Made by a program: the position numbers and the translations under genes. DNA of 62,071 nucleotides, the filler included. It is 17 parts of 17 records of this genome, joined end to end, with 100 filler letters (N's around TTAATTAATTAA, not from the genome) between each part and the next. Parts side by side here need not be neighbours in the genome. Positions count along the whole stretch, not along the records: positions 32,206 to 36,576 come from SRR15195285_22712; 16 more parts are not named here. One strand, 5' to 3'. The notes under the pieces were generated by a model. The model searched no databases, had not been told where the DNA came from, and saw only the letters and a program-made list of their open reading frames with translations. Below are positions 1 to 62,071 of the stretch, one piece after another (the first letter of the stretch is position 1; every line of letters begins with the position of its first letter).

Positions 1-3000
1 ATGGCTCCGTACTCGCACAACTGCGGTGATAGTGAGACGATAGGTATTGAATGCGCTGGAAGTTACCGCCCCCGTCATGCCGAGGCGGAATGGTACGTGC
101 CGGTCGCGTTTGATCAAGAGTGGGTGCACATCGCTCTCACGATCGACGAATCGGGGTCAGCGGACCTGTACGCCAACGGTGTTGCACTGGACGGCTCCAG
201 GACGCTCGTGCTCGACACCGTCGCTGTGACGAACGAAAACCCACTCTTCATTGGCGGTCCCCAGCAAGGGCCCCTCGCAGATTTTGCGGGCGAGCTCCAG
301 AGCCTCAAAATATGGAACCGCGCTCTTGCAGACGACGAGGTAAGCGATGACTACAACACGTGTTTGCCGAGCCTCGGTTCCACGCCATGGAGCAGCGGCC
401 TGGTAGCGTGGTACGGTGTGGACGGTGCAGACGTCTTCAGCGACCGCACCGCGTCGACACGCTCTGCCGATATCACACGACCAGTTGGAAGTCGCGCGTC
501 CATCGGACAGTGCCCGTGCAAGAACTCTCCGGACTGTGTGAATGCCAGAGCACCACCACGACGGGCGATTAGCCCTCGGATTATAAACGCAGACTGCGAC
601 CGTGGAGAATTTATGGAATTCGACGTGAACGATCTCGTAAGTCGCGTTGTCATGAAGGTCTACTTCATGAACGGACACGTTGGCATCGCGGAAGTGGAGT
701 TTCTCAGCTCTGATGCCACCGCAGAGACGTTTGAGCTGGACCGGCCAGTTTCACCAGGGCAGTACGTCCGGCTGGGCCTCATCAGTAACGTCGCTGGTGA
801 TCCCAGCGTCCCTGGAGAAGATGTAATCCAGGTGGACGAGGTCCAGGTGTTGGCAGGATGCAATGCGTATGGAGACGACTCGGCACTCAAGAATCTTCTG
901 GGCAACTACACAGTCGATGGATGTGACGAGGTGGGATCAGTTCTAACAGAGGGTGGCTTTTGCCCAATGCCAGGATATTTCGAGATGTACGAGGCGAAGG
1001 AGGAATGCATTCAGCTCAAGGACGAGTGCCAGTCGATGCGCTTCTCGCCACCTACTAACAACGCGCCTGAACCAGATCCGTTCGTGACTCAAGCGTGTGA
1101 CAGCGACCCAGACGGTGTCTGGACACACGTACGACACACAGATGGAAATTTTCACCCTCCGTCTGATAATTTATGCGGTACTGCCGTTTATGGTACTCGC
1201 GGCGAGTCATCTGACTGGTCAGTCAATTTTGAAGAAGCAGTACCTGACTACGACCAGTTCATGTTCGCTTCCGGAGATTGCAGGAAATGGATTGTGATGA
1301 CAAAAAATGAGGCCATCGGCGCCGATGGTATGAGAACGTACAGCAATTCCCAATTGCAGGTGCTCCGCGGCTCACAGTCCGACTCCGCTTTCCGAACTAA
1401 CGGTTATCGGCGCCAGACTTGCAACCAAGCAGGTAACCACGATCCCTGGATTCAGTACACGAACGTAAACCACGACCAGTGTGATGCAGTGCATCATACT
1501 TACCCACCCGCTTGTGGCGGCAACGGAGTGGGCGCACAGCACCAAGGCCTCGACGTGTACATTCGCAACTCGTTGGCGCCCCCGCCATCTCCCGAAAGCT
1601 TTTCTGCGCTCCCGGAATCGCTACAGCCGGCGCCAGCACCGCCGTCTCCCACGTACCTCGGCGGCTTTGCGGTGGGTGACGGACCCCACTGGGAATCCGC
1701 TCCGCCGTCTCGCGCTTGTGTCGCGGAGTGTGCATTGATGTTCCCAGGAGAACCCGGGTATGCGTGCTCGACGGATCGGTCCAGTGTCACCAACACGGCC
1801 ACCTACGAGATCTACGGAGAACTTCCGGCTGTGGAAGCCGACACGTACGCACTTCCGGACTGCCTAGCGTACGACCACGGCGGTTGTCCCTCATCGTTCG
1901 TCCTGGATTCCGGCATCACCACCGTCAACCACTGCTTTTCGGTACCCCCGGTCGATGCAAGTGCGGCGTTCACTGGTGCACCACTCGTACCATCATGGGC
2001 CCTTGAATCCGAAGCTCAAGGGATGGACGGCTGGATGGTCATTCTGAAGAGCAACGGCGACGACACATTCCAGTACGACAGCACGTACTGGGGTGATACT
2101 AGCACTATCTTGAACGAAGATTCAGCCCGCACCGAGCCAGGCAACGCCAAATACCCGGAATACAATTCCCAGGAGTTCGATCAAATCAAGCTGTGTGTCG
2201 GGGAGCTGGAAGAGGAATCCTGCACGGAGCCTTTCACGTTCGCTGCTCCACTGTCTAATGCCGCGGATCTATTCAACGGAGGCTTCCGGCGCGAGGGCGT
2301 TGTGCAGGCCGAGTGGGACTCGTTGTTCCAGCCTTCCGGGGACAGGGACTGTGGCATGCAACGGCCTGGTTTCAACACAGTGTGCAACGACAACAACCGT
2401 GCCCGCTGGGGCTACTGCAACAACATCCCCAACCAGGGATGCCAAACCAGCGACTCGAACGACGCCGACGGTGTGATCGGCATTGGTCTCCATGGCCAAG
2501 ACTGCTGCCCAATTGGGTCCGGCCACACGAACTATTTCGTCAACAACAACGCCAACTCAGGAAACGAAAAACGCGTACAGTCATGGATCCTGATCCCAGC
2601 TCCGAATCCTGTAGTTGAAGGAGGCTCAGTCGCTGGACAGTGCAACACGGTCTTCCGTACGCTCGTCAGCGGAGAGAATATTACGGAGGATGCGTCGTCC
2701 TTGATTCGCCTCAAGGCACCACCGAACGAGGCTAGATCGGTCTGTGACACAGTTCCGCTCGATCCTGTAGAAGTGAGCGCCAGCAGCGTCTTTGATGGCG
2801 ATATGAGCACCGGAGCGGAAATTTCGCAAATGATAGATGGCGAACTTGTCCAAAAGGTGACTCTCCAGCTAGAAACGCCAACGAAGGCGAGTGCCTACCG
2901 CTTCGCCACCTCAAATCAGCAGTGCCCAACAGCATGGGAGCTCTATGGCTCCAACGACGGCGTGACCTGGCAGCTCGTGCATTCACGCATCCCACCTGCA

Positions 3001-3204
3001 GAAGTAGAAGGCACTATGTCCTTTCAGAGCTCGCCCCGTGACGTCGGGATGCGCATCCGTGGAGGAGGCAACCGCGGTGTGCTGGAGTTCCGCGTCGACG
3101 GTGGCCAGTGGGACGCTGTGTGTGACGACTACTTTGATTCAAACAACAACCAGGCCGACGCAGTCTGCAGATCCCTCGGCTACGACGGCGGCGGCACCCA
3201 CTAC
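1..3204 (+). CDS. Large multidomain extracellular protein, partial at both ends: LamG/concanavalin-like domain, Cys-rich modules, fibrinogen-like/USOMP5-like module, discoidin-like segments and the start of an SRCR domain
   Basis: Open frame across the whole contig. LamG-like signature WVHIALT...LYANG...LFIGG...FAGELQSLKIWNRAL. GWMVILKSNG...NAKYPEYN...CGMQRPGFN...RARWG module. AWELYGSNDGVTW is discoidin-like. C-terminal MRIRGGGNRGVLEF...WDAVCDDYF...AVCRSLGY matches the SRCR start. Confidence 0.8.
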
Positions 3205-3304
3205 NNNNNNNNNNNNNNNNNNNNNNNNNNNNNNNNNNNNNNNNNNNNTTAATTAATTAANNNNNNNNNNNNNNNNNNNNNNNNNNNNNNNNNNNNNNNN
3301 NNNN
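3205..3304. other. Artificial contig spacer N44-TTAATTAATTAA-N44 (first of 16)
   Basis: Identical 100-bp spacers start at 3205, 6429, 9543, 12990, 16251, 20492, 23783, 28909, 32106, 36577, 40078, 44264, 47626, 51041, 54311 and 58252. The core places stop codons in all six frames. Confidence 0.98.
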
Positions 3305-3373
3305 GAGTGAAACACACACAAAAGAAGGGCTGGCACTACTAGCTAGTATGAATAAACAAGCGCCGGAGTTCAT

Positions 3374-3582
3374 TTAAAGGGAAATGAATAGTACCAGGCA
3401 GGTACTTGTTGCCGGATCGGAGGAGTGACAAGATACACTGTATTTGTACAGTATTGATGCAACACCTTCGATGAAAAATCGCACTGGTCCATACATTGTT
3501 AAAAAGCTCTTGCGCTGAGCTTTCCAGCGTTGTATGGTACATGATCTGAAATCGCCCTAGCCCGATCTGAAATCGCCCTAGC
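3374..3582. repeat. AT-rich repeat-like segment, possible non-autonomous DNA transposon end
   Basis: TTAA|AGGG at 3374. Dyad AAAGCTC-N7-GAGCTTT at 3503-3523. Direct repeat GATCTGAAATCGCCCTAGC at 3543-3561 and 3564-3582. Confidence 0.35.
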
Positions 3583-3604
3583 ATTGGCTTGCACCCATCT
3601 GAGT

Positions 3605-6109
3605 CTATTGAGGAGGCATGCCTCGCGCCCGCCGCACGGCATTCTCCAAGCGCTGCAGGTTGCTTCCATCGCACTCGAAGTATGTTGGCATCGCCTCTAG
3701 TGTCAGATTGAGCGGTGCAGACGACCCACCATTGTCCTTGCTTAGAACTTCGCCTGTCCCCGCCGTGACAACAGTGCCCGACGGCAGTTCGACTGAGATC
3801 GGTACATACTGAAGCGTGCGATCACGATCCATGCCTTCAAATGTGCCGTGTGTCCACACAGCCACCACACTCCGTGCCTGACCAGCCACGCCTGTTGAGA
3901 AGGTGAGGCCTGTCAGCGACGCTGGGAGTCCAGAGACCCGGTGCACAAACCTCGAGCCGACGTGATCTGTCATCCTAGCAGCCATGGCAAACGCGGCAGC
4001 GGCAGGTAATGGGTACATACCAGCAGCAGCAACATCACCAGGTTGTCCCGTCCGGAACAGTCCGTAGCTCGTGCCCGCCTCAAGTCCTGGAAAAGTCGCC
4101 GAAAACACGAAGAAGCGGTCGACCTCAGGGACTGTCCGCAAGAGAATGCAGTATTGTGCGATGGCAGCGGCGTGCTCACGCGCCCACTTGGAGGCGGCAC
4201 TCTCGTTCTGAGACAGCCCATACCCGAACTCTGTTGGCCGAATAGGCAGCGATGCACCACCACCAGTGGCGCGTTGGATAATATTTGACAGATTGTGAAG
4301 GCCGTCTGTCAGCGAAAACTGCGAGGGGAGCACATCTTCTGGCATCGTCCAGCTTGCATTGCCCCACGCCGCAGCCACGGTGGGCAAGTAGTGTTGCCTC
4401 GCGTACGGATGTGGTGATACCGCAGCTAGCTTTGCGCCACCAGGCGAAGCCACCAACGCGCTTAGCACACCTCGCACGAACTCGAAATCATGAACAGTCC
4501 AGAATTCCTCGCCAGAGACACTCAACGCGGTAATCTCCTGCTCGAGCCCTGGGCAGACTGACTGGGTTGCGTTTTGAACGGCTTCCAGTGTTCCAATATA
4601 GAGTGACACGGCCTGTTCCAGAGGGACAAGCGGGGTCCCATAGTAGACCTGACTGTCAGGTTCGTTGCCCACCTCTACACCATGAGTCATACCGCAGAAC
4701 TGACGCAACACATCCGTCACAAACTTCGTGTATGCGGGGAGATGCTCTGGCCGCGGATAGAGCGTCCACGGCGAATATCGACCTGCGGCAGAGCCATTCG
4801 AGTCGATCGCCCAGTCTGGCGGCTCCGCTCGCATGTCGAGGGTCACGCTGATGTTGTTCTCAACCGCACTCTCAATCATGCTTCGCATACCACCAGAAGT
4901 CATATCGGGAGTCGCGCCTACAGTGCGCTGCATCCATCGCCAATACACCTGTATTCGTGTGTGTGCAATTCCGAGGCGTGCGGCTGCGCCCGCCATGCCA
5001 GCACCGAAAAACTGCGAGCCGAACGTTCGAGATACGTCTGGTTGCGGGTGCAAGTCACGATCGATGACCACCAACGCGCTTTCAATGCCTGCCTGCTGCG
5101 CCGGGCTGGCGCACCTTCCCAGCGCCTGCACCCGTAAACTGTACAGGTGGTAGCCAGGTGCAGCGTTAGCTGCGACAGTGCAGATGCACGAAGACTGGCT
5201 CCACCCTGCGACTACCACAGTGTTGCCCGGCTTCACGTTGATGCCACTGCACTGGGCGGCATACGGCCGCACTGCCCCACCTGCATCCCTGAGTTCCAGG
5301 GAGAAGTTGCAGCTCGTGCGGAGGACATTCGTCACATTGGCGACGAGCTGATGACCTCCTGCTGCACGAACCTCATCCCCGTAAGCAATACCAAAGGATT
5401 GCACTGGAGCAATGGTCCCCAGCAGCGTTGCTGCTGGCGCAGTGCGTGTGTGTAAGGAGAGGTTTGATAGCAGCAAGCTACCAGCCTGGTCGCCCCGATT
5501 GTCAACTCCGATCGCTACTTTAGTCAAAGGAAAGTGGATCACTCCATCAGTCGGGCCCGGCCCGTAGTGCGTCGGCAGCGCAGCTTTGGTCAGCGCCACG
5601 ACGAGCAGTTTGTCCGTGGCGTTATGTGTTGCTCCGCCGAGGTGTGTTTGCCCGAGCGCGTCCACAACCCGCACCATGATGGAGGTAGCTGCACCGGCTA
5701 GCTGGATACTCAGCGCGGTCGGACTCTTCACGGCCGATAGCGCGCTGGCGCCATGGTAGAACTCAGCCGCCACATATCCCCGTGTCTTGGTCGTCTGCCC
5801 AGAAAAGTTGTAGCTCAAAGTCAAGGCAGCAGCTTGCGGTGACGCGGCGGTGAGGGAGCCACTGGATCCCGCCCACTCAGGGCCGTTCGAGAACGTCCAC
5901 GACTTCGCAGCCAGAGCGTTGGCGTCGCAGCGACTGATGAGGAGCTCGTACTCAGCGCTCAGAGCAGCTTCCCGAGACTTCGAGTCGGCGGCCGTGGCCT
6001 TGAAATCGGGTATAGCAGGCTGCACCAACAACGTCAGCGCCAGCACCACCGACCGCTGCAGTTGCAGGAACCTGGTGCTCACCGAGCCCGAACGTTGCCG
6101 AGGGCTCAT
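3605..6109 (-). CDS. Secreted clan GH-A glycoside hydrolase (GH39/GH5-like) with N-terminal CBM-like beta-sandwich, ~834 aa, intronless
   Basis: First ATG at 6109 (MSPRQRSG...VVLALTLLVQPA, signal-like). Acid/base motif VEVGNEPD, nucleophile motif PTEFG, plus VSPHPY and YGLFR. Confidence 0.75.
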   Translation of the reverse strand: MSPRQRSGSVSTRFLQLQRSVVLALTLLVQPAIPDFKATAADSKSREAALSAEYELLISRCDANALAAKSWTFSNGPEWAGSSGSLTAASPQAAALTLSYNFSGQTTKTRGYVAAEFYHGASALSAVKSPTALSIQLAGAATSIMVRVVDALGQTHLGGATHNATDKLLVVALTKAALPTHYGPGPTDGVIHFPLTKVAIGVDNRGDQAGSLLLSNLSLHTRTAPAATLLGTIAPVQSFGIAYGDEVRAAGGHQLVANVTNVLRTSCNFSLELRDAGGAVRPYAAQCSGINVKPGNTVVVAGWSQSSCICTVAANAAPGYHLYSLRVQALGRCASPAQQAGIESALVVIDRDLHPQPDVSRTFGSQFFGAGMAGAAARLGIAHTRIQVYWRWMQRTVGATPDMTSGGMRSMIESAVENNISVTLDMRAEPPDWAIDSNGSAAGRYSPWTLYPRPEHLPAYTKFVTDVLRQFCGMTHGVEVGNEPDSQVYYGTPLVPLEQAVSLYIGTLEAVQNATQSVCPGLEQEITALSVSGEEFWTVHDFEFVRGVLSALVASPGGAKLAAVSPHPYARQHYLPTVAAAWGNASWTMPEDVLPSQFSLTDGLHNLSNIIQRATGGGASLPIRPTEFGYGLSQNESAASKWAREHAAAIAQYCILLRTVPEVDRFFVFSATFPGLEAGTSYGLFRTGQPGDVAAAGMYPLPAAAAFAMAARMTDHVGSRFVHRVSGLPASLTGLTFSTGVAGQARSVVAVWTHGTFEGMDRDRTLQYVPISVELPSGTVVTAGTGEVLSKDNGGSSAPLNLTLEAMPTYFECDGSNLQRLENAVRRARGMPPQ

Positions 6110-6557
6110 GACCACGGGCGTGACCGGACACCAGCAAGGGCCTTGCTCCCGGGCTGTGTCCTGCGCGGATGTATAAGACAGATGATGTATACTGTCCGGG
6201 CGAGCTGCTGCGTGGTGCCGCCGCTGCCACTGCGTGCTGCTGTCCACCGCGGCGCGCAGACCCCGCTGCGCAGTGGCGCCCTCGTCTCTCTCGCGCGCGC
6301 GCGCGGTCTACGCGTTAACATCTACGCGCGCGCGCAGTACATGTACTACATTCGATACATGCAGTATACTAGTATACAAGCGTAAGGCGGATACATGTAC
6401 GAAAGGTAGATATTTCGAATTGGCAGTCNNNNNNNNNNNNNNNNNNNNNNNNNNNNNNNNNNNNNNNNNNNNTTAATTAATTAANNNNNNNNNNNNNNNN
6501 NNNNNNNNNNNNNNNNNNNNNNNNNNNNTGCTGCTGCTGCTGCTGCTGCTGCTGCAG

Positions 6558-8425
6558 ACCTCAAGTTCTTCGAGCCGTATCTGTGGGTCGTGCTTGTGGA
6601 ATGGGGCCTGTCACTTGGTCAGATCGGCATGCTTGTTTCCGTCGAGAAGATAACTTGCTACTTGTTCGAGCTCCCCTCGGGTTACCTCGCGGACCGCTGG
6701 GGCATGCGCAAGGAGCTGTGCCTATGCTTCGTCTTTTATATCATCGCGTTCGTACTGTACTACTACGGTCGATCGAACTTCGGCTTTTTACTCGGGGCGG
6801 CATTTCTGTGCGCTTCATTGCCCTGGCTTGATTTGATTCTCGGAAGGAATAGCACAGATTTTGACGCAACGGGGTGGCCGCGTGTGGCCGCGGTAGGTAT
6901 GGGCTTGGCGAGGCCATGCGCTCTGGTACCCACAAGGCAATGGTTCTGCTCTGGCTCGAGCGCAACGACCTGATGCGCTGCAAAAGCTACCTATACGGCC
7001 GGACACGCTCCTGGTCTCTGATCGGGTCCGGAGTGTCTGCAGTCCTCTCCATCTTCATCATGTTGCTTGTGCAAAGCCAAGACCGGCAGGAAAATATCTT
7101 CATATATTCCGTGCTGCCGTACGTTGCTGACCTTGCCATGGTGGCGTCGTATCCGTCGTACATGGATTACGACGAAGCGAAGCAGGCCAAGAAGGCCAAG
7201 AAGGCCAAAGAGGCTGCAGCCGCGGGGATTGCAGTGAAAAATGAGGCGTGGTATCTACAGCCGGTAGCAGACATGCGCTCACTGCTGCAGGTGGTTGGCG
7301 ACCCGGTGCGTCACATCGTTGTCTCATTGCGATTGCGCCACTTGCGTAGCAAACATTTTTTATGTTGCAGGTGAAGCGACGCTGCTTGTTCTCATCGTGC
7401 ACCTTCATGAGCTACCACTCCATTTTGAAACATTTCATACAAGCGGTGGTGCTCATTTACGGCGCTGAGGTGCGCTGATCGTTTCCACTGAAGGTCTCTC
7501 CTCCTTCTGATGACACTGGACCGTGCGTTGGGTTGTTGTTGTCCCTGCGTTCCGAAGGGCTTTGGTTACACAGACTGGGACGGGCATGAGTGGCAGCGAA
7601 CGTTACTTCTCGGTATCACATATGGTGTATTCTACTTCTCGTCTGCTCCCGTCACGAAGAAGGCTTACCTCATACAACGACGCTTTAGCTCAGTGCGGCA
7701 TCTCCACTGAAGCGCAAAAGAAATTGCCCGAGTCTGCACAGTCGCTGATCATGACGGCGGAAACGTGTTGCTGTCGTCGTCCGTGTGTTTTTGTGCGTGC
7801 AGGGAAAGGTGGCAATGGACGTGATCCAAGACGCGTACGGCATAGCTCTGATGGTCGGGGCGCTTTTGCTGTGGTTCGGGTTTGCCTCGATGCTTCCTGT
7901 GCTATATATTGCTCTGTACGCCTGCTATAATCTCTTTCACCCAATCAGGCTTTCGACTATATCGGACCTGGCAGGCAAGGTGCGTTCCCCTAGCTCGAAT
8001 TTCGCATGAGGGCAACCCGACCACGCGTGACAATGTGCGTAGACCGGGTTATATGCTCCTTGTGTGATGCGCAGGAGCTTCGAGCAACGCTGCTGTCCGC
8101 GGACTCGTTGCTGGAGACACTGTTTGTATCAATCGGCGCGCCGATTGCCGGGCTGATAGCGGAGACACTTGGCACAGCCTCCACATTCGCGGCCATCGGC
8201 TGCGTTGGGATAGCAATCAATCACGCAGTGCTCACTGAAAACAATCGATGTTGCGGCAACGATGGGAGCAGCGGCGAGGAGGGCGTTCGTGCAACAGACG
8301 GGGGCGGGGCAGAGGATGTAGAGACGGCGAAGGAGGAGCGGGAGGGGCTGCTGGCCGAGGAGACAACGAGTGGAGATGACACTGACGACGAGAAGCGAAA
8401 GGGCGTGGAGAAGGCCCGAGATTAA
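6558..8425 (+). CDS. Major facilitator superfamily transporter, 5'-partial, 5 internal introns
   Basis: Motifs FELPSGYLADRWG, GEAMRSGTHKA and ELRATLLS. Introns 6808-6896, 7306-7370, 7470-7557, 7693-7802 and 7980-8074 (all GTGCG...AG) restore one frame. Confidence 0.85.
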
Positions 8426-8450
8426 ATCGAAATATGTGCGGTGTGCCTGT

Positions 8451-9206
8451 TCACTTATCACTGCCGCCACTGCCGCCGCCTGATGCCGCGGCGATCATCG
8501 CCCTAATGTCCTCCTGCTGCGCAAACTCCGAGCGCGCGATGACGTTTGAGACGAAAATCGTCTGCGCCGGGTCCGCACTCTTGATCCAAACCCGGCCGTT
8601 GTTGGCCGTGGCGAGCTCAAACGCCAGCTTGATGCGCTCCAGCTCGAGGAGCACGATCGAGTTGTCGTGAAGCAGCGAGTTGGCAAGGTCGAGCGAGGTC
8701 TCAAACATGTAGCCGCCGACCAGCGGGCCGTACATGCTGTCGCCCGTCATCCAGCCCTTCGTGTTGCTCCCGGTCGAGACGCAGGAGACCTCCGGCTCTA
8801 CGTGCTTGTCAGCGCGCGTCACGTGCGCGTGTACGAGCGACCCCACCTCGAGGTGCGGGCGATTCCGCCGCGACGCCCCCTCGAATGCGATGCCATTCAG
8901 CGCTGCGCGGTGCGGCCCGCCGATGTCCACGCTGTACGACTCGCCATGCTTTTCGATGACAACGCCAAGAACGCTGTCCCCCTGGGCCGGCGCGTACTTC
9001 TTCTGATGGTTGAGCACCTGGTAGCGGTCGCCCCCGCCCTGCGACTTGCGCAGCGCCGCGTGCTGCACAACCCCCGCCTTCGTCGCCACGATCGCGCTGC
9101 TCGGGCCGCCCGTCGCGACCAAGCCGACGCCCACACGCACGGTCCCCTCATGCCCCTCCAGCGAGACCACCGTGTCCCCTGGCAGCACCACCTGCGCGCC
9201 GCTCAT
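8451..9206 (-). CDS. EXOSC3: Exosome complex component RRP40
   Basis: VVLPGD, KYAPAQGDSVLGVV, YSVDIG, AFEGASRRNRPHL (S1 domain) and FELATANNGRVWI (KH). ATG at 9206. Confidence 0.93.
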   Translation of the reverse strand: MSGAQVVLPGDTVVSLEGHEGTVRVGVGLVATGGPSSAIVATKAGVVQHAALRKSQGGGDRYQVLNHQKKYAPAQGDSVLGVVIEKHGESYSVDIGGPHRAALNGIAFEGASRRNRPHLEVGSLVHAHVTRADKHVEPEVSCVSTGSNTKGWMTGDSMYGPLVGGYMFETSLDLANSLLHDNSIVLLELERIKLAFELATANNGRVWIKSADPAQTIFVSNVIARSEFAQQEDIRAMIAAASGGGSGGSDK

Positions 9207-9642
9207 CGACGCTGAGCTGCTCCAGAAGATCACCGCGAGATGCCGCAGAAGAAGGCGCTCATCCGCAGCCGCAGACGTCCATCTCAGCCACCCTCGGTTC
9301 TCAGGCAAAATTCAAGCGCCGGGGTATTGTACATTCAATTTCTGGTCAGTCTGCATTGGAAAATTGTACCATTCTGTGTTACCCTCATTGGTGTGTGACA
9401 CACGCTGAGAATTGACCCGGTTTGTGATGTTTGTTCCGCGGCGCACTGCGCCGCCGGCGCCGGCGCTCCGGGCGAGCCGGCGGCGCGCGGGAGTGACCAT
9501 TGAATCATACTGTACCGTACATTTGCTTGAGATGCAGGGATGNNNNNNNNNNNNNNNNNNNNNNNNNNNNNNNNNNNNNNNNNNNNTTAATTAATTAANN
9601 NNNNNNNNNNNNNNNNNNNNNNNNNNNNNNNNNNNNNNNNNN

Positions 9643-12600
9643 CTGGTTGCCGGCCTGCGTGGGTGGGGACAGCAGACCCATACAGGTGAACAGCGAGCAG
9701 CGGCGGAAGCGTGCGCGGCTCAACTCGCAGATCGAGCAGGTGGGAGTGCAACACGAGATGGAGCCTCTCGTGGAAGCTGCTCTGCTTACACACGGCCCAG
9801 GGCTGCGCGCGTACCCCTCCCTGCATGGCAAATTGAAGGCGTGCGCGTGCGCCAGCAAGGAGTGCCGCGAGTTCCGGCAGCAGTACAACTTCGGCGACGC
9901 CACCGTAAGGGTGACAAACTCCGACAACTGGCCGGAGGACCGGCAGCGCCGGCACTTCCGTGCGCTCGGCAAGAGCGAGGCAGAGACTAAGGCGTTGGTC
10001 GAGAGGGTTGCCATGGGCAAGGACGTCCGCATCGCGACATGGCACTACTACGGTAGTGACCGTGAGCTGCAGCGTGGGCGGTGGGTCATCAAGGCCTTGA
10101 CGCAGAACCCACGGCAATTGCATCTTGGGCGGCGGCGCACGATCAATTCGCCACTCCCTAACCGCTCTGTTGGGTCCAACGCCGATGGTGATGGAGGGGC
10201 TGACTCGCCCAACTACCGCGCGCATCCGGACTGGCGGCCGTTGGAAGCGCCAGCATCGACACCGATGGTTGCAGGAGCAGCTTCTGCAGCAGTGGCTTAT
10301 TCGGACCGCACGGCTAGGCTACAAGCGCGGGTATCGGTGGCGTCTGCACAACCACCGCAGCTGCAACGCACGCCCGAAAAGCCACAGGAGCGCAAGCTAG
10401 TGGCACTCAAGGTGTCTCCGGATGACAAGCGGCGAGGCGCTGATTCGTCCCGGCCGTGGTGGGGGATGACCTGCCTACCCCAGCTGCAGCTTCTGACCGA
10501 TATCCTCAACGATCACTACACGCAGGACTCTCAGCACGGTGGCTGCCCGGGCCAACACTCCGAGGACCAACGGTCCGATGGACGGGCGCGCTACGCACAA
10601 AAGCCTCGCATCACCTGGCGGCCGTCTTGGGACAGCACACATGGCACTTGTCTGTGCTTGCACGGCGAATGCACCGCCTGTGGGCAGACGTTCCGATGGG
10701 ACTCCCAGCCACGATCAGAGGCGACGGGCAACTTCATGGGCAATGACCTGATTGGCGCTGCCGTTGCGGCGTCTCCAGTGACGGTGACACACGCGCAATA
10801 CTTCATAGCTTTACTGATGATGCAGCCTCCGGCAGCGAAGACTATCAGATCGTTCGTGTACGAGCACGCCGCCCCAGTTTTGCACAGCATGTGGGAGGAG
10901 CAGCAGGAGGAGATGTTTGCGCGGATTCGGCACACAGACGGCACAACTGGCCGCACGATCATCCTCGAGTTTGATATGAGCTTTAGTTGCGTGCGGTCCG
11001 CGGAGCACAGCACTGCCTCGTGCGTTGACGCGGAAACAGGTCTGGTGCTGTGGAAGGCCGTGTTCTCCGAGGGTGAGGCAGCAACACGCGAACCACTTGC
11101 TTGCCGAGAGGGACTGGAGTTGTTCAAATCGAAGGGAATTGACGTTGGGGCCATGGTTATTGACGATTCGAATTGCCGGGTGATCATTGAGGCTACACAG
11201 CGTGGGCAAGCGGCTACCGAGGCTCAGCGGCGGCAATTCATCAAGGTGCTGCTGGATGTCTGGCACTCGAAGAAGAACGGCAAGCCAGAGATGGAGAAGT
11301 ATCTGAATGGCGACGACTCGAGTGCACTTGATCGGTTTCTGAAGGGATTCGAAGTGGAGTGCGACGCACAGGGCCGCGTTCTCACAGACTCGGGGCTCGT
11401 GTCGTTGCTAGACTTAATCTCGGCTGCACAGGCGGAGAGTTTCAAGCGCGACTTTTCGGTCTACTTTGTGGCAATCGAAAGCCTCTCGGACGAGCAACGT
11501 ACTTCCTGGGAGGAGATGAAGGACGACCCAGAGATGCATGCGGATGCGCTCAAGGCGATGCTTGCGGATGAGACAGCAGAGCACTCGAATCCGAATGTCC
11601 GCGACAGTGTGACAGAGGCAGAATATGAGGCGCTGCGTGTGGAGCTCAACGCGCTCAGATGCGACCGCAACGAGAAGGCGCTGCACCGTGCACGCCGAAA
11701 GGCAGAGGGCACAGGGGGCGTGTTTGATCCGAGCGAGGTGACCTTGCAGCAAGCTCTGTCCCATGTGGACCAATTCCGATTGAACTCGGTGCCAGTCCCA
11801 GCAAAAGCCGAGCTCCTGGCGATTATTCGTGCGCTGCACCGGCGGTACAGCAGCAGCAGCAATACTGTCGTGATGGCCGATGGACAGAGCTTGACCCTCG
11901 ACAGCAAGAAAGGTGGCATCACGGTTGGACCGGCGAACGAGCTTGTGCGCGAGTGTTTGGCGTCAGCTACTGGCATGGGGATGCCAGCCAGTACGGCTCT
12001 AGCAGAGCTATGCCGAGCTATCGATGTGTCGGAGATCATCGCATCTTTGCCGATGAAAGCGACCAGTGTTTCGGCGGCTGCATCATGCCACAAGGCCGAC
12101 GTTCAAACTGTGTTGAGCCGGGCCCGAAGTGAGACAATAAAGAAAAAGGCTTCGTACTTTGATTCTTTTGGTCACTTCTGCCGCATCGTTAACGAGGTTT
12201 GGGGGACTGCGCAGCAGAAATTCAAGGCTTTCTGGGTGCTTCAAGCGCTACAAAACGTCCCGAGGCACTACGCTGGCGATCACACCGATTGTGCATGCTA
12301 CATGTGGTTTAGTCGGTGCAAAGAACGGGCGTGTGGACCAATTAGCAGAAGAGATACGTCCCTTGGTTGGGATAACTTGCCTCTGTCACACACGATGTCA
12401 AAGCAGGTAGTGAAGATTGCGACAATAATGATGAACGATTACACACTCTCAAATAAGATGCGACACCACACTTATCGCACAGTGCTTTTTGGGCGCACGA
12501 GTCGCAACGAGTCGTGGAACCACGCTTTGAGAGTGTTTTCGGCGATGTACTCCCACCTATCCAGAAATCAGGAGGAGCTCAATGCGACGGTAGTGACTCT

Positions 12601-12989
12601 AATCTGGAATGAGCTCACGAAGCATAAGGTTCATGCTTTGGGTACCTCGAAGATAGAGCCGAGAGCAACGAAGGGCAAAGGGAAGTTGTGGAAGAAAGGA
12701 CGCTTGGCTCCAGTGCGTCAGCCTCGACCACTCGTGATGAGCTGGCACATAGATATGTATGCCAAGCTCTTCGGTGCCGAGGTCCAGTGGTGGTGTAAGC
12801 ACCACAATGATCACTTGCATCAATTGCGAGAGAAGCGCAGACAAAAAGGCGAGCAGCTGCAGGCGCAGCGAGATGACACACTCGCGGGGGCGAGCGACTT
12901 AGCTGCGCTACGAGCTATCGAAGCCTCGCAACGTAGTGGCGAGGGTGCACTCAAACAGGAATTCAAACCTGTATTGGGCGTCTACTGCA
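9643..12989 (+). mobile_element. Kolobok-like (Mutator/hAT/P/Kolobok group) DDE transposase ORF spanning the whole contig, partial at both ends
   Basis: CxxC...FRWDSQP...GN.LIGAA, then candidate catalytic D (ILEFD, 10973), D (MVIDD, 11162), DVWH (11255-11266) and E (RTSRNES, 12509). No stop or frameshift over 3.3 kb. Confidence 0.7.
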
Positions 12990-13279
12990 NNNNNNNNNNN
13001 NNNNNNNNNNNNNNNNNNNNNNNNNNNNNNNNNTTAATTAATTAANNNNNNNNNNNNNNNNNNNNNNNNNNNNNNNNNNNNNNNNNNNNCAGTCTTGTCT
13101 CCAAAGTCAGTCTATCACGAATGATGAGGGCGGCATGACGCGCATGGGCCCGGCGCGCGGCGGCCAGGGCGGCATCCGACGCCGTATCATGGCGGCCCGG
13201 CGCGCGGCGGTTCCGCGCCGGCCCCGGCATGCACGCCCAGCCGCACGCGTTCACCATTCAGCCGTACGCGCTTGCGTAG

Positions 13280-13297
13280 CGCTACCTTAAGGTAGCG
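13280..13297. repeat. Perfect 18-bp palindrome CGCTACCTTAAGGTAGCG centred on TTAA
   Basis: Read directly from sequence. A 17-bp direct repeat GGCCCGGCGCGCGGCGG lies nearby at 13147 and 13194. Confidence 0.85.
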
Positions 13298-13636
13298 ACC
13301 GACCACGCACGCGCAGGCGCCCCGCGACCGTGCGTGACGCTCACGCACGCGCAGGCTGCTGTGTGGCACGGGCACCGTCGGTATCGGGAGCACGCATAGC
13401 TGCCGATGGCGCAAGGATGCAGTGCTAACTAGCACGAGAGAGATGGAGAGAGAAAGAGAGAGAGCGAGTTAGGAGCGCGAGCTGGTGCCGACCAGCCACA
13501 GGCGCTGTGGCCCGGCGCGTCGTCTATCTGCAGCGCTGAGATATAGCGCTACCGTGGGTATGCAGTAGTGGCACCGCGAGCTTGGAGTCCGTTTCACCTG
13601 GCACGGGCGCGCACCAGCGCAGTGCGGCAGAAAGAG

Positions 13637-14598
13637 ATGGGTGGCAGCGAAACAGGCGGGGTGTTTCTGGCCGGAGCAGCGGCAGGCATTTTCGAGGGGA
13701 TTGTCGTCCAGCCAATGGAGATGGTCAAGACTCGTTTTCAGATCAATGCGGGCGAGAAAATGCGGATCATTCCGACAATGCGCGCCATCGTCGCGGAAGG
13801 TGGTGTGCGACAGCTCTACCGTGGCGGCCTTCCTGAGATCGCGGGGCTGGTCCCGCGCTCCTCGGCGATGTGGTCCGGGTACGAGTTGAGTCGGCGTGAA
13901 CTGACCAGGCTCAACGGCGGCGCTTGCAACACCCAGATTGTCGCCGTGTCGGGCGTTTGCGCCGGGTGTTTCGAGGGTGTAAGCTCCTCACATTTGCACG
14001 TTCTGGCTTTAACGTTCTGGTCCACCCTGAGTGTCTACCAACGCCCTGCTAACACTGCCGTGGCGTTGCTGGTCAGATGGCGTTCGCCCCTTTCCAAGTG
14101 GTCAAGGTTCGCCTTATGGCAAAGGAGCATCTTGGTCGCTACAAAAACACCTTGGATTGCCTAGTCAAAATTGTTCAGGGCGAAGGTATCCTCGCTCTTA
14201 CGATTGGCCTAGCTCCTACTCTGTGGCGGAACTGTGTCTGGGATAGCATTTACCTTTCCGGCATGTACAACATTGACCTGCATGTGCCAAAGCCCGATAA
14301 TTACGCTGTCGCTGTGATCCAAGATGGCGTACTTGGCACTGCCATGGGCATGTTCGCGACGTGTTTCAACGCGCCGTTTGATGTGGTGAAATCTCGCTTC
14401 CAGGCTCAGTTGCCGGGTGCACGAAACCCGTACACGTCTACATTTGGGACGCTACGTCGGATAGTTGCTGAAGAGGGTCCCACGCAAATATATCGAGGGC
14501 TGCTTCCGAAAGCAATAAGACTAGGTGTCGGGCAGACGGTTGGACTGATGGTATTTCAGGCGCTCGTTCCACACGAGAACAGCGGAGAAGAGCAGTAG
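13637..14598 (+). CDS. SLC25A21: Mitochondrial carrier, 2-oxodicarboxylate carrier (ODC)-like, 1 intron
   Basis: Three carrier motifs PMEMVKTRFQ, PFQVVKVRL and PFDVVKSRFQ. Intron 13979-14076 (GTAAGC...GCTAAC...CAG). Confidence 0.85.
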
Positions 14599-14616
14599 CA
14601 TACAAACTGAACACTC

Positions 14617-16208
14617 TTATTCACCCATCACAGCAAACGGATCGTACGGCGGCACATATTGCCAGATCTTGACCACCTCGTCGTCTCCACAGCTAGCTAG
14701 AAGGTACGGCGCTTCGTGGCTTGGTGCTGCGCCCTCGCCATCAGCCTGAACGCGTTCAGCGACGGTGTCACCGTTGCGAGGGCCTGGTCCCCACACAGCA
14801 TTGTTAATGTCAAGGCCATGCGCGTGCTCCAACGCAGCCTCGAGCTTGACAACCTCTGCTCCGCTTTCGTCCGCACCAAGCTTGAACACCCGCAGCGTGT
14901 CGTCTGCGGCCGCCGTCACGATGCGGTGGTGCGACCTGGACCAATCAACGCTGTAGATCGTGCGCTTATGCACACCGCTCACGCCCGCACCTTCCCCGCC
15001 CACAGGCACAAGCTTCGGATCGCCCCCACCAGCATCCTGAATGAGGGCATCAAGCGTGGCAGTGAGATACGAAACGGATCAAATCCTACACTCTACAACC
15101 TAAAACCATCCCAACTAACTCCTAGCGCAGCGGTGCAGCAACTGCGTCCTACCTCTACCAGGCGCCATAGTTTCAGCTGCAGGTCGTCGCTGCCTGAGAT
15201 CAAACGATCGCCGTCCGCGTTGAAGGCAGCCGACCACACCGTTGAGGTGTGTCCTGTCGCGGTGTCACAGCAGTACCAGTCCTCGTCATCCTCCACCCAC
15301 AGCTTCAGCGTGTCGTCGTAGCTCGCCGAGACGGCGAGTTCCTTGTACGGGTGGAAGACGACAGATTTGACGTCCTGGCTGTGCCCAGTGAGCACGGCCG
15401 CGCACTCGAAGTCATGATCTCCGTCGGCCGCCCAGATCCAGACGGTTTTGTCTCGGCTGCAAGTTGCCAGCAGAGCTCCGGAGGAAGCCCAGCTCACGCT
15501 CTTGACTTCGTTTTCATGCCCCTCGAGCGTGGCGATGCACTCGAACACTCCCTGTTGGCGCTCCCAAATCGCCGTGGTCGCGTCGAAACTCGCCGTGGCC
15601 AGGTACTTGCCGCACGGAGAATACGCGACACTGCGGATGGTCCGTTGGTGTACATTCTCCAGGACAGATTCGCTCGTCCAGCTGCCCGCCACATCTCTGT
15701 GCCACTGTGCACAGCAGGTGCAGCGCCCGTGAGTCAAACGAAAACGCGCGCCTGCAGCGAGATCCCCGCGCCGCAAACTTACGATGCGAACAGTGTTATC
15801 ACCGCTGCAGCTGGCCAGCTCGTTTCCGGACGGCGCCCAACTGACCTGCCACACACGGTCCGTGTGCCCTGCATGCCGCCAACGGCGCGCGCGTCAGTCA
15901 GCTCCAAACCAGCCAGCCAGCGCCGGGGGCGCACAGAGAGAGAGAGATAAGGGACAGAGAGTCAGACACAGTACAAAGAGACAGAGACACGTACATAGAA
16001 ACAGACAGAGCAACAGAGGGACAGAGTGGCACACAGAGGCAGAAATGGCGACAGAGGGACAGAAGGACAAGCACAAGAGGGCCACACACAGCCACACACA
16101 GCCACACACTGCAACCGCCGCTCGCTTACCTGCCAGCGTAGCCACGCATGTAAACGCCGATGGCTCCTCCTCGCCCCCCGCTGCGCCGCCATCGCCCTGG
16201 GCCTGCAT
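14617..16208 (-). CDS. CIAO1: Cytosolic Fe-S cluster assembly WD40 protein CIA1/CIAO1, 3 introns
   Basis: [47 protein letters not shown] and GHSQDVK. Introns 15869-16129, 15705-15782 and 15037-15152. Confidence 0.93.
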
Positions 16209-16474
16209 CGCCAACAGCGAGTGGCGCCAGCAGCAGCAGCAGCAGCAGCANNNNNNNNNNNNNNNNNNNNNNNNNNNNNNNNNNNNNNNNNNNNTTAATT
16301 AATTAANNNNNNNNNNNNNNNNNNNNNNNNNNNNNNNNNNNNNNNNNNNNGGGAGAGACTGTATGATACGGTAGCTAGTTACCCGAACGTTTGACGTCGT
16401 GCACAGTACGGGACGGATCGACTGGCATACGATACATGTAGCGTCGTCTCACCGGCGCTGCAGTCAATTTAATC

Positions 16475-17571
16475 ATGCACCAGTCACTCCACAACAACAG
16501 GGGAGGTTTTCTGTGCCTATCACCCATACCGTCTCATACGCTGTGGTTTGACTCCGCAGAGCTCACGGGACGAATCAATTGGCTGACACCGGGGGCCGGC
16601 GGCGTCCAGTCGTGGATGCTCACATGCACTTTTGGTCGTTCCGCACGCACTGCTGGCTGCACGACATCACTGAGGAGACCGAAATTGCGGGGCTGAAGTT
16701 CAAGCCGCTGGCGATTGACTATGGGCCTGCCGAATTTCAAGCAGAGGCCGAGGAGAGCGAGTTTGAAATCATTGCGTGCGTGCATATCGAGGCATCGGCC
16801 GACCACCCAGATTTCAACGCCGTTGGCGAGGCGAGGTGGTTGCAGGCGATGGGGGACGTGTCGCCCGTCGGAAAGGGGATGCCACAGGCCATTGTTCCCT
16901 TCGCACCAATGGGTAACTTTGCACAGGCTGAGGCCGTCTTACGCGATCACTGCAGCCTGCCAAATGTCAAAGGAATCCGGTTCAATCTCGACCACCACCC
17001 CACGCGCGAGGAACTGCGACAGACACAACGCGACGACTGGTTCACGGATGAGCAGTGGCTGCGCTCTCTTGCAGTGATTGACGAGCTGGGACTCTCGTTT
17101 GACCTACAGATTCATATTCCGCAGATGCCAGCCGCCGCTCAGCTTGCCAATGAGTTCCCAGACGTGCAGTTCCTACTCAACCACGCTGGCTTCCCATATG
17201 TCACGGATAATGCCACCTTGGGTGCCTGGCACGACGGCATGGAGCGGCTCGCAGCTTGCTCGAACGTCGCGTGCAAGATATCCGGCCTGGGGATGGCAGA
17301 CTACGACGATGCACACTTCGTGAGCGTCCGAGGCAAAAGTTCCGATGAAATTGAAGAGTCTATCCGTCCATTCGTACTGGACACGATAGACGCATTTGGT
17401 GCTAATCGTTGCATGCTGGCGTCTAACTTCCCTGTTGACAAGCTCATGTGTTCCTGGACCGACTTGTATCGCGCTTATACGAATATTCTCGACAGTGCTT
17501 GCTTCACAGAGGAAGAGAAAGACCAACTATTTCGCGGCAACGCAGTGAAATACTACGACCTAGACATATGA
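16475..17571 (+). CDS. Amidohydrolase_2 family enzyme (sugar lactonase, L-fucono/L-rhamnono-lactonase-like)
   Basis: VVDAHMHFW, CVHIEA, GLSFDL, LLNHAG, NVACKISGL and FGANRCMLASNFPVD. The start at 16475 requires a putative 47-nt intron at 16513-16559, which is less certain. Confidence 0.85.
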
Positions 17572-17644
17572 CACGTGCGACATCGCAAATGCATGTAGAC
17601 CTGTACATTGATCAAGGTTGACAATCATGCTACCAAATATCAAA

Positions 17645-20317
17645 TCAATGCTGCCGTCCGGACCACAAATACCTACAAATCATATCCTGCAAGAACACAA
17701 CGTTGGATTGCTTGCTAGTGGCGTCCTCTGTCGCTCCCTCAACCACCTGTTTCAGACCGAGCAATGCTTGTGAGCACAACTGGTTGTAACAAAGCAAACT
17801 CACAGCTAGCAGCACGCACCAGCTCAAACTGAATGTCGTATGAGCGCCGTCTATTCTTCGTCATCGTCAGGTGGCCACCGATACGGGCGCCGTTGTTCAC
17901 TACAAGGGGCTCTTTCAGCGGCAGTATCGTTTGATACCAATGCGTTCGCGGCTGGTCCGGGGACGTCGTCAAAGTCCGCTGGTCAGTCGAACCGTTGAAT
18001 TCGACATCGAACCAGCATGCTAGGCCATGTACAGCTACTGCATCTCTGACACTTGCATCAGCATGCTGTGGTGTCCAGTGCGCCTGTGCGGACGTCAATA
18101 CCACCTGCAGAATGATGGCGCCATCACCGAATCGTTTTAGCATTTTGCGCGGCTGATACATGCACGAGTGTAGTACGATTGATGGTCTAAATCGCCCACC
18201 TTGATATCATCAAACTCATCTGGCGTCGCTGTCGTGAAGTCGACGACGTGCTTGCTGGCGGCTTGGATACCACACGGCATCATCTCTGGCATTACTATGT
18301 CGGATATCGCCGACGCAAAGTGCGAGCGCTCTGCAACCGCCTGCATTGCAGATACGTCAACGCCTACACCGCGCAGAAAGGCACCAATAAGACACCAGCT
18401 TGCCGCAACAAGAGGTAGAATGTTTGAAACTTTACCGTATAGACCCTGCGGGAGATTCCAAAAGTTCGCCCGGTGCACCTGTTCCGAGTGCATCTCTGCA
18501 TCGCACACAGGCCCACAGTACATAGTTCCCTTGGTTGGGAACACCTTGCCGCCTGGACGCAGGAACTTTTCACGGGCCAATACAAAGCTATCCAGCATCT
18601 GCTCGTGGAAAAGCATGAAGCCCATTGGCTCGCTGATCAAGACATCAGCCTGCTCCGGAAGTTCCACCCCTTCGACGGTTCCGTGGACTACCTCAATGAC
18701 TCCCGACAGACCATTGGCCTCCACAAGTGAGCGGCACACTTCTGCGATAGTTGATGCTTCGATGGCGTACACCTTGGCTGCCCCGGCCCGAGCCGCAAAG
18801 AAAGACAAGATACCAGAGCCCGCGCCTACATCAACGACCACCTTGCCCTCGAAGTCAGCTGCATTCTGCATGATGGCTTCCATGTACGTCGTTGTGCGCA
18901 CACTGTCCTCCAGCATCAGTTGCTGGTTCGACATAGCACTATAGTAGTCGAAATAGTGGTCTTCAACTTCTTTGGTGAACTTCACTGAGCCTTGTCTAGG
19001 TCGAGCTCCTACCGTGGAGCCAAGGGTTCCTCCTGCTCCAACATCACGTTCCTCTTGCCTATGCTCTTGCTCCGGCTCCGGCAGCAGGATCTCCACACGC
19101 GCCCGACCAGACGCATTCGAGTTCCTCTGCGTAGTGTTCGGCTGTTCGCTTGCGGCGGGCAAAGCGCCGTGGTCAACTGCACCCCTGGCTTCCTGCCAGG
19201 CCTTCACAAGGCACGGGATGCGCTCTGCACTGCTCTGTCTGGCCATGTACTTACGAGCGGCCGTAACCGCGGCATAGATCGCATCCGCATCTTCCTCTGT
19301 ATGAAACTGGAGGCCGTACTCGAACCCGCGGGTTGTTGTCAACGCATGGAAACACGGTGACGCCACCCGAAAGGCAGTTTCCAGCGCGATATACTCGTTC
19401 AAAAGAACCTCCTTCGTATGGGTGTCAGACACGACAACTCGAAATGCCTTGTAGTGGCTATCATTTGAGTCGGGCTGGCTTGAGTGCAGTTCCTTGTGGG
19501 ACGGCTCGTACTCATCTGCAACCACATCGACATGAGAGTCCGACCCAGCCACTAGTACCCATTCTCCGTGCAGTGGTCGGAGCAACCGCACGGCAGAGGC
19601 GGTAGCTGTATACTCTGTGGTCTTGTGCGCGCGCGGTTCTGCGTCGTCGTGCCCGTCGAGCTTGGCGTTTAGCGTCGCGTTCTGCTCCCGTAAGAGCACA
19701 ATCTCTTCACGCAGAGAATGCAAGGAATCTTCTGCGGCATCGGCTTTCTTCTTGTCTTCCAGTGCCGCGACCAGGCGCTTCTTGCTGCCGCCGCCTTTCC
19801 CGAACGCGGAGGTGTTCTTACCCTGTCCCATATATTTCCTGTACGCATCTCTCGCCTCGCCGACATTCCCTACCCCTTCGATGTAGTCCTCGTCTGCGGC
19901 ATTCTCTGGCACGGGGTCTCCGTCGCTGTCCGCGTCGCTCGAGCTCGCCGTCGAAGCATCTGAAGCGCTGCCTGGCGCCGCGCCCTCACCCTCACGCTGC
20001 AATCGCTTCTCGCGCCCGAGCTTGGACAGCTTCTCCAGTCCAGGGGGAGCAGGCTGCGCTGTCTCCGTCTCCGCCGATGCTTTCGCAAGCTTCGCCTCCA
20101 GATCCCTGCACCGTGCGCGCCACTTCTCGTCCCCCTTGCCCTGCTGCCCTCGCGCCTCCGTGCGCAGCACCACCGCCTCCCCATCCCGCCCATCTCCCTT
20201 ACGGCCCGGGCTGGCGGAGCTCAGCTGCTCCGACTGCAGCAGCAGCCGCCGTGTGAGCAGCGTCGTCACCGCACCAACCCCCGCCGCCACGGCCAGCCCG
20301 ATGACGCGCCCCGCCAT
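17645..20317 (-). CDS. CARM1: CARM1/PRMT4-like arginine methyltransferase with N-terminal hydrophobic segment, coiled coils and EVH1/WH1-like domain, 3 introns
   Basis: [43 protein letters not shown] and THWYQ. Introns 18364-18435, 18105-18199 and 17747-17819. Confidence 0.82.
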
Positions 20318-20351
20318 CGCCGCCAGCGCCCCAACGCCCTGCGCTAAACAC

Positions 20352-20470
20352 GGCGACCACTCTCTCACAGGCGGGGTCAGTCCTCAGTCAACAGTATGGG
20401 GGTGAAAATGGGGTGACCACTCCCCCCAGTCAATAGTATGGGGGCGAAATTGGGAGGCCATTTTCCCTGA
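20352..20470. repeat. Tandem ~42-bp repeat (CCCCAGTCAATAGTATGGGGG...GACCACTC), same family as 36520-36576
   Basis: Units start at 20385 and 20427, with a partial GGCGACCACTC at 20352. Confidence 0.75.
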
Positions 20471-20591
20471 TTGGGACCATCACAGGCTGGCNNNNNNNNN
20501 NNNNNNNNNNNNNNNNNNNNNNNNNNNNNNNNNNNTTAATTAATTAANNNNNNNNNNNNNNNNNNNNNNNNNNNNNNNNNNNNNNNNNNNN

Positions 20592-23500
20592 CCACAGACA
20601 CCACCAAAAAACATTGTGTAGAAAAGCGGATCGACTTCAAGGTTCGGGTTTGCGTTTGGTCCTTTGTAACAGATGACGGAAGGCGCCATATCTAGGGTGT
20701 AAATATCTAGCTTCTCGCCACGGTTGGTGCATTTCACGGTGTTTATGCAAGACTTCACCAGGGTGCCAATGCACAGTGTATACACTGCAAGTAGGCAGTT
20801 GATTGTGTGGCGGGTGTGGTGCACTCCGTGCTTGCAGAGCACAGTCAGGACCACGCAGAACCCAATGAACGTAACTTGCGTTGTAAGAAACTTGAAAAAC
20901 AGCATGTACACGATGCTGCTGCTTTGATCTAATGCGCACTCGGGGCTCAGCAGCTGGCCAATGTCGAACGAGACGATCCCTGACAAATAACGAGATATCC
21001 ATGCCAAGTCCAGTGGAAACCCAACCGGCATGCTGAATGTCATGAATGATACTTGCAGCTGTCCGAGTGCAATCCCAGAATAGATGGCAGTGTTCGATAA
21101 TGCTCTGGCGCTGTCATCAATGGTCTCGGTCGTCTCCTTCAAATCATTTGCACTCTCCATCGCTTCCTGTCCTTCTGCAGCTGACTCTTCTTGGCCAACG
21201 CCTTTAACCTTAGTAACCTGCCACAAAGCGGCGATGATGGCCGCGGTAGCAGCGATTACAGTGGCATATGTGAACATCACAGTCTGAGGATCAGTGTCTG
21301 GACATTCGACGCAACGAGCTCCAACAGAATAGTGATTGAACTCGCAGAGAGAGCATGCCTCGCCAGCGCTATTCATCACGCACTGTCCTTGCACGCAACG
21401 GTCCATCATCGGACATTCGATGCACCCGCGCGAAGTCTGTGCAAATCCATTCTCAGTTGGAGAGGCACAACAGTCCAGAAACTCCCCTGTGTCAGATTCA
21501 GTATCCCTCTGGGCAGTTGTGTAGAACTTTGCTCTCTCCAGCTCTGCGACAACGTTGTCATCTTCATCAAGAATTTCGATGTCGTAGACTCCAGTGTCAG
21601 CGTCGACATGGCCGCACGGAACGCACGCTCCAACTTGGGCGAACTGCATACCCAGTGGATACTGGTTGTTGTTTGGGTCACCAGTTGCTGCGACTACCTC
21701 ATTGGAGGTGTACGTTGCCGGTGGGCAGCTGTAGGCACACTCGGCACTGTTTGGGACTGAGTATTGCCCAAACGGGCATTTGCTGCATTTAAACCCCGAG
21801 GCGTTCTGCGAGAGACTTAACCGAAGGTTCACTAGCCAATCCGACTCGTTGTTTGCAACGCATGTCTGGTTTCGGGGCTCAACGGGCGCTGTGTAAAAGC
21901 ATTCGCTGCTGTGAACGTTCCGGCACGCAGTTTCTCCTGATCCAGCCTGCGCACATGGTTCTTCAAACATTGCATTACACGTCGAGATGACTGCACCGTC
22001 CGCATTCTGTACCGAAGTGTACAGGCAAAGCCCTGCTGATTGACATGCAATTGCCTCAGCACGTGGGTCCCCAAGTGAGACGTTGACGCGGGCACAAGTA
22101 CGTATCGAGCGAGCAGCACAGGTTTCTTCAACCCTTGAAACGGTTGGTGAGTATATGCACACTTCGCTGCTATCAAGCACACTCTGACAAGCCGTTCGGC
22201 CTGTTTGGTTTTCGGTGAGATTAACCAGTGCTAGAGGACATTCCATCTGCGGACTCGGAAAATCGTCCAGGCTTAGGCTGTCGACTCTCTCTCCCTGGTT
22301 TGTCAAAAATTCTAGTTTGAATCCCGCCTCGCACCGGCCACAAAGTGTTGCTCCAGTCTGCTCAGTGTCAAAAGGACCCTCTGTTAGATCACCGTACGCG
22401 TCTTTGTACATACCCAGCATGCTCATGCCACTCATGTACTCAAAGTCGTTGGCTGCCGTGGCCCCAGGGATCGCCTTTTCCGTCACGCCACATATGGCTC
22501 GACCACCAAAGTCCCAAAGGTTAATAGAGGGTGATCCCGACGGGAGGCACGTCCCACGACATTCTAGACAAGTTTCAGAAGCTATCTCGGGTTGGTACCA
22601 GCCCCCAGGGCAATTCCGGCACTCCTGACTGGCCACGGGCGAAAATCGACCCGCGGCACATTCAGTACACGTAGTGCCTCCTGGCTGTGACGCCGTGTCT
22701 GTCTCTGAGCCGGCTGGGCATTCTGTACAGTTGGTTCCATTTTGGTTGCTTATGAAGACTGTAAACTGCCCGGGTGCGCAGGCGACGCATGGATTGATCG
22801 GGTTGTGTAGTCCTTCCAGCTTGTTGTCAGTACCAGTCGGGCATGCAGTGCAGTTGCGTGCCCCAGACTGGTCTAGTGTGTCCGTAACAAACCCGACATA
22901 GCATTGCTCGCAGTCGACGACTTCTGTTGCCGGCAGCACCTCGTACGAACCCCAAGTATCTGGAGCTGGGCCAGTTGGTCTGTCCAGAGGATTTGAGGAG
23001 AACTTGCCAGGGGTACAAGCTGTGCAGGCATACGAGCCAGGAGCCTCACCCGTATTTGTTAGTGATCCTGGTTGACAGACTTGGCACCTGTAATCGGTGG
23101 CTGGCTCGCCTTCAATCCAGAGATTTGGGTCTCCCCATAGACCCACTGCGCATGGGTCGCATTCTTCTGCAGCGTCCTCACTATACTGCCCTGGAACACA
23201 CTGCAAGCACTCGGCTGATGTTGACGACTGCCGCCAGCCTTCAAAACACAGGTCGCATACTCCTTGGTTCGGGGCTGAAAATCGCTCGCTCCCTGTGCCT
23301 GGGCAAGGATGTGGATCACCTATAGTGTCACACCAGAACCCAGGGTCGCATACCACCGGCCGACAAGCCTCGGTAGAGTAATCGTTCATCCACCCGACGT
23401 CGCATGATGTGCAGTTGATGCCTCCCGGTAGAGCCAGAGTGTCAGTAAACGACCCTGGATCACAGAGCTCGCATGCTATGGTTGGTGCACTTGAGTGTCG

Positions 23501-23782
23501 CCCTGGGTCACAGGGCTCACAAACGGAACCGCCAGGGGCGGTAAGTGTGTCCGTCGCAGCTCCTGGGTAGCAAGGTGCGCAAACTTGCCCTAGAGAACCA
23601 CTTTCAGGCATTGCAGGCACGCTATACTCCCCGGGGACGCAAGGGTCACACGTAGATGGGCCAGTACTGCTGGGAGCAACAGTCACCGTGCCTTTCCCAG
23701 GTGTGACACAGCTGATGCAAGATAAGTCAGTTGCAGACGCATATTGACCTATCTCACATGCAGTGCAGCTCGACGCTCCCGG
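20592..23782 (-). CDS. Cys-rich GCC2/GCC3 (ephrin-receptor-like) repeat surface protein with multipass membrane C-terminal region, partial at both ends
   Basis: Many CxxCxPGxY/F repeats followed by several hydrophobic helices (QLQV...FP...W, FDI...SPEC). The frame is open across the contig. Confidence 0.8.
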
Positions 23783-24336
23783 NNNNNNNNNNNNNNNNNN
23801 NNNNNNNNNNNNNNNNNNNNNNNNNNTTAATTAATTAANNNNNNNNNNNNNNNNNNNNNNNNNNNNNNNNNNNNNNNNNNNNGAGTACCTGGAAACCACT
23901 GAAGAATTCGCGCGCAAAATTCGCGGGAATGCAATGCTCCGGAATCCGATGTGGATTCCTGTTGGATTCTGCATCTATAAATGCGGGTAGGATCCGATAT
24001 ATTTGAAAATGCAGCGTACACAGTCTGTGTGTAGGAATCCTACACGCTACAGTATCAGGATACACAGGCCAACTCGCGGGACGGAGCCATCCAAAGTAAT
24101 CGTTCCCCTGGCGTTCGTTCCCCTGGCTCAGCCGCGCCTCCCTGGGGGGCGGGGCTCGCCGCAGCGAACCAGAGCGATAGAGACGGGCGGGGGAAGCCGG
24201 GAAGGGGGGAGGCGCAGACAGGTTAAGGGCGAGGGCGAGTGCTCCTCAGGTGGGAGCAGTTGGCAGGTCTGGAGGCATCTCGTTGCGGGGGGCTCAGTCA
24301 CCCAACTGGACTGTGGACCTCTTCGCAACTCGCACC

Positions 24337-27300
24337 ATGCCAAAATGGGCAGGGGACGCGCAAGCGGGCGAGTACGAACCGCTGACCAGGGACGTGAAAG
24401 CTGACGGGGACGAGGGTGGAGGGGCGACGGTGACGAGGCGGAAGCATGCAGAGCTTGTCGGGCACGAGGGGGGAGACGTGCAAGCAGTAGCGTGCACCGA
24501 GAAGTACATGATCACCGCGGATGCAAAGAACGGGCATCTTTACATTTGGGATGCACAGAATTGCCAAGAAAAGCTCTTTGAAATCAAACGCGTAGAGCAG
24601 AAGCGGATCTACGGCATTGCAGTTTCGCCAAACAAACGCCTAGTTGCCGCGGCGAGCTACGATAACAACTCTGCCTTCGTCTACGACATCGAGAGCGGCG
24701 AGTGCGTGCAAAGGATTTTGGGCGCGTGGGCTGACAAAGAGGACAGCGAAAAACTTGGCAGCGAGCATGCAGGTGGGCACTCAGGTGGAGTTTGGGACGT
24801 CGCGTTTACTCATGATGGAAAGGGCTTGGTGACAGGTGGCGGAGACTTCACTGCTCGGATCTGGGAGTTCGATGTCCCTGACTCGAAGCGGGCAATCTGC
24901 AGGCACGTTCTTACGGGCCATACCTATCACGTGCGGAGCGTTGCATGCTCGCCTCACGAAGCTGGACCGCAATGTGTCGTGGCAACGGCCAGCTGGGACG
25001 GCACCGTGCGCACCTGGGAGGCTAATACCGGTGAGCTGCTCCATGTATACCGCGAACACGGCACGGAGCGCGTCAATTCGGTTGTGTACTCGCCGTGCGG
25101 TAGCACGTTTGCCACAGCTTGCGACAGCGGTACGGCTATCATCTTTGAGGTCCCCAGCGATAGCAGCCAGAAAGCCCGAGCTGTGGGCTACGTAGGCCTC
25201 CAGATGAGCGAGGAGGGTGCCGAAAACGATGACCAGCGGGCGAGCCGAAAAGGGGAGGCCAGCAAAATTCAGGCCGTGGCGTACAGCCCGGACGGCCGGA
25301 GCGTGGCGACAGCGTGCGACAAGTACGGCGTACGCATCTGGGACCTCTCCGTCGGTGAGGTCGTGCATCAGCTAGGTAGCCCGACCGGAAGCCAAACCAA
25401 AGCCGTCGCGTTTGCACGGGATGGAGAGCGGGTGCTGACAGGTGGCAACTCAAAGGTAGCCCGAGTTTGGGACACGTTTTCACACGGCGTCTTCAGCTGC
25501 CGCTACGATGGGCATACGAATGTTGCGACCTCCATTGCCATTGCTCCTGATTTTGGGTCATTTGTGAGCACTGGCTTTGACCAATCTGTGCGGCACTGGA
25601 AGGTAGGAGAAAAAGAGGGGCAAGGTAAACAAATTGGGGAATGTCCAGCTCTCATTACATGCTGTGGCTACCATCGCGGTGCACGCTACGTTGTCAGTGG
25701 TCGATATGCCCAAGACAAAACCGGTGCAATTGACATATGGGATATGCAAAATGCTGAAACTGCAGACCCAGCCCACACCATCACAGGAATCAGCAAAGTG
25801 CAAGACATCGATTTCTCGCCGGACGGAAAGAGCTTTCTGGTCGCCTTCGAGAACCATACAGCCACTATCTACGACTTCGACGCAAAAGCTAGCGATGTGA
25901 AGACATCTTGCAAACTGCGCGTCACTCTCGGACGGGCGGACAACAAAGACCCGACGTGTGGTCACACGGCAATTGTGTCCTGCGGTGCGTATTCGTCGGA
26001 TGGCAACAGGGTAGTGACTGGGAGTTGGGATAAGCGCCTGATCGTGTGGGACGGTACAAACGGCGATCTACTTTGCACGCTGGCAGGTGACCCCAATGGT
26101 GTGCACGGCCACGGCTGGTGGGTCAAAGATGTTGCATTTGACGATGCGAGTGGCGAGAGCACTCAACCTACCTTAATCATCTCGGCTGGCTCTGACAACA
26201 CCGCCAGGGTATGGCAATGTGGTGCGCCCCCGGACCAAGTAGCTGGCACGGGAGGTGTGGGAGGTACTGAGCAAGCGAGCGAACAAAGCGACCAGCGCGA
26301 GCCGTGGCACCTCGCACTGACTCTGGGAGTTAGTCGCAATACGGACCCCACCAAGGGGCACATTACTGAAGTTTGGGCTGCTCGGTTCCTGCCAGATCGC
26401 GACGACGGGTCGAAGCGAGCAATCACAGGTAGTCAGGGTGGCCAGGTAATCGTATGGAATCTAGATGAGCATCTTGACGAAGAGCGATTGGAGCGCAGCA
26501 TCTGGCTATCAGGTCCGGCAAGTTGCATTGAGCTGCTGCAACACGACAGAGTGCTCACCACGTCTGGAGATACCGTGTTCCAGCTCGATCTGTCCGCACC
26601 AAAGGCTGATACTATGTCGGGTGAGGACTTGCTGCATTTTGCGATCATGCCTGATCTGAAGGAGGGCAAGTCTACCCGGTCTACGCGTGTGTACGATCTG
26701 TACAAAAGCTCGCCAAAGCACGGTCAAGACCTTACAGGCTGCATGCTGCAGCCTATCGGCGTTTACGGTGAGACAGCACTCCACATGGCTGTAGAGCAAG
26801 GCAATCGGGACTTAGCCGTAGTCCTTTGTGGTGCGAAAGGAGGTACTGTTGCTTCCGTCGTTCGGTTGGACGCTTGTGGGCGAACGGCCTGGTCCATTGA
26901 TCTGCACAAGTATGAGCACACGAGGGCAGACATAGACGCCATGAGCGAAGATGCAGTGCAGAACGAATTGCGCACATTTGGGTTCGAGAAGGAGCTCAAG
27001 AAGCTCGAGGAGGACTTGGCAGCAGAACAAAAGAAAGGCAATCGCAGTGAGGAAATTAGTAAGTGTTTGAGAAACGCCAAGAGATTGATATGCGCCCAGG
27101 AAGACTATCCAGAGCATGCGAGGCAGATGGGATACTGCAAGAGCCTTGGTGCAATCCAGTCTGGTGTTTTCTACGGCCTGCCCGTTGCTTGGAATGCGAG
27201 AAAGGCCCAACATGCAATCGAACAGATTCAAGGGAAAATGAGGGACCAGGGAATTTCGGGGAACGAGGTAGTAGGCGAGGAATCGCCGGAATTAGGGACC

Positions 27301-28638
27301 TTTCCTGACTTCCTGACTGTCCACCCCTACCAGAAACCAATGCAATTTCTAGAGTGCATGCTCGAACATGTCGACAAAGCTTCTGCACAAGATAGATCAC
27401 AAATTTTCGGCTCGCTTATGGCACATGCGCTTGTTGGCAAGGCGTGGGAACAGTACGGAAGCCGACACTTTAGGGTTGAACTCTTTCTGTATCTAGTTGT
27501 TGCGATCTGTCTTTCAGCGGGAAACTACCTTCGCATCAACCAGTGTGACGACGCTAACTCAAATCACGAAAAATTGAGCCCCATGTCGTGGTCGGATTTG
27601 CACGATGGTCGACTTATCGCAGTTGAAGGCCTGAGTATCGTTGCAGTGCTGGGCTTGCTACGGCTCCTCTATCTTGAGCTGACGCAGTGTGTCAAGGACG
27701 GAACAAAATACCTGAAGCATTTTTGGAACGTTTACCAGCTGTTGTCATACGTCCTTGCACTTCTCTCAGTCGGAGCTTACAGTTCGCAAGATTGTGAATC
27801 TTCTCGTTCTTTGTACGCCCGTCATGTTCACGCCTTTGGCGTTGGTCTGATATGGTTTGGCATGCTGTTCTATCTACGAGGATTCAAATCAACGCAGGCT
27901 GCAGTGCCTATGATCAACAGGATCATTATCGACGTCTTTCCGTACATCCTACTGCTGGTGGTGATTTTGATAGGGTGTTCGTTCATGTTCATGAACCTGC
28001 AAGACAGATCTGATCCGGACAATGTACAGGCCCAGCTTTATGTCAACCCTATCCTTGCCCTGCTTAATTCTTTCTACATGATGTTCTCGCTGACGGACGT
28101 TCCCGACTTTTCGTCGCACATGACGATTGCTGTGTTCGTCGTGTTCATGATGATTGTGCAACTGGTGCTGCTCAACATGCTGATCGCGATAATGGGAGAC
28201 TCCGTTGACTTCATCCAGGAGATAGAGGCTGCCATTGGCAACGAGGAGCAAGCAGAGCTACTGCTAGAATTTCACGACAACATGCACGATTTTGGCAAGG
28301 CTGTGAAAGTCCGTTGGGCCTGGCTAGATACTGTAGTACGGGTCTTCTCACGCAGGGAAGCTGGCACGACAGGACTATTTTCATCACGGAGCTTATGTCT
28401 CGCACCTGGTTCTATGCGAACAGGCGAAGAGTGGAATGGGCATGTCGATGCAATCAAGTCTGAAATCAGTGAGGCTGTGGGAAAGGTCGAAACTGGCCTT
28501 CACCAACGCATCCATGCACTGGAGGACAAGCTCGACTCAAGTCTCAAGGAGATTCTTGACCGACTGGGTGACCTGGGTGACCCACCAGCAAGAGGCAGTA
28601 CACTATCAGGAGGCATTACTCCAAGGAGGAACTTGTAA
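24337..28638 (+). CDS. WD40 repeat + ankyrin + TRP-like 6TM ion channel with C-terminal coiled coil, ~1433 aa, intronless
   Basis: More than 10 GH...WD repeats. Ankyrin YGETALHMAVEQGN. Channel region LYLELTQ...YLKHFWNVYQ...LFYLRGF...IIIDVFPY...VLLNMLIAIMGDS. Confidence 0.85.
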   Translation: MPKWAGDAQAGEYEPLTRDVKADGDEGGGATVTRRKHAELVGHEGGDVQAVACTEKYMITADAKNGHLYIWDAQNCQEKLFEIKRVEQKRIYGIAVSPNKRLVAAASYDNNSAFVYDIESGECVQRILGAWADKEDSEKLGSEHAGGHSGGVWDVAFTHDGKGLVTGGGDFTARIWEFDVPDSKRAICRHVLTGHTYHVRSVACSPHEAGPQCVVATASWDGTVRTWEANTGELLHVYREHGTERVNSVVYSPCGSTFATACDSGTAIIFEVPSDSSQKARAVGYVGLQMSEEGAENDDQRASRKGEASKIQAVAYSPDGRSVATACDKYGVRIWDLSVGEVVHQLGSPTGSQTKAVAFARDGERVLTGGNSKVARVWDTFSHGVFSCRYDGHTNVATSIAIAPDFGSFVSTGFDQSVRHWKVGEKEGQGKQIGECPALITCCGYHRGARYVVSGRYAQDKTGAIDIWDMQNAETADPAHTITGISKVQDIDFSPDGKSFLVAFENHTATIYDFDAKASDVKTSCKLRVTLGRADNKDPTCGHTAIVSCGAYSSDGNRVVTGSWDKRLIVWDGTNGDLLCTLAGDPNGVHGHGWWVKDVAFDDASGESTQPTLIISAGSDNTARVWQCGAPPDQVAGTGGVGGTEQASEQSDQREPWHLALTLGVSRNTDPTKGHITEVWAARFLPDRDDGSKRAITGSQGGQVIVWNLDEHLDEERLERSIWLSGPASCIELLQHDRVLTTSGDTVFQLDLSAPKADTMSGEDLLHFAIMPDLKEGKSTRSTRVYDLYKSSPKHGQDLTGCMLQPIGVYGETALHMAVEQGNRDLAVVLCGAKGGTVASVVRLDACGRTAWSIDLHKYEHTRADIDAMSEDAVQNELRTFGFEKELKKLEEDLAAEQKKGNRSEEISKCLRNAKRLICAQEDYPEHARQMGYCKSLGAIQSGVFYGLPVAWNARKAQHAIEQIQGKMRDQGISGNEVVGEESPELGTFPDFLTVHPYQKPMQFLECMLEHVDKASAQDRSQIFGSLMAHALVGKAWEQYGSRHFRVELFLYLVVAICLSAGNYLRINQCDDANSNHEKLSPMSWSDLHDGRLIAVEGLSIVAVLGLLRLLYLELTQCVKDGTKYLKHFWNVYQLLSYVLALLSVGAYSSQDCESSRSLYARHVHAFGVGLIWFGMLFYLRGFKSTQAAVPMINRIIIDVFPYILLLVVILIGCSFMFMNLQDRSDPDNVQAQLYVNPILALLNSFYMMFSLTDVPDFSSHMTIAVFVVFMMIVQLVLLNMLIAIMGDSVDFIQEIEAAIGNEEQAELLLEFHDNMHDFGKAVKVRWAWLDTVVRVFSRREAGTTGLFSSRSLCLAPGSMRTGEEWNGHVDAIKSEISEAVGKVETGLHQRIHALEDKLDSSLKEILDRLGDLGDPPARGSTLSGGITPRRNL

Positions 28639-29492
28639 CTAGCCAGGCGCACGAGAGCTAGGTTTTCGACCATTGCAATGTGATGAAGTGGTGGCTGCAC
28701 TGTCTGGTGGTATGGGCATGGCACAGTGGTGGGTTGAGCATTAACCACATGTCTTCTGTATTGCATTGTCTCCACGAGCACTAGCACGAGTACACAGCGA
28801 TGGGCCACCGATGATCCGACAAAACAAAGCCACCGATCGTTGGATCGACGATCCCGACCACTAGTGGCCTCATCCCCATCCCTTTGTAGCCATTGTAATC
28901 TACACCGANNNNNNNNNNNNNNNNNNNNNNNNNNNNNNNNNNNNNNNNNNNNTTAATTAATTAANNNNNNNNNNNNNNNNNNNNNNNNNNNNNNNNNNNN
29001 NNNNNNNNATTGCTGCTAATGGACCACGGTCACGATAGAGATAGGGATAGCGGAGTATGTGTTGCTTGCACGCATCAAGCGGTCGAGTAAGTTTTGTACC
29101 ACCTGGTTGAACGAGTCGCATTGGAATTCGAACTGACCATGCATGAAATCGAAGAGAGCCTACTGAATTCGGAATTTTTCATGCGCTATCACAGGCAGGC
29201 GCATCTGCACAACAGCTTGAGGTCCGGAGAGTCGCATGGCTTCTAGGCAACCAACCAATCTATTGGATAGTTGTCTAGTTTCAACTGTACTCTATAACGT
29301 TGCACTACGACGTTCGCATCCTTGCTTACTCAAGAGCTAGACACTGTTTAGCGCGTTGCTTGGTGAGCTATCAGAGGGCACCTACGAATCCGGGGGAAAT
29401 TCACATTCTCAGTTGGGTCAACTTGGGCGCGGTAGCCACACGCAGGTAAGCTCTTCCACTCCATTGCGGAATAAGCAAGCATTGCTTACTAG

Positions 29493-31655
29493 CTAGCCGG
29501 GGTACCACACAATACGCGGGTCGCTCTCGGTCCGTTCATAGTCGAAAGCGGCATCGATCAACGCCGGAAGATCATATTGTGGGCGCCAACCTGAGCAGAC
29601 ATTGTACAATCGCGACATGCGACGTGGTAAGGAGCGCGAAACTATTCAATAAGATATCAGATAGGATGTACCACCAGTCTGCATGTCGCGGGTGTGTCAT
29701 GCCATCAAGCTGTTTCGCACCAAGTGCGAACTTTGCCTTCGAGTTGTCAAGCCAGGTGGACTGGAACTCGGTCTGGCACTCTACTGACTGCAAACCCCGG
29801 GATTGTGCCAGATACTCCGCGACCTCGCCCTGCAAAACACCAACCCAAGGCAAAATCATTGCAAAATGTGCTCAAAATTCACGCAGCTCATCCTGTTCGT
29901 CAACTCTCGGCGGTGTTGTGGACACAGCACTCTATGACCTAAAGGGTGGGGTCTGAACGATACGCACATAGTCAACCGGCTCGTCCATGCACACATTGAA
30001 CTTCTGCTGCTTGGCAGCTGGGTTGTCGAGAGCCGCTAGCATGCAGGACACTAGGTCATTGACATGTACAAAGTTGCGTTTCAACGGGTTGCCCTGAGTC
30101 AATTGCAAGAACGACCACGTTAGCCCTGAAGTCTCGCCAGGCGATAACTAAGCTGAAACGTGCCAACGATCGGCCAGTGGTAGTGCATATGTACATCAGC
30201 ATCCATTGCCAGCGGAATGGTTGATCCCGCCCCAGCGGCTGCAATGCTTGCACCCGTTTCATCGTCCACGTAGTCGCTCCACGGTGGTCCTGAAACAAAT
30301 GTCATATCAGGCTAGTCGGTCTTAACACAGCTGTGGTCACCGCTTTGGATGCATTGCGTCAATGTGCCCACACCAGTCTCAGCGGTGTGTGAGAGGAATG
30401 GAGCTAAGCTGCATAGATATGGTAGCACACCACCGAAAAGATCATCCCCAAAGGACATTGTGTACTTGAAATCATCTTTCTCCATGATCCACGGAGCCAT
30501 GAGGCAGCAGCCCTGACACACGCGCGCATGCAGTTAGTCTTGTCGGACTCCAACGGCAAGTCTACACACCAACTGCTCAGGACGTGCATTGAACTTGACA
30601 CATACGTTCAAACCGTACTGGATATAGTACTGTTCGAGCATGCACTCCTCCAATACCTTAGATAGTGCATAGCAGCCGGGATAGGCCGACCATTTCTGCT
30701 CTTCCGTGACTGGAGTTGGGTGCTGTGTGCTCGCAGGCGCAGACGAATGGACACAAGGTGAGTTTAGGGCATCCGTGGCAAATTGAGCACACACGAAGGG
30801 CAACGCACCTTGTAGAAGAAGTGACCCATCCCAGCATCGCCGCCAATCAACATGAACTGCTTGAACTGCAGTTCTCGCACCAAGCCGTCCGATCTCTTTA
30901 GCACGCACTTGATCAAACTTTGAGGTGCAAGTGGTCTGGTGGCAAATATGGAACCCTACCGTCGGGGACTCGCGTGCCACCTCAAGCAGCTGAAAAAGTC
31001 CTTTGACAGTGACATCCATCACGAGGTCGGGGGTTTCTTTCACCGTGGCCAGATGCACTACATGGGTCTGTTCAGTAGCCAACACGTCATGCGCTCCGGA
31101 AGTGAGAAGAGGCACGATCAAGGCTCAAACACGCGAAGGCGTGAGTCTTACGGCACCATCCAATGCAACTTCGCACACTTCGCGGTCGCCTGAAGACGGC
31201 TCATAGTATTAAACGTAACGCTGGCTCGAGCTGCGTAGGGAAGTGCTCTGCTACTCAGTGCGCATCTTGCTGCAGCGTTGCGCACCGATGGAGCCTTTTA
31301 CAACCTGCACCCTGTCGCTCTCTGGGACTATGCGGTTGTTGCACAGCGCGCGGATGGTGCCAGCCGGATGGGTACGCGCATACTCGGCGAGGAAGACGGT
31401 GCCGACCTTCCCAGTAGCTCCAGTGACGAGGACCACCTGACCCGCCCCGCCATCCCCAGCGCTGGTTGCCGGGGGGCAAGTGAGTCAATTTCTAGTGGAA
31501 ATTCCGTACTAATGCAGATTGGTGACTTACTTCCCCGCCGCCGCGGTGGAGCTCAAATCACAGCTGCTGATGGCGAGTGGCTGCAGGTGACGTTGCAGCG
31601 CGCAAAGCCTGCTGGTGGCTCCGCTGGCGGTCTGCCCGAGGCGGCTCCCACACAT
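29493..31655 (-). CDS. NAD-dependent epimerase/dehydratase (extended SDR) with N-terminal PTS2, 10 introns
   Basis: VLVTGATGKVG, HVVHLA, YALSK, RNFVHVNDL and C-terminal IVWYPG. Introns 31462-31530, 31190-31285, 31068-31151, 30866-30959, 30723-30808, 30513-30605, 30290-30430, 30094-30194, 29830-29967 and 29591-29720 give one continuous frame. Confidence 0.85.
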
Positions 31656-32541
31656 CAACATATGAACGATGCAGCTATATGTATACTAGTACTTTTATCC
31701 GTATGTACCCACGTAGAGCAGCTGCTACCCGCGGTGTTTGTGCGCACTGCTCTGTACTAGCGTGTGTACCGCCAGGAAAATGGAGCGTAAGCCGTAAGCC
31801 GTAAGGCAGCCTGGCGGGGCTCCAGACCGTATTATGTGATCGGATACGCGGGTGCATCCGATCGCACCGGCGGAAAGCCGGAGTTAGATCCAGTCTGACT
31901 CTGATCCACATCCAGCGCGCAGTGCCCAGAATGCATTGTGCGCACCCTCGCTCGCGCGCGCCGCCGTCGGCGTGGGCCTCGCGCGGGCGCTTGCGCTCGC
32001 ATCGCGCTAATACTGGACGCTGCGACGGATGTGCTGCGCGCTTCGTCGCGAGTGCGACGGACATTAAAGCGATATACGTCCCCCCCCCCCCCCCCCCCCC
32101 CCCCCNNNNNNNNNNNNNNNNNNNNNNNNNNNNNNNNNNNNNNNNNNNNTTAATTAATTAANNNNNNNNNNNNNNNNNNNNNNNNNNNNNNNNNNNNNNN
32201 NNNNNTTCATGCAATCGGTCACATAGGTGGAGGCGTAACAGTCTCCACTTTTCAAATTCGACAAATGTAATGTGCGAGGTCGCGTGCGCCTGCGCGTGCC
32301 GCGCACGCCCACGCCGGATGCCAACGGCCGAGTCATGAAGAGCGTTGACAGTCAACGACGGCGAAGTTGCGTTGACTGAGGCGGTACAGCTGCAGTGGCT
32401 GCTGCTGGTGATCCTGGTGTCCAGGGCCGGCGTGCGGTGAGTTGTGCACCTCCCCACCACTCTAGGCGCGTCGTGTGTGTGTCGCGCGCGCGTGTGTGTA
32501 ATTCCCTGGGTTGCTTGTATTGACAGGAGCGAGGCGGTGCC

Positions 32542-35142
32542 ATGGCTCGCGTCGGAGCCTCGGCGGTGCTGCTGCCTGCGCTGCTGCCTGCGCTGGCTGT
32601 GCCCAGTGCTCGCGGGGCCCCGGGCGCGCCGCCGGGAGCGCCGCCTGCGGTTCTGACGGGTGCCATTCGATGGGACGCATGGTTCGGCGCACCCACCGCA
32701 GCGCACGAAGGGCTTATCGGCCGAGCGACGACGAAGGCCCTGGAGCCGGCCAAGTACCACTACCGCCTGCCCTTCTTCGCGAAAATCGAAGCCAACGGCA
32801 GCGTCGTGGTCAACGGTGACAGCGCCACCGTGATGGCCCAAGAGAACAAATTCGCGACCGATCATGGGATAGATTACTACGCCTTTTGCACGTACCCGAT
32901 CGGCTGCGCCGACTACAACCCGCCAGATAGCGCCTGTGCCGGCGCCCAGTGCTGTGCGGACAACTACAAGCTATCGTACGCGTTGGAGCGCTATCTCGCC
33001 TCGCCAGAGCCGAAGCCGCAGTTCTCACTCATCCTGCAGGCCCACAGCTGGTACCCTGGCGTCAACTCTGGTAGCAACGAGACGCTCGCACAGGAGGCAG
33101 AGCGCTACTCCAGCTACTTCGCCCTGCCGTCGTACCAGAAAGTTGCGGGGAACCGCCCGCTCGTCTTTTTGCTTGGCGGGTCGGACGCGGTACCACATCT
33201 GACAGAGGCACTAGACCTGCTGCGGCAGCGCTCGAAGAGGGCTGGAATCGGCGAGCCCTTCTTCTTTATGATGCAGAATGCACCAACCGCGGCGGCACTG
33301 CGGCAGCTGGTGAACAACTCCGCCGCACTTGGTGCGAGCGGACTGTCGCAGTACAATCTGGTCGGCAACCGCACGTCCGCTGGGTTTCCGTACGCGGAGA
33401 ACATGCGCTTTGAACAAGGCTGGTGGCGTGACGCTGCGGCGACAGGGATGAGTGTTGTCGTGCCAGTCTCGGCTGGCTGGGACAGCCGACCACGGCAGGA
33501 GACTGTCATGCCGTGGGGGGATGCTGGAAACAAGCGGTGTCTCCATCAGCTTGGACACGAGTGCTGGATGGAGGACCCGTCGATGACAGAGCTCACGCAG
33601 CAAACGAAGTCCGCGCTGGAGTTCGCGTCCAAGATGGGAGCTGTGGCGGATGATGCAGCTGTGCGTTCAGTGCTCCTCTCCGCGTGGAATGAAAATGACG
33701 AAGGCCACTGGATTGTCCCCTCGCTACAGCAAGGTCCAGCCAAACTCGAGGCTGTGGCCAAAGCAATCACAGCGCACAAGGGGCGACGGGAGAGCTACTG
33801 GAGTCAGGTTCAGTGGGGTCTCAAAACGGATGACAACCATGTCACAGGGATGGCCGAATCGCGTCCAGATGTCGGCGCCATTTACTTCGGCGACTGGGCC
33901 CCGGATCCGTGGATGGAGTTGGTGCACGGGACAAACTGGACAGAATGGCAGCTGCCAATCAACGCACAGCCGCGCTACCCAGGCCACTTCCAGCCCAACC
34001 TTCCGATTGACGCAAAGGGCTGGGGGCCGGCGCATCCGGAGTCGGATCCCGAGAATATGGCTGTCAAGATCGACGCAGCCGCAGATCACTCAATCGATTT
34101 CTTTATGTTTGACTGGTACTGGTACGCAGAAACTGGAAACCCGGCGCCAGCAAAACTTTCAGGTCGACAAGCTCCTGTGTTTCCGAAGAGCGACCAGGGT
34201 GGTCCTTTCCTTGAGGCGGCACTCAACGCCTTTGTTGCCTCAAACAACTCCAAGCGCCTCAAATTTTGCCTGCATTTTTGTAACCAGGATTGGGTCGACG
34301 TGCACCCAGCCAAGTTCGGTTACCATGCAACTGGGCGGCCTTTCGATGCCGAAGCAGCCGGTGGCGCCACCGCGCCGCCCACAGTCAGGAATGAGCTACT
34401 GATGTTCGATGGTTGGATGACGCAGAAAGTTTACCATTCTGCCTTTGATCACATTGCACAGAAGTTCTTCACATTGGATAATTATTACACGATTCCAACG
34501 AAACAACCCGATGGAACTGTGGAAGACTGTGTCCTCTTCGCATTCTACATCCTCGCCAACATGGTCTCAAGCATGGGTCAAGAAGCGACGATCGAGAGCC
34601 TGCAGTACCTGCGCAACGCCAGCCAATCGCACGCGGGCAAGTGTGTCCACATCCAGGCCATGACTCCACAGGCTTCGCTCTACCCTGTGCTCGGACAGAT
34701 GGGCATTGACAGTCACACAGACTACTGCTGGATGAAGCTGGGAATGGCCAAGCAGTTCCCAGAGACTCCGTATGCAAACGTGCTGAGCGGTATTGTAGAT
34801 AGGTGGAACGAACGTGAGGATGAGCTGCGGAACCATTCAGTTCCGCGCTACATTCCATCTGTCTCCACTGGATGGGACTCGTCTCCGCGGACTCTGATCC
34901 ACGACCGATTCGAGCCCATCGGCTACCCGTGGGGACCGGCCTTCCACGCAGAGCCGCAGCAATTCGGGCAGGGCATGCAGTTTGCGAAAAGCTGGTCGCA
35001 GAAGCGTTGTGGTCCAGAGGGATGCCCGCCAGTTTTGATCAATGCCTGGAACGAGTGGTCGGAAGGCGCATATCTCGAACCGGACCAGCAGTATGGCTTT
35101 GCCAAGTTGCAGCAGGTCAACGCGACGTTCGCACACCTGTGA
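32542..35142 (+). CDS. Secreted protein with two tandem GH99/WbsX-like glycoside hydrolase domains
   Basis: Signal peptide MARVGASAVLLPALLPALA. Domain 1: GAIRWDAW...IDYYAF...GWDSRPR...SAWNENDEGHWIVP. Domain 2: GAIYF...WTEW...IDFFMFDWYW...GWDSSPR...NAWNEWSEGAYLEPD. Confidence 0.85.
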   Translation: MARVGASAVLLPALLPALAVPSARGAPGAPPGAPPAVLTGAIRWDAWFGAPTAAHEGLIGRATTKALEPAKYHYRLPFFAKIEANGSVVVNGDSATVMAQENKFATDHGIDYYAFCTYPIGCADYNPPDSACAGAQCCADNYKLSYALERYLASPEPKPQFSLILQAHSWYPGVNSGSNETLAQEAERYSSYFALPSYQKVAGNRPLVFLLGGSDAVPHLTEALDLLRQRSKRAGIGEPFFFMMQNAPTAAALRQLVNNSAALGASGLSQYNLVGNRTSAGFPYAENMRFEQGWWRDAAATGMSVVVPVSAGWDSRPRQETVMPWGDAGNKRCLHQLGHECWMEDPSMTELTQQTKSALEFASKMGAVADDAAVRSVLLSAWNENDEGHWIVPSLQQGPAKLEAVAKAITAHKGRRESYWSQVQWGLKTDDNHVTGMAESRPDVGAIYFGDWAPDPWMELVHGTNWTEWQLPINAQPRYPGHFQPNLPIDAKGWGPAHPESDPENMAVKIDAAADHSIDFFMFDWYWYAETGNPAPAKLSGRQAPVFPKSDQGGPFLEAALNAFVASNNSKRLKFCLHFCNQDWVDVHPAKFGYHATGRPFDAEAAGGATAPPTVRNELLMFDGWMTQKVYHSAFDHIAQKFFTLDNYYTIPTKQPDGTVEDCVLFAFYILANMVSSMGQEATIESLQYLRNASQSHAGKCVHIQAMTPQASLYPVLGQMGIDSHTDYCWMKLGMAKQFPETPYANVLSGIVDRWNEREDELRNHSVPRYIPSVSTGWDSSPRTLIHDRFEPIGYPWGPAFHAEPQQFGQGMQFAKSWSQKRCGPEGCPPVLINAWNEWSEGAYLEPDQQYGFAKLQQVNATFAHL

Positions 35143-35296
35143 AGGTCGAAAATAAAGCAGCTTTGCGCGCAAGGCCGCTAAGCTTGGTCGATCACCGCAT
35201 CCCTCCCAAGCACTCATGCAGGTGCAAGGGTTGAGCTGGGGCAAAGAGGAGACGAAAGTCCTTGCATTCAGTTCTTTCGCATCACCAAAACCGCGA

Positions 35297-36519
35297 TCAG
35301 CTGTCCAGGACAACTGAGCAATCGTGCAGGCAGACAGAGCGGTCGTCCGACACCGAAGCGAGGCGGGTGCCGGTCTCGTTGTAGGCTACGCCCCACACCT
35401 GATCGCTGTGTGCGTCGCTTGTGTGGATGTCCTCCCGCTTCTTCAGATCCCAGAACTTCACCGTCCCATCGCTTGAGGCCGAGGCGAACATGTTTGCGGT
35501 CGGCGAGTGCGCGAGCCCTAGCACCCAGGAGGAGTGGCCGCCTAGGCTCGCAACCAAGCTGGACGACTTGATGTCGTGCAGGTGGATGTGCTTGTCATCC
35601 GAGCCAGTGAGCAGGCTCGATGAGTCCGGGCTGAATGCGAGCGCTCGCACCGCCATGTTGTGCCCCTCGAGCTTGCAGACTGGCTTCGTCGTGCTCACAT
35701 CGAACACTGTGACGGCTCCGTCCGCATCGCCCGTGGCCAGCAGGTGGCCGTCCGGACTGTAGGCCACACTCATCGAGAACTTGCCGTGTGGGTCCAGCGT
35801 CCCCGCCTTGGTTCCGCTATCCACCGACCACAGGTTGACTGCGCCTGACTGGCTGCCGGAGGCGATCAGCCGCGCTTTCGGCGACCAGGCGAGCGTCCAG
35901 CACTCCACCGGCCCGCAGTCGATCTGCTTCTGGACCTCGCCGCTCGCTATATCCCAGATCCGAATGTGGCTGTCGAGCGAGCTGGACGCGACGAGCTTGC
36001 CGTCCGGATCGGCGCTCACCGAGATGACCCCCAGCTGGTGCCCCGAGCACGTCTTCACCTGCCCGACACAGCGACCCGATCGGCTATGAGCACGCTGAGC
36101 CCTTCAGTAGCAGCTGGAGATCGCTCCTAAACGGCGAAATGAAGGGCAGCCTCGCCACACTGACCCGAAAAGGGAGCCGGGTGGACAAAACAAAACAAAG
36201 AGGTCTAGACACGACGCCGACTGGCACGATCGACTCAGCGCACTGCCCTGCGTGTGTGAATGGCTGCGTGTGCCTGTCTGCCTGTCTCTCTGCCCGTGCG
36301 TGTCTCTGCGTGCCTGTCCCTGACACACAGAGAGGCAGGCAGACAGGCAGGCTGGCCCTGTTGTCTGTCAGACATACGCACCGGCTCCAGGTTGTCCCCC
36401 TGCCATGTCTTGACCGTATTATCCACCGAGGCGGTCACCACCGTGTTCGTCGTGTTCGTCCAGGCCACAGCCCAGATCCCATCCCCATGCGCCCCGTCCT
36501 GCCGCTGGACGGTCTTCAT
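35297..36519 (-). CDS. WDR61: WD repeat protein 61 (SKI8), 1 intron
   Basis: AHGDGIWAVAW, GHQLGVISV, SSSLDSHIRIWD, GPVECWTLAWSP, GHSSWVL and HSDQVWGVAY. Intron 36059-36381. Confidence 0.93.
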
Positions 36520-36576
36520 CCCCAGTCAATAGTATTAGGGGAGATCAAAGTGGGGCGACCACTCCCCCAGTCAATA
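36520..36576. repeat. ~45-bp tandem repeat (CCCCAGTCAATAGTA...GGCGACCACTC) abutting the WDR61 start codon and running off the contig
   Basis: Units at 36523 and 36568 match 20385/20427. Confidence 0.75.
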
Positions 36577-36676
36577 NNNNNNNNNNNNNNNNNNNNNNNN
36601 NNNNNNNNNNNNNNNNNNNNTTAATTAATTAANNNNNNNNNNNNNNNNNNNNNNNNNNNNNNNNNNNNNNNNNNNN

Positions 36677-39600
36677 CTCCGGCTCCGGCTCCGGCTCCGG
36701 CTCCGTGCCTGCTCCTGGCCCTGACAGCAGCAGTAGCAGTTGCTCCAGCTCCTGCAGGTCCGGTGCTGCGTCAGTACTTTCGACAGCTGGCGGCAGTGGC
36801 GGTGGCGGTGGCCACCGGGGCGGCGACTCGTCTGGTGGTAGAGGAGGCACCTCATCAGGTGGTGGCGGCGGTGCTGCTGCTGCTCCACCTGGTGGCGGCG
36901 GCGGTTGTGGGGCTGGTCTGTCTGCTTCCACGTTGACCACAGGTGCTGGCGCGGGTCGCAGCCACACTCCAGCACCCGGGTGATTATCCAGCTCGTCGAG
37001 CTGTCGCTGCAGCTCACGTGCAAACTCAAGGTCATCACGCTCCTGCTGCGACAAGTCGCCATCACGCTCGCCGGCATCGCCGCCGTTAGCGGCAAGTGCT
37101 GCTGCCGCCCTTGCTGCGGCACGCTCCTGCGCAGCATCTTGGTGCTTGCGTAACTCGGTGGCAATGATGGGTGAGATGGCGCGCGCGAAGATCGACACAC
37201 CGAACACTACCAGCCACCAGCCTAACGCCTCGATGGCATCCGGCGCATCCTCCCTGCCTCGATGGATGTTAAACACCAGCAGCACAAGTCCGAGCACAAA
37301 GCTTACGGTCTGGGCAAGCGAAGCGAGGTGCGATTTGCGCAGTCTCAGTGCATTGTGCTCTCCGCGGAACTCAATGACCTGCAAACGCTCGAAGCGCGAC
37401 TCACCGGTCCATTCGATGACCCGCTCCGTGGCACGGACCGCGAAGCTAGCATATCCAACCTCCACCGATATGATTGCGAGTGACGTGATAAGACTGTTGT
37501 GCAGGGCGCCGTTCCATAAGAACAGCGGCCAGCCGCAAGTGCCCATCGTTCTTCCCCACCAGCTCACGTCTGCTCTGTCGTAGAGCTTCAAGTAGGCAGC
37601 CATCAGGCCACCCAACAAGCCTAGCACGACTACTTCCCAGAAGACAATACGTGTCCACTCTGATTCCCTTTCTGGATCAACGGAGTGGCGGAAGACCCAC
37701 AGCAACCAGCCGGACACGACGGCGCCAAGTACTGTCAGCGTCCTGCTAAGGTGCCACTCCAGGCCGATGATCTGCAAGCGATTGTTCGGAGCATGCTGGC
37801 TGGCCACTGCGATTATGCCAGTCCAGCTGAGCCCAATAGTTGGTGGCACAAGCACATAGAAATACCAGTAGGCAGGATCGGCAATATCAGAGCCGACCAA
37901 CAACGGCCAGCCAACCGTATCAACAAGGATCACGAGAGTTACAGGGATGCGCCAGTACCAGCCGCTGCGCCAGACGTGTCGCCAGCTCGCAACGATGTCC
38001 ACAGCCAGCATGCAGATTGTCAAGAACAAAGTGACGCCGATCACCCAGAAAAGCGCGACGCAAGGCCACGTGCAAGTGTACGTGACCAACGGCTGCACCG
38101 AAACCTCCGCGCTGCTATCCTCACCGTCGTCCACCGTCACACGGAACGCAACTACCAGCGCAAGGTACACTGCAAACCCTGCGACAAACGACACACCGAG
38201 AACTGTCTCGGACGGCTCCCGATGCACAGCGACGAGCTTAGTCACGAACACATTGACCCAAAAACCCCAGCACCACATCGTGCCCAGCCCACCAGCACAG
38301 AAAGGAGCCAGTACGTACGCCACAAACCATGAAGACGTAGCCCAGTCCTCGGCGTTAAACAGAGCTGGCCAGTACGCAATGGCGGGACAAGCCACGAGGA
38401 ACGCCGAAATGAGAAAGCAGTCATTTGCCATCTCCGTCCGAATGCTGTCTAGGTCGATCGCCACGGCGACAGCAAATACGGACGTCGCCAACACAAACTC
38501 TGTTGCGGGCAAATATCGCAATGTTGCACACGCCCAGTTGCACTCGACCCCAGGTACTGAAGTCGACTCCAAACTCGCCAGGTTGAGCAGTGGCTCACAC
38601 GGACTTGACTGGTTGCCGGTCGTCCTCGTCTGATTTGTCGAATGCTGATGGGTGCAGTTTGGCATGACGTCTGCAAGGGACGGGGCAACGCGGCAACTTT
38701 CTCCAGTCGTGTTCGTCCAGTTGATCAACGGCTCGTGCAAACCACCTTGGGTTGTGACGTTGCGCCCACCACCACAGCAGCAGCACGCATCCATTGTGCT
38801 TGAACTCAACCCCATGGACGAGCCCGACAACCTAGAGTTTGAACTGTGATCGTACCACTCCAGCGTCGCGGACCGTGTGCAATCATCCCACTCACAGATT
38901 TCCTGGCAGCCGTTGAGGACTGTAAAGAATCCCTGATGCGCTGCACGCATTGAGCCGAAGCCCTTTGGCGTATCGCAGCAGCCCTCGAAGGTTGCATGTG
39001 TTGCCGGGTTGGTCGTGGGGACCACCTGCGCAGCGACGATCAGCGCTGCAAAAACCGCTGTGACGAAGGGCGGGCAAAATGCTCTCTGCCGATTGCGCAA
39101 ACGCTCTCGTCGTGCAGCAGCTTCCGCCTCTCGGCGAAGATCTGCCCAGTGCCTCTCCATCCGCTGCTGCGCAGCGTCATCATCCACGATTGCAACGTCA
39201 TTGATCAAACTGTCACCATCGACACCTGCGGTCAGGTTTGCGCCGAACAGCGGAAACGAAGCCGTCTCTAGCTCTCCCCAACGGATACTTCTGCCTTGAG
39301 TCGGCACGTCTGAGAGCAGCTTCGGATGTTCGTCCCGAAGCTTGCCCCAAAGATCCGAGTCCGCCTCTTCCTTAACCTTGCGAACCAAGTAGGCTTGCCG
39401 TCTGCGCAGGAATTCTTTCTGCGCCCCAAATGCAGCTGACTCACCTTCCAGCGCAAAACCACCCCACCCGTCCATCTGTTCCAAAAAGCAGCTGCGCTGA
39501 TCGCAGCCACCCTCGCCCCGTGGGCACTGGCCGGGCTCACGCCCACACTCCTTGCCACAGAGGAAACACCAGTGCGAGCCGCACGGGCAGCTGTCCATAT

Positions 39601-40077
39601 GCACACATGCATCGTCCTTGACAGCGCGCACTCCGCAGCGGGGACACTGTATCGAGCCACCACGATCCAATGCGTCAACTACTCGCAACCGCAGCTGGGC
39701 TAGTGCCACCTCTTCTGGGTCGCTCATCTCATCCTCTTTCTGCTTCGCGAGCTCACGCCGTGCCGAGTTGGCGGCTGAATCCTCAAGGAGCGCAAGTCGT
39801 ACCTGAGCTGTTTCGAACACAATCGCCGGGCAAAATCCACGGCCAAGCAGCTCTGTTTCTCTGCTCCAGCCACGTTCAGCTTCTACATCCACCCCAGTAA
39901 GACTGTGAATTACACTGTCGGCCCGCTGCTCGCGCCAAAATTGCGGGCTCCGGTTCCGCGGATCTAGGAGTATCCGCTCGATTGTCGACATATCGATGGC
40001 ACCACAGTGGCAGTCCATCAAGGTCGGCGTTGAGGCCAGGTCTCGGCGCGGCGGCGGCGGCGGCGGCGGCGGCAGTG
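36677..40077 (-). CDS. RBR-type (RING2/Rcat) E3 ubiquitin ligase-like protein with many transmembrane helices and a Pro-rich/EP-repeat tail, partial at both ends
   Basis: CPRCGVRAVKDDACVHMDSCPCGSHWCFLC (39557-39646). More than 10 hydrophobic segments. UIM-like DDLEFARELQRQL, then poly-Pro and (EP)n. Confidence 0.72.
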
Positions 40078-40177
40078 NNNNNNNNNNNNNNNNNNNNNNN
40101 NNNNNNNNNNNNNNNNNNNNNTTAATTAATTAANNNNNNNNNNNNNNNNNNNNNNNNNNNNNNNNNNNNNNNNNNNN

Positions 40178-40469
40178 GTGGGTGGCATTTCTATTGTACG
40201 GGGTAGGTTTTGGTGGTGTCGGGGCGATGCTCTCTCTCATCGTCATTGACACATTCGGGACAAAACACTTTGGAAAAATCCAGGGAATGATCCAGCTAGG
40301 GGTAGCTTTCCCGAGCATCACGGCGCCGATTTTGGGCGGCTACGTCTACGACACGACCGGGAACTACCACATCCATTTTGCCATCACCATCCCGATCTTT
40401 ACGACGAGCATGGTGCTGCTCGCGTCCGGTAGACCAGCAGTGAGAACAGTAGAAACAAAACAGCCCTAG
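40178..40469 (+). CDS. 3' end of an MFS transporter (MCT/OFA-like)
   Basis: LYGVGFGG...DTFGTKHFGKIQG...APILGGYVYDTTGNY. Confidence 0.8.
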
Positions 40470-40834
40470 TATCCTAGTATCCCTCTGAAGCGGGGTAGTG
40501 GTGGTGGCGGCGGCGTGTGTGTGTGCAAACGGGCCATCAGACATGCATGGGTAGCGTGAATCGGCAAACGCGACCCATGTTTTGTCTTATACCAGTCAGC
40601 AGGCACGATGGACACGATGAGTGTGCCATTTTATCTTCTTCCGGTGGAATGGCCCGAGCGTGAGGGAGCTGAGCTCCACAATCGTCACTTCCACATAAGC
40701 CAGCCCAGCAGGCAACCTGCAGCACGAATACGTACAGTCTTAGACCAATAATGATTCGAACCCATACAGAACGAGAGCACATTGAGATTGACCTACAGCT
40801 TGGCAGTCACACGGATGTTTTCGCCTTTGCCGAC

Positions 40835-43800
40835 CTATGAGCGGAGTGGCTCGAGTATCGCCTTAGCCCATCCAATGATTGTATCGTCGGAAGGCGTAAC
40901 GTGGACCGTGGTACTCGGGTCTGCACCGGCCGCCTGAAAAGCTGCTTCGGAAAAAAGTTTCCCAACACGGGGAGGCCCCTTATCACCCATGCCCGTTTTG
41001 CCACACTCCACCGACATTCGGCCGTCTGGATTGTAGATTTTGTTGCCAGACAGCTGTCCGATATTTGTGATATTTCTCACCGCCTTGGGGTCACAGTACA
41101 CGAGGTTGTAGGCCGTCAGGTTGCGGCTAGACTGGACACAGATGTTGTTGACGAATGCATCGCTGAACTGCGGGCCTGTGTACTGTGCGTCGACGCTGAG
41201 ACACAGCCCCTCCTTGTACACCTTTGCATACGGAATCACGGCACCTGAGCGCAATTTGGAGTGGCCTCCGAAATTGCTCTTGCTTCCTCCATACACCTCA
41301 AAGTTCTGCGTAATGTTGTAAAAGCTACTGCCGTCATCGTTATCGATCGCGAGAGAAGCGCCATAATTCCCAATGAAGAAATTGCGAGAAATGACGTTGT
41401 AGCCAGGGTTGAGATCAGGTTGTGGTGCCTTCTGACCTACGTCAGTAAGAAACGGTTGGCGGTCCTATTTAAGCACAGGTGCCATTGCGTTTCAGCGGCA
41501 CATTTACACGCAGGTCAAGATCTTCTCGGACATGGCGGGTCAGCAACAACACGATAACAACACTGTAAGAACACTGCAGTTTGGCTTACCCAGCTGTTGA
41601 ATACAGCGTGGTCGGACGACTCTCTGCAGGTGTTGAATCCTAAATTTTCCGTGACGGTGCTGCCTCCACCGAATCCGTCGTTGAACAAGATCCCCGCTCT
41701 CGGCATGTTGCTGCGGTTGGTCACCATTAACCGTGATCCTTCTCAAAACAATCACAGCAACGAGACCAGATGCGGGCTAAAGCCGGGCAAGATAGAGTCA
41801 GGCATAATCATCAGCTTACAAGAAAATGTTGCGCTTGATTGTGTTCTGGCAGCTCTTGGCTTGAAACCAAAAGCTGCTCTGTTTCTCGAAGTGGCCTGGA
41901 GAATAATAATGGCATTCGGATGTCAATTGCATCAGCGCCCACTATTCGCAAACTTGGCATGCAATTTACACGTCCAGTCTAGGCATCGGTGCGCACGTGG
42001 AAGACACTATGCGTTGGCACGTACCTAATTCGTGGACAAAGTTCTCGGATGCTACCGTGCCACGTGGCTGCTCACCAGTGGTGCCATCGATCCCGGAGCG
42101 GTACTGTGCTAGGATCTCATCTTTCGCCGGACCACCTAACGGGGCAGTATATCCCCAGCTTGCCAGCACGCTGTCGCCTATCCACGCAAACTCATTGCGC
42201 GAGATGCTTGTGTTGCGGTTGTAGCCACTCAGCATAATGGCATTGCCATCTACGCGTGTGACCACACAGTTTAGGATTGCAACACGATGCGTTCCCTCTA
42301 GGTAGATTGCTCCTAGCCGCTGCAGACTCCAGTCGCCTCCTGTAAGTTGCATCGTTCCATGTTGCAGCTTAGATGCTTTGATTTCGAAACATTGAGCATA
42401 TCCAAATCTCTCTAAGAGGGACTTAGACAGCATAGTGGGCATACTGACAGGTCTGAGCTCACCCGAAGGCAAATGATCAGGTGTGGCGAAGGTTGCAAGT
42501 AAGCGTCGGACCTGATGGAACGCCGTGATCTTCCATATAAGTGTAGGCAGAGTCTTTGAAGACGATGCCCTCAAAATTAACATCTTCGACAGGTCTGTCT
42601 TTTGTACCTGTAAGTTTCACAAGTGTGTGGTTGACGACGGCCTCAAAATTGCCGACTGGTGGCCCGAGATGCGCAGTTGTTGCTGAGTCAGTGGTAGCCA
42701 GCGTACGGTTTGGGATGTAGTAGAGTAGCTGCGTCTCCTCGTCATACCAGTACTCGTTGGGTGAATCGAGTTCCTCGAATACATTTTCAACAAAAAATTC
42801 CGCCCCAACCCGGTTGCCTCTCGCGCCTTGAAAACCACCTTTTGTCCAGCCGACCGTCTTGGTCGTCGAATTCCATTGGTCTATCTCGAACATCCAGTTT
42901 GCCCAATGGTTCGGGCGCCAAGCAGTGAGAATACCGCCCCTCGTCGGGTCCTTCCATCGCTTAAACTTGCTATAGGTTAGCCCACTCGGGAAGGACTGAA
43001 AACAACCGCCAAAGCACCCTCCACTCGGAGCAGCCCCACACCAGTAGGACACGGGTGGAGAATAGCGCTCACAATGTCCACCGACTCCAACCATGAAGTT
43101 TTGGAACATGGTCTTGTCGTGAAGACTCGGGCTGGCGACAGTCACGTGTGTCTCGTTGCGTGCTGGCGGAACAGGCGGTGTCCAACGGGCACTATTGTCG
43201 GCAATCCATCCATCTGGGAAAATTGAGCGCTCTGGGTTGCGATTAGGAAACGAAGCACGCACCCCTCGAGCACCATTAATGCGGAGCCCGGGAATAGAAT
43301 GTAGGTGCTGTTTACTCAGGTCTGCCACCCAGATATCGCTAGACGCCGAGGCAGCTTGCTCCGGGTAGGCGGGGCGACGGTAAGGTTTCCAGTCAGTGGT
43401 GAGTGTGATAGCTCCACTCATAGCTGCGAGCTCTCCTGGATAGTTGACGAATGCCAGCTGGCTGTCCTCGGGGCCGAGCTCCAGCCCGGGGCTGTAGTGC
43501 GTCCCTTCGCGCAGCACTATCATTGCCGGCCGCCTTGACATGGCATGGCGACGAGCAACGCGCACAGCCATCAATGCCTCGTGTACGGTGCTGAATGGAG
43601 CGCTTTGGTCACCCAACGCTGGAGGCTTGCTTCGTTGGCCAGTGCGTGATGAAGCATCAACAACAAAGGCCCTCAGCGCGGCCTCGTCGAGCCGCCGGTG
43701 CGTATGCGCGCGAGGTGTCGGCTGGAACCGCGTGGTCTCAAAAGTCTGATTGCACAGCGTAGTCAGCTGGAGAGAATCGTACACTGCCCTCATTTTCCCG

Positions 43801-44012
43801 CCCCCGCGCCATCCTTGTAGTTTCTGCGCGAACTCGTAGGCGTACTCACGGACCTTGCAGTCGAAACTCGTGCCCGTGTGCGGCGACGCTCGCAGTTGTG
43901 ACAACTGCTGCTCCGTCATCAGCTCGGGCGGCAGCGAGCCCATCTGGGTGGCGGCGGACGAAGCGTGCGCCACAACCACCAGCAGTGCGAATGCACGGAT
44001 GGCCTCGCCCAT
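40835..44012 (-). CDS. Secreted right-handed parallel beta-helix protein (GH141-like), ~4 introns
   Basis: Signal MGEAIRAFALLVVVAHA. IVLREGTH, HWANWMFE, GGFQGARG, FFVENVFEELDSPNEYWYD, GGDWSLQR, GNAIMLSGYNR, PRAGILFNDGFGGG and IDNDDGSS. Exon boundaries are approximate. Confidence 0.78.
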
Positions 44013-44774
44013 TTGCGATGCGTCCCGGCCTGCGTATCGCGATACGCGTATGCCCGCGGGCGACGGATCCTGCATGCGCGCGCGGATCGCGCCGCGCGCC
44101 GGCGGCGCGCGGCCCTGCATGCATGCTTATGCGATGCTACGCGGAGCTACGCGCGCTGCTAGCGCTGCGCCGTGCGCGCGGCCGCATCGCATCGCATCGT
44201 ATCGCAGCCTGCGGATTACGGATTGCGATTACGGATTACGATTTATTACAAGTACACGTGGTANNNNNNNNNNNNNNNNNNNNNNNNNNNNNNNNNNNNN
44301 NNNNNNNTTAATTAATTAANNNNNNNNNNNNNNNNNNNNNNNNNNNNNNNNNNNNNNNNNNNNTTTCGAACCAAAACCTGACCCCCTGGTGCGCTCGCGC
44401 ATGCATGCATGATGGATGATGGGCGCGATCGCCGCGCGGGACGCGCGCGCCGGTACGATACGTATACGCATCCTATCGCGCGCGCAGGCAGTCCGAGCGT
44501 CTTCCGCCCGGTTCCGCTTGCGTGGACCCCCCACCCCCCAGGCCCAGTGGCAGTGCGGGGTGCTTTCAATCGCAAAGCGAACGACGAACGTCGGTTTGAG
44601 ATGCGATGCTGAGTAGGCCGAGCTTGGGATCTACCGTATGATGTACCATGCATGCATGGAGCTCTGCTACTCCGCGCGCCGCTCAGCCTGCTGTGTGCTG
44701 ATCGATCTCTAGCAGAGCGGTCACACTGGCACGGGCTGTGGCAGTGTGACTACAGCCGTAATAGCTGTAGTCGG

Positions 44775-46133
44775 ATGATGCCACTCCTACGTTCATCCCT
44801 GCAGCTGTCACTGTCAGGCCGCCACCACATAGGCCGTCGCCACGGTCGCCGTGCTGGTATTCATGTGGCTCTGCTACTCGCGCTGCTGCTACTTGCGCTG
44901 CTGCGCTCCAGGCTGCAGCGATGGCGCAGGACGGTGCGAGCTGCGGTGCAGACGTCAGAGCCCTCCCCGATAGCGGAGCTACCCGAGGAGATCGTTGCAA
45001 GGATACTCGTGGGGTACCCCTCTGAGAACTTGCTAGAGCACCTCGCTATCTGCGGACAGGTCTGCATGGAATGGTGGCGGCTCGTCGAGGGCCACCCAGC
45101 TTACGGAAGAGGCATGTGGAAGCGCGATGAGGCGATGCGTCAGATCAGCCGTGCACTGATGCTCGGTGGGCCGCGCAACTTGCGACAGCGCTTGGTGCTT
45201 CCTATTATTGGTGGCGATGAGGCTGGATGCGCACTGGGTGAACTACTGGAAGCGATGCCGGCTCCCCTCTGCTACACCGAGTTCGAGATGCGGGGACCAC
45301 TGCGTTCGACTCACATGTGCCCAGAGCTTACTGCCAAGGGCATGCGATCCATTGCCAGGGGCATACAAAGTGGGCTGTGCTGTGAAGGCGGGGCGCTGTG
45401 GAAGCTGGATGTGGATAACAATCGCGGCCTTGGCTCGGCTGGGATCGCTGTGCTGGCAGCAGCTCTGCCTCCGACTCTGGCTGTGCTTGGCATCGCGCGC
45501 ACTGGCTGCGGCGACGATGGAATGATTGCGTTGGCGGACGCACTGCCCAGGACTTGCATCGAAGCACTTGACTGTGGCTGGAACCCAATGGTGCGCAGTG
45601 TGGGGTGGTCTACTTTGTTCAACGCATTGGAGCGACTCCCACACCTGCGCACGTTGTGGATCTCGGATTGCGGGGCGGGCCTTGGCGACGCTGGTGCTCA
45701 AGCTCTTGCAACTTGCCTTCCTGTTGCTGCTGGCGGTCTCCTAGAAGAGTTGACGGTGGGTGCGTGCGACATCGGCGACGCTGGGGCGATGGCATTGGCG
45801 GCAGTGTTGCCATCGTGCATTCAGCTGAAGCGCTTGGAACTCTGCCGCCGCGCTCGACGTAGACGAGTAAGGCAACGCATAGCACAGCCTTTTCACGGAT
45901 TGTATGTGCCTCTAATGTGCCGATACGCGTCCGTTTTTTCGTAGGGCTTTCGTGAGGTCAACCATTTGAGGCTACGGTCTTGCTTCTCGCCTGCTGTGGA
46001 GATTGCCTTGGAGCATGCGGCTGCGGAGTGCCCATCACTCGAGCCGCTACGATTGCAAGACGAATACGATGCAAGAGAGGCCGACTGGGGGCGCATTAGA
46101 AATGTAACAGTACCACCTCGCCAGAATGACTGA
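44775..46133 (+). CDS. F-box-like + RNI-type leucine-rich repeat protein
   Basis: IAELPEEIVARIL...VCMEWWRL followed by LRRs (LGSAGIAVLA, CGDDGMIALA, IGDAGAMALA). Probable intron at 45867-45944. Start is uncertain. Confidence 0.7.
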
Positions 46134-46398
46134 TAGCAACTGCAATGTGTCCTAAGAAGCTATTCAATGAATGTTCAGCACAAGCATGCTCCACACAGTT
46201 GATGGCATTAGTTTTGCTCCCATTGATTTGGTCGGCCCCAAGCTACCGGAGCCTCGCCACCAACTTCGGAAAAGCTTACAGTAAACGTGCTGACGACCAG
46301 ACGCAACAAGAGTTTTGATCCGATGTGGCACGTGTCATGTCCGTAAAGGCACCGAGCCGTCGAGCATGGTGGTGGAAATCGTCGCACCAAGGTAGGCG

Positions 46399-47625
46399 TC
46401 ACCGTCCTGCGGCGCCTAGCTGACCCGAAGCCTGCAAAAAGCGGACAAACCGATGTACTTCCTGCTGGTGGTAGCCATACTGACAAGTTTCGTCCAGTGG
46501 AATTCGTTGGCCTGGTAGGCCATCGATATACTGTGAGAGTAGAGGAAACATTGGATTCTGTTCTGACAGGTGCCTCAATTCAGCCTGCCAAACGGCGTGT
46601 GGAACTGCGTGAATATGCCGGCCGTAAAGAGCAGCGCTGCTGCAGACGCGACTCATGAAGTCGGAAACCAACACTTTCACTGCTTTCAGCTCTAGCGCTG
46701 CTGCAGCCTGCGTGCCATCTCCACTTCTCGGGAAACTTAGCTGAACTATAGCCGCAGCACAATCTTCCACCGGAAAGAGCACAAAGCTTGCTCCTTTCTG
46801 TGAATAATGAATGCCAAGTTGCACAGTTCCGGCCACGTATCTCATTACTCTGTCTTCCACGTTGGCTGCCCCAGTGCGTCGATCCGGCCCGACAAATCCA
46901 AGCTGCAGCACTGCGCCATCTAGTCCTCGTCTGATGGCGTTTCCGATCATGTGCTCTGCCACCCTCTTGCTCTGTGCATACCCACTGCTAGAAGCACGGG
47001 CTCGAGCAGATATGGTTGATATCTGAACAAACCGCGTTCGTGGACCAATGGAGGCCAGGCGCAACAGCGTCCTAACTGAATCCACATTTGAAGGCTTCAA
47101 CGTCTGGTAATGTGCAATATGGTGCACCCAGCAGCCCACGTTCAGTATTACTGAAGTGGACCGCGCGAGTTCGTTAAAGTCTGCCTCTTGAAGCCCAAGC
47201 AGTGGCATAGATAGGTCTCCAGCCTGACACCGAACGCCATGGCCTTTTTCTACTCTTTTTGCAGCGTCATCATATCCACGGCATCGCAACGTGTCCAGAA
47301 TACGCCGCAAAGCGCCCTCATCATTCTCTGCGCGAACAAGGCAGCAGACAGGTTGGTGGTGGCAACCTTGTTCCGCCAACAAAGTCTCGAGTACCGCAGC
47401 GCCAACATGCCCGGTCCCACCAGTGAGCAACACTCCACCCTCACCCTCTGTTTGATCAAATCTCCAGTTTTCGGCTATGGTTGCCTCGCGGTCTATCCAC
47501 TGGTCGTCCCAGTCGGTAGGGTTGAGTGTTTCCAATGTTTGCTGGCCGCGAACACACCCCACAAGTTGACTTAGTGGTAGGTCATGGAGTAGTGCGACTG
47601 CAGGCACATTGACACCGAACGAGTC
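46399..47625 (-). CDS. C-terminal part of an NRPS/PKS/CAR-like enzyme: end of carrier domain plus thioester reductase (R) domain, 5'-partial
   Basis: VLLTGGTGHVG, CLVRA, GDLSMPLLGL, YQTLKPSNV and GYAQSKRVAE. Upstream FGVNVPAVALLHDLPLSQL resembles a carrier-protein tail. Confidence 0.8.
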   Translation of the reverse strand, partial: DSFGVNVPAVALLHDLPLSQLVGCVRGQQTLETLNPTDWDDQWIDREATIAENWRFDQTEGEGGVLLTGGTGHVGAAVLETLLAEQGCHHQPVCCLVRAENDEGALRRILDTLRCRGYDDAAKRVEKGHGVRCQAGDLSMPLLGLQEADFNELARSTSVILNVGCWVHHIAHYQTLKPSNVDSVRTLLRLASIGPRTRFVQISTISARARASSSGYAQSKRVAEHMIGNAIRRGLDGAVLQLGFVGPDRRTGAANVEDRVMRYVAGTVQLGIHYSQKGASFVLFPVEDCAAAIVQLSFPRSGDGTQAAAALELKAVKVLVSDFMSRVCSSAALYGRHIHAVPHAVWQAELRHLSEQNPMFPLLSQYIDGLPGQRIPLDETCQYGYHQQEVHRFVRFLQASGQLGAAGR

Positions 47626-47725
47626 NNNNNNNNNNNNNNNNNNNNNNNNNNNNNNNNNNNNNNNNNNNNTTAATTAATTAANNNNNNNNNNNNNNNNNNN
47701 NNNNNNNNNNNNNNNNNNNNNNNNN

Positions 47726-50700
47726 CAGCGCACGCAGTATTGATGGCATCCATGTCGCACCCTCCTACCGCACCATGTACATGTGTTGCATGCGGGTTCC
47801 CAGTACCGCCCGAGTGAACTTCGCAGATCTCATAAAATTGACGCCAAGGAGCCATCACAATTTGCTCAGTGAAACTGCCGCCGAGGTTCGAATGCGCGCC
47901 GGTCTCGTCAAACAAAGTTGGCAGCACGTGCCCGCAGTCTTCATAGAATGGAAGGTACATAGACGCGCAAGTCGGGCTGCAAACGTCTGGCGGCCCTTCG
48001 ACACCGTCCTCGTTAGCGCAGACTTCCCCAGCGTCATCACAGCAATGAGAGATGAGGTTCGCCAGCCGCGCAAGTGCTTGGCTAGAGTCGCACACTCCCG
48101 TGGCACCTAAAGTCTGAGCTTCCGAAACAAGCTGCGTGTACAGGGCGTTGACGAAGTTGGGTGCCACCGCACTGTTGAAGAGCCTCACGTCGTCGAGAGC
48201 GCCCTGAAAGTTGTTCACATAGCGATGGCCGCCTGTTGCTGTCAAGACCGTCCGAGCGCCAATAGTAATGATGTGATCCAAGCCCGGGATGTCAAACCGA
48301 GGCAGCCTTGCGTTGCGCGGTGAATCAGGCTGGCCGTTGATGTAAGAGTTCGTGCGGAAGTTGCGGTTAAGTGAAAATCCGACGTGAGTCCAGACGCCGG
48401 GTTGAATGTTTGTCTGCCCGTCGATGTTGTGGAACGAGCCGTCGGTTCCTTCCATGTAAACGCGGACGTGATTTGAATGCAGCTGAAACTGATACTGCAG
48501 CTTGTCGTTGGCTGTTCCACCCACCGCTGTTGGCATGCTGCATGGAGGAGCTCCACCATCCACGCCGCACGTCACGCCATTCTGCGAGACGTCCGACGTG
48601 CAGCACTGACTTGCGCCGCCGGGGCGCCTGCCGCACTTGGAACCACCACAGCCTCGGCAGCTCGCAGGACAACAGACCGTCGAGTCTGCGTCAAGATGTC
48701 CAGTTGGTCGCGAGCAGTCGTACGCAGGTGCGCTGCCGAAGCCCTGGCCGTGGGCAAGAAGTACGCCATTGCCGTTAGGGTCGTCAGCAGCCACGTCATT
48801 TACTCCGATAGCCGCCACGTCTTCCCTCTTCATCCACGCAAAGAACGAAAACTCAGTCAGATCGAACGAGTCAGACGGCGGAACCTCGATGTATGAGCCT
48901 TCGTTTCCGTCAAACTCCATGACGTACCCCCTCTGGCGATCGAAAGTCGACGAAACACCGCCAGTTACCTCACCGTCATGGCCCCCGACGAGGTCAGCCG
49001 CTGTGCCGTCGTCGAAGGGCCAGTATGCCACTTCAGTGTGATCGTAGTCGAGCACCGGACCTGCATTGCACGGCTGCAGAAAAATGTCGTCCATTTGGCA
49101 GGTCTGCGCCATTTGCTCCACAGCCCACTCGTGACTGTCGAAGGCGCAAGTGCCAGCAAAACAGCCAGTGGCGTCGGCTGCAGTCCGCACGGCGTCTTGG
49201 CAAGTGCCGCCGCAGCTGCCACGATCGCACATACCCCACATCGACACGATCATATCACGACAGCTCTCCGGATCATGCGCCCCACACTTGGTAGAAGCGT
49301 CAGCACAGCAGCTGACGGCTGCCGTGCCTGCGAAGATGTCCTCACACGTCGGAGGCGCAGGAGGGTAGGTGTTGCCAGGCATGACGCGAGTCGTTCCAGA
49401 CCCAGTCATCGTCATGATCTGGTTGACTTGGCACTCGTCTTGCTCAGAGGTCCAGATGTATTCATAATTGAACATGCATCCAGTATTTCTAGTCTCATGG
49501 GCCTGTATCTCAGCAACCGTACACAGACGCGCACCAGCGCCCAGGCAGATATTTGCCGCCTGTTCGAAAGTCACGTCGTTGGTGCAGCCCTCTGGGAAAC
49601 CATCAGACTCAGCGCACACGCTCGCGCCACCGAAGCCCTGAGTCTCTTCCCAGCTGAGCTCGCCACACGTCAGTAGAGATGCCGACGGATGACACGGCGT
49701 GCCATCAGCACACAGAGGTTGAACGTCGGCACAGCAGCGAACAGGAAGCACCTGTGTGATCGGAGTGCACTCCTGTGGGAACTGCTCGATCGAGCCCGAT
49801 GCACCTGCGAGAGACCTGGCTTGGCCCTCAGGGCAACCAGAGCGAGTGCTTGACCACACACGTTGCAGGTCAAAGTTGCATCCTGTCGTGTGCGTTTCGT
49901 CATGCAGAATCTCCTCCATAGTGCAGAGGCGCGCTCCAGCGGTGAAGCACATATGTATCGCATCCGGGAACGAAGCCGAGTCGCAGTTCAGGTGCACGCC
50001 GTCTTCGGAAGCTCCACACACGCGCCGGGATTCACGATTGCTAGTTCCGAGTGGATTGGCCCCATTTTCCACATCGACGACCCAGGCAATGTGACCGTTG
50101 CCTTCTGCTTCCGCGTTGAGTTCAGCGCACGTTTGCATACTCTGAACAGGAGCACACGTCTCCCGCTGGACTGCATACGTCACTGTGGCAGCGACAGAGT
50201 AAATTCGGCCATCGTCGCCGGGGCCACCATCGAAGGAGACGTCTTGGCCAAGTGTAGCACCATCGAACGGCCCTCCAGCAGCAGGGCCACCGTAGTGCCA
50301 CTGAACATCGTTGCCTTTGTTGGCTGTTTCAGTCTCGCCTGGAGCACGAATACCGCCCTGTCCATAGTCGAAGTCGATGACCCCCTGACCATCATGGGCC
50401 CAGCCGATGGCATCCCCCTTGGCGAAATTGCAACGGTTCTCCGCAGGGATGGCGATGTGCACAGGACCGTGCGTCGTGGCAGTAAACGGCTGAGAGCAAT
50501 GCAGCCGCCAGGTTGTCGCAGCTGTGCAGTCTGGGTTGCAGTTCGGGTTGCTGGGACTGCAGTGGCGGGCATTCACGTTGCAGTGGACTAGAGTACCCTG
50601 TGCATTGGCGACCATCGGCCGCCAGACTTGCATCCAACCATGGCCAGGCCGTCCAACGTAAATGTCAAACGCGCGCACGTTGCCGTTGCTCTGGAAGACC

Positions 50701-50985
50701 AGAGTCTTGTCAACAAACTGAATCGCAGTCGCGCCATCGGGAGTTGCGCGATCGCTGGTTGGGTTACCCAGGATGAGCTGTGGGTGCTCCCCTTCCCCGT
50801 CGCAGGCGTCAACATCCAGGGACGGCGCTGGGTAGGTGCCAAAGCCAGCGCCAGCTCCGGCAGGGATCTGGGTCGGGTTGGAATACGACGGAACGGTCCA
50901 CCCTGTGGTGGGCGGTGTGCCAGCGAACTCTCCCTCCTGGATGGCGGAGATGTAGAAATCGATGTCATCGCCGTCGCCCGGTGTC
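47726..50985 (-). CDS. Large Cys-rich extracellular multidomain protein (repeated GARLC...CCAD lectin-like modules, LamG domain, Cys-rich helical module), partial at both ends
   Basis: Two CxxxGARLCTxxEI...TGCxF...W...CCAD repeats. LamG signature YWPFDDG...FDG...WTHVG...YING...IGAR...FQGALDDVRLFNSA. Confidence 0.78.
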
Positions 50986-51173
50986 CTGCGCGCAACCATT
51001 GCGGCAAGGTCAGCACAGCACAGCACAACACAGCACAGCANNNNNNNNNNNNNNNNNNNNNNNNNNNNNNNNNNNNNNNNNNNNTTAATTAATTAANNNN
51101 NNNNNNNNNNNNNNNNNNNNNNNNNNNNNNNNNNNNNNNNAACCCTATCATGTCATGTCATGTCATGTCATGA

Positions 51174-52211
51174 ATGGTCACGCCTCGGCAGGCTCGCTCG
51201 ATCAAAACAGCTGGCGCCATGCATCCATTCAACCCGAAGAACGCTCCTCCCAATATCATGCCCCCTATCATCGTGTGTGGGCTCACGATTCTTTTCGGTG
51301 CTGGCGCTCGGACTGAGCCTTGGATGAATCGCTTGTCAGCAGCGTTTCTTGCGTGGTTTATGGTCTGCGCGCGTCCCCTTGTTGCCGTGTTTACTGTCAC
51401 GCTGGGTGTTGCGACGCGGCTCGCAAGCTTTCGGGTGGCCAAGGTCGCGGATGTACGTTAGTAAGGACGACTGTGTTGTGGTCTGATTAGATCTAGTCCT
51501 ACTTGTCTGTCTGAAGCAGCAAGATTTGCAATGTGCAGGCAGTGAAACGTTTCCCGACGGGCAGGGCTGAGCTGGATTGGGATAAGTGGGAGAGAGATGT
51601 TATCGATCCAATCAAGGATCTCGTAGACACGATGCAGGTGCTCACGGACGGCTGGGGGAACGGCATGGCTGTGGTCAGCTTTGCATCTGTGACGATGATC
51701 CTCGCACAGGTCTGCTTTATGCTCTCGCCCATGACGGATCGTCTTGACGGGTGGGGGGAGGAAACTCCAACCTACATTCGTCTTATCGGGGCATTTTTTT
51801 GCACAGGTAAGCAGCGACACAGCTGGCTCTAGATTCCACCAATATCGCCACACTTTTCAACGGTGTAGCGGTTTGATACACAAGCTGTTTGTTTCAGGCT
51901 TTACCATCATCCCGTTTCTCATGGCGCTGGGACCTGCCAAGGTTTCGACCGCATGCGATCACTTGAAAGAGTCTCTTAATTCAATCCGGCTGGCCAATCC
52001 GTTGTCAATTGAGATCGACGAGCGTGTCAGCATCCTGGAGAAGTGTCTGTCGAATGTAAACCGTGGCCAAGGCATCGGCTTCAAGGTCTTTGATTTTGTG
52101 ATTGACATCAAAGTCCTGACCAAGATCGCATTGCAAATATTCTCAGCCGGGTCGTTCGTTGCCCCGATTGTGTTGGGGATGAGCCGAGGCGAAGAAAGCG
52201 TGCTAGGGTAG
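51174..52211 (+). CDS. Gustatory-receptor-like / DUF3537-like 7TM ion channel superfamily protein, probably 5'-partial, 2 introns
   Basis: Introns 51453-51538 and 51710-51806 join hydrophobic exons. C-terminus PAKVSTACDHL...ERVSILEKCL..N.GQGIGFKVFDFVIDIKVL. Confidence 0.6.
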
Positions 52212-52267
52212 TCCCCAGCATAGCCGGTGATTTGAACCTAGTTGGATGGTAAACAAACGTCAGGCTG

Positions 52268-54154
52268 TCATCGGCCATGTAGCAACCACACCACACACCG
52301 CAAGGAGAATTTCTCCTCTGCCGCCGCTGCAATACTTGCTGGGGGCTCGGACTTGTTGCGCTCGTCAGTTCCTTGCTGCCGAGCCATGAGAAACCACTCT
52401 TCTAACCATGTGATGTTGCCGTAGTCAAACCCCAAAGGAGGCGCACCTCCTCCGGACCTTTCAGCTCGTGCCTCAAGCGTCTGTAGTTCTGCTGCTGTGT
52501 CGTGTGAATCAGGAGGATCGGCCGGAGTACGCACAGCTCTCCTCTGAGCTTCCTCAGTCACCCAAGAACGGGCTGGATTATATGTTTGCGCCACTAGCTC
52601 CTCGTCTGCAACTTTCACGTCACTATCACACAGCCTCGCACGGAACGTTGTGTGAGCCATCTCCGCTGTACGATGATCGTGCCCGATAGCAACCGCTAAC
52701 TCCAATGGTAGCGATGAAACTAGCTGCGTTATCGCAAGAGTTGGACACTCAGCTGCATGCGCAGCACCAAAGCAGCGGGCCCATGCCAGACGTTGTTGTG
52801 CAGCTTCCAAGGACGCTTCAAGACATGGGAGCACCATCGGATCGGCCATCCACTCGTAGTAACCGTGCCCATCGCCAACATTTGGCACTATATTTCCAGT
52901 CGCTTCATCGACGAAGATGCCACTTAATCTACCTTCAGCCACAAATGCGCACGTGCGAGAACCACGATCGATGCAGCCCACGATGCTTCCCCCAATCCAC
53001 ACACTAAACTTACGTTCCGGTGGAATTACCACTCTCAGCCGTTTGCGCACAGATGACGAGTTGGAAGACACGTCTATCAGCTGCGGATCATGGTCCAAGT
53101 AGAATGTCCCTTCCTTCCCTTCGCGATGCCAGTGATTGTGGCGCCATGTTGGAACCTTCGGGCCGAGCGCACATGCCAGCCTGCGGTCTGCTTCTGCGTT
53201 GAGTGCCTCAGATATCGTGGTCAGGATCGCACGGCCTTGGCAATCGTCCGCTAGACCCGTGCAGTCGTCCAGTAGACCATCGTCGCCAGAAAAAATTATG
53301 TTCGTTATCAGATCCATACGGCAGTCGAGTGGTGCCGAGAAGATTGCGTCGGCGACTAGTGTTGCGACCATATCGGCATTCACCTCGCCGTCCCCGTCGC
53401 GTCGACGCGCGCACTCGGGGAGAACGAAACCTTCGAATACACCATAGCACGAGGCGCCCGCCCCAGTGACATGGACCGATAATCCGGTAGTTCGGCCGGT
53501 CGAATAAAGCGCAAGCAGCTCTCGTGGCTGCACAGCCATGCGCACGCAACGTCGTCCTGCCTTCTTCACAGGTCCATCAGGACAAAACACAATGCGCTTC
53601 ATCTTGTCGATGAGGGTGCTGCACACAGGGTCGTGTAGACAGGGCAGTGCCACAATAATTTGCATCTGCATAGGTAGACTTCGCCAGTTCAAGCGCAAGA
53701 ACGCTTGTAGAAGCGCGCAGTTGCAGCGCCAAAGGGCCTGCTTCGCGCCGATTGCACCTTGCTGCGCCAACTTGACGAGCTCAGAGCCGAATGCCCGGCA
53801 CTCGTGCCCGGTTCGGCGCGTCTGTTCCTCCAGACAGAGCGGATCGGGGAGGCTGTCCCAGTCAGCGGGAAGGGCGGCGACTGCGGCAGCGCAGGCAATT
53901 GCCAGCTCTGCCACTTCCGGGCCACGGTCCTCTCCGGCGGCAGCTGGCTCGGTGAGGACAGGCAAGATGATTTGCGGTGGTAGGTCATCTGTCCAGCGTG
54001 CCGGGGCGTCGTCGCCCGCAAACCCAATGCGCCAGCACAACCCTCCAGCGTCGAGTACCAGCGGCAATGCGTCATCATCGTCGCTGTCGGAGCCGTCGCC
54101 GCTGTTGGGGACCGGTACGTTTCCGGGCGGCAGTGGCATCGGCCGACCTGCCAT
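52268..54154 (-). CDS. Highly divergent actin-related protein with C-terminal extension
   Basis: LVLDAG...IGFAGDDAP, LALYSTGRTTGL, DAIFSAPLDCRMDLITNIIFSG and PPERKFSVWIGGSI. Confidence 0.8.
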   Translation of the reverse strand: MAGRPMPLPPGNVPVPNSGDGSDSDDDDALPLVLDAGGLCWRIGFAGDDAPARWTDDLPPQIILPVLTEPAAAGEDRGPEVAELAIACAAAVAALPADWDSLPDPLCLEEQTRRTGHECRAFGSELVKLAQQGAIGAKQALWRCNCALLQAFLRLNWRSLPMQMQIIVALPCLHDPVCSTLIDKMKRIVFCPDGPVKKAGRRCVRMAVQPRELLALYSTGRTTGLSVHVTGAGASCYGVFEGFVLPECARRRDGDGEVNADMVATLVADAIFSAPLDCRMDLITNIIFSGDDGLLDDCTGLADDCQGRAILTTISEALNAEADRRLACALGPKVPTWRHNHWHREGKEGTFYLDHDPQLIDVSSNSSSVRKRLRVVIPPERKFSVWIGGSIVGCIDRGSRTCAFVAEGRLSGIFVDEATGNIVPNVGDGHGYYEWMADPMVLPCLEASLEAAQQRLAWARCFGAAHAAECPTLAITQLVSSLPLELAVAIGHDHRTAEMAHTTFRARLCDSDVKVADEELVAQTYNPARSWVTEEAQRRAVRTPADPPDSHDTAAELQTLEARAERSGGGAPPLGFDYGNITWLEEWFLMARQQGTDERNKSEPPASIAAAAEEKFSLRCVVWLLHGR

Positions 54155-54538
54155 TTCTGCTCCACGCAGCACGCAGCACGAGGCGCGCGAAAAACTGGTT
54201 GAGGCGCCGCCGCCGCCGGCCAGCCCGCGCCGCGTACAGCGCGCGCCGCCGTACTAGTATGTACTACCGGTAGTACACCCCGGGGTGCAGCACGGAAAAG
54301 CGGCGGAGTTNNNNNNNNNNNNNNNNNNNNNNNNNNNNNNNNNNNNNNNNNNNNTTAATTAATTAANNNNNNNNNNNNNNNNNNNNNNNNNNNNNNNNNN
54401 NNNNNNNNNNTGGCTGTGGCTGTGGCTGTGGCTGTGGCTGGCCTTCCCGGGCGATTGAGGACGAAAGAGCACTGCCTGACGGGCTGAGACCGGTAGTGGA
54501 GCTAGCTGCTCGAGGGAGGTGAGGGGTGGCTGCAGGGG

Positions 54539-56517
54539 ATGGGCAACGTGCAGGCGTGCTGCAGCAGCATCGGGGGCGATGCTCCGACGCCTAAGCCGCC
54601 GCCGGGCCTGCCGGAGGCGGAGACTGAAGAGATCGAGGATTTCGAGTGTGACAGCAAGCTGGCATCGCTGATGGCGAATGGCGTGGCCAACGTTGAGGGT
54701 GAACAACCAGCAAGCCGCACGACGCCATCAGCCGAAGATGCGGCCAAGGAAGCCCAGGCGTCACGGCTGGGGAAACTCAGTGAAGACGAGGTAGTGGGGC
54801 TGGAGAGTGTGTCGCTGCTTGAAGCTGAGCCGGAGCCGGAGCCGGAGCCAGAGAAGAAGCCGGAGAAGAAACCTTCGCCCTTTTCTGGTGCGAAAGCAAT
54901 GTATGCGCGGGCACAGAAGGCTAAAGCCGAAGCTGCAAAGGCCGCAGCAGCCGCAAAGGCAAACGCGCCTGACCCCACTAAGTGGAAGTTCAACACGAAC
55001 ATTTTCGCCGGCTCGTATCAGTCGTTAGGTGAGAAGCGCGAGGAAGAGGGTCTCATCTCGGACGGGGTATCGAAACTGAAGCGCCAGCCCGAAACCTATA
55101 TAGCCATCATGTTCCAATCGGACATGAAGACCTGGCCGGAAGATCAGCAGAAGTACACGCTTGTGTGCCGGAAAGGAGCCAAGGGTTTCAAGCCGATAGA
55201 TTGTTCTGACGACGGTTGGATGACATGCATCGTGGCCGAGTATCAGGCGCTTCTGCCGAACGTCAATCTCAAGTCAACGGCCGACAGCTACACCGATGGG
55301 TTCTCATTCCAGGGAGCCAAGCTACACAGCCCAAGCAACCCACCATTGCTGCCAGGAAGAGGAATGGGTGTGTGCGATGTCCCCGGGCTCAAACTGATCG
55401 GCGATATCGACCCGGGTGATGTGAGTCAGGGAGCCGTTGGAGACTGCTGGATGCTGAGCGCTATCTCGGCATTAGCTGAGTTCGATGGTGCTGTCAAGCA
55501 GCTGTTTGCGAAGACACAGGGTATCGAAGACATGCCACGAGACGGCCCGAATAACTACACAATTACGCTCTATGACCTGGCCTCATGGGAGCCGGTTGAT
55601 GTGGTTGTTGACGAGCGACTGGCTGCGAAAGCAAACGGCGGTTTACTCGGGTGTGCTCCGTCTGAAGATGGTGAGCTATGGCCTTGCTACCTCGAGAAGG
55701 CTATGGCAGTGCACTGCGGCGGCTGGGATAAGATAGACGGAGGGCAGTGTACACATGCATGGGCGATGCTGACCGGTTGCAAGGAGCAGTACACCATCCA
55801 GAGCGACGACGATGGACAGACCTACAAGTGCTACGGGAAGTTTAATCCGAATGAGCGGCGGTGGGAGACGTTAACAAACTCCCCGCATGATGGCTTTCGA
55901 GGCAACTGGCCGATGAAGTGGCCGGAAGCTGGTGGTGGTGGCGGTTTAGATCTGGGTCTCAGCAAGGATGAGCTTTTCGCTCGGATGTGCGCGTGGGATT
56001 CGATGAACTACATCAGTAAGTCTCCACTAGCAATTGGCCTTGCACTTGCCGGTGTCTACACCTGTGCCTGCAACTGACCTTGTTCATGCTGTACTGACCA
56101 GTCGGGGCAGGGACAAAGAGTGGTTCTGATACGGAAAATACGGATGGCATTGTCGATGGCCATGCCTGTGAGATAGAGGCCACTCCATCAGTACGCATGA
56201 ATGCTTTCGGACTCACACGCGCGTGTGCACCCATGCCCGATCGTGTCTCAGATACGGTGATTAGCTGCGTTGCGAAAGTCGCTGGGACAGACTTCGACTT
56301 GGCCAAGATGCGGAATCCCTGGGGGCGTGGGGAGTTCGAGTCAGGCATGTGGGACGATGACGGTCCAGGATGGGATCAATACCCAGCAGTAAAAGAAGCA
56401 CTACAACCGGAAGCGAAGGACGATGGGATCTTTTGGGTATCCAAGGAGGAGTTTTTCAAGTACTTCACTACAGTCTACCTGTCGGCTTCGGATATGACGG
56501 CCTTTAAAGAGGACTGA
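54539..56517 (+). CDS. Calpain catalytic-domain (CysPc) protease with N-terminal acylation motif, 2 introns
   Basis: QGAVGDCW (Cys), GIVDGHAY (His, assembled across introns 56016-56101 and 56168-56251), RNPWG (Asn) and DDGIFW. N-terminus MGNVQACC. Confidence 0.9.
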
Positions 56518-56662
56518 CACGCTGCGTGATTGCGTTGATGTGAAGAACGATACATAACCGAGATTTCGGTGCCAGATAGCGTGCGAGGGCTGAGCTCTGA
56601 GTCCACAGGACAGCACCCCCCAGGCCCAGCAACCATACTCACTCAGCTGCGTCTCCCCTCGA

Positions 56663-57903
56663 CTAGTTCAGGCCTAGCTGACGCTTGATCTTCTGCCCTG
56701 GCGACTCATGGATATCCTGCTCCGCGGCCGCTGCTGCCGCGGCCTGCTTCGCAGACTTTCGTCTTTCGTAAGTCTCTTTGTCGGCACCGTTGACACCGTT
56801 TCCGTTGGTCGCCTCATCGAACTTGTCCTGCCGCAAGAACGCGCGGCCCGAGCCATCCGGGAGCACACTGCGAGCGAACAAGGAACGTGACACGGGCGTT
56901 CAGTCGGCGACTCTGCGGCTGAAACAAAAGCGAAGACAACGAGGTGGATCCAATGCAATCATGGTGTGCCTGCCGCGTACCCGAAGCTTAGCGAAGTGGG
57001 GCGGTCAACAGCTGCATGTACCTCCGCGAGCGAGAGGCGACCGATGCCCCCACGTTCCCAACTATTGTACTGCGCAGCACTGCCAGCGCCACGCCGGTCT
57101 GGCTGTTCGCCATCGAAAGTGGATGGGATATAGTGATTGGCATACACATGGCGAGAGCTCCCTTTCTCGACGATCTCACCGCCGCGGTGCACGAGCACGC
57201 CGTGAAAGTACAGAACGTCTCCCTTCTGGGCAACAATTGGCGTCTCAACCATGCCCGATGCCTCATTCTCAGCGTACACCATATCGACTGCATCGTTGTA
57301 GTCCACCCCATGGAACTCGCCTCCTTCCAGAAAGTCGCTCCGAATGAGCAGGCGGCCCTTATGGGAGCCTGCCTGAGCCCACACAGTCCCGTTGCGCGGC
57401 GAGACGTCTTCGAATGCCGTCCATGCGGACATGCATTCCGGCAGGTAAAATTGATCCTGGTGACGTCGCTGCTCCGAGCCCTGCCAGAAATACATCGACT
57501 GGATGGCAACCGGGTCGGTGCTGGGCCATCCATCGACCTCCATGCACCCGGCTAGGGCGTCACGAACCTTTGGGTGCAGGAGCATGTCCATCTCTGGATC
57601 GGTCGTGCCTGGTTCACGGGCACGCGGCGACAGGGTTTTGTCCGCCGCCGTAGCGTCGACCTGCATCTGCATTTGCTCTTTAGCATACGCCACCCAGTCG
57701 TCGCACTCCTTCGGAGTGAACACGCCCTTCACAAGAACGAACCCATCGCGCTCATAAGCCTCCCGGTCGGCGGCGGAGAGCTGCGCCGGCACCCTCAGCG
57801 CGCCCTGGGTGCGGCCGAGCTTCTCGACCTTTCCCACGGGGTGCAGCTCCTCAACCGCAGACACATGCCGAGCGATCGAGCGCAGCCGGCTGCGGGCGCC
57901 CAT
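56663..57903 (-). CDS. Phytanoyl-CoA dioxygenase (PhyH) family 2OG-Fe(II) oxygenase with PTS2-like N-terminus
   Basis: YERDGFVLVKGVF, HQD, GDVLYFHGVLVH and SSR. The unspliced ORF ends at 56959. Two putative short introns (first donor at 57021) would extend it to the stop at 56663. Confidence 0.82.
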
Positions 57904-57962
57904 CGCAGCGTCCACCAACGTGCGGGTGCAGCAGCACCGGAAACGCGGCCAGATTGTGTATA

Positions 57963-58074
57963 CTATCAATAGTACGAAAATCCCGTACTGTGCATGCATG
58001 AACTCATTCAGAATTCAACGACTCGATTGATTCATGCAATTTCACAAGGAATTGTAGTACTGTACTATTGATAG
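57963..58074. mobile_element. Candidate 112-bp MITE with 13-bp terminal inverted repeats and TA flanks
   Basis: TA|CTATCAATAGTAC (57963-57975) ... GTACTATTGATAG|TA (58062-58074). Inner inverted pair TGCATGAA (57995) / TTCATGCA (58031). Confidence 0.5.
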
Positions 58075-58508
58075 TACGACCGCCGCGCCGTGCGAACAGT
58101 GAGAGTGACTCAGGTCGATTCTCAGTACGGCGCTCTACACCCTGGCGACGCCCTGAGATATACTAGATCTAGTACCTCTCCGAGAGATATCAGAATGGTA
58201 CTACAATTGTATGTATTTTCAAGGAAAAGGTCTGCCTAGCCTGATCGAGCTNNNNNNNNNNNNNNNNNNNNNNNNNNNNNNNNNNNNNNNNNNNNTTAAT
58301 TAATTAANNNNNNNNNNNNNNNNNNNNNNNNNNNNNNNNNNNNNNNNNNNNGTGTATCGAGTATAATGTAGCTGCGCAGGCGGCCTCGATTACCGTACGG
58401 CATGCAAACAATACCAGTACCTTGGTACCGTCGTAGCTTCCTACTACACGCGTACAGCTGTACAGGCGCTGTATACGCCAACTGACCACGTGACGTTGGT
58501 CGCATAGC

Positions 58509-59831
58509 ATGGCGGGTCGGCCTGCAGCTGGCGTCCCCAGCCCAGAAAGCACCGCCCGGCTGGCCTCGCAGCTGCGCCGAGGCAAGGGAGCCGGGCAGTG
58601 GACGTATCCAAGCGAGGGGAGCGCGCGGCGCTCGCATCCGCACGCGAGGCAGAAGACAGCGTATGCGGGCGTGGAGCAAGACGTGGTGCCGTCTCTGCAT
58701 CCGTGCCCGTGGACCATGCGGGTGAAGGAGCCGCGGATCTGCTACGATGGGGTGCACGGGCTCGCAACAACGCCGCCAACCCAGCAAAGCACTGCTCCGT
58801 CTGTGCAAGCGCGGAACCTCGAGCACCAGTGGAGCTTGGACGAGTTAGGAGGCGAAGCCGAGGTTGCCGCGCACGACACCCACGGCCCCATTGGTCACGG
58901 TTGCGACTCACCGACGGGCAAACCCAAGCACGCCAGAAAAAGCACTGTACGCTATGCTGTGCACATAGATGGCACGTACATTCCGCTGCACGATACTGAG
59001 CCGAAAAAATCTGTCTCGTGGGCGACTGACGTCCAACGACCAAGCCGCCGGGTGTCTCGATCTGATCGCTTCGCGAGCGTTGAATGCGATCAGAACAGCA
59101 CCACTGGACATTCGACTGCCTGGAGTCGTGCCACAGACGATATGAAAAACAACCGCGCAGACCTGGCGGGGCGAGAGGCTGGCTGGGTAGACTCGCTGCG
59201 CGAGCACAGGTCGAAGTCAGCTGGTGCAGAAGCACCGGGTTCACTCGAGCCAGATGAGCAAAGCGAGGAAGTTGCGCCGGTTACGGAAACGAGTTCGGTT
59301 GGGGTGATAGGGCACCCGCTGTTCGACATGCTGGCAGCTGTGCTATCTGCCGCGCCAGCTCCCACTCCTGAAGAAGTGTCTGCGCACAGCCGCGACAACG
59401 GGGGAGAGCAGCCATGGTGGGACGATGACTCTGACGACGAGGAAAGGAAAGACTATCCCAAGCCATGGAGAGAGAATATGAATTTACGGTCAGTCAAACC
59501 AAAGCCGAGGACACCAGACAGAAATCCGTTGGCGCATCTGCAGACCGAGACAGATGATAGAGATCGATCGCCAGGATCTTTGAACGATCAGACTGACGCT
59601 CCCGTCTTAGATATTTTCATCAAGCGAGCGATGAGCATGCCCGGTGGCTCAAAGCTCCGGCACAAGCGTGAAGTAATTCAGGAGAATTCGCCATGGCGAT
59701 GGTCAGCGGAACGTGAGCGGGAGGCGAGACAGAAGTCTGCCGAGAGAAGTGACAGTACTGTTGGAACTCCTCCGAGGAGCAGGAGATCAACATCACCTGG
59801 AGGATCGCCAGTCTGTGGGGGGGCTGCGTAG
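58509..59831 (+). CDS. Hypothetical low-complexity, probably disordered protein
   Basis: 440-codon ATG-initiated ORF rich in S/R/E/P with no recognisable domain. May be interrupted by an intron near its 3' end. Confidence 0.5.
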   Translation: MAGRPAAGVPSPESTARLASQLRRGKGAGQWTYPSEGSARRSHPHARQKTAYAGVEQDVVPSLHPCPWTMRVKEPRICYDGVHGLATTPPTQQSTAPSVQARNLEHQWSLDELGGEAEVAAHDTHGPIGHGCDSPTGKPKHARKSTVRYAVHIDGTYIPLHDTEPKKSVSWATDVQRPSRRVSRSDRFASVECDQNSTTGHSTAWSRATDDMKNNRADLAGREAGWVDSLREHRSKSAGAEAPGSLEPDEQSEEVAPVTETSSVGVIGHPLFDMLAAVLSAAPAPTPEEVSAHSRDNGGEQPWWDDDSDDEERKDYPKPWRENMNLRSVKPKPRTPDRNPLAHLQTETDDRDRSPGSLNDQTDAPVLDIFIKRAMSMPGGSKLRHKREVIQENSPWRWSAEREREARQKSAERSDSTVGTPPRSRRSTSPGGSPVCGGAA

Positions 59832-60079
59832 CTTCTTTTTTCTATTTTTCGGGGGGGACGAAGAGTGCTTTCAATACGTCGACGAGTGGCCAACGATACG
59901 CCACTGAGACCGTGGTACATAGTAGGAAGGCACTGGGGCCTTGCGCGGCGACCAACGACGTTTTTTCAGGCAAACATCCCCACCGCAGTGTGCCTGGTTG
60001 CTGACATAATGGATCAATTTCTTCGCATCACCACTAGCAGGTACAGTGCCTATCTGGCGCGCTCTCGTACCCCTGCATT

Positions 60080-61240
60080 TCATTGCATTCCACGGCCGGT
60101 GCCCTGTGCGCGCTTGTCTCTCGCCCCACCGCGCAGCTTCTTCCTGAGATCTGCCTTGCATTTCGCACAGCTGCAGCTGAAGCCGTAGTGTTGCTCGAGG
60201 ATTTGGCGCCGCTCGTCAAGGCTCTGGCGGTTGTCGATATAGCTGATCACAACCTCCTCTTCAAGTTTGATGGGCCGTAGCGCAGTCAATGTGACATATC
60301 CATCTGAATCGATGACAGCCTGCGCATTCGGGTCGCAGTCGTGATTAGTGAATCCCATGTGGCAGCAGAGGGCACAGCCAGCTTTCCCCCCGCGCTCAAG
60401 CGTCGCAGCGTTGGTGCGGATCTGATAGACAAGTTCTTCCACAGTGGGTCGATCCACGCCCGTCAGCATCGATAGTTGCCCAAGCAGCTGCGGCGGCACG
60501 TTGGTCGGATTTGCCTGGAGTGTCTTGAGCAGCGCGAAGTCCTCCTTGCCAGCCGCCGCCGCAGACGCGCCGCACCACTCACCATGCTCTGTGGTGGCCT
60601 TGTGACGGAGGAGCATACGAATCGTTGAGGTGTCCTTGCCTTTTCGTGCGCCCGCGGGTAAATTGCAGAAAGCCTCGCATTCGTGGCTGTGCCACTTGTC
60701 ATACCCTAAGCCTCGACACGCACCACAGACCGCAAACCGGGAGCATTTTTTGCACGCCTGAACATCAGCAGCAGCCGATGCCGAAAAGCAGAACCCGCAG
60801 ACCAACGGCGCCTGTGCGTCAAACACCACTGACAGTGCAGGCCGTATGCGTACGATGGGCTCGCCCTGGGCTCGCGCCTCGGTGCAAAACATTCCTTGCC
60901 CGCGACCCTCGCCCGCATCTCGCCTCTCGGCGCATCGCACCATCGCCGGATCCACGCAGGCCGCTGCGGCAGCGGCCTGCCGTTTCTTGGCCTTTGCCCG
61001 GTCGCGCTTCTTGCGGTTCGCCTCCGCCTTCTTCTTCGCCGCGGCCTCCTCCTCCGGAGTCTGCTCCGCGGCCGGCTCTGGCTGCATCTCGGGCACAGCA
61101 GCCGTGCACGCCGCGACCTCCTCCGCCTTCTTCGCCTTCTGCCGCTCTCGCTTCAGTTTCTTCTTGAGCGCCTTCTCAGCCGCCGCCGCCTCCTGCGATT
61201 CACCGACCGTCCCCTCCTCCGGTCGCTCTCCGCCCGTCAT
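60080..61240 (-). CDS. SET and MYND domain (SMYD-like) lysine methyltransferase
   Basis: GRGQGMFCT, MYND-like CGFC...CKKC...CGAC...H..EC, NHDCDPN, EEVVISY and post-SET YGFSCSCAKC. Confidence 0.88.
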   Translation of the reverse strand: MTGGERPEEGTVGESQEAAAAEKALKKKLKRERQKAKKAEEVAACTAAVPEMQPEPAAEQTPEEEAAAKKKAEANRKKRDRAKAKKRQAAAAAACVDPAMVRCAERRDAGEGRGQGMFCTEARAQGEPIVRIRPALSVVFDAQAPLVCGFCFSASAAADVQACKKCSRFAVCGACRGLGYDKWHSHECEAFCNLPAGARKGKDTSTIRMLLRHKATTEHGEWCGASAAAAGKEDFALLKTLQANPTNVPPQLLGQLSMLTGVDRPTVEELVYQIRTNAATLERGGKAGCALCCHMGFTNHDCDPNAQAVIDSDGYVTLTALRPIKLEEEVVISYIDNRQSLDERRQILEQHYGFSCSCAKCKADLRKKLRGGARDKRAQGTGRGMQ

Positions 61241-61387
61241 GGTAGCCAGTACAGGTGCGGCGCGTTAGCGTGCGGAGGGCCAGGATGGTGCACCACAACT
61301 CGCTGTTTGTTATCGCTGTTATCGCGACGATGCGCACTGGGTGGCGGTGGCTGCATGGGCGGCGCGGCTCGGCTGGACTAGGAATTC

Positions 61388-62071
61388 CTACGTGTACCGG
61401 TAAATCGAGTAAATCCCCCGCAGTGTCGAGGCTGAATCCAAATGACTGTGACTCAATACATTTTGTATTGCAATGACTGACGGGGATTGGCCGTCGAAGT
61501 TTGAGCTGGCCGATGAGTCGAGTGAGAGACTGGGCGGGCGGTGACGCGGTGCTCTCTCGCAGTCAAACCACATACTATGGCGCTCTGATGGTGGGCGCGC
61601 GTGGCGCCAGGGGCGAGGTGCACTGCCGTGCACTGTGCGGACGGCGCCAGTCGGCTCTGGGAGGACCTCCTTAAGGCAGATGTCGAGGTCCGCATATGAC
61701 CAAGCCCGACCTTCAGGCCGAACTCGGCGAACCCTCGCATCCTTGCGCAATGTGCCCGTTGCCGAGATAGACGAGCTGGAGATGCCGTTCGAGCTCATGC
61801 CGCCATCTTTCGCCAGCGTGGTTCGATCCCACCTGTCGGAGGGGCTGCCAACGGAGCGTCCAGAGACGTGGGCACGCGCCGAGGCTTCAGACGACGGGCA
61901 GAACGGCGGTGAGTTGGGGAGACGTGCGCCCACCTCCCTCTCTCCCTCTCTCCCTCTCTGGACAGCTCTATCCGGTCTACTGATCACTGCCCGCCACTTC
62001 CGCTCCAATCTGTCTGCGCAGATGCTCCGAGCGTCCGGTTCCGGCTTCGATCGCGACCTCTCGGGCTCTAG
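61388..62071 (-). CDS. Possible 3' fragment of an unknown protein-coding gene
   Basis: 206-codon low-complexity ORF at the contig end with no recognisable domain. Confidence 0.25.
   Translation of the reverse strand, partial: LEPERSRSKPEPDARSICADRLERKWRAVISRPDRAVQRGREGEREVGARLPNSPPFCPSSEASARAHVSGRSVGSPSDRWDRTTLAKDGGMSSNGISSSSISATGTLRKDARVRRVRPEGRAWSYADLDICLKEVLPEPTGAVRTVHGSAPRPWRHARPPSERHSMWFDCERAPRHRPPSLSLDSSASSNFDGQSPSVIAIQNVLSHSHLDSASTLRGIYSIYRYT

Follow-up and report, generated by a model that had tools for sequence, protein, structure and literature searches.

Is a short peptide between two enzyme modules of one predicted secretory protein a signal in its own right, or simply a stretch of linker? 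This question is raised by a picozoan gene whose product combines two large GH99-like domains, one behind the other, with the pentapeptide LKTDD between them. Picozoa are abundant, uncultured heterotrophs placed near the red algae, and to our knowledge the digestion of their food is barely understood. A sequence-only reading of the gene had described one signal peptide, two complete enzymes and an atypical junction. It had further suggested that (L/M)K(T/S)DD recurs at boundaries between unrelated enzyme modules in predicted secreted proteins of marine protists, where it could act as a conserved cleavage or sorting signal through which one open reading frame delivers several hydrolases. Here, we follow these proposals from the gene to its domains, its relatives and the junction itself.

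The window that was analysed comprises 62,071 nucleotides and consists of unlinked contigs chained by N44-TTAATTAATTAA-N44 spacers; the true neighbourhood of the gene is positions 32206-36576 only. The first ATG is taken as the start of the coding sequence, since the stop-to-stop frame is just 872 codons long (Table 1). In the 866-residue protein, all 19-residue Kyte-Doolittle windows above 1.6 begin at aa 1-5, a pattern consistent with a signal peptide and no further membrane segment. Comparable hydrophobic N-termini are present in the relative P0002 and in the ORF of L001, the one locus that was found when metagenomes were scanned for the DNA of relatives. L001 carries an intron element that is absent from the window. 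All relatives bearing names belong to the Picozoa, the named members of their clusters being Picozoa sp. COSAG05, SAG25 and COSAG01, and Picomonas judraskeda. As judged from sequence, the host belongs to the Picozoa, marine picoeukaryotes that are heterotrophic and uncultured.

Contigs from RNA libraries (X14, X15 and X18), which possibly include DNA, match parts of both halves of the gene with no joints; a lack of such coverage elsewhere carries no information. One of these contigs (X15 record 9) spans the junction at 33665-33949, again with no joint and with one letter different. The gene is real and probably expressed. The contigs that match it come from a population that is about 99% identical, and they are uninformative on constraint acting on the motif.

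Table 1. Features of the picozoan tandem gene, in positions of the window.
Feature	Positions	Strand	Residues and description	Basis
Coding sequence	32542..35142	+	866 aa + stop, intron-less	
Signal-peptide-like N-terminus	32542..32616	+	~aa 1-25	Hydrophobicity windows
Domain A	32647..33813	+	~aa 36-424; divergent GH99-like TIM barrel	AF2, Foldseek, Pfam
WNENDEG	33685..33705	+	aa 382-388; ExxE Glu pair E384/E387	Alignments
Inter-domain linker	33802..33870	+	aa 421-443; fast-evolving	Comparison of relatives
LKTDD	33820..33834	+	aa 427-431; conserved [LFI]K[TS]DD	Relatives
Domain B	33871..35139	+	aa 444-866; classical WbsX/GH99-like TIM barrel	Pfam, AF2, Foldseek
WNEWSEG	35047..35067	+	aa 836-842; ExxE Glu pair E838/E841	Aligns with FNEWHEG of BtGH99

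The whole protein matches the Pfam family PF14307 (Glyco_tran_WbsX) with 101.2 bits, above the gathering cut-off of 25.1, and the C-terminal half reaches 81.6 bits by itself. Structures were predicted separately for each half. The AlphaFold2 model of domain B (mc5becaa36eed) has a mean pLDDT of 89.2, and its best solved matches in Foldseek are MANEA and BtGH99 (E 4e-12). A profile of the B family likewise matches OpGH99A (5ngw, E 1e-7) and BtGH99 (4acy, E 5e-6), and the WNExxEG residues of B are almost invariant in its alignment (A1). Within the family, a tree built from the first 82 columns of B left 13 of its 20 inner branches open and hints, weakly, at two subtypes of B among the A-to-B proteins.

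Domain A is the more divergent of the two. Against the same cut-off of 25.1, the N-terminal half scores 24.8 bits, 25.3 when the signal peptide is removed and 24.5 when aa 1-447 are taken, so that on sequence comparison domain A appears a marginal, borderline member of PF14307. Its model (maf35c41117bd) has a mean pLDDT of 88.4 and finds the same best solved structures, MANEA and BtGH99, at E 4e-9. The A family is large and consists mostly of stand-alone proteins of about 370 aa; its bacterial members bear only the name 'hypothetical protein'. The A alignment (A4) comprises 70 sequences. Against PF14307, 48 of them reach E <= 0.001, a number that includes seven junction-spanning sequences with part of B; W382, N383, E384, E387 and G388 are almost invariant throughout the alignment. 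A joint alignment of 116 sequences (A3) had placed the A family on the B half and was replaced by the per-domain alignments A4 and A5. In the AlphaFold2 model domain A ends in a long helix, aa 400-424. A Kex2/furin-like site at a conserved RR (aa 415-416) would lie inside this confidently modelled helix and was for that reason ranked below LKTDD.

The two halves align with each other over the C-terminal third alone (30% identity over 112 aa, E 1e-6), and are therefore two different subfamilies, which excludes a recent duplication. The E384/E387 pair of A is within the segment that aligns to WNEWSEG of B. The claim of two complete, divergent GH99-like domains behind one signal peptide is thus upheld by the Pfam matches, the confident models and the hydrophobic start.

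What kind of enzyme these domains represent is best seen by comparison. GH99 endo-alpha-1,2-mannosidases/mannanases (human MANEA, 6zdc/6zj1; BtGH99 of Bacteroides, 4acy/4ad0; BxGH99) provide the closest solved structures to both domains and stand at the top of the Foldseek matches of each, followed by 5ngw and GH71. The segment FNEWHEG of BtGH99, with its two catalytic Glu, aligns to the WNExxEG motif, although overall sequence identity is 11-14% and TM-scores are 0.43-0.65. The two catalytic Glu of GH99 sit in the motif EW[H/G]E (PMC11025385). With ENDE in A and EWSE in B, the picozoan domains keep the Glu pair but depart from the motif as defined there. PF14307 was the one Pfam family reported; the Glyco_hydro_99 family PF16317 gave no match, with E limits of 1 for the whole protein and 10 for the halves. 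Each domain has retained the catalytic Glu-x-x-Glu pair of GH99, and both are thus probably active glycoside hydrolases. Compared with PF14307, the 'GH99-like domain-containing' proteins that include OpGH99A, domain B is a clear and domain A a marginal member. Bacterial WbsX domains usually occur within large glycosyltransferase fusions (GT2/GT4), whereas the picozoan protein has two WbsX-type domains alone behind a eukaryotic signal peptide.

The pairing of these domain types is not confined to this arrangement. Protist-like and bacterial proteins of 760-890 aa combine the same two types the other way round. In the bacterial type represented by P0082, from a Cytophagia MAG and with relatives in Hydrogenedentota, Armatimonadota and Planctomycetia MAGs, and in the protist-like proteins P0004-P0007, the WbsX-like domain comes first and the A-type domain second, the reverse of the picozoan order. 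The linkers of the protist-like P0004-P0009 are rich in Ala, Pro and Ser, that of P0082 is of other composition, and P0006 and P0007 carry an additional SUEL lectin domain. K[TS]DD is absent from the reverse-order fusions, protist and bacterial. Given these reverse-order fusions in other protists and in bacteria, the pairing of A and B is probably functional, for example as two activities on one glycan. Fusion in reverse order without the motif is as compatible with cooperating domains as with a polyprotein made up of independent enzymes.

LKTDD is located between the two domains exactly where the sequence-only reading had placed it, in a linker which, as that reading had also held, is not of the Pro/Thr/Gly-rich CAZyme kind. 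It falls in low-pLDDT sequence in both models: values are below 50 from aa 431 onward in the A model, and over aa 424-435 in that of B. Taken within the window alone, the motif is at chance level. The reader's pattern [LM]K[TSA]DD occurs once in all six frames, and the window shows no enrichment of it: when ORFs of at least 100 aa (42,523 residues) were scanned, five of 60 class-permuted patterns likewise turned up once. It is the conservation in relatives that lifts the motif beyond chance. Among the fetched proteins, the 25 that cross from A into B all keep [LFI]K[TS]DD, in 20 distinct linkers; the identity of relatives to the query lies between 48 and 89%. The length of the linkers varies from 14 to 69 aa, and pairwise identity averages 0.22 upstream of the motif and 0.26 downstream. 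The distance from the end of A to the motif ranges from 2 to about 52 residues, and that from the motif to B from about 6 to 37; the motif is often trailed by extra Asp. These junction sequences are related rather than independent, forming some ten linker types by eye within one phylum.

The motif is also present behind an unrelated module. In three proteins (P0210, P0221 and P0222), the C-terminus of a GH28 domain is followed by LKSDD, a linker and B; the GH28 label is taken from the relative P0217 (75% identical, PF00295). Such GH28-LKSDD-B proteins were found on six contigs (ENA, Logan). Beyond the 25 A-to-B and three GH28-to-B proteins, K[TS]DD was found in none of the 303 fetched proteins, and the M- and A-variants that had been suggested did not occur among the relatives fetched. 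The idea of a motif placed between unrelated enzyme modules is therefore supported by the GH28-to-B proteins, but in a narrower form, since the module downstream is always of the same B type.

Proteins lacking one of the two modules lack the motif as well. It is missing from the ends of stand-alone GH28 relatives, from the B-only forms with a signal peptide of their own (P0003, P0061 and P0205, the last being 82% identical over the covered part of the junction query) and from all 18 A tails that end before B is reached, two truncated copies of a spanning type having been set aside. One close relative is an exception to the motif as a conserved junction feature, a role that otherwise holds in 25 of 25 A-to-B and three of three GH28-to-B proteins: the P0204 type, 86% identical over 128 aa, has GLDADG, GLDAEG, GLEVDG or GIDADG in its place. 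This type comprises 11 cluster members in several variants and is known only short of B.

Taken together, we favour, with moderate confidence, a tandem GH99-like enzyme with a selected junction motif. The product would enter the secretory pathway via its N-terminal signal peptide, and before domain B [LFI]K[TS]DD has been held fixed while the length and sequence of the linker drifted. Because the motif is position-independent, apparently disordered and conserved, we infer most simply that it is a site read by another protein. As to what happens there, endoproteolysis separating the modules is our leading guess, though a tentative one with chances well short of even. The protease would have to accommodate Asp at P1 or P1'. 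By the usual specificities of such enzymes, candidates would be a legumain/VPE-like or Asp-specific subtilase-like activity cutting after TD, or an astacin-like one cutting before DD.

The strongest alternative, possible but rather unlikely, is that the protein stays whole as a two-domain enzyme, and that the motif is a modification site, a metal- or partner-binding patch, or a hinge, and is not cut. Fusion of the A and B types in both orders, in protists and bacteria, fits domains that must stay together, and in the model the motif comes directly past the last helix of domain A. Thr/Ser is the sole motif position to vary conservatively, and more Asp often follows. Modification of this Thr/Ser beside the acidic run could take the form of O-glycosylation or phosphorylation. 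A fixed hinge, however, is hard to reconcile with the variable spacing to both domains, the reverse-order fusions work without the motif, and close relatives (P0205) have B by itself, behind a signal peptide of its own, which shows that B needs no A in cis.

A second alternative, which we hold improbable, is that the motif is a functionless relic, inherited from an ancestral picozoan A-to-B junction and recombined into the GH28-B gene. It draws on the fact that the carriers all belong to one phylum and share one downstream domain type, and on the loss of the motif in the P0204 type. At the DNA level, the 15 nt of the motif are identical between the window and L001, but so are 34 of 439 five-codon windows (7.7%) of this pair, which makes the identity not significant and is compatible with a relic. 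Furthermore, recent duplication, gene conversion or alternative 5' modules are suggested by P0223 and P0210, which are identical from just past the motif region to the end of the part they share. The segments that adjoin the motif are nonetheless wholly different in these two proteins, and a recent copy thus fails to explain the motif of the GH28 type. Moreover, the linker has been turned over nearly entirely (indels of up to about 50 residues, 22-26% identity) while four to five residues stayed fixed in 28 of 28 sequences. That the conserved element acts in the nucleic acid, as a splice, RNA-structure or regulatory signal with the peptide as a by-product, is very improbable: the identity to L001 and the relative P0206, which turns intron-like directly after LKTDDD, would suit it, but runs of five identical codons make up 7.7% of the windows of this pair, LKSDD, FKTDD and IKTDD keep the peptide class with different bases, and the RNA-library contig passes the site unspliced.

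Returning to the selected motif, its wider reading would make [LFI]K[TS]DD a picozoan module-junction signal for lumenal processing or sorting, by which one signal peptide delivers several hydrolases (A, GH28, B and perhaps others) into the secretory or feeding pathway. We regard this as unlikely. It would imply that modules have been shuffled in front of a 'motif-linker-B' cassette, amounting to the 'operon substitute' of the sequence-only reading. Since every motif instance precedes the same type of downstream domain, the motif may instead have been passed on by descent as part of a 'motif + linker + B' cassette, rather than as an independent signal. A general signal is further opposed by the lack of the motif in the reverse-order fusions, in stand-alone A, B and GH28 forms and in the P0204 type, and by its background frequency in the window.

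In either case, the secreted pair of GH99-like enzymes is a candidate component of picozoan digestion. The motif offers a concrete target, being five residues that are conserved in Picozoa within an otherwise free-running linker and that follow either of two unrelated enzyme modules. Should it prove to be a site of cleavage or sorting, it would represent a new recognition signal of a eukaryotic secretory pathway and provide a rule by which multi-enzyme precursors could be annotated in the genomes of protists. Otherwise, the gene would still be a useful case of domain-order permutation in a glycosidase pair that bacteria also possess.

A literature search found no account of an LKTDD, LKSDD or MKTDD junction motif or of the picozoan protein; the motif is new, and the protein that carries it is of a known kind. 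Multi-module secretory precursors with a cut linker peptide include the proteinase-inhibitor precursor of Nicotiana alata and the Kex2-processed repeat proteins of fungi, and polyproteins of LHC and Rubisco are found in Euglena and dinoflagellates. In these processed precursors, as in the picozoan protein, a single targeting signal serves several modules of one ORF, and a short junction peptide is conserved. They differ in that the known precursors consist of many repeats of the same or similar small modules and their cleavage has been demonstrated, whereas the picozoan protein joins two large and different enzymes through one junction with a different peptide.

The glycosidase gene encodes a protein of 866 amino acids, and its start can be placed at the first ATG, since the open frame spans just 872 codons. 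The window is made up of separate contigs, joined by paired 44-N runs flanking TTAATTAATTAA, so that gene order across the joints does not reflect true linkage. The stretch physically joined to the gene is 32206-36576 only; within it, a WD40 gene lies on the opposite strand, tail to tail with the glycosidase gene. The WD40-Ion_trans fusion in the table is unusual and is found on a different contig from the glycosidase gene, and the ORF of 1130 aa lies on the contig that follows that of the glycosidase gene in the chain. The N-terminus is the sole strongly hydrophobic segment of the glycosidase protein, which also has nine N-x-S/T sequons and 14 cysteines; as judged from sequence, these features match what would be expected of a secretory-pathway protein.

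Positions of the glycosidase gene, other long open reading frames and contig joints
Feature	Window position	Strand	Description
ORF > 1000 aa	1-3252	+	Laminin_G_3 / ConA-like lectin domain, no other Pfam match
Joints between contigs	3205-58351 (16 sites, e.g. 32106-32205)		spaced every 3-5 kb
1132-aa ORF	9647-13045	+	Mutator-like transposase domain (PF20700)
1462-aa ORF	24250-28638	+	many WD40 repeats fused to Ion_trans (PF00520) channel domain
866-aa ORF	32542-35142	+	glycosidase gene
1130-aa ORF	36629-40021	-	no Pfam match; many hydrophobic segments, Cys-rich RING-like stretch, Pro-rich tail
ORF > 1000 aa	47670-51026	-	Laminin_G_3 / ConA-like lectin domain, no other Pfam match

The product is of secreted type and joins two GH99-like domains in tandem, each with its glutamate pair intact. 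Its only Pfam match is PF14307 (Glyco_tran_WbsX); against a cut-off of 25.1, the C-terminal half scores 81.6 bits and the N-terminal half 24.8-25.3 bits. Over 112 aa in their last third the halves are 30% identical, and their likeness is confined to this part. An exhaustive HMMER search yielded 4437 relatives at E <= 0.001, and for either half, stand-alone proteins of about 370-430 aa form a large separate family. Family A is defined by WNExDEG(G/H)W (aa about 36-424) and family B by WNEW.EG.YLEPD (aa 444-866); bacterial members of family A carry just the name 'hypothetical protein'. AlphaFold2 models built from per-domain alignments (A4, 70 rows; A5, 50 rows) are confident barrels (pLDDT 88.4 for A, 89.2 for B), and the best solved structure matches of both are GH99 endo-alpha-mannosidases, followed by 5ngw (OpGH99A) and GH71. 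The B-family profile also matches OpGH99A and BtGH99 by sequence, with WNEW.EG aligned to FNEWHEG. According to a paper on GH99 evolution, the EW[H/G]E motif of GH99 is the bearer of the two catalytic glutamates (PMC11025385); both are retained per domain (E384/E387 in A, E838/E841 in B). Together, the Pfam match, the confident barrels, the structure matches and the retained glutamate pairs bear out the sequence-only reading of two complete, mutually divergent GH99-like enzymes. The domains are not GH99 proper, because PF16317 is unreported and the catalytic motif differs. The protist-like proteins P0004-P0009 join these domain types the other way round, and a WbsX-like domain precedes an A-type domain in the bacterial protein P0082 (Cytophagia MAG), which has relatives in Hydrogenedentota, Armatimonadota and Planctomycetia MAGs. 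This recurrence of the pairing, in both orders and in bacteria, suggests that both domains are glycoside hydrolases acting on one common glycan.

A first alignment of junction-spanning relatives revealed a linker that is almost wholly variable, in which exact (L/F)KTDD is constant. The sample was widened by a targeted junction search (aa 380-470, shorter proteins) and by cluster members. Among the 303 proteins examined in all, [LFI]K[TS]DD is present in all 25 that run from the A tail (RRxxYW) to the B start, representing 20 distinct linkers of 14-69 aa. Mean pairwise linker identity is 0.22 upstream of the motif and 0.26 downstream (12 representatives), and spacing ranges from 2 to about 52 residues between the end of A and the motif, and from about 6 to 37 between the motif and B. 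K[TS]DD is found in 30 of the 303 proteins, each time within such a linker or A tail. The junction peptide is conserved within Picozoa, and is undescribed in the literature searched. At the DNA level, the 15 nt of the motif are identical in L001, a metagenome locus carrying a relative's DNA, but this identity is not significant. In the models, the motif sits immediately behind the last helix of A (aa 400-424), at a drop in confidence: in the B model pLDDT is under 50 at aa 424-435, and in the A model it declines over aa 421-440, from 71 to 49. A fixed peptide at variable spacing from both domains, in disordered sequence, argues for a short linear motif, one that is probably recognised by another factor.

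The motif class can be described as hydrophobic-Lys-Thr/Ser-Asp-Asp, often followed by further Asp residues. Asp at P1 is accepted by legumain/VPE, by Asp-specific subtilases and at caspase-like tetrapeptide sites such as IETD, and Asp at P1' by astacin/BMP1-type proteases. The motif is tentatively regarded as a putative cleavage site, the foremost of several readings but itself less probable than not. Only slightly less probable is that the protein stays whole and the motif serves for modification or docking.

A broader role, at boundaries between unrelated enzyme modules, had also been proposed, and the sole evidence for it comes from GH28-to-B proteins. In P0210 and two cluster mates, found on six contigs from ENA and Logan, the upstream module is the C-terminal portion of a GH28-type beta-helix, an assignment resting on the relative P0217 (75% identical, bearing PF00295). 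LKSDD follows six residues past the beta-helix, and then come a linker and domain B; stand-alone GH28 relatives end directly after the last Cys pair and lack the motif. P0210 and P0223, the latter an A-to-B protein from Picozoa sp. COSAG05, are identical for about 125 residues, starting just past the motif region (linker) and reaching into B, whereas roughly 25 residues including the motif are wholly different and the upstream parts are unrelated. The downstream identity points to a recent duplication, to gene conversion or to a single locus with alternative 5' modules. Since the motif-bearing segments differ entirely, the copied stretch does not simply account for the motif in the GH28 protein. 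Against a general signal, the downstream domain is of B type in every motif instance, and the B-only close relatives P0003, P0061 and P0205 have their own signal peptide and lack the motif. It is likewise absent from the reverse-order protist-like fusions, whose linkers are Ala/Pro/Ser-rich, and from the bacterial fusions. The P0204 type, with 11 members from Picomonas judraskeda and its relatives, shares 86% identity with the query over 128 aa; at the motif position it has GLDADG, GLDAEG, GLEVDG or GIDADG, and its ORF ends shortly after. None of 18 A tails short of B bears the motif (two truncated copies of a spanning type set aside), and in the window its frequency is at background level, not enriched. 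A general picozoan module-delivery signal is unlikely. That the motif is a relic is more improbable still.

By source name, relatives belong to Picozoa sp. COSAG05, SAG25 and COSAG01 and to Picomonas judraskeda. Words of the gene are present in 19 of the 22 runs listed (15 studies), nearly all of them marine or seawater metagenomes. Contigs of three RNA libraries, at least 99% identical to the gene, lie on both halves, and one of these (X15 record 9) spans the junction at 33665-33949 without a joint. It lends moderate support to a single unspliced transcript across the junction, and only moderate because RNA libraries may contain DNA. Orthologues differ in the presence of an intron: in L001 (85% identical), WNENDE and GHW are separated by a 125-nt GT..AG intron (L001 1379-1503), which the window gene lacks at the equivalent place near 33703. 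A short element (translated ...ILPRQARDKHRE...) lies in this intron at about L001 1437-1472 and also occurs in P0206, P0208 and P0263, in P0206 at a second place immediately behind LKTDDD. It resembles a mobile intron-generating (introner-like) repeat of some Picozoa; there is no copy within the window. P0211, P0235 and P0238, which the sources name Picozoa sp. SAG25, apparently have a SUEL lectin domain (PF02140) inserted before the last segment of the A-type domain, and these proteins end in an RRRSYW tail with neither motif nor B downstream. The 90% cluster of P0058, a 485-aa A-type protein, includes 32-aa enterobacterial YoaK proteins, which looks like a database clustering artefact and not biology.

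Overall, the sequence-only observation of two enzymes joined by LKTDD is confirmed, and the interpretation that came with it is supported in part. The protein is a variant of an already known kind, the multi-catalytic-domain glycosidase, and the variant itself is new; its junction motif is reminiscent of sites for Asp-P1 or Asp-P1' proteases.
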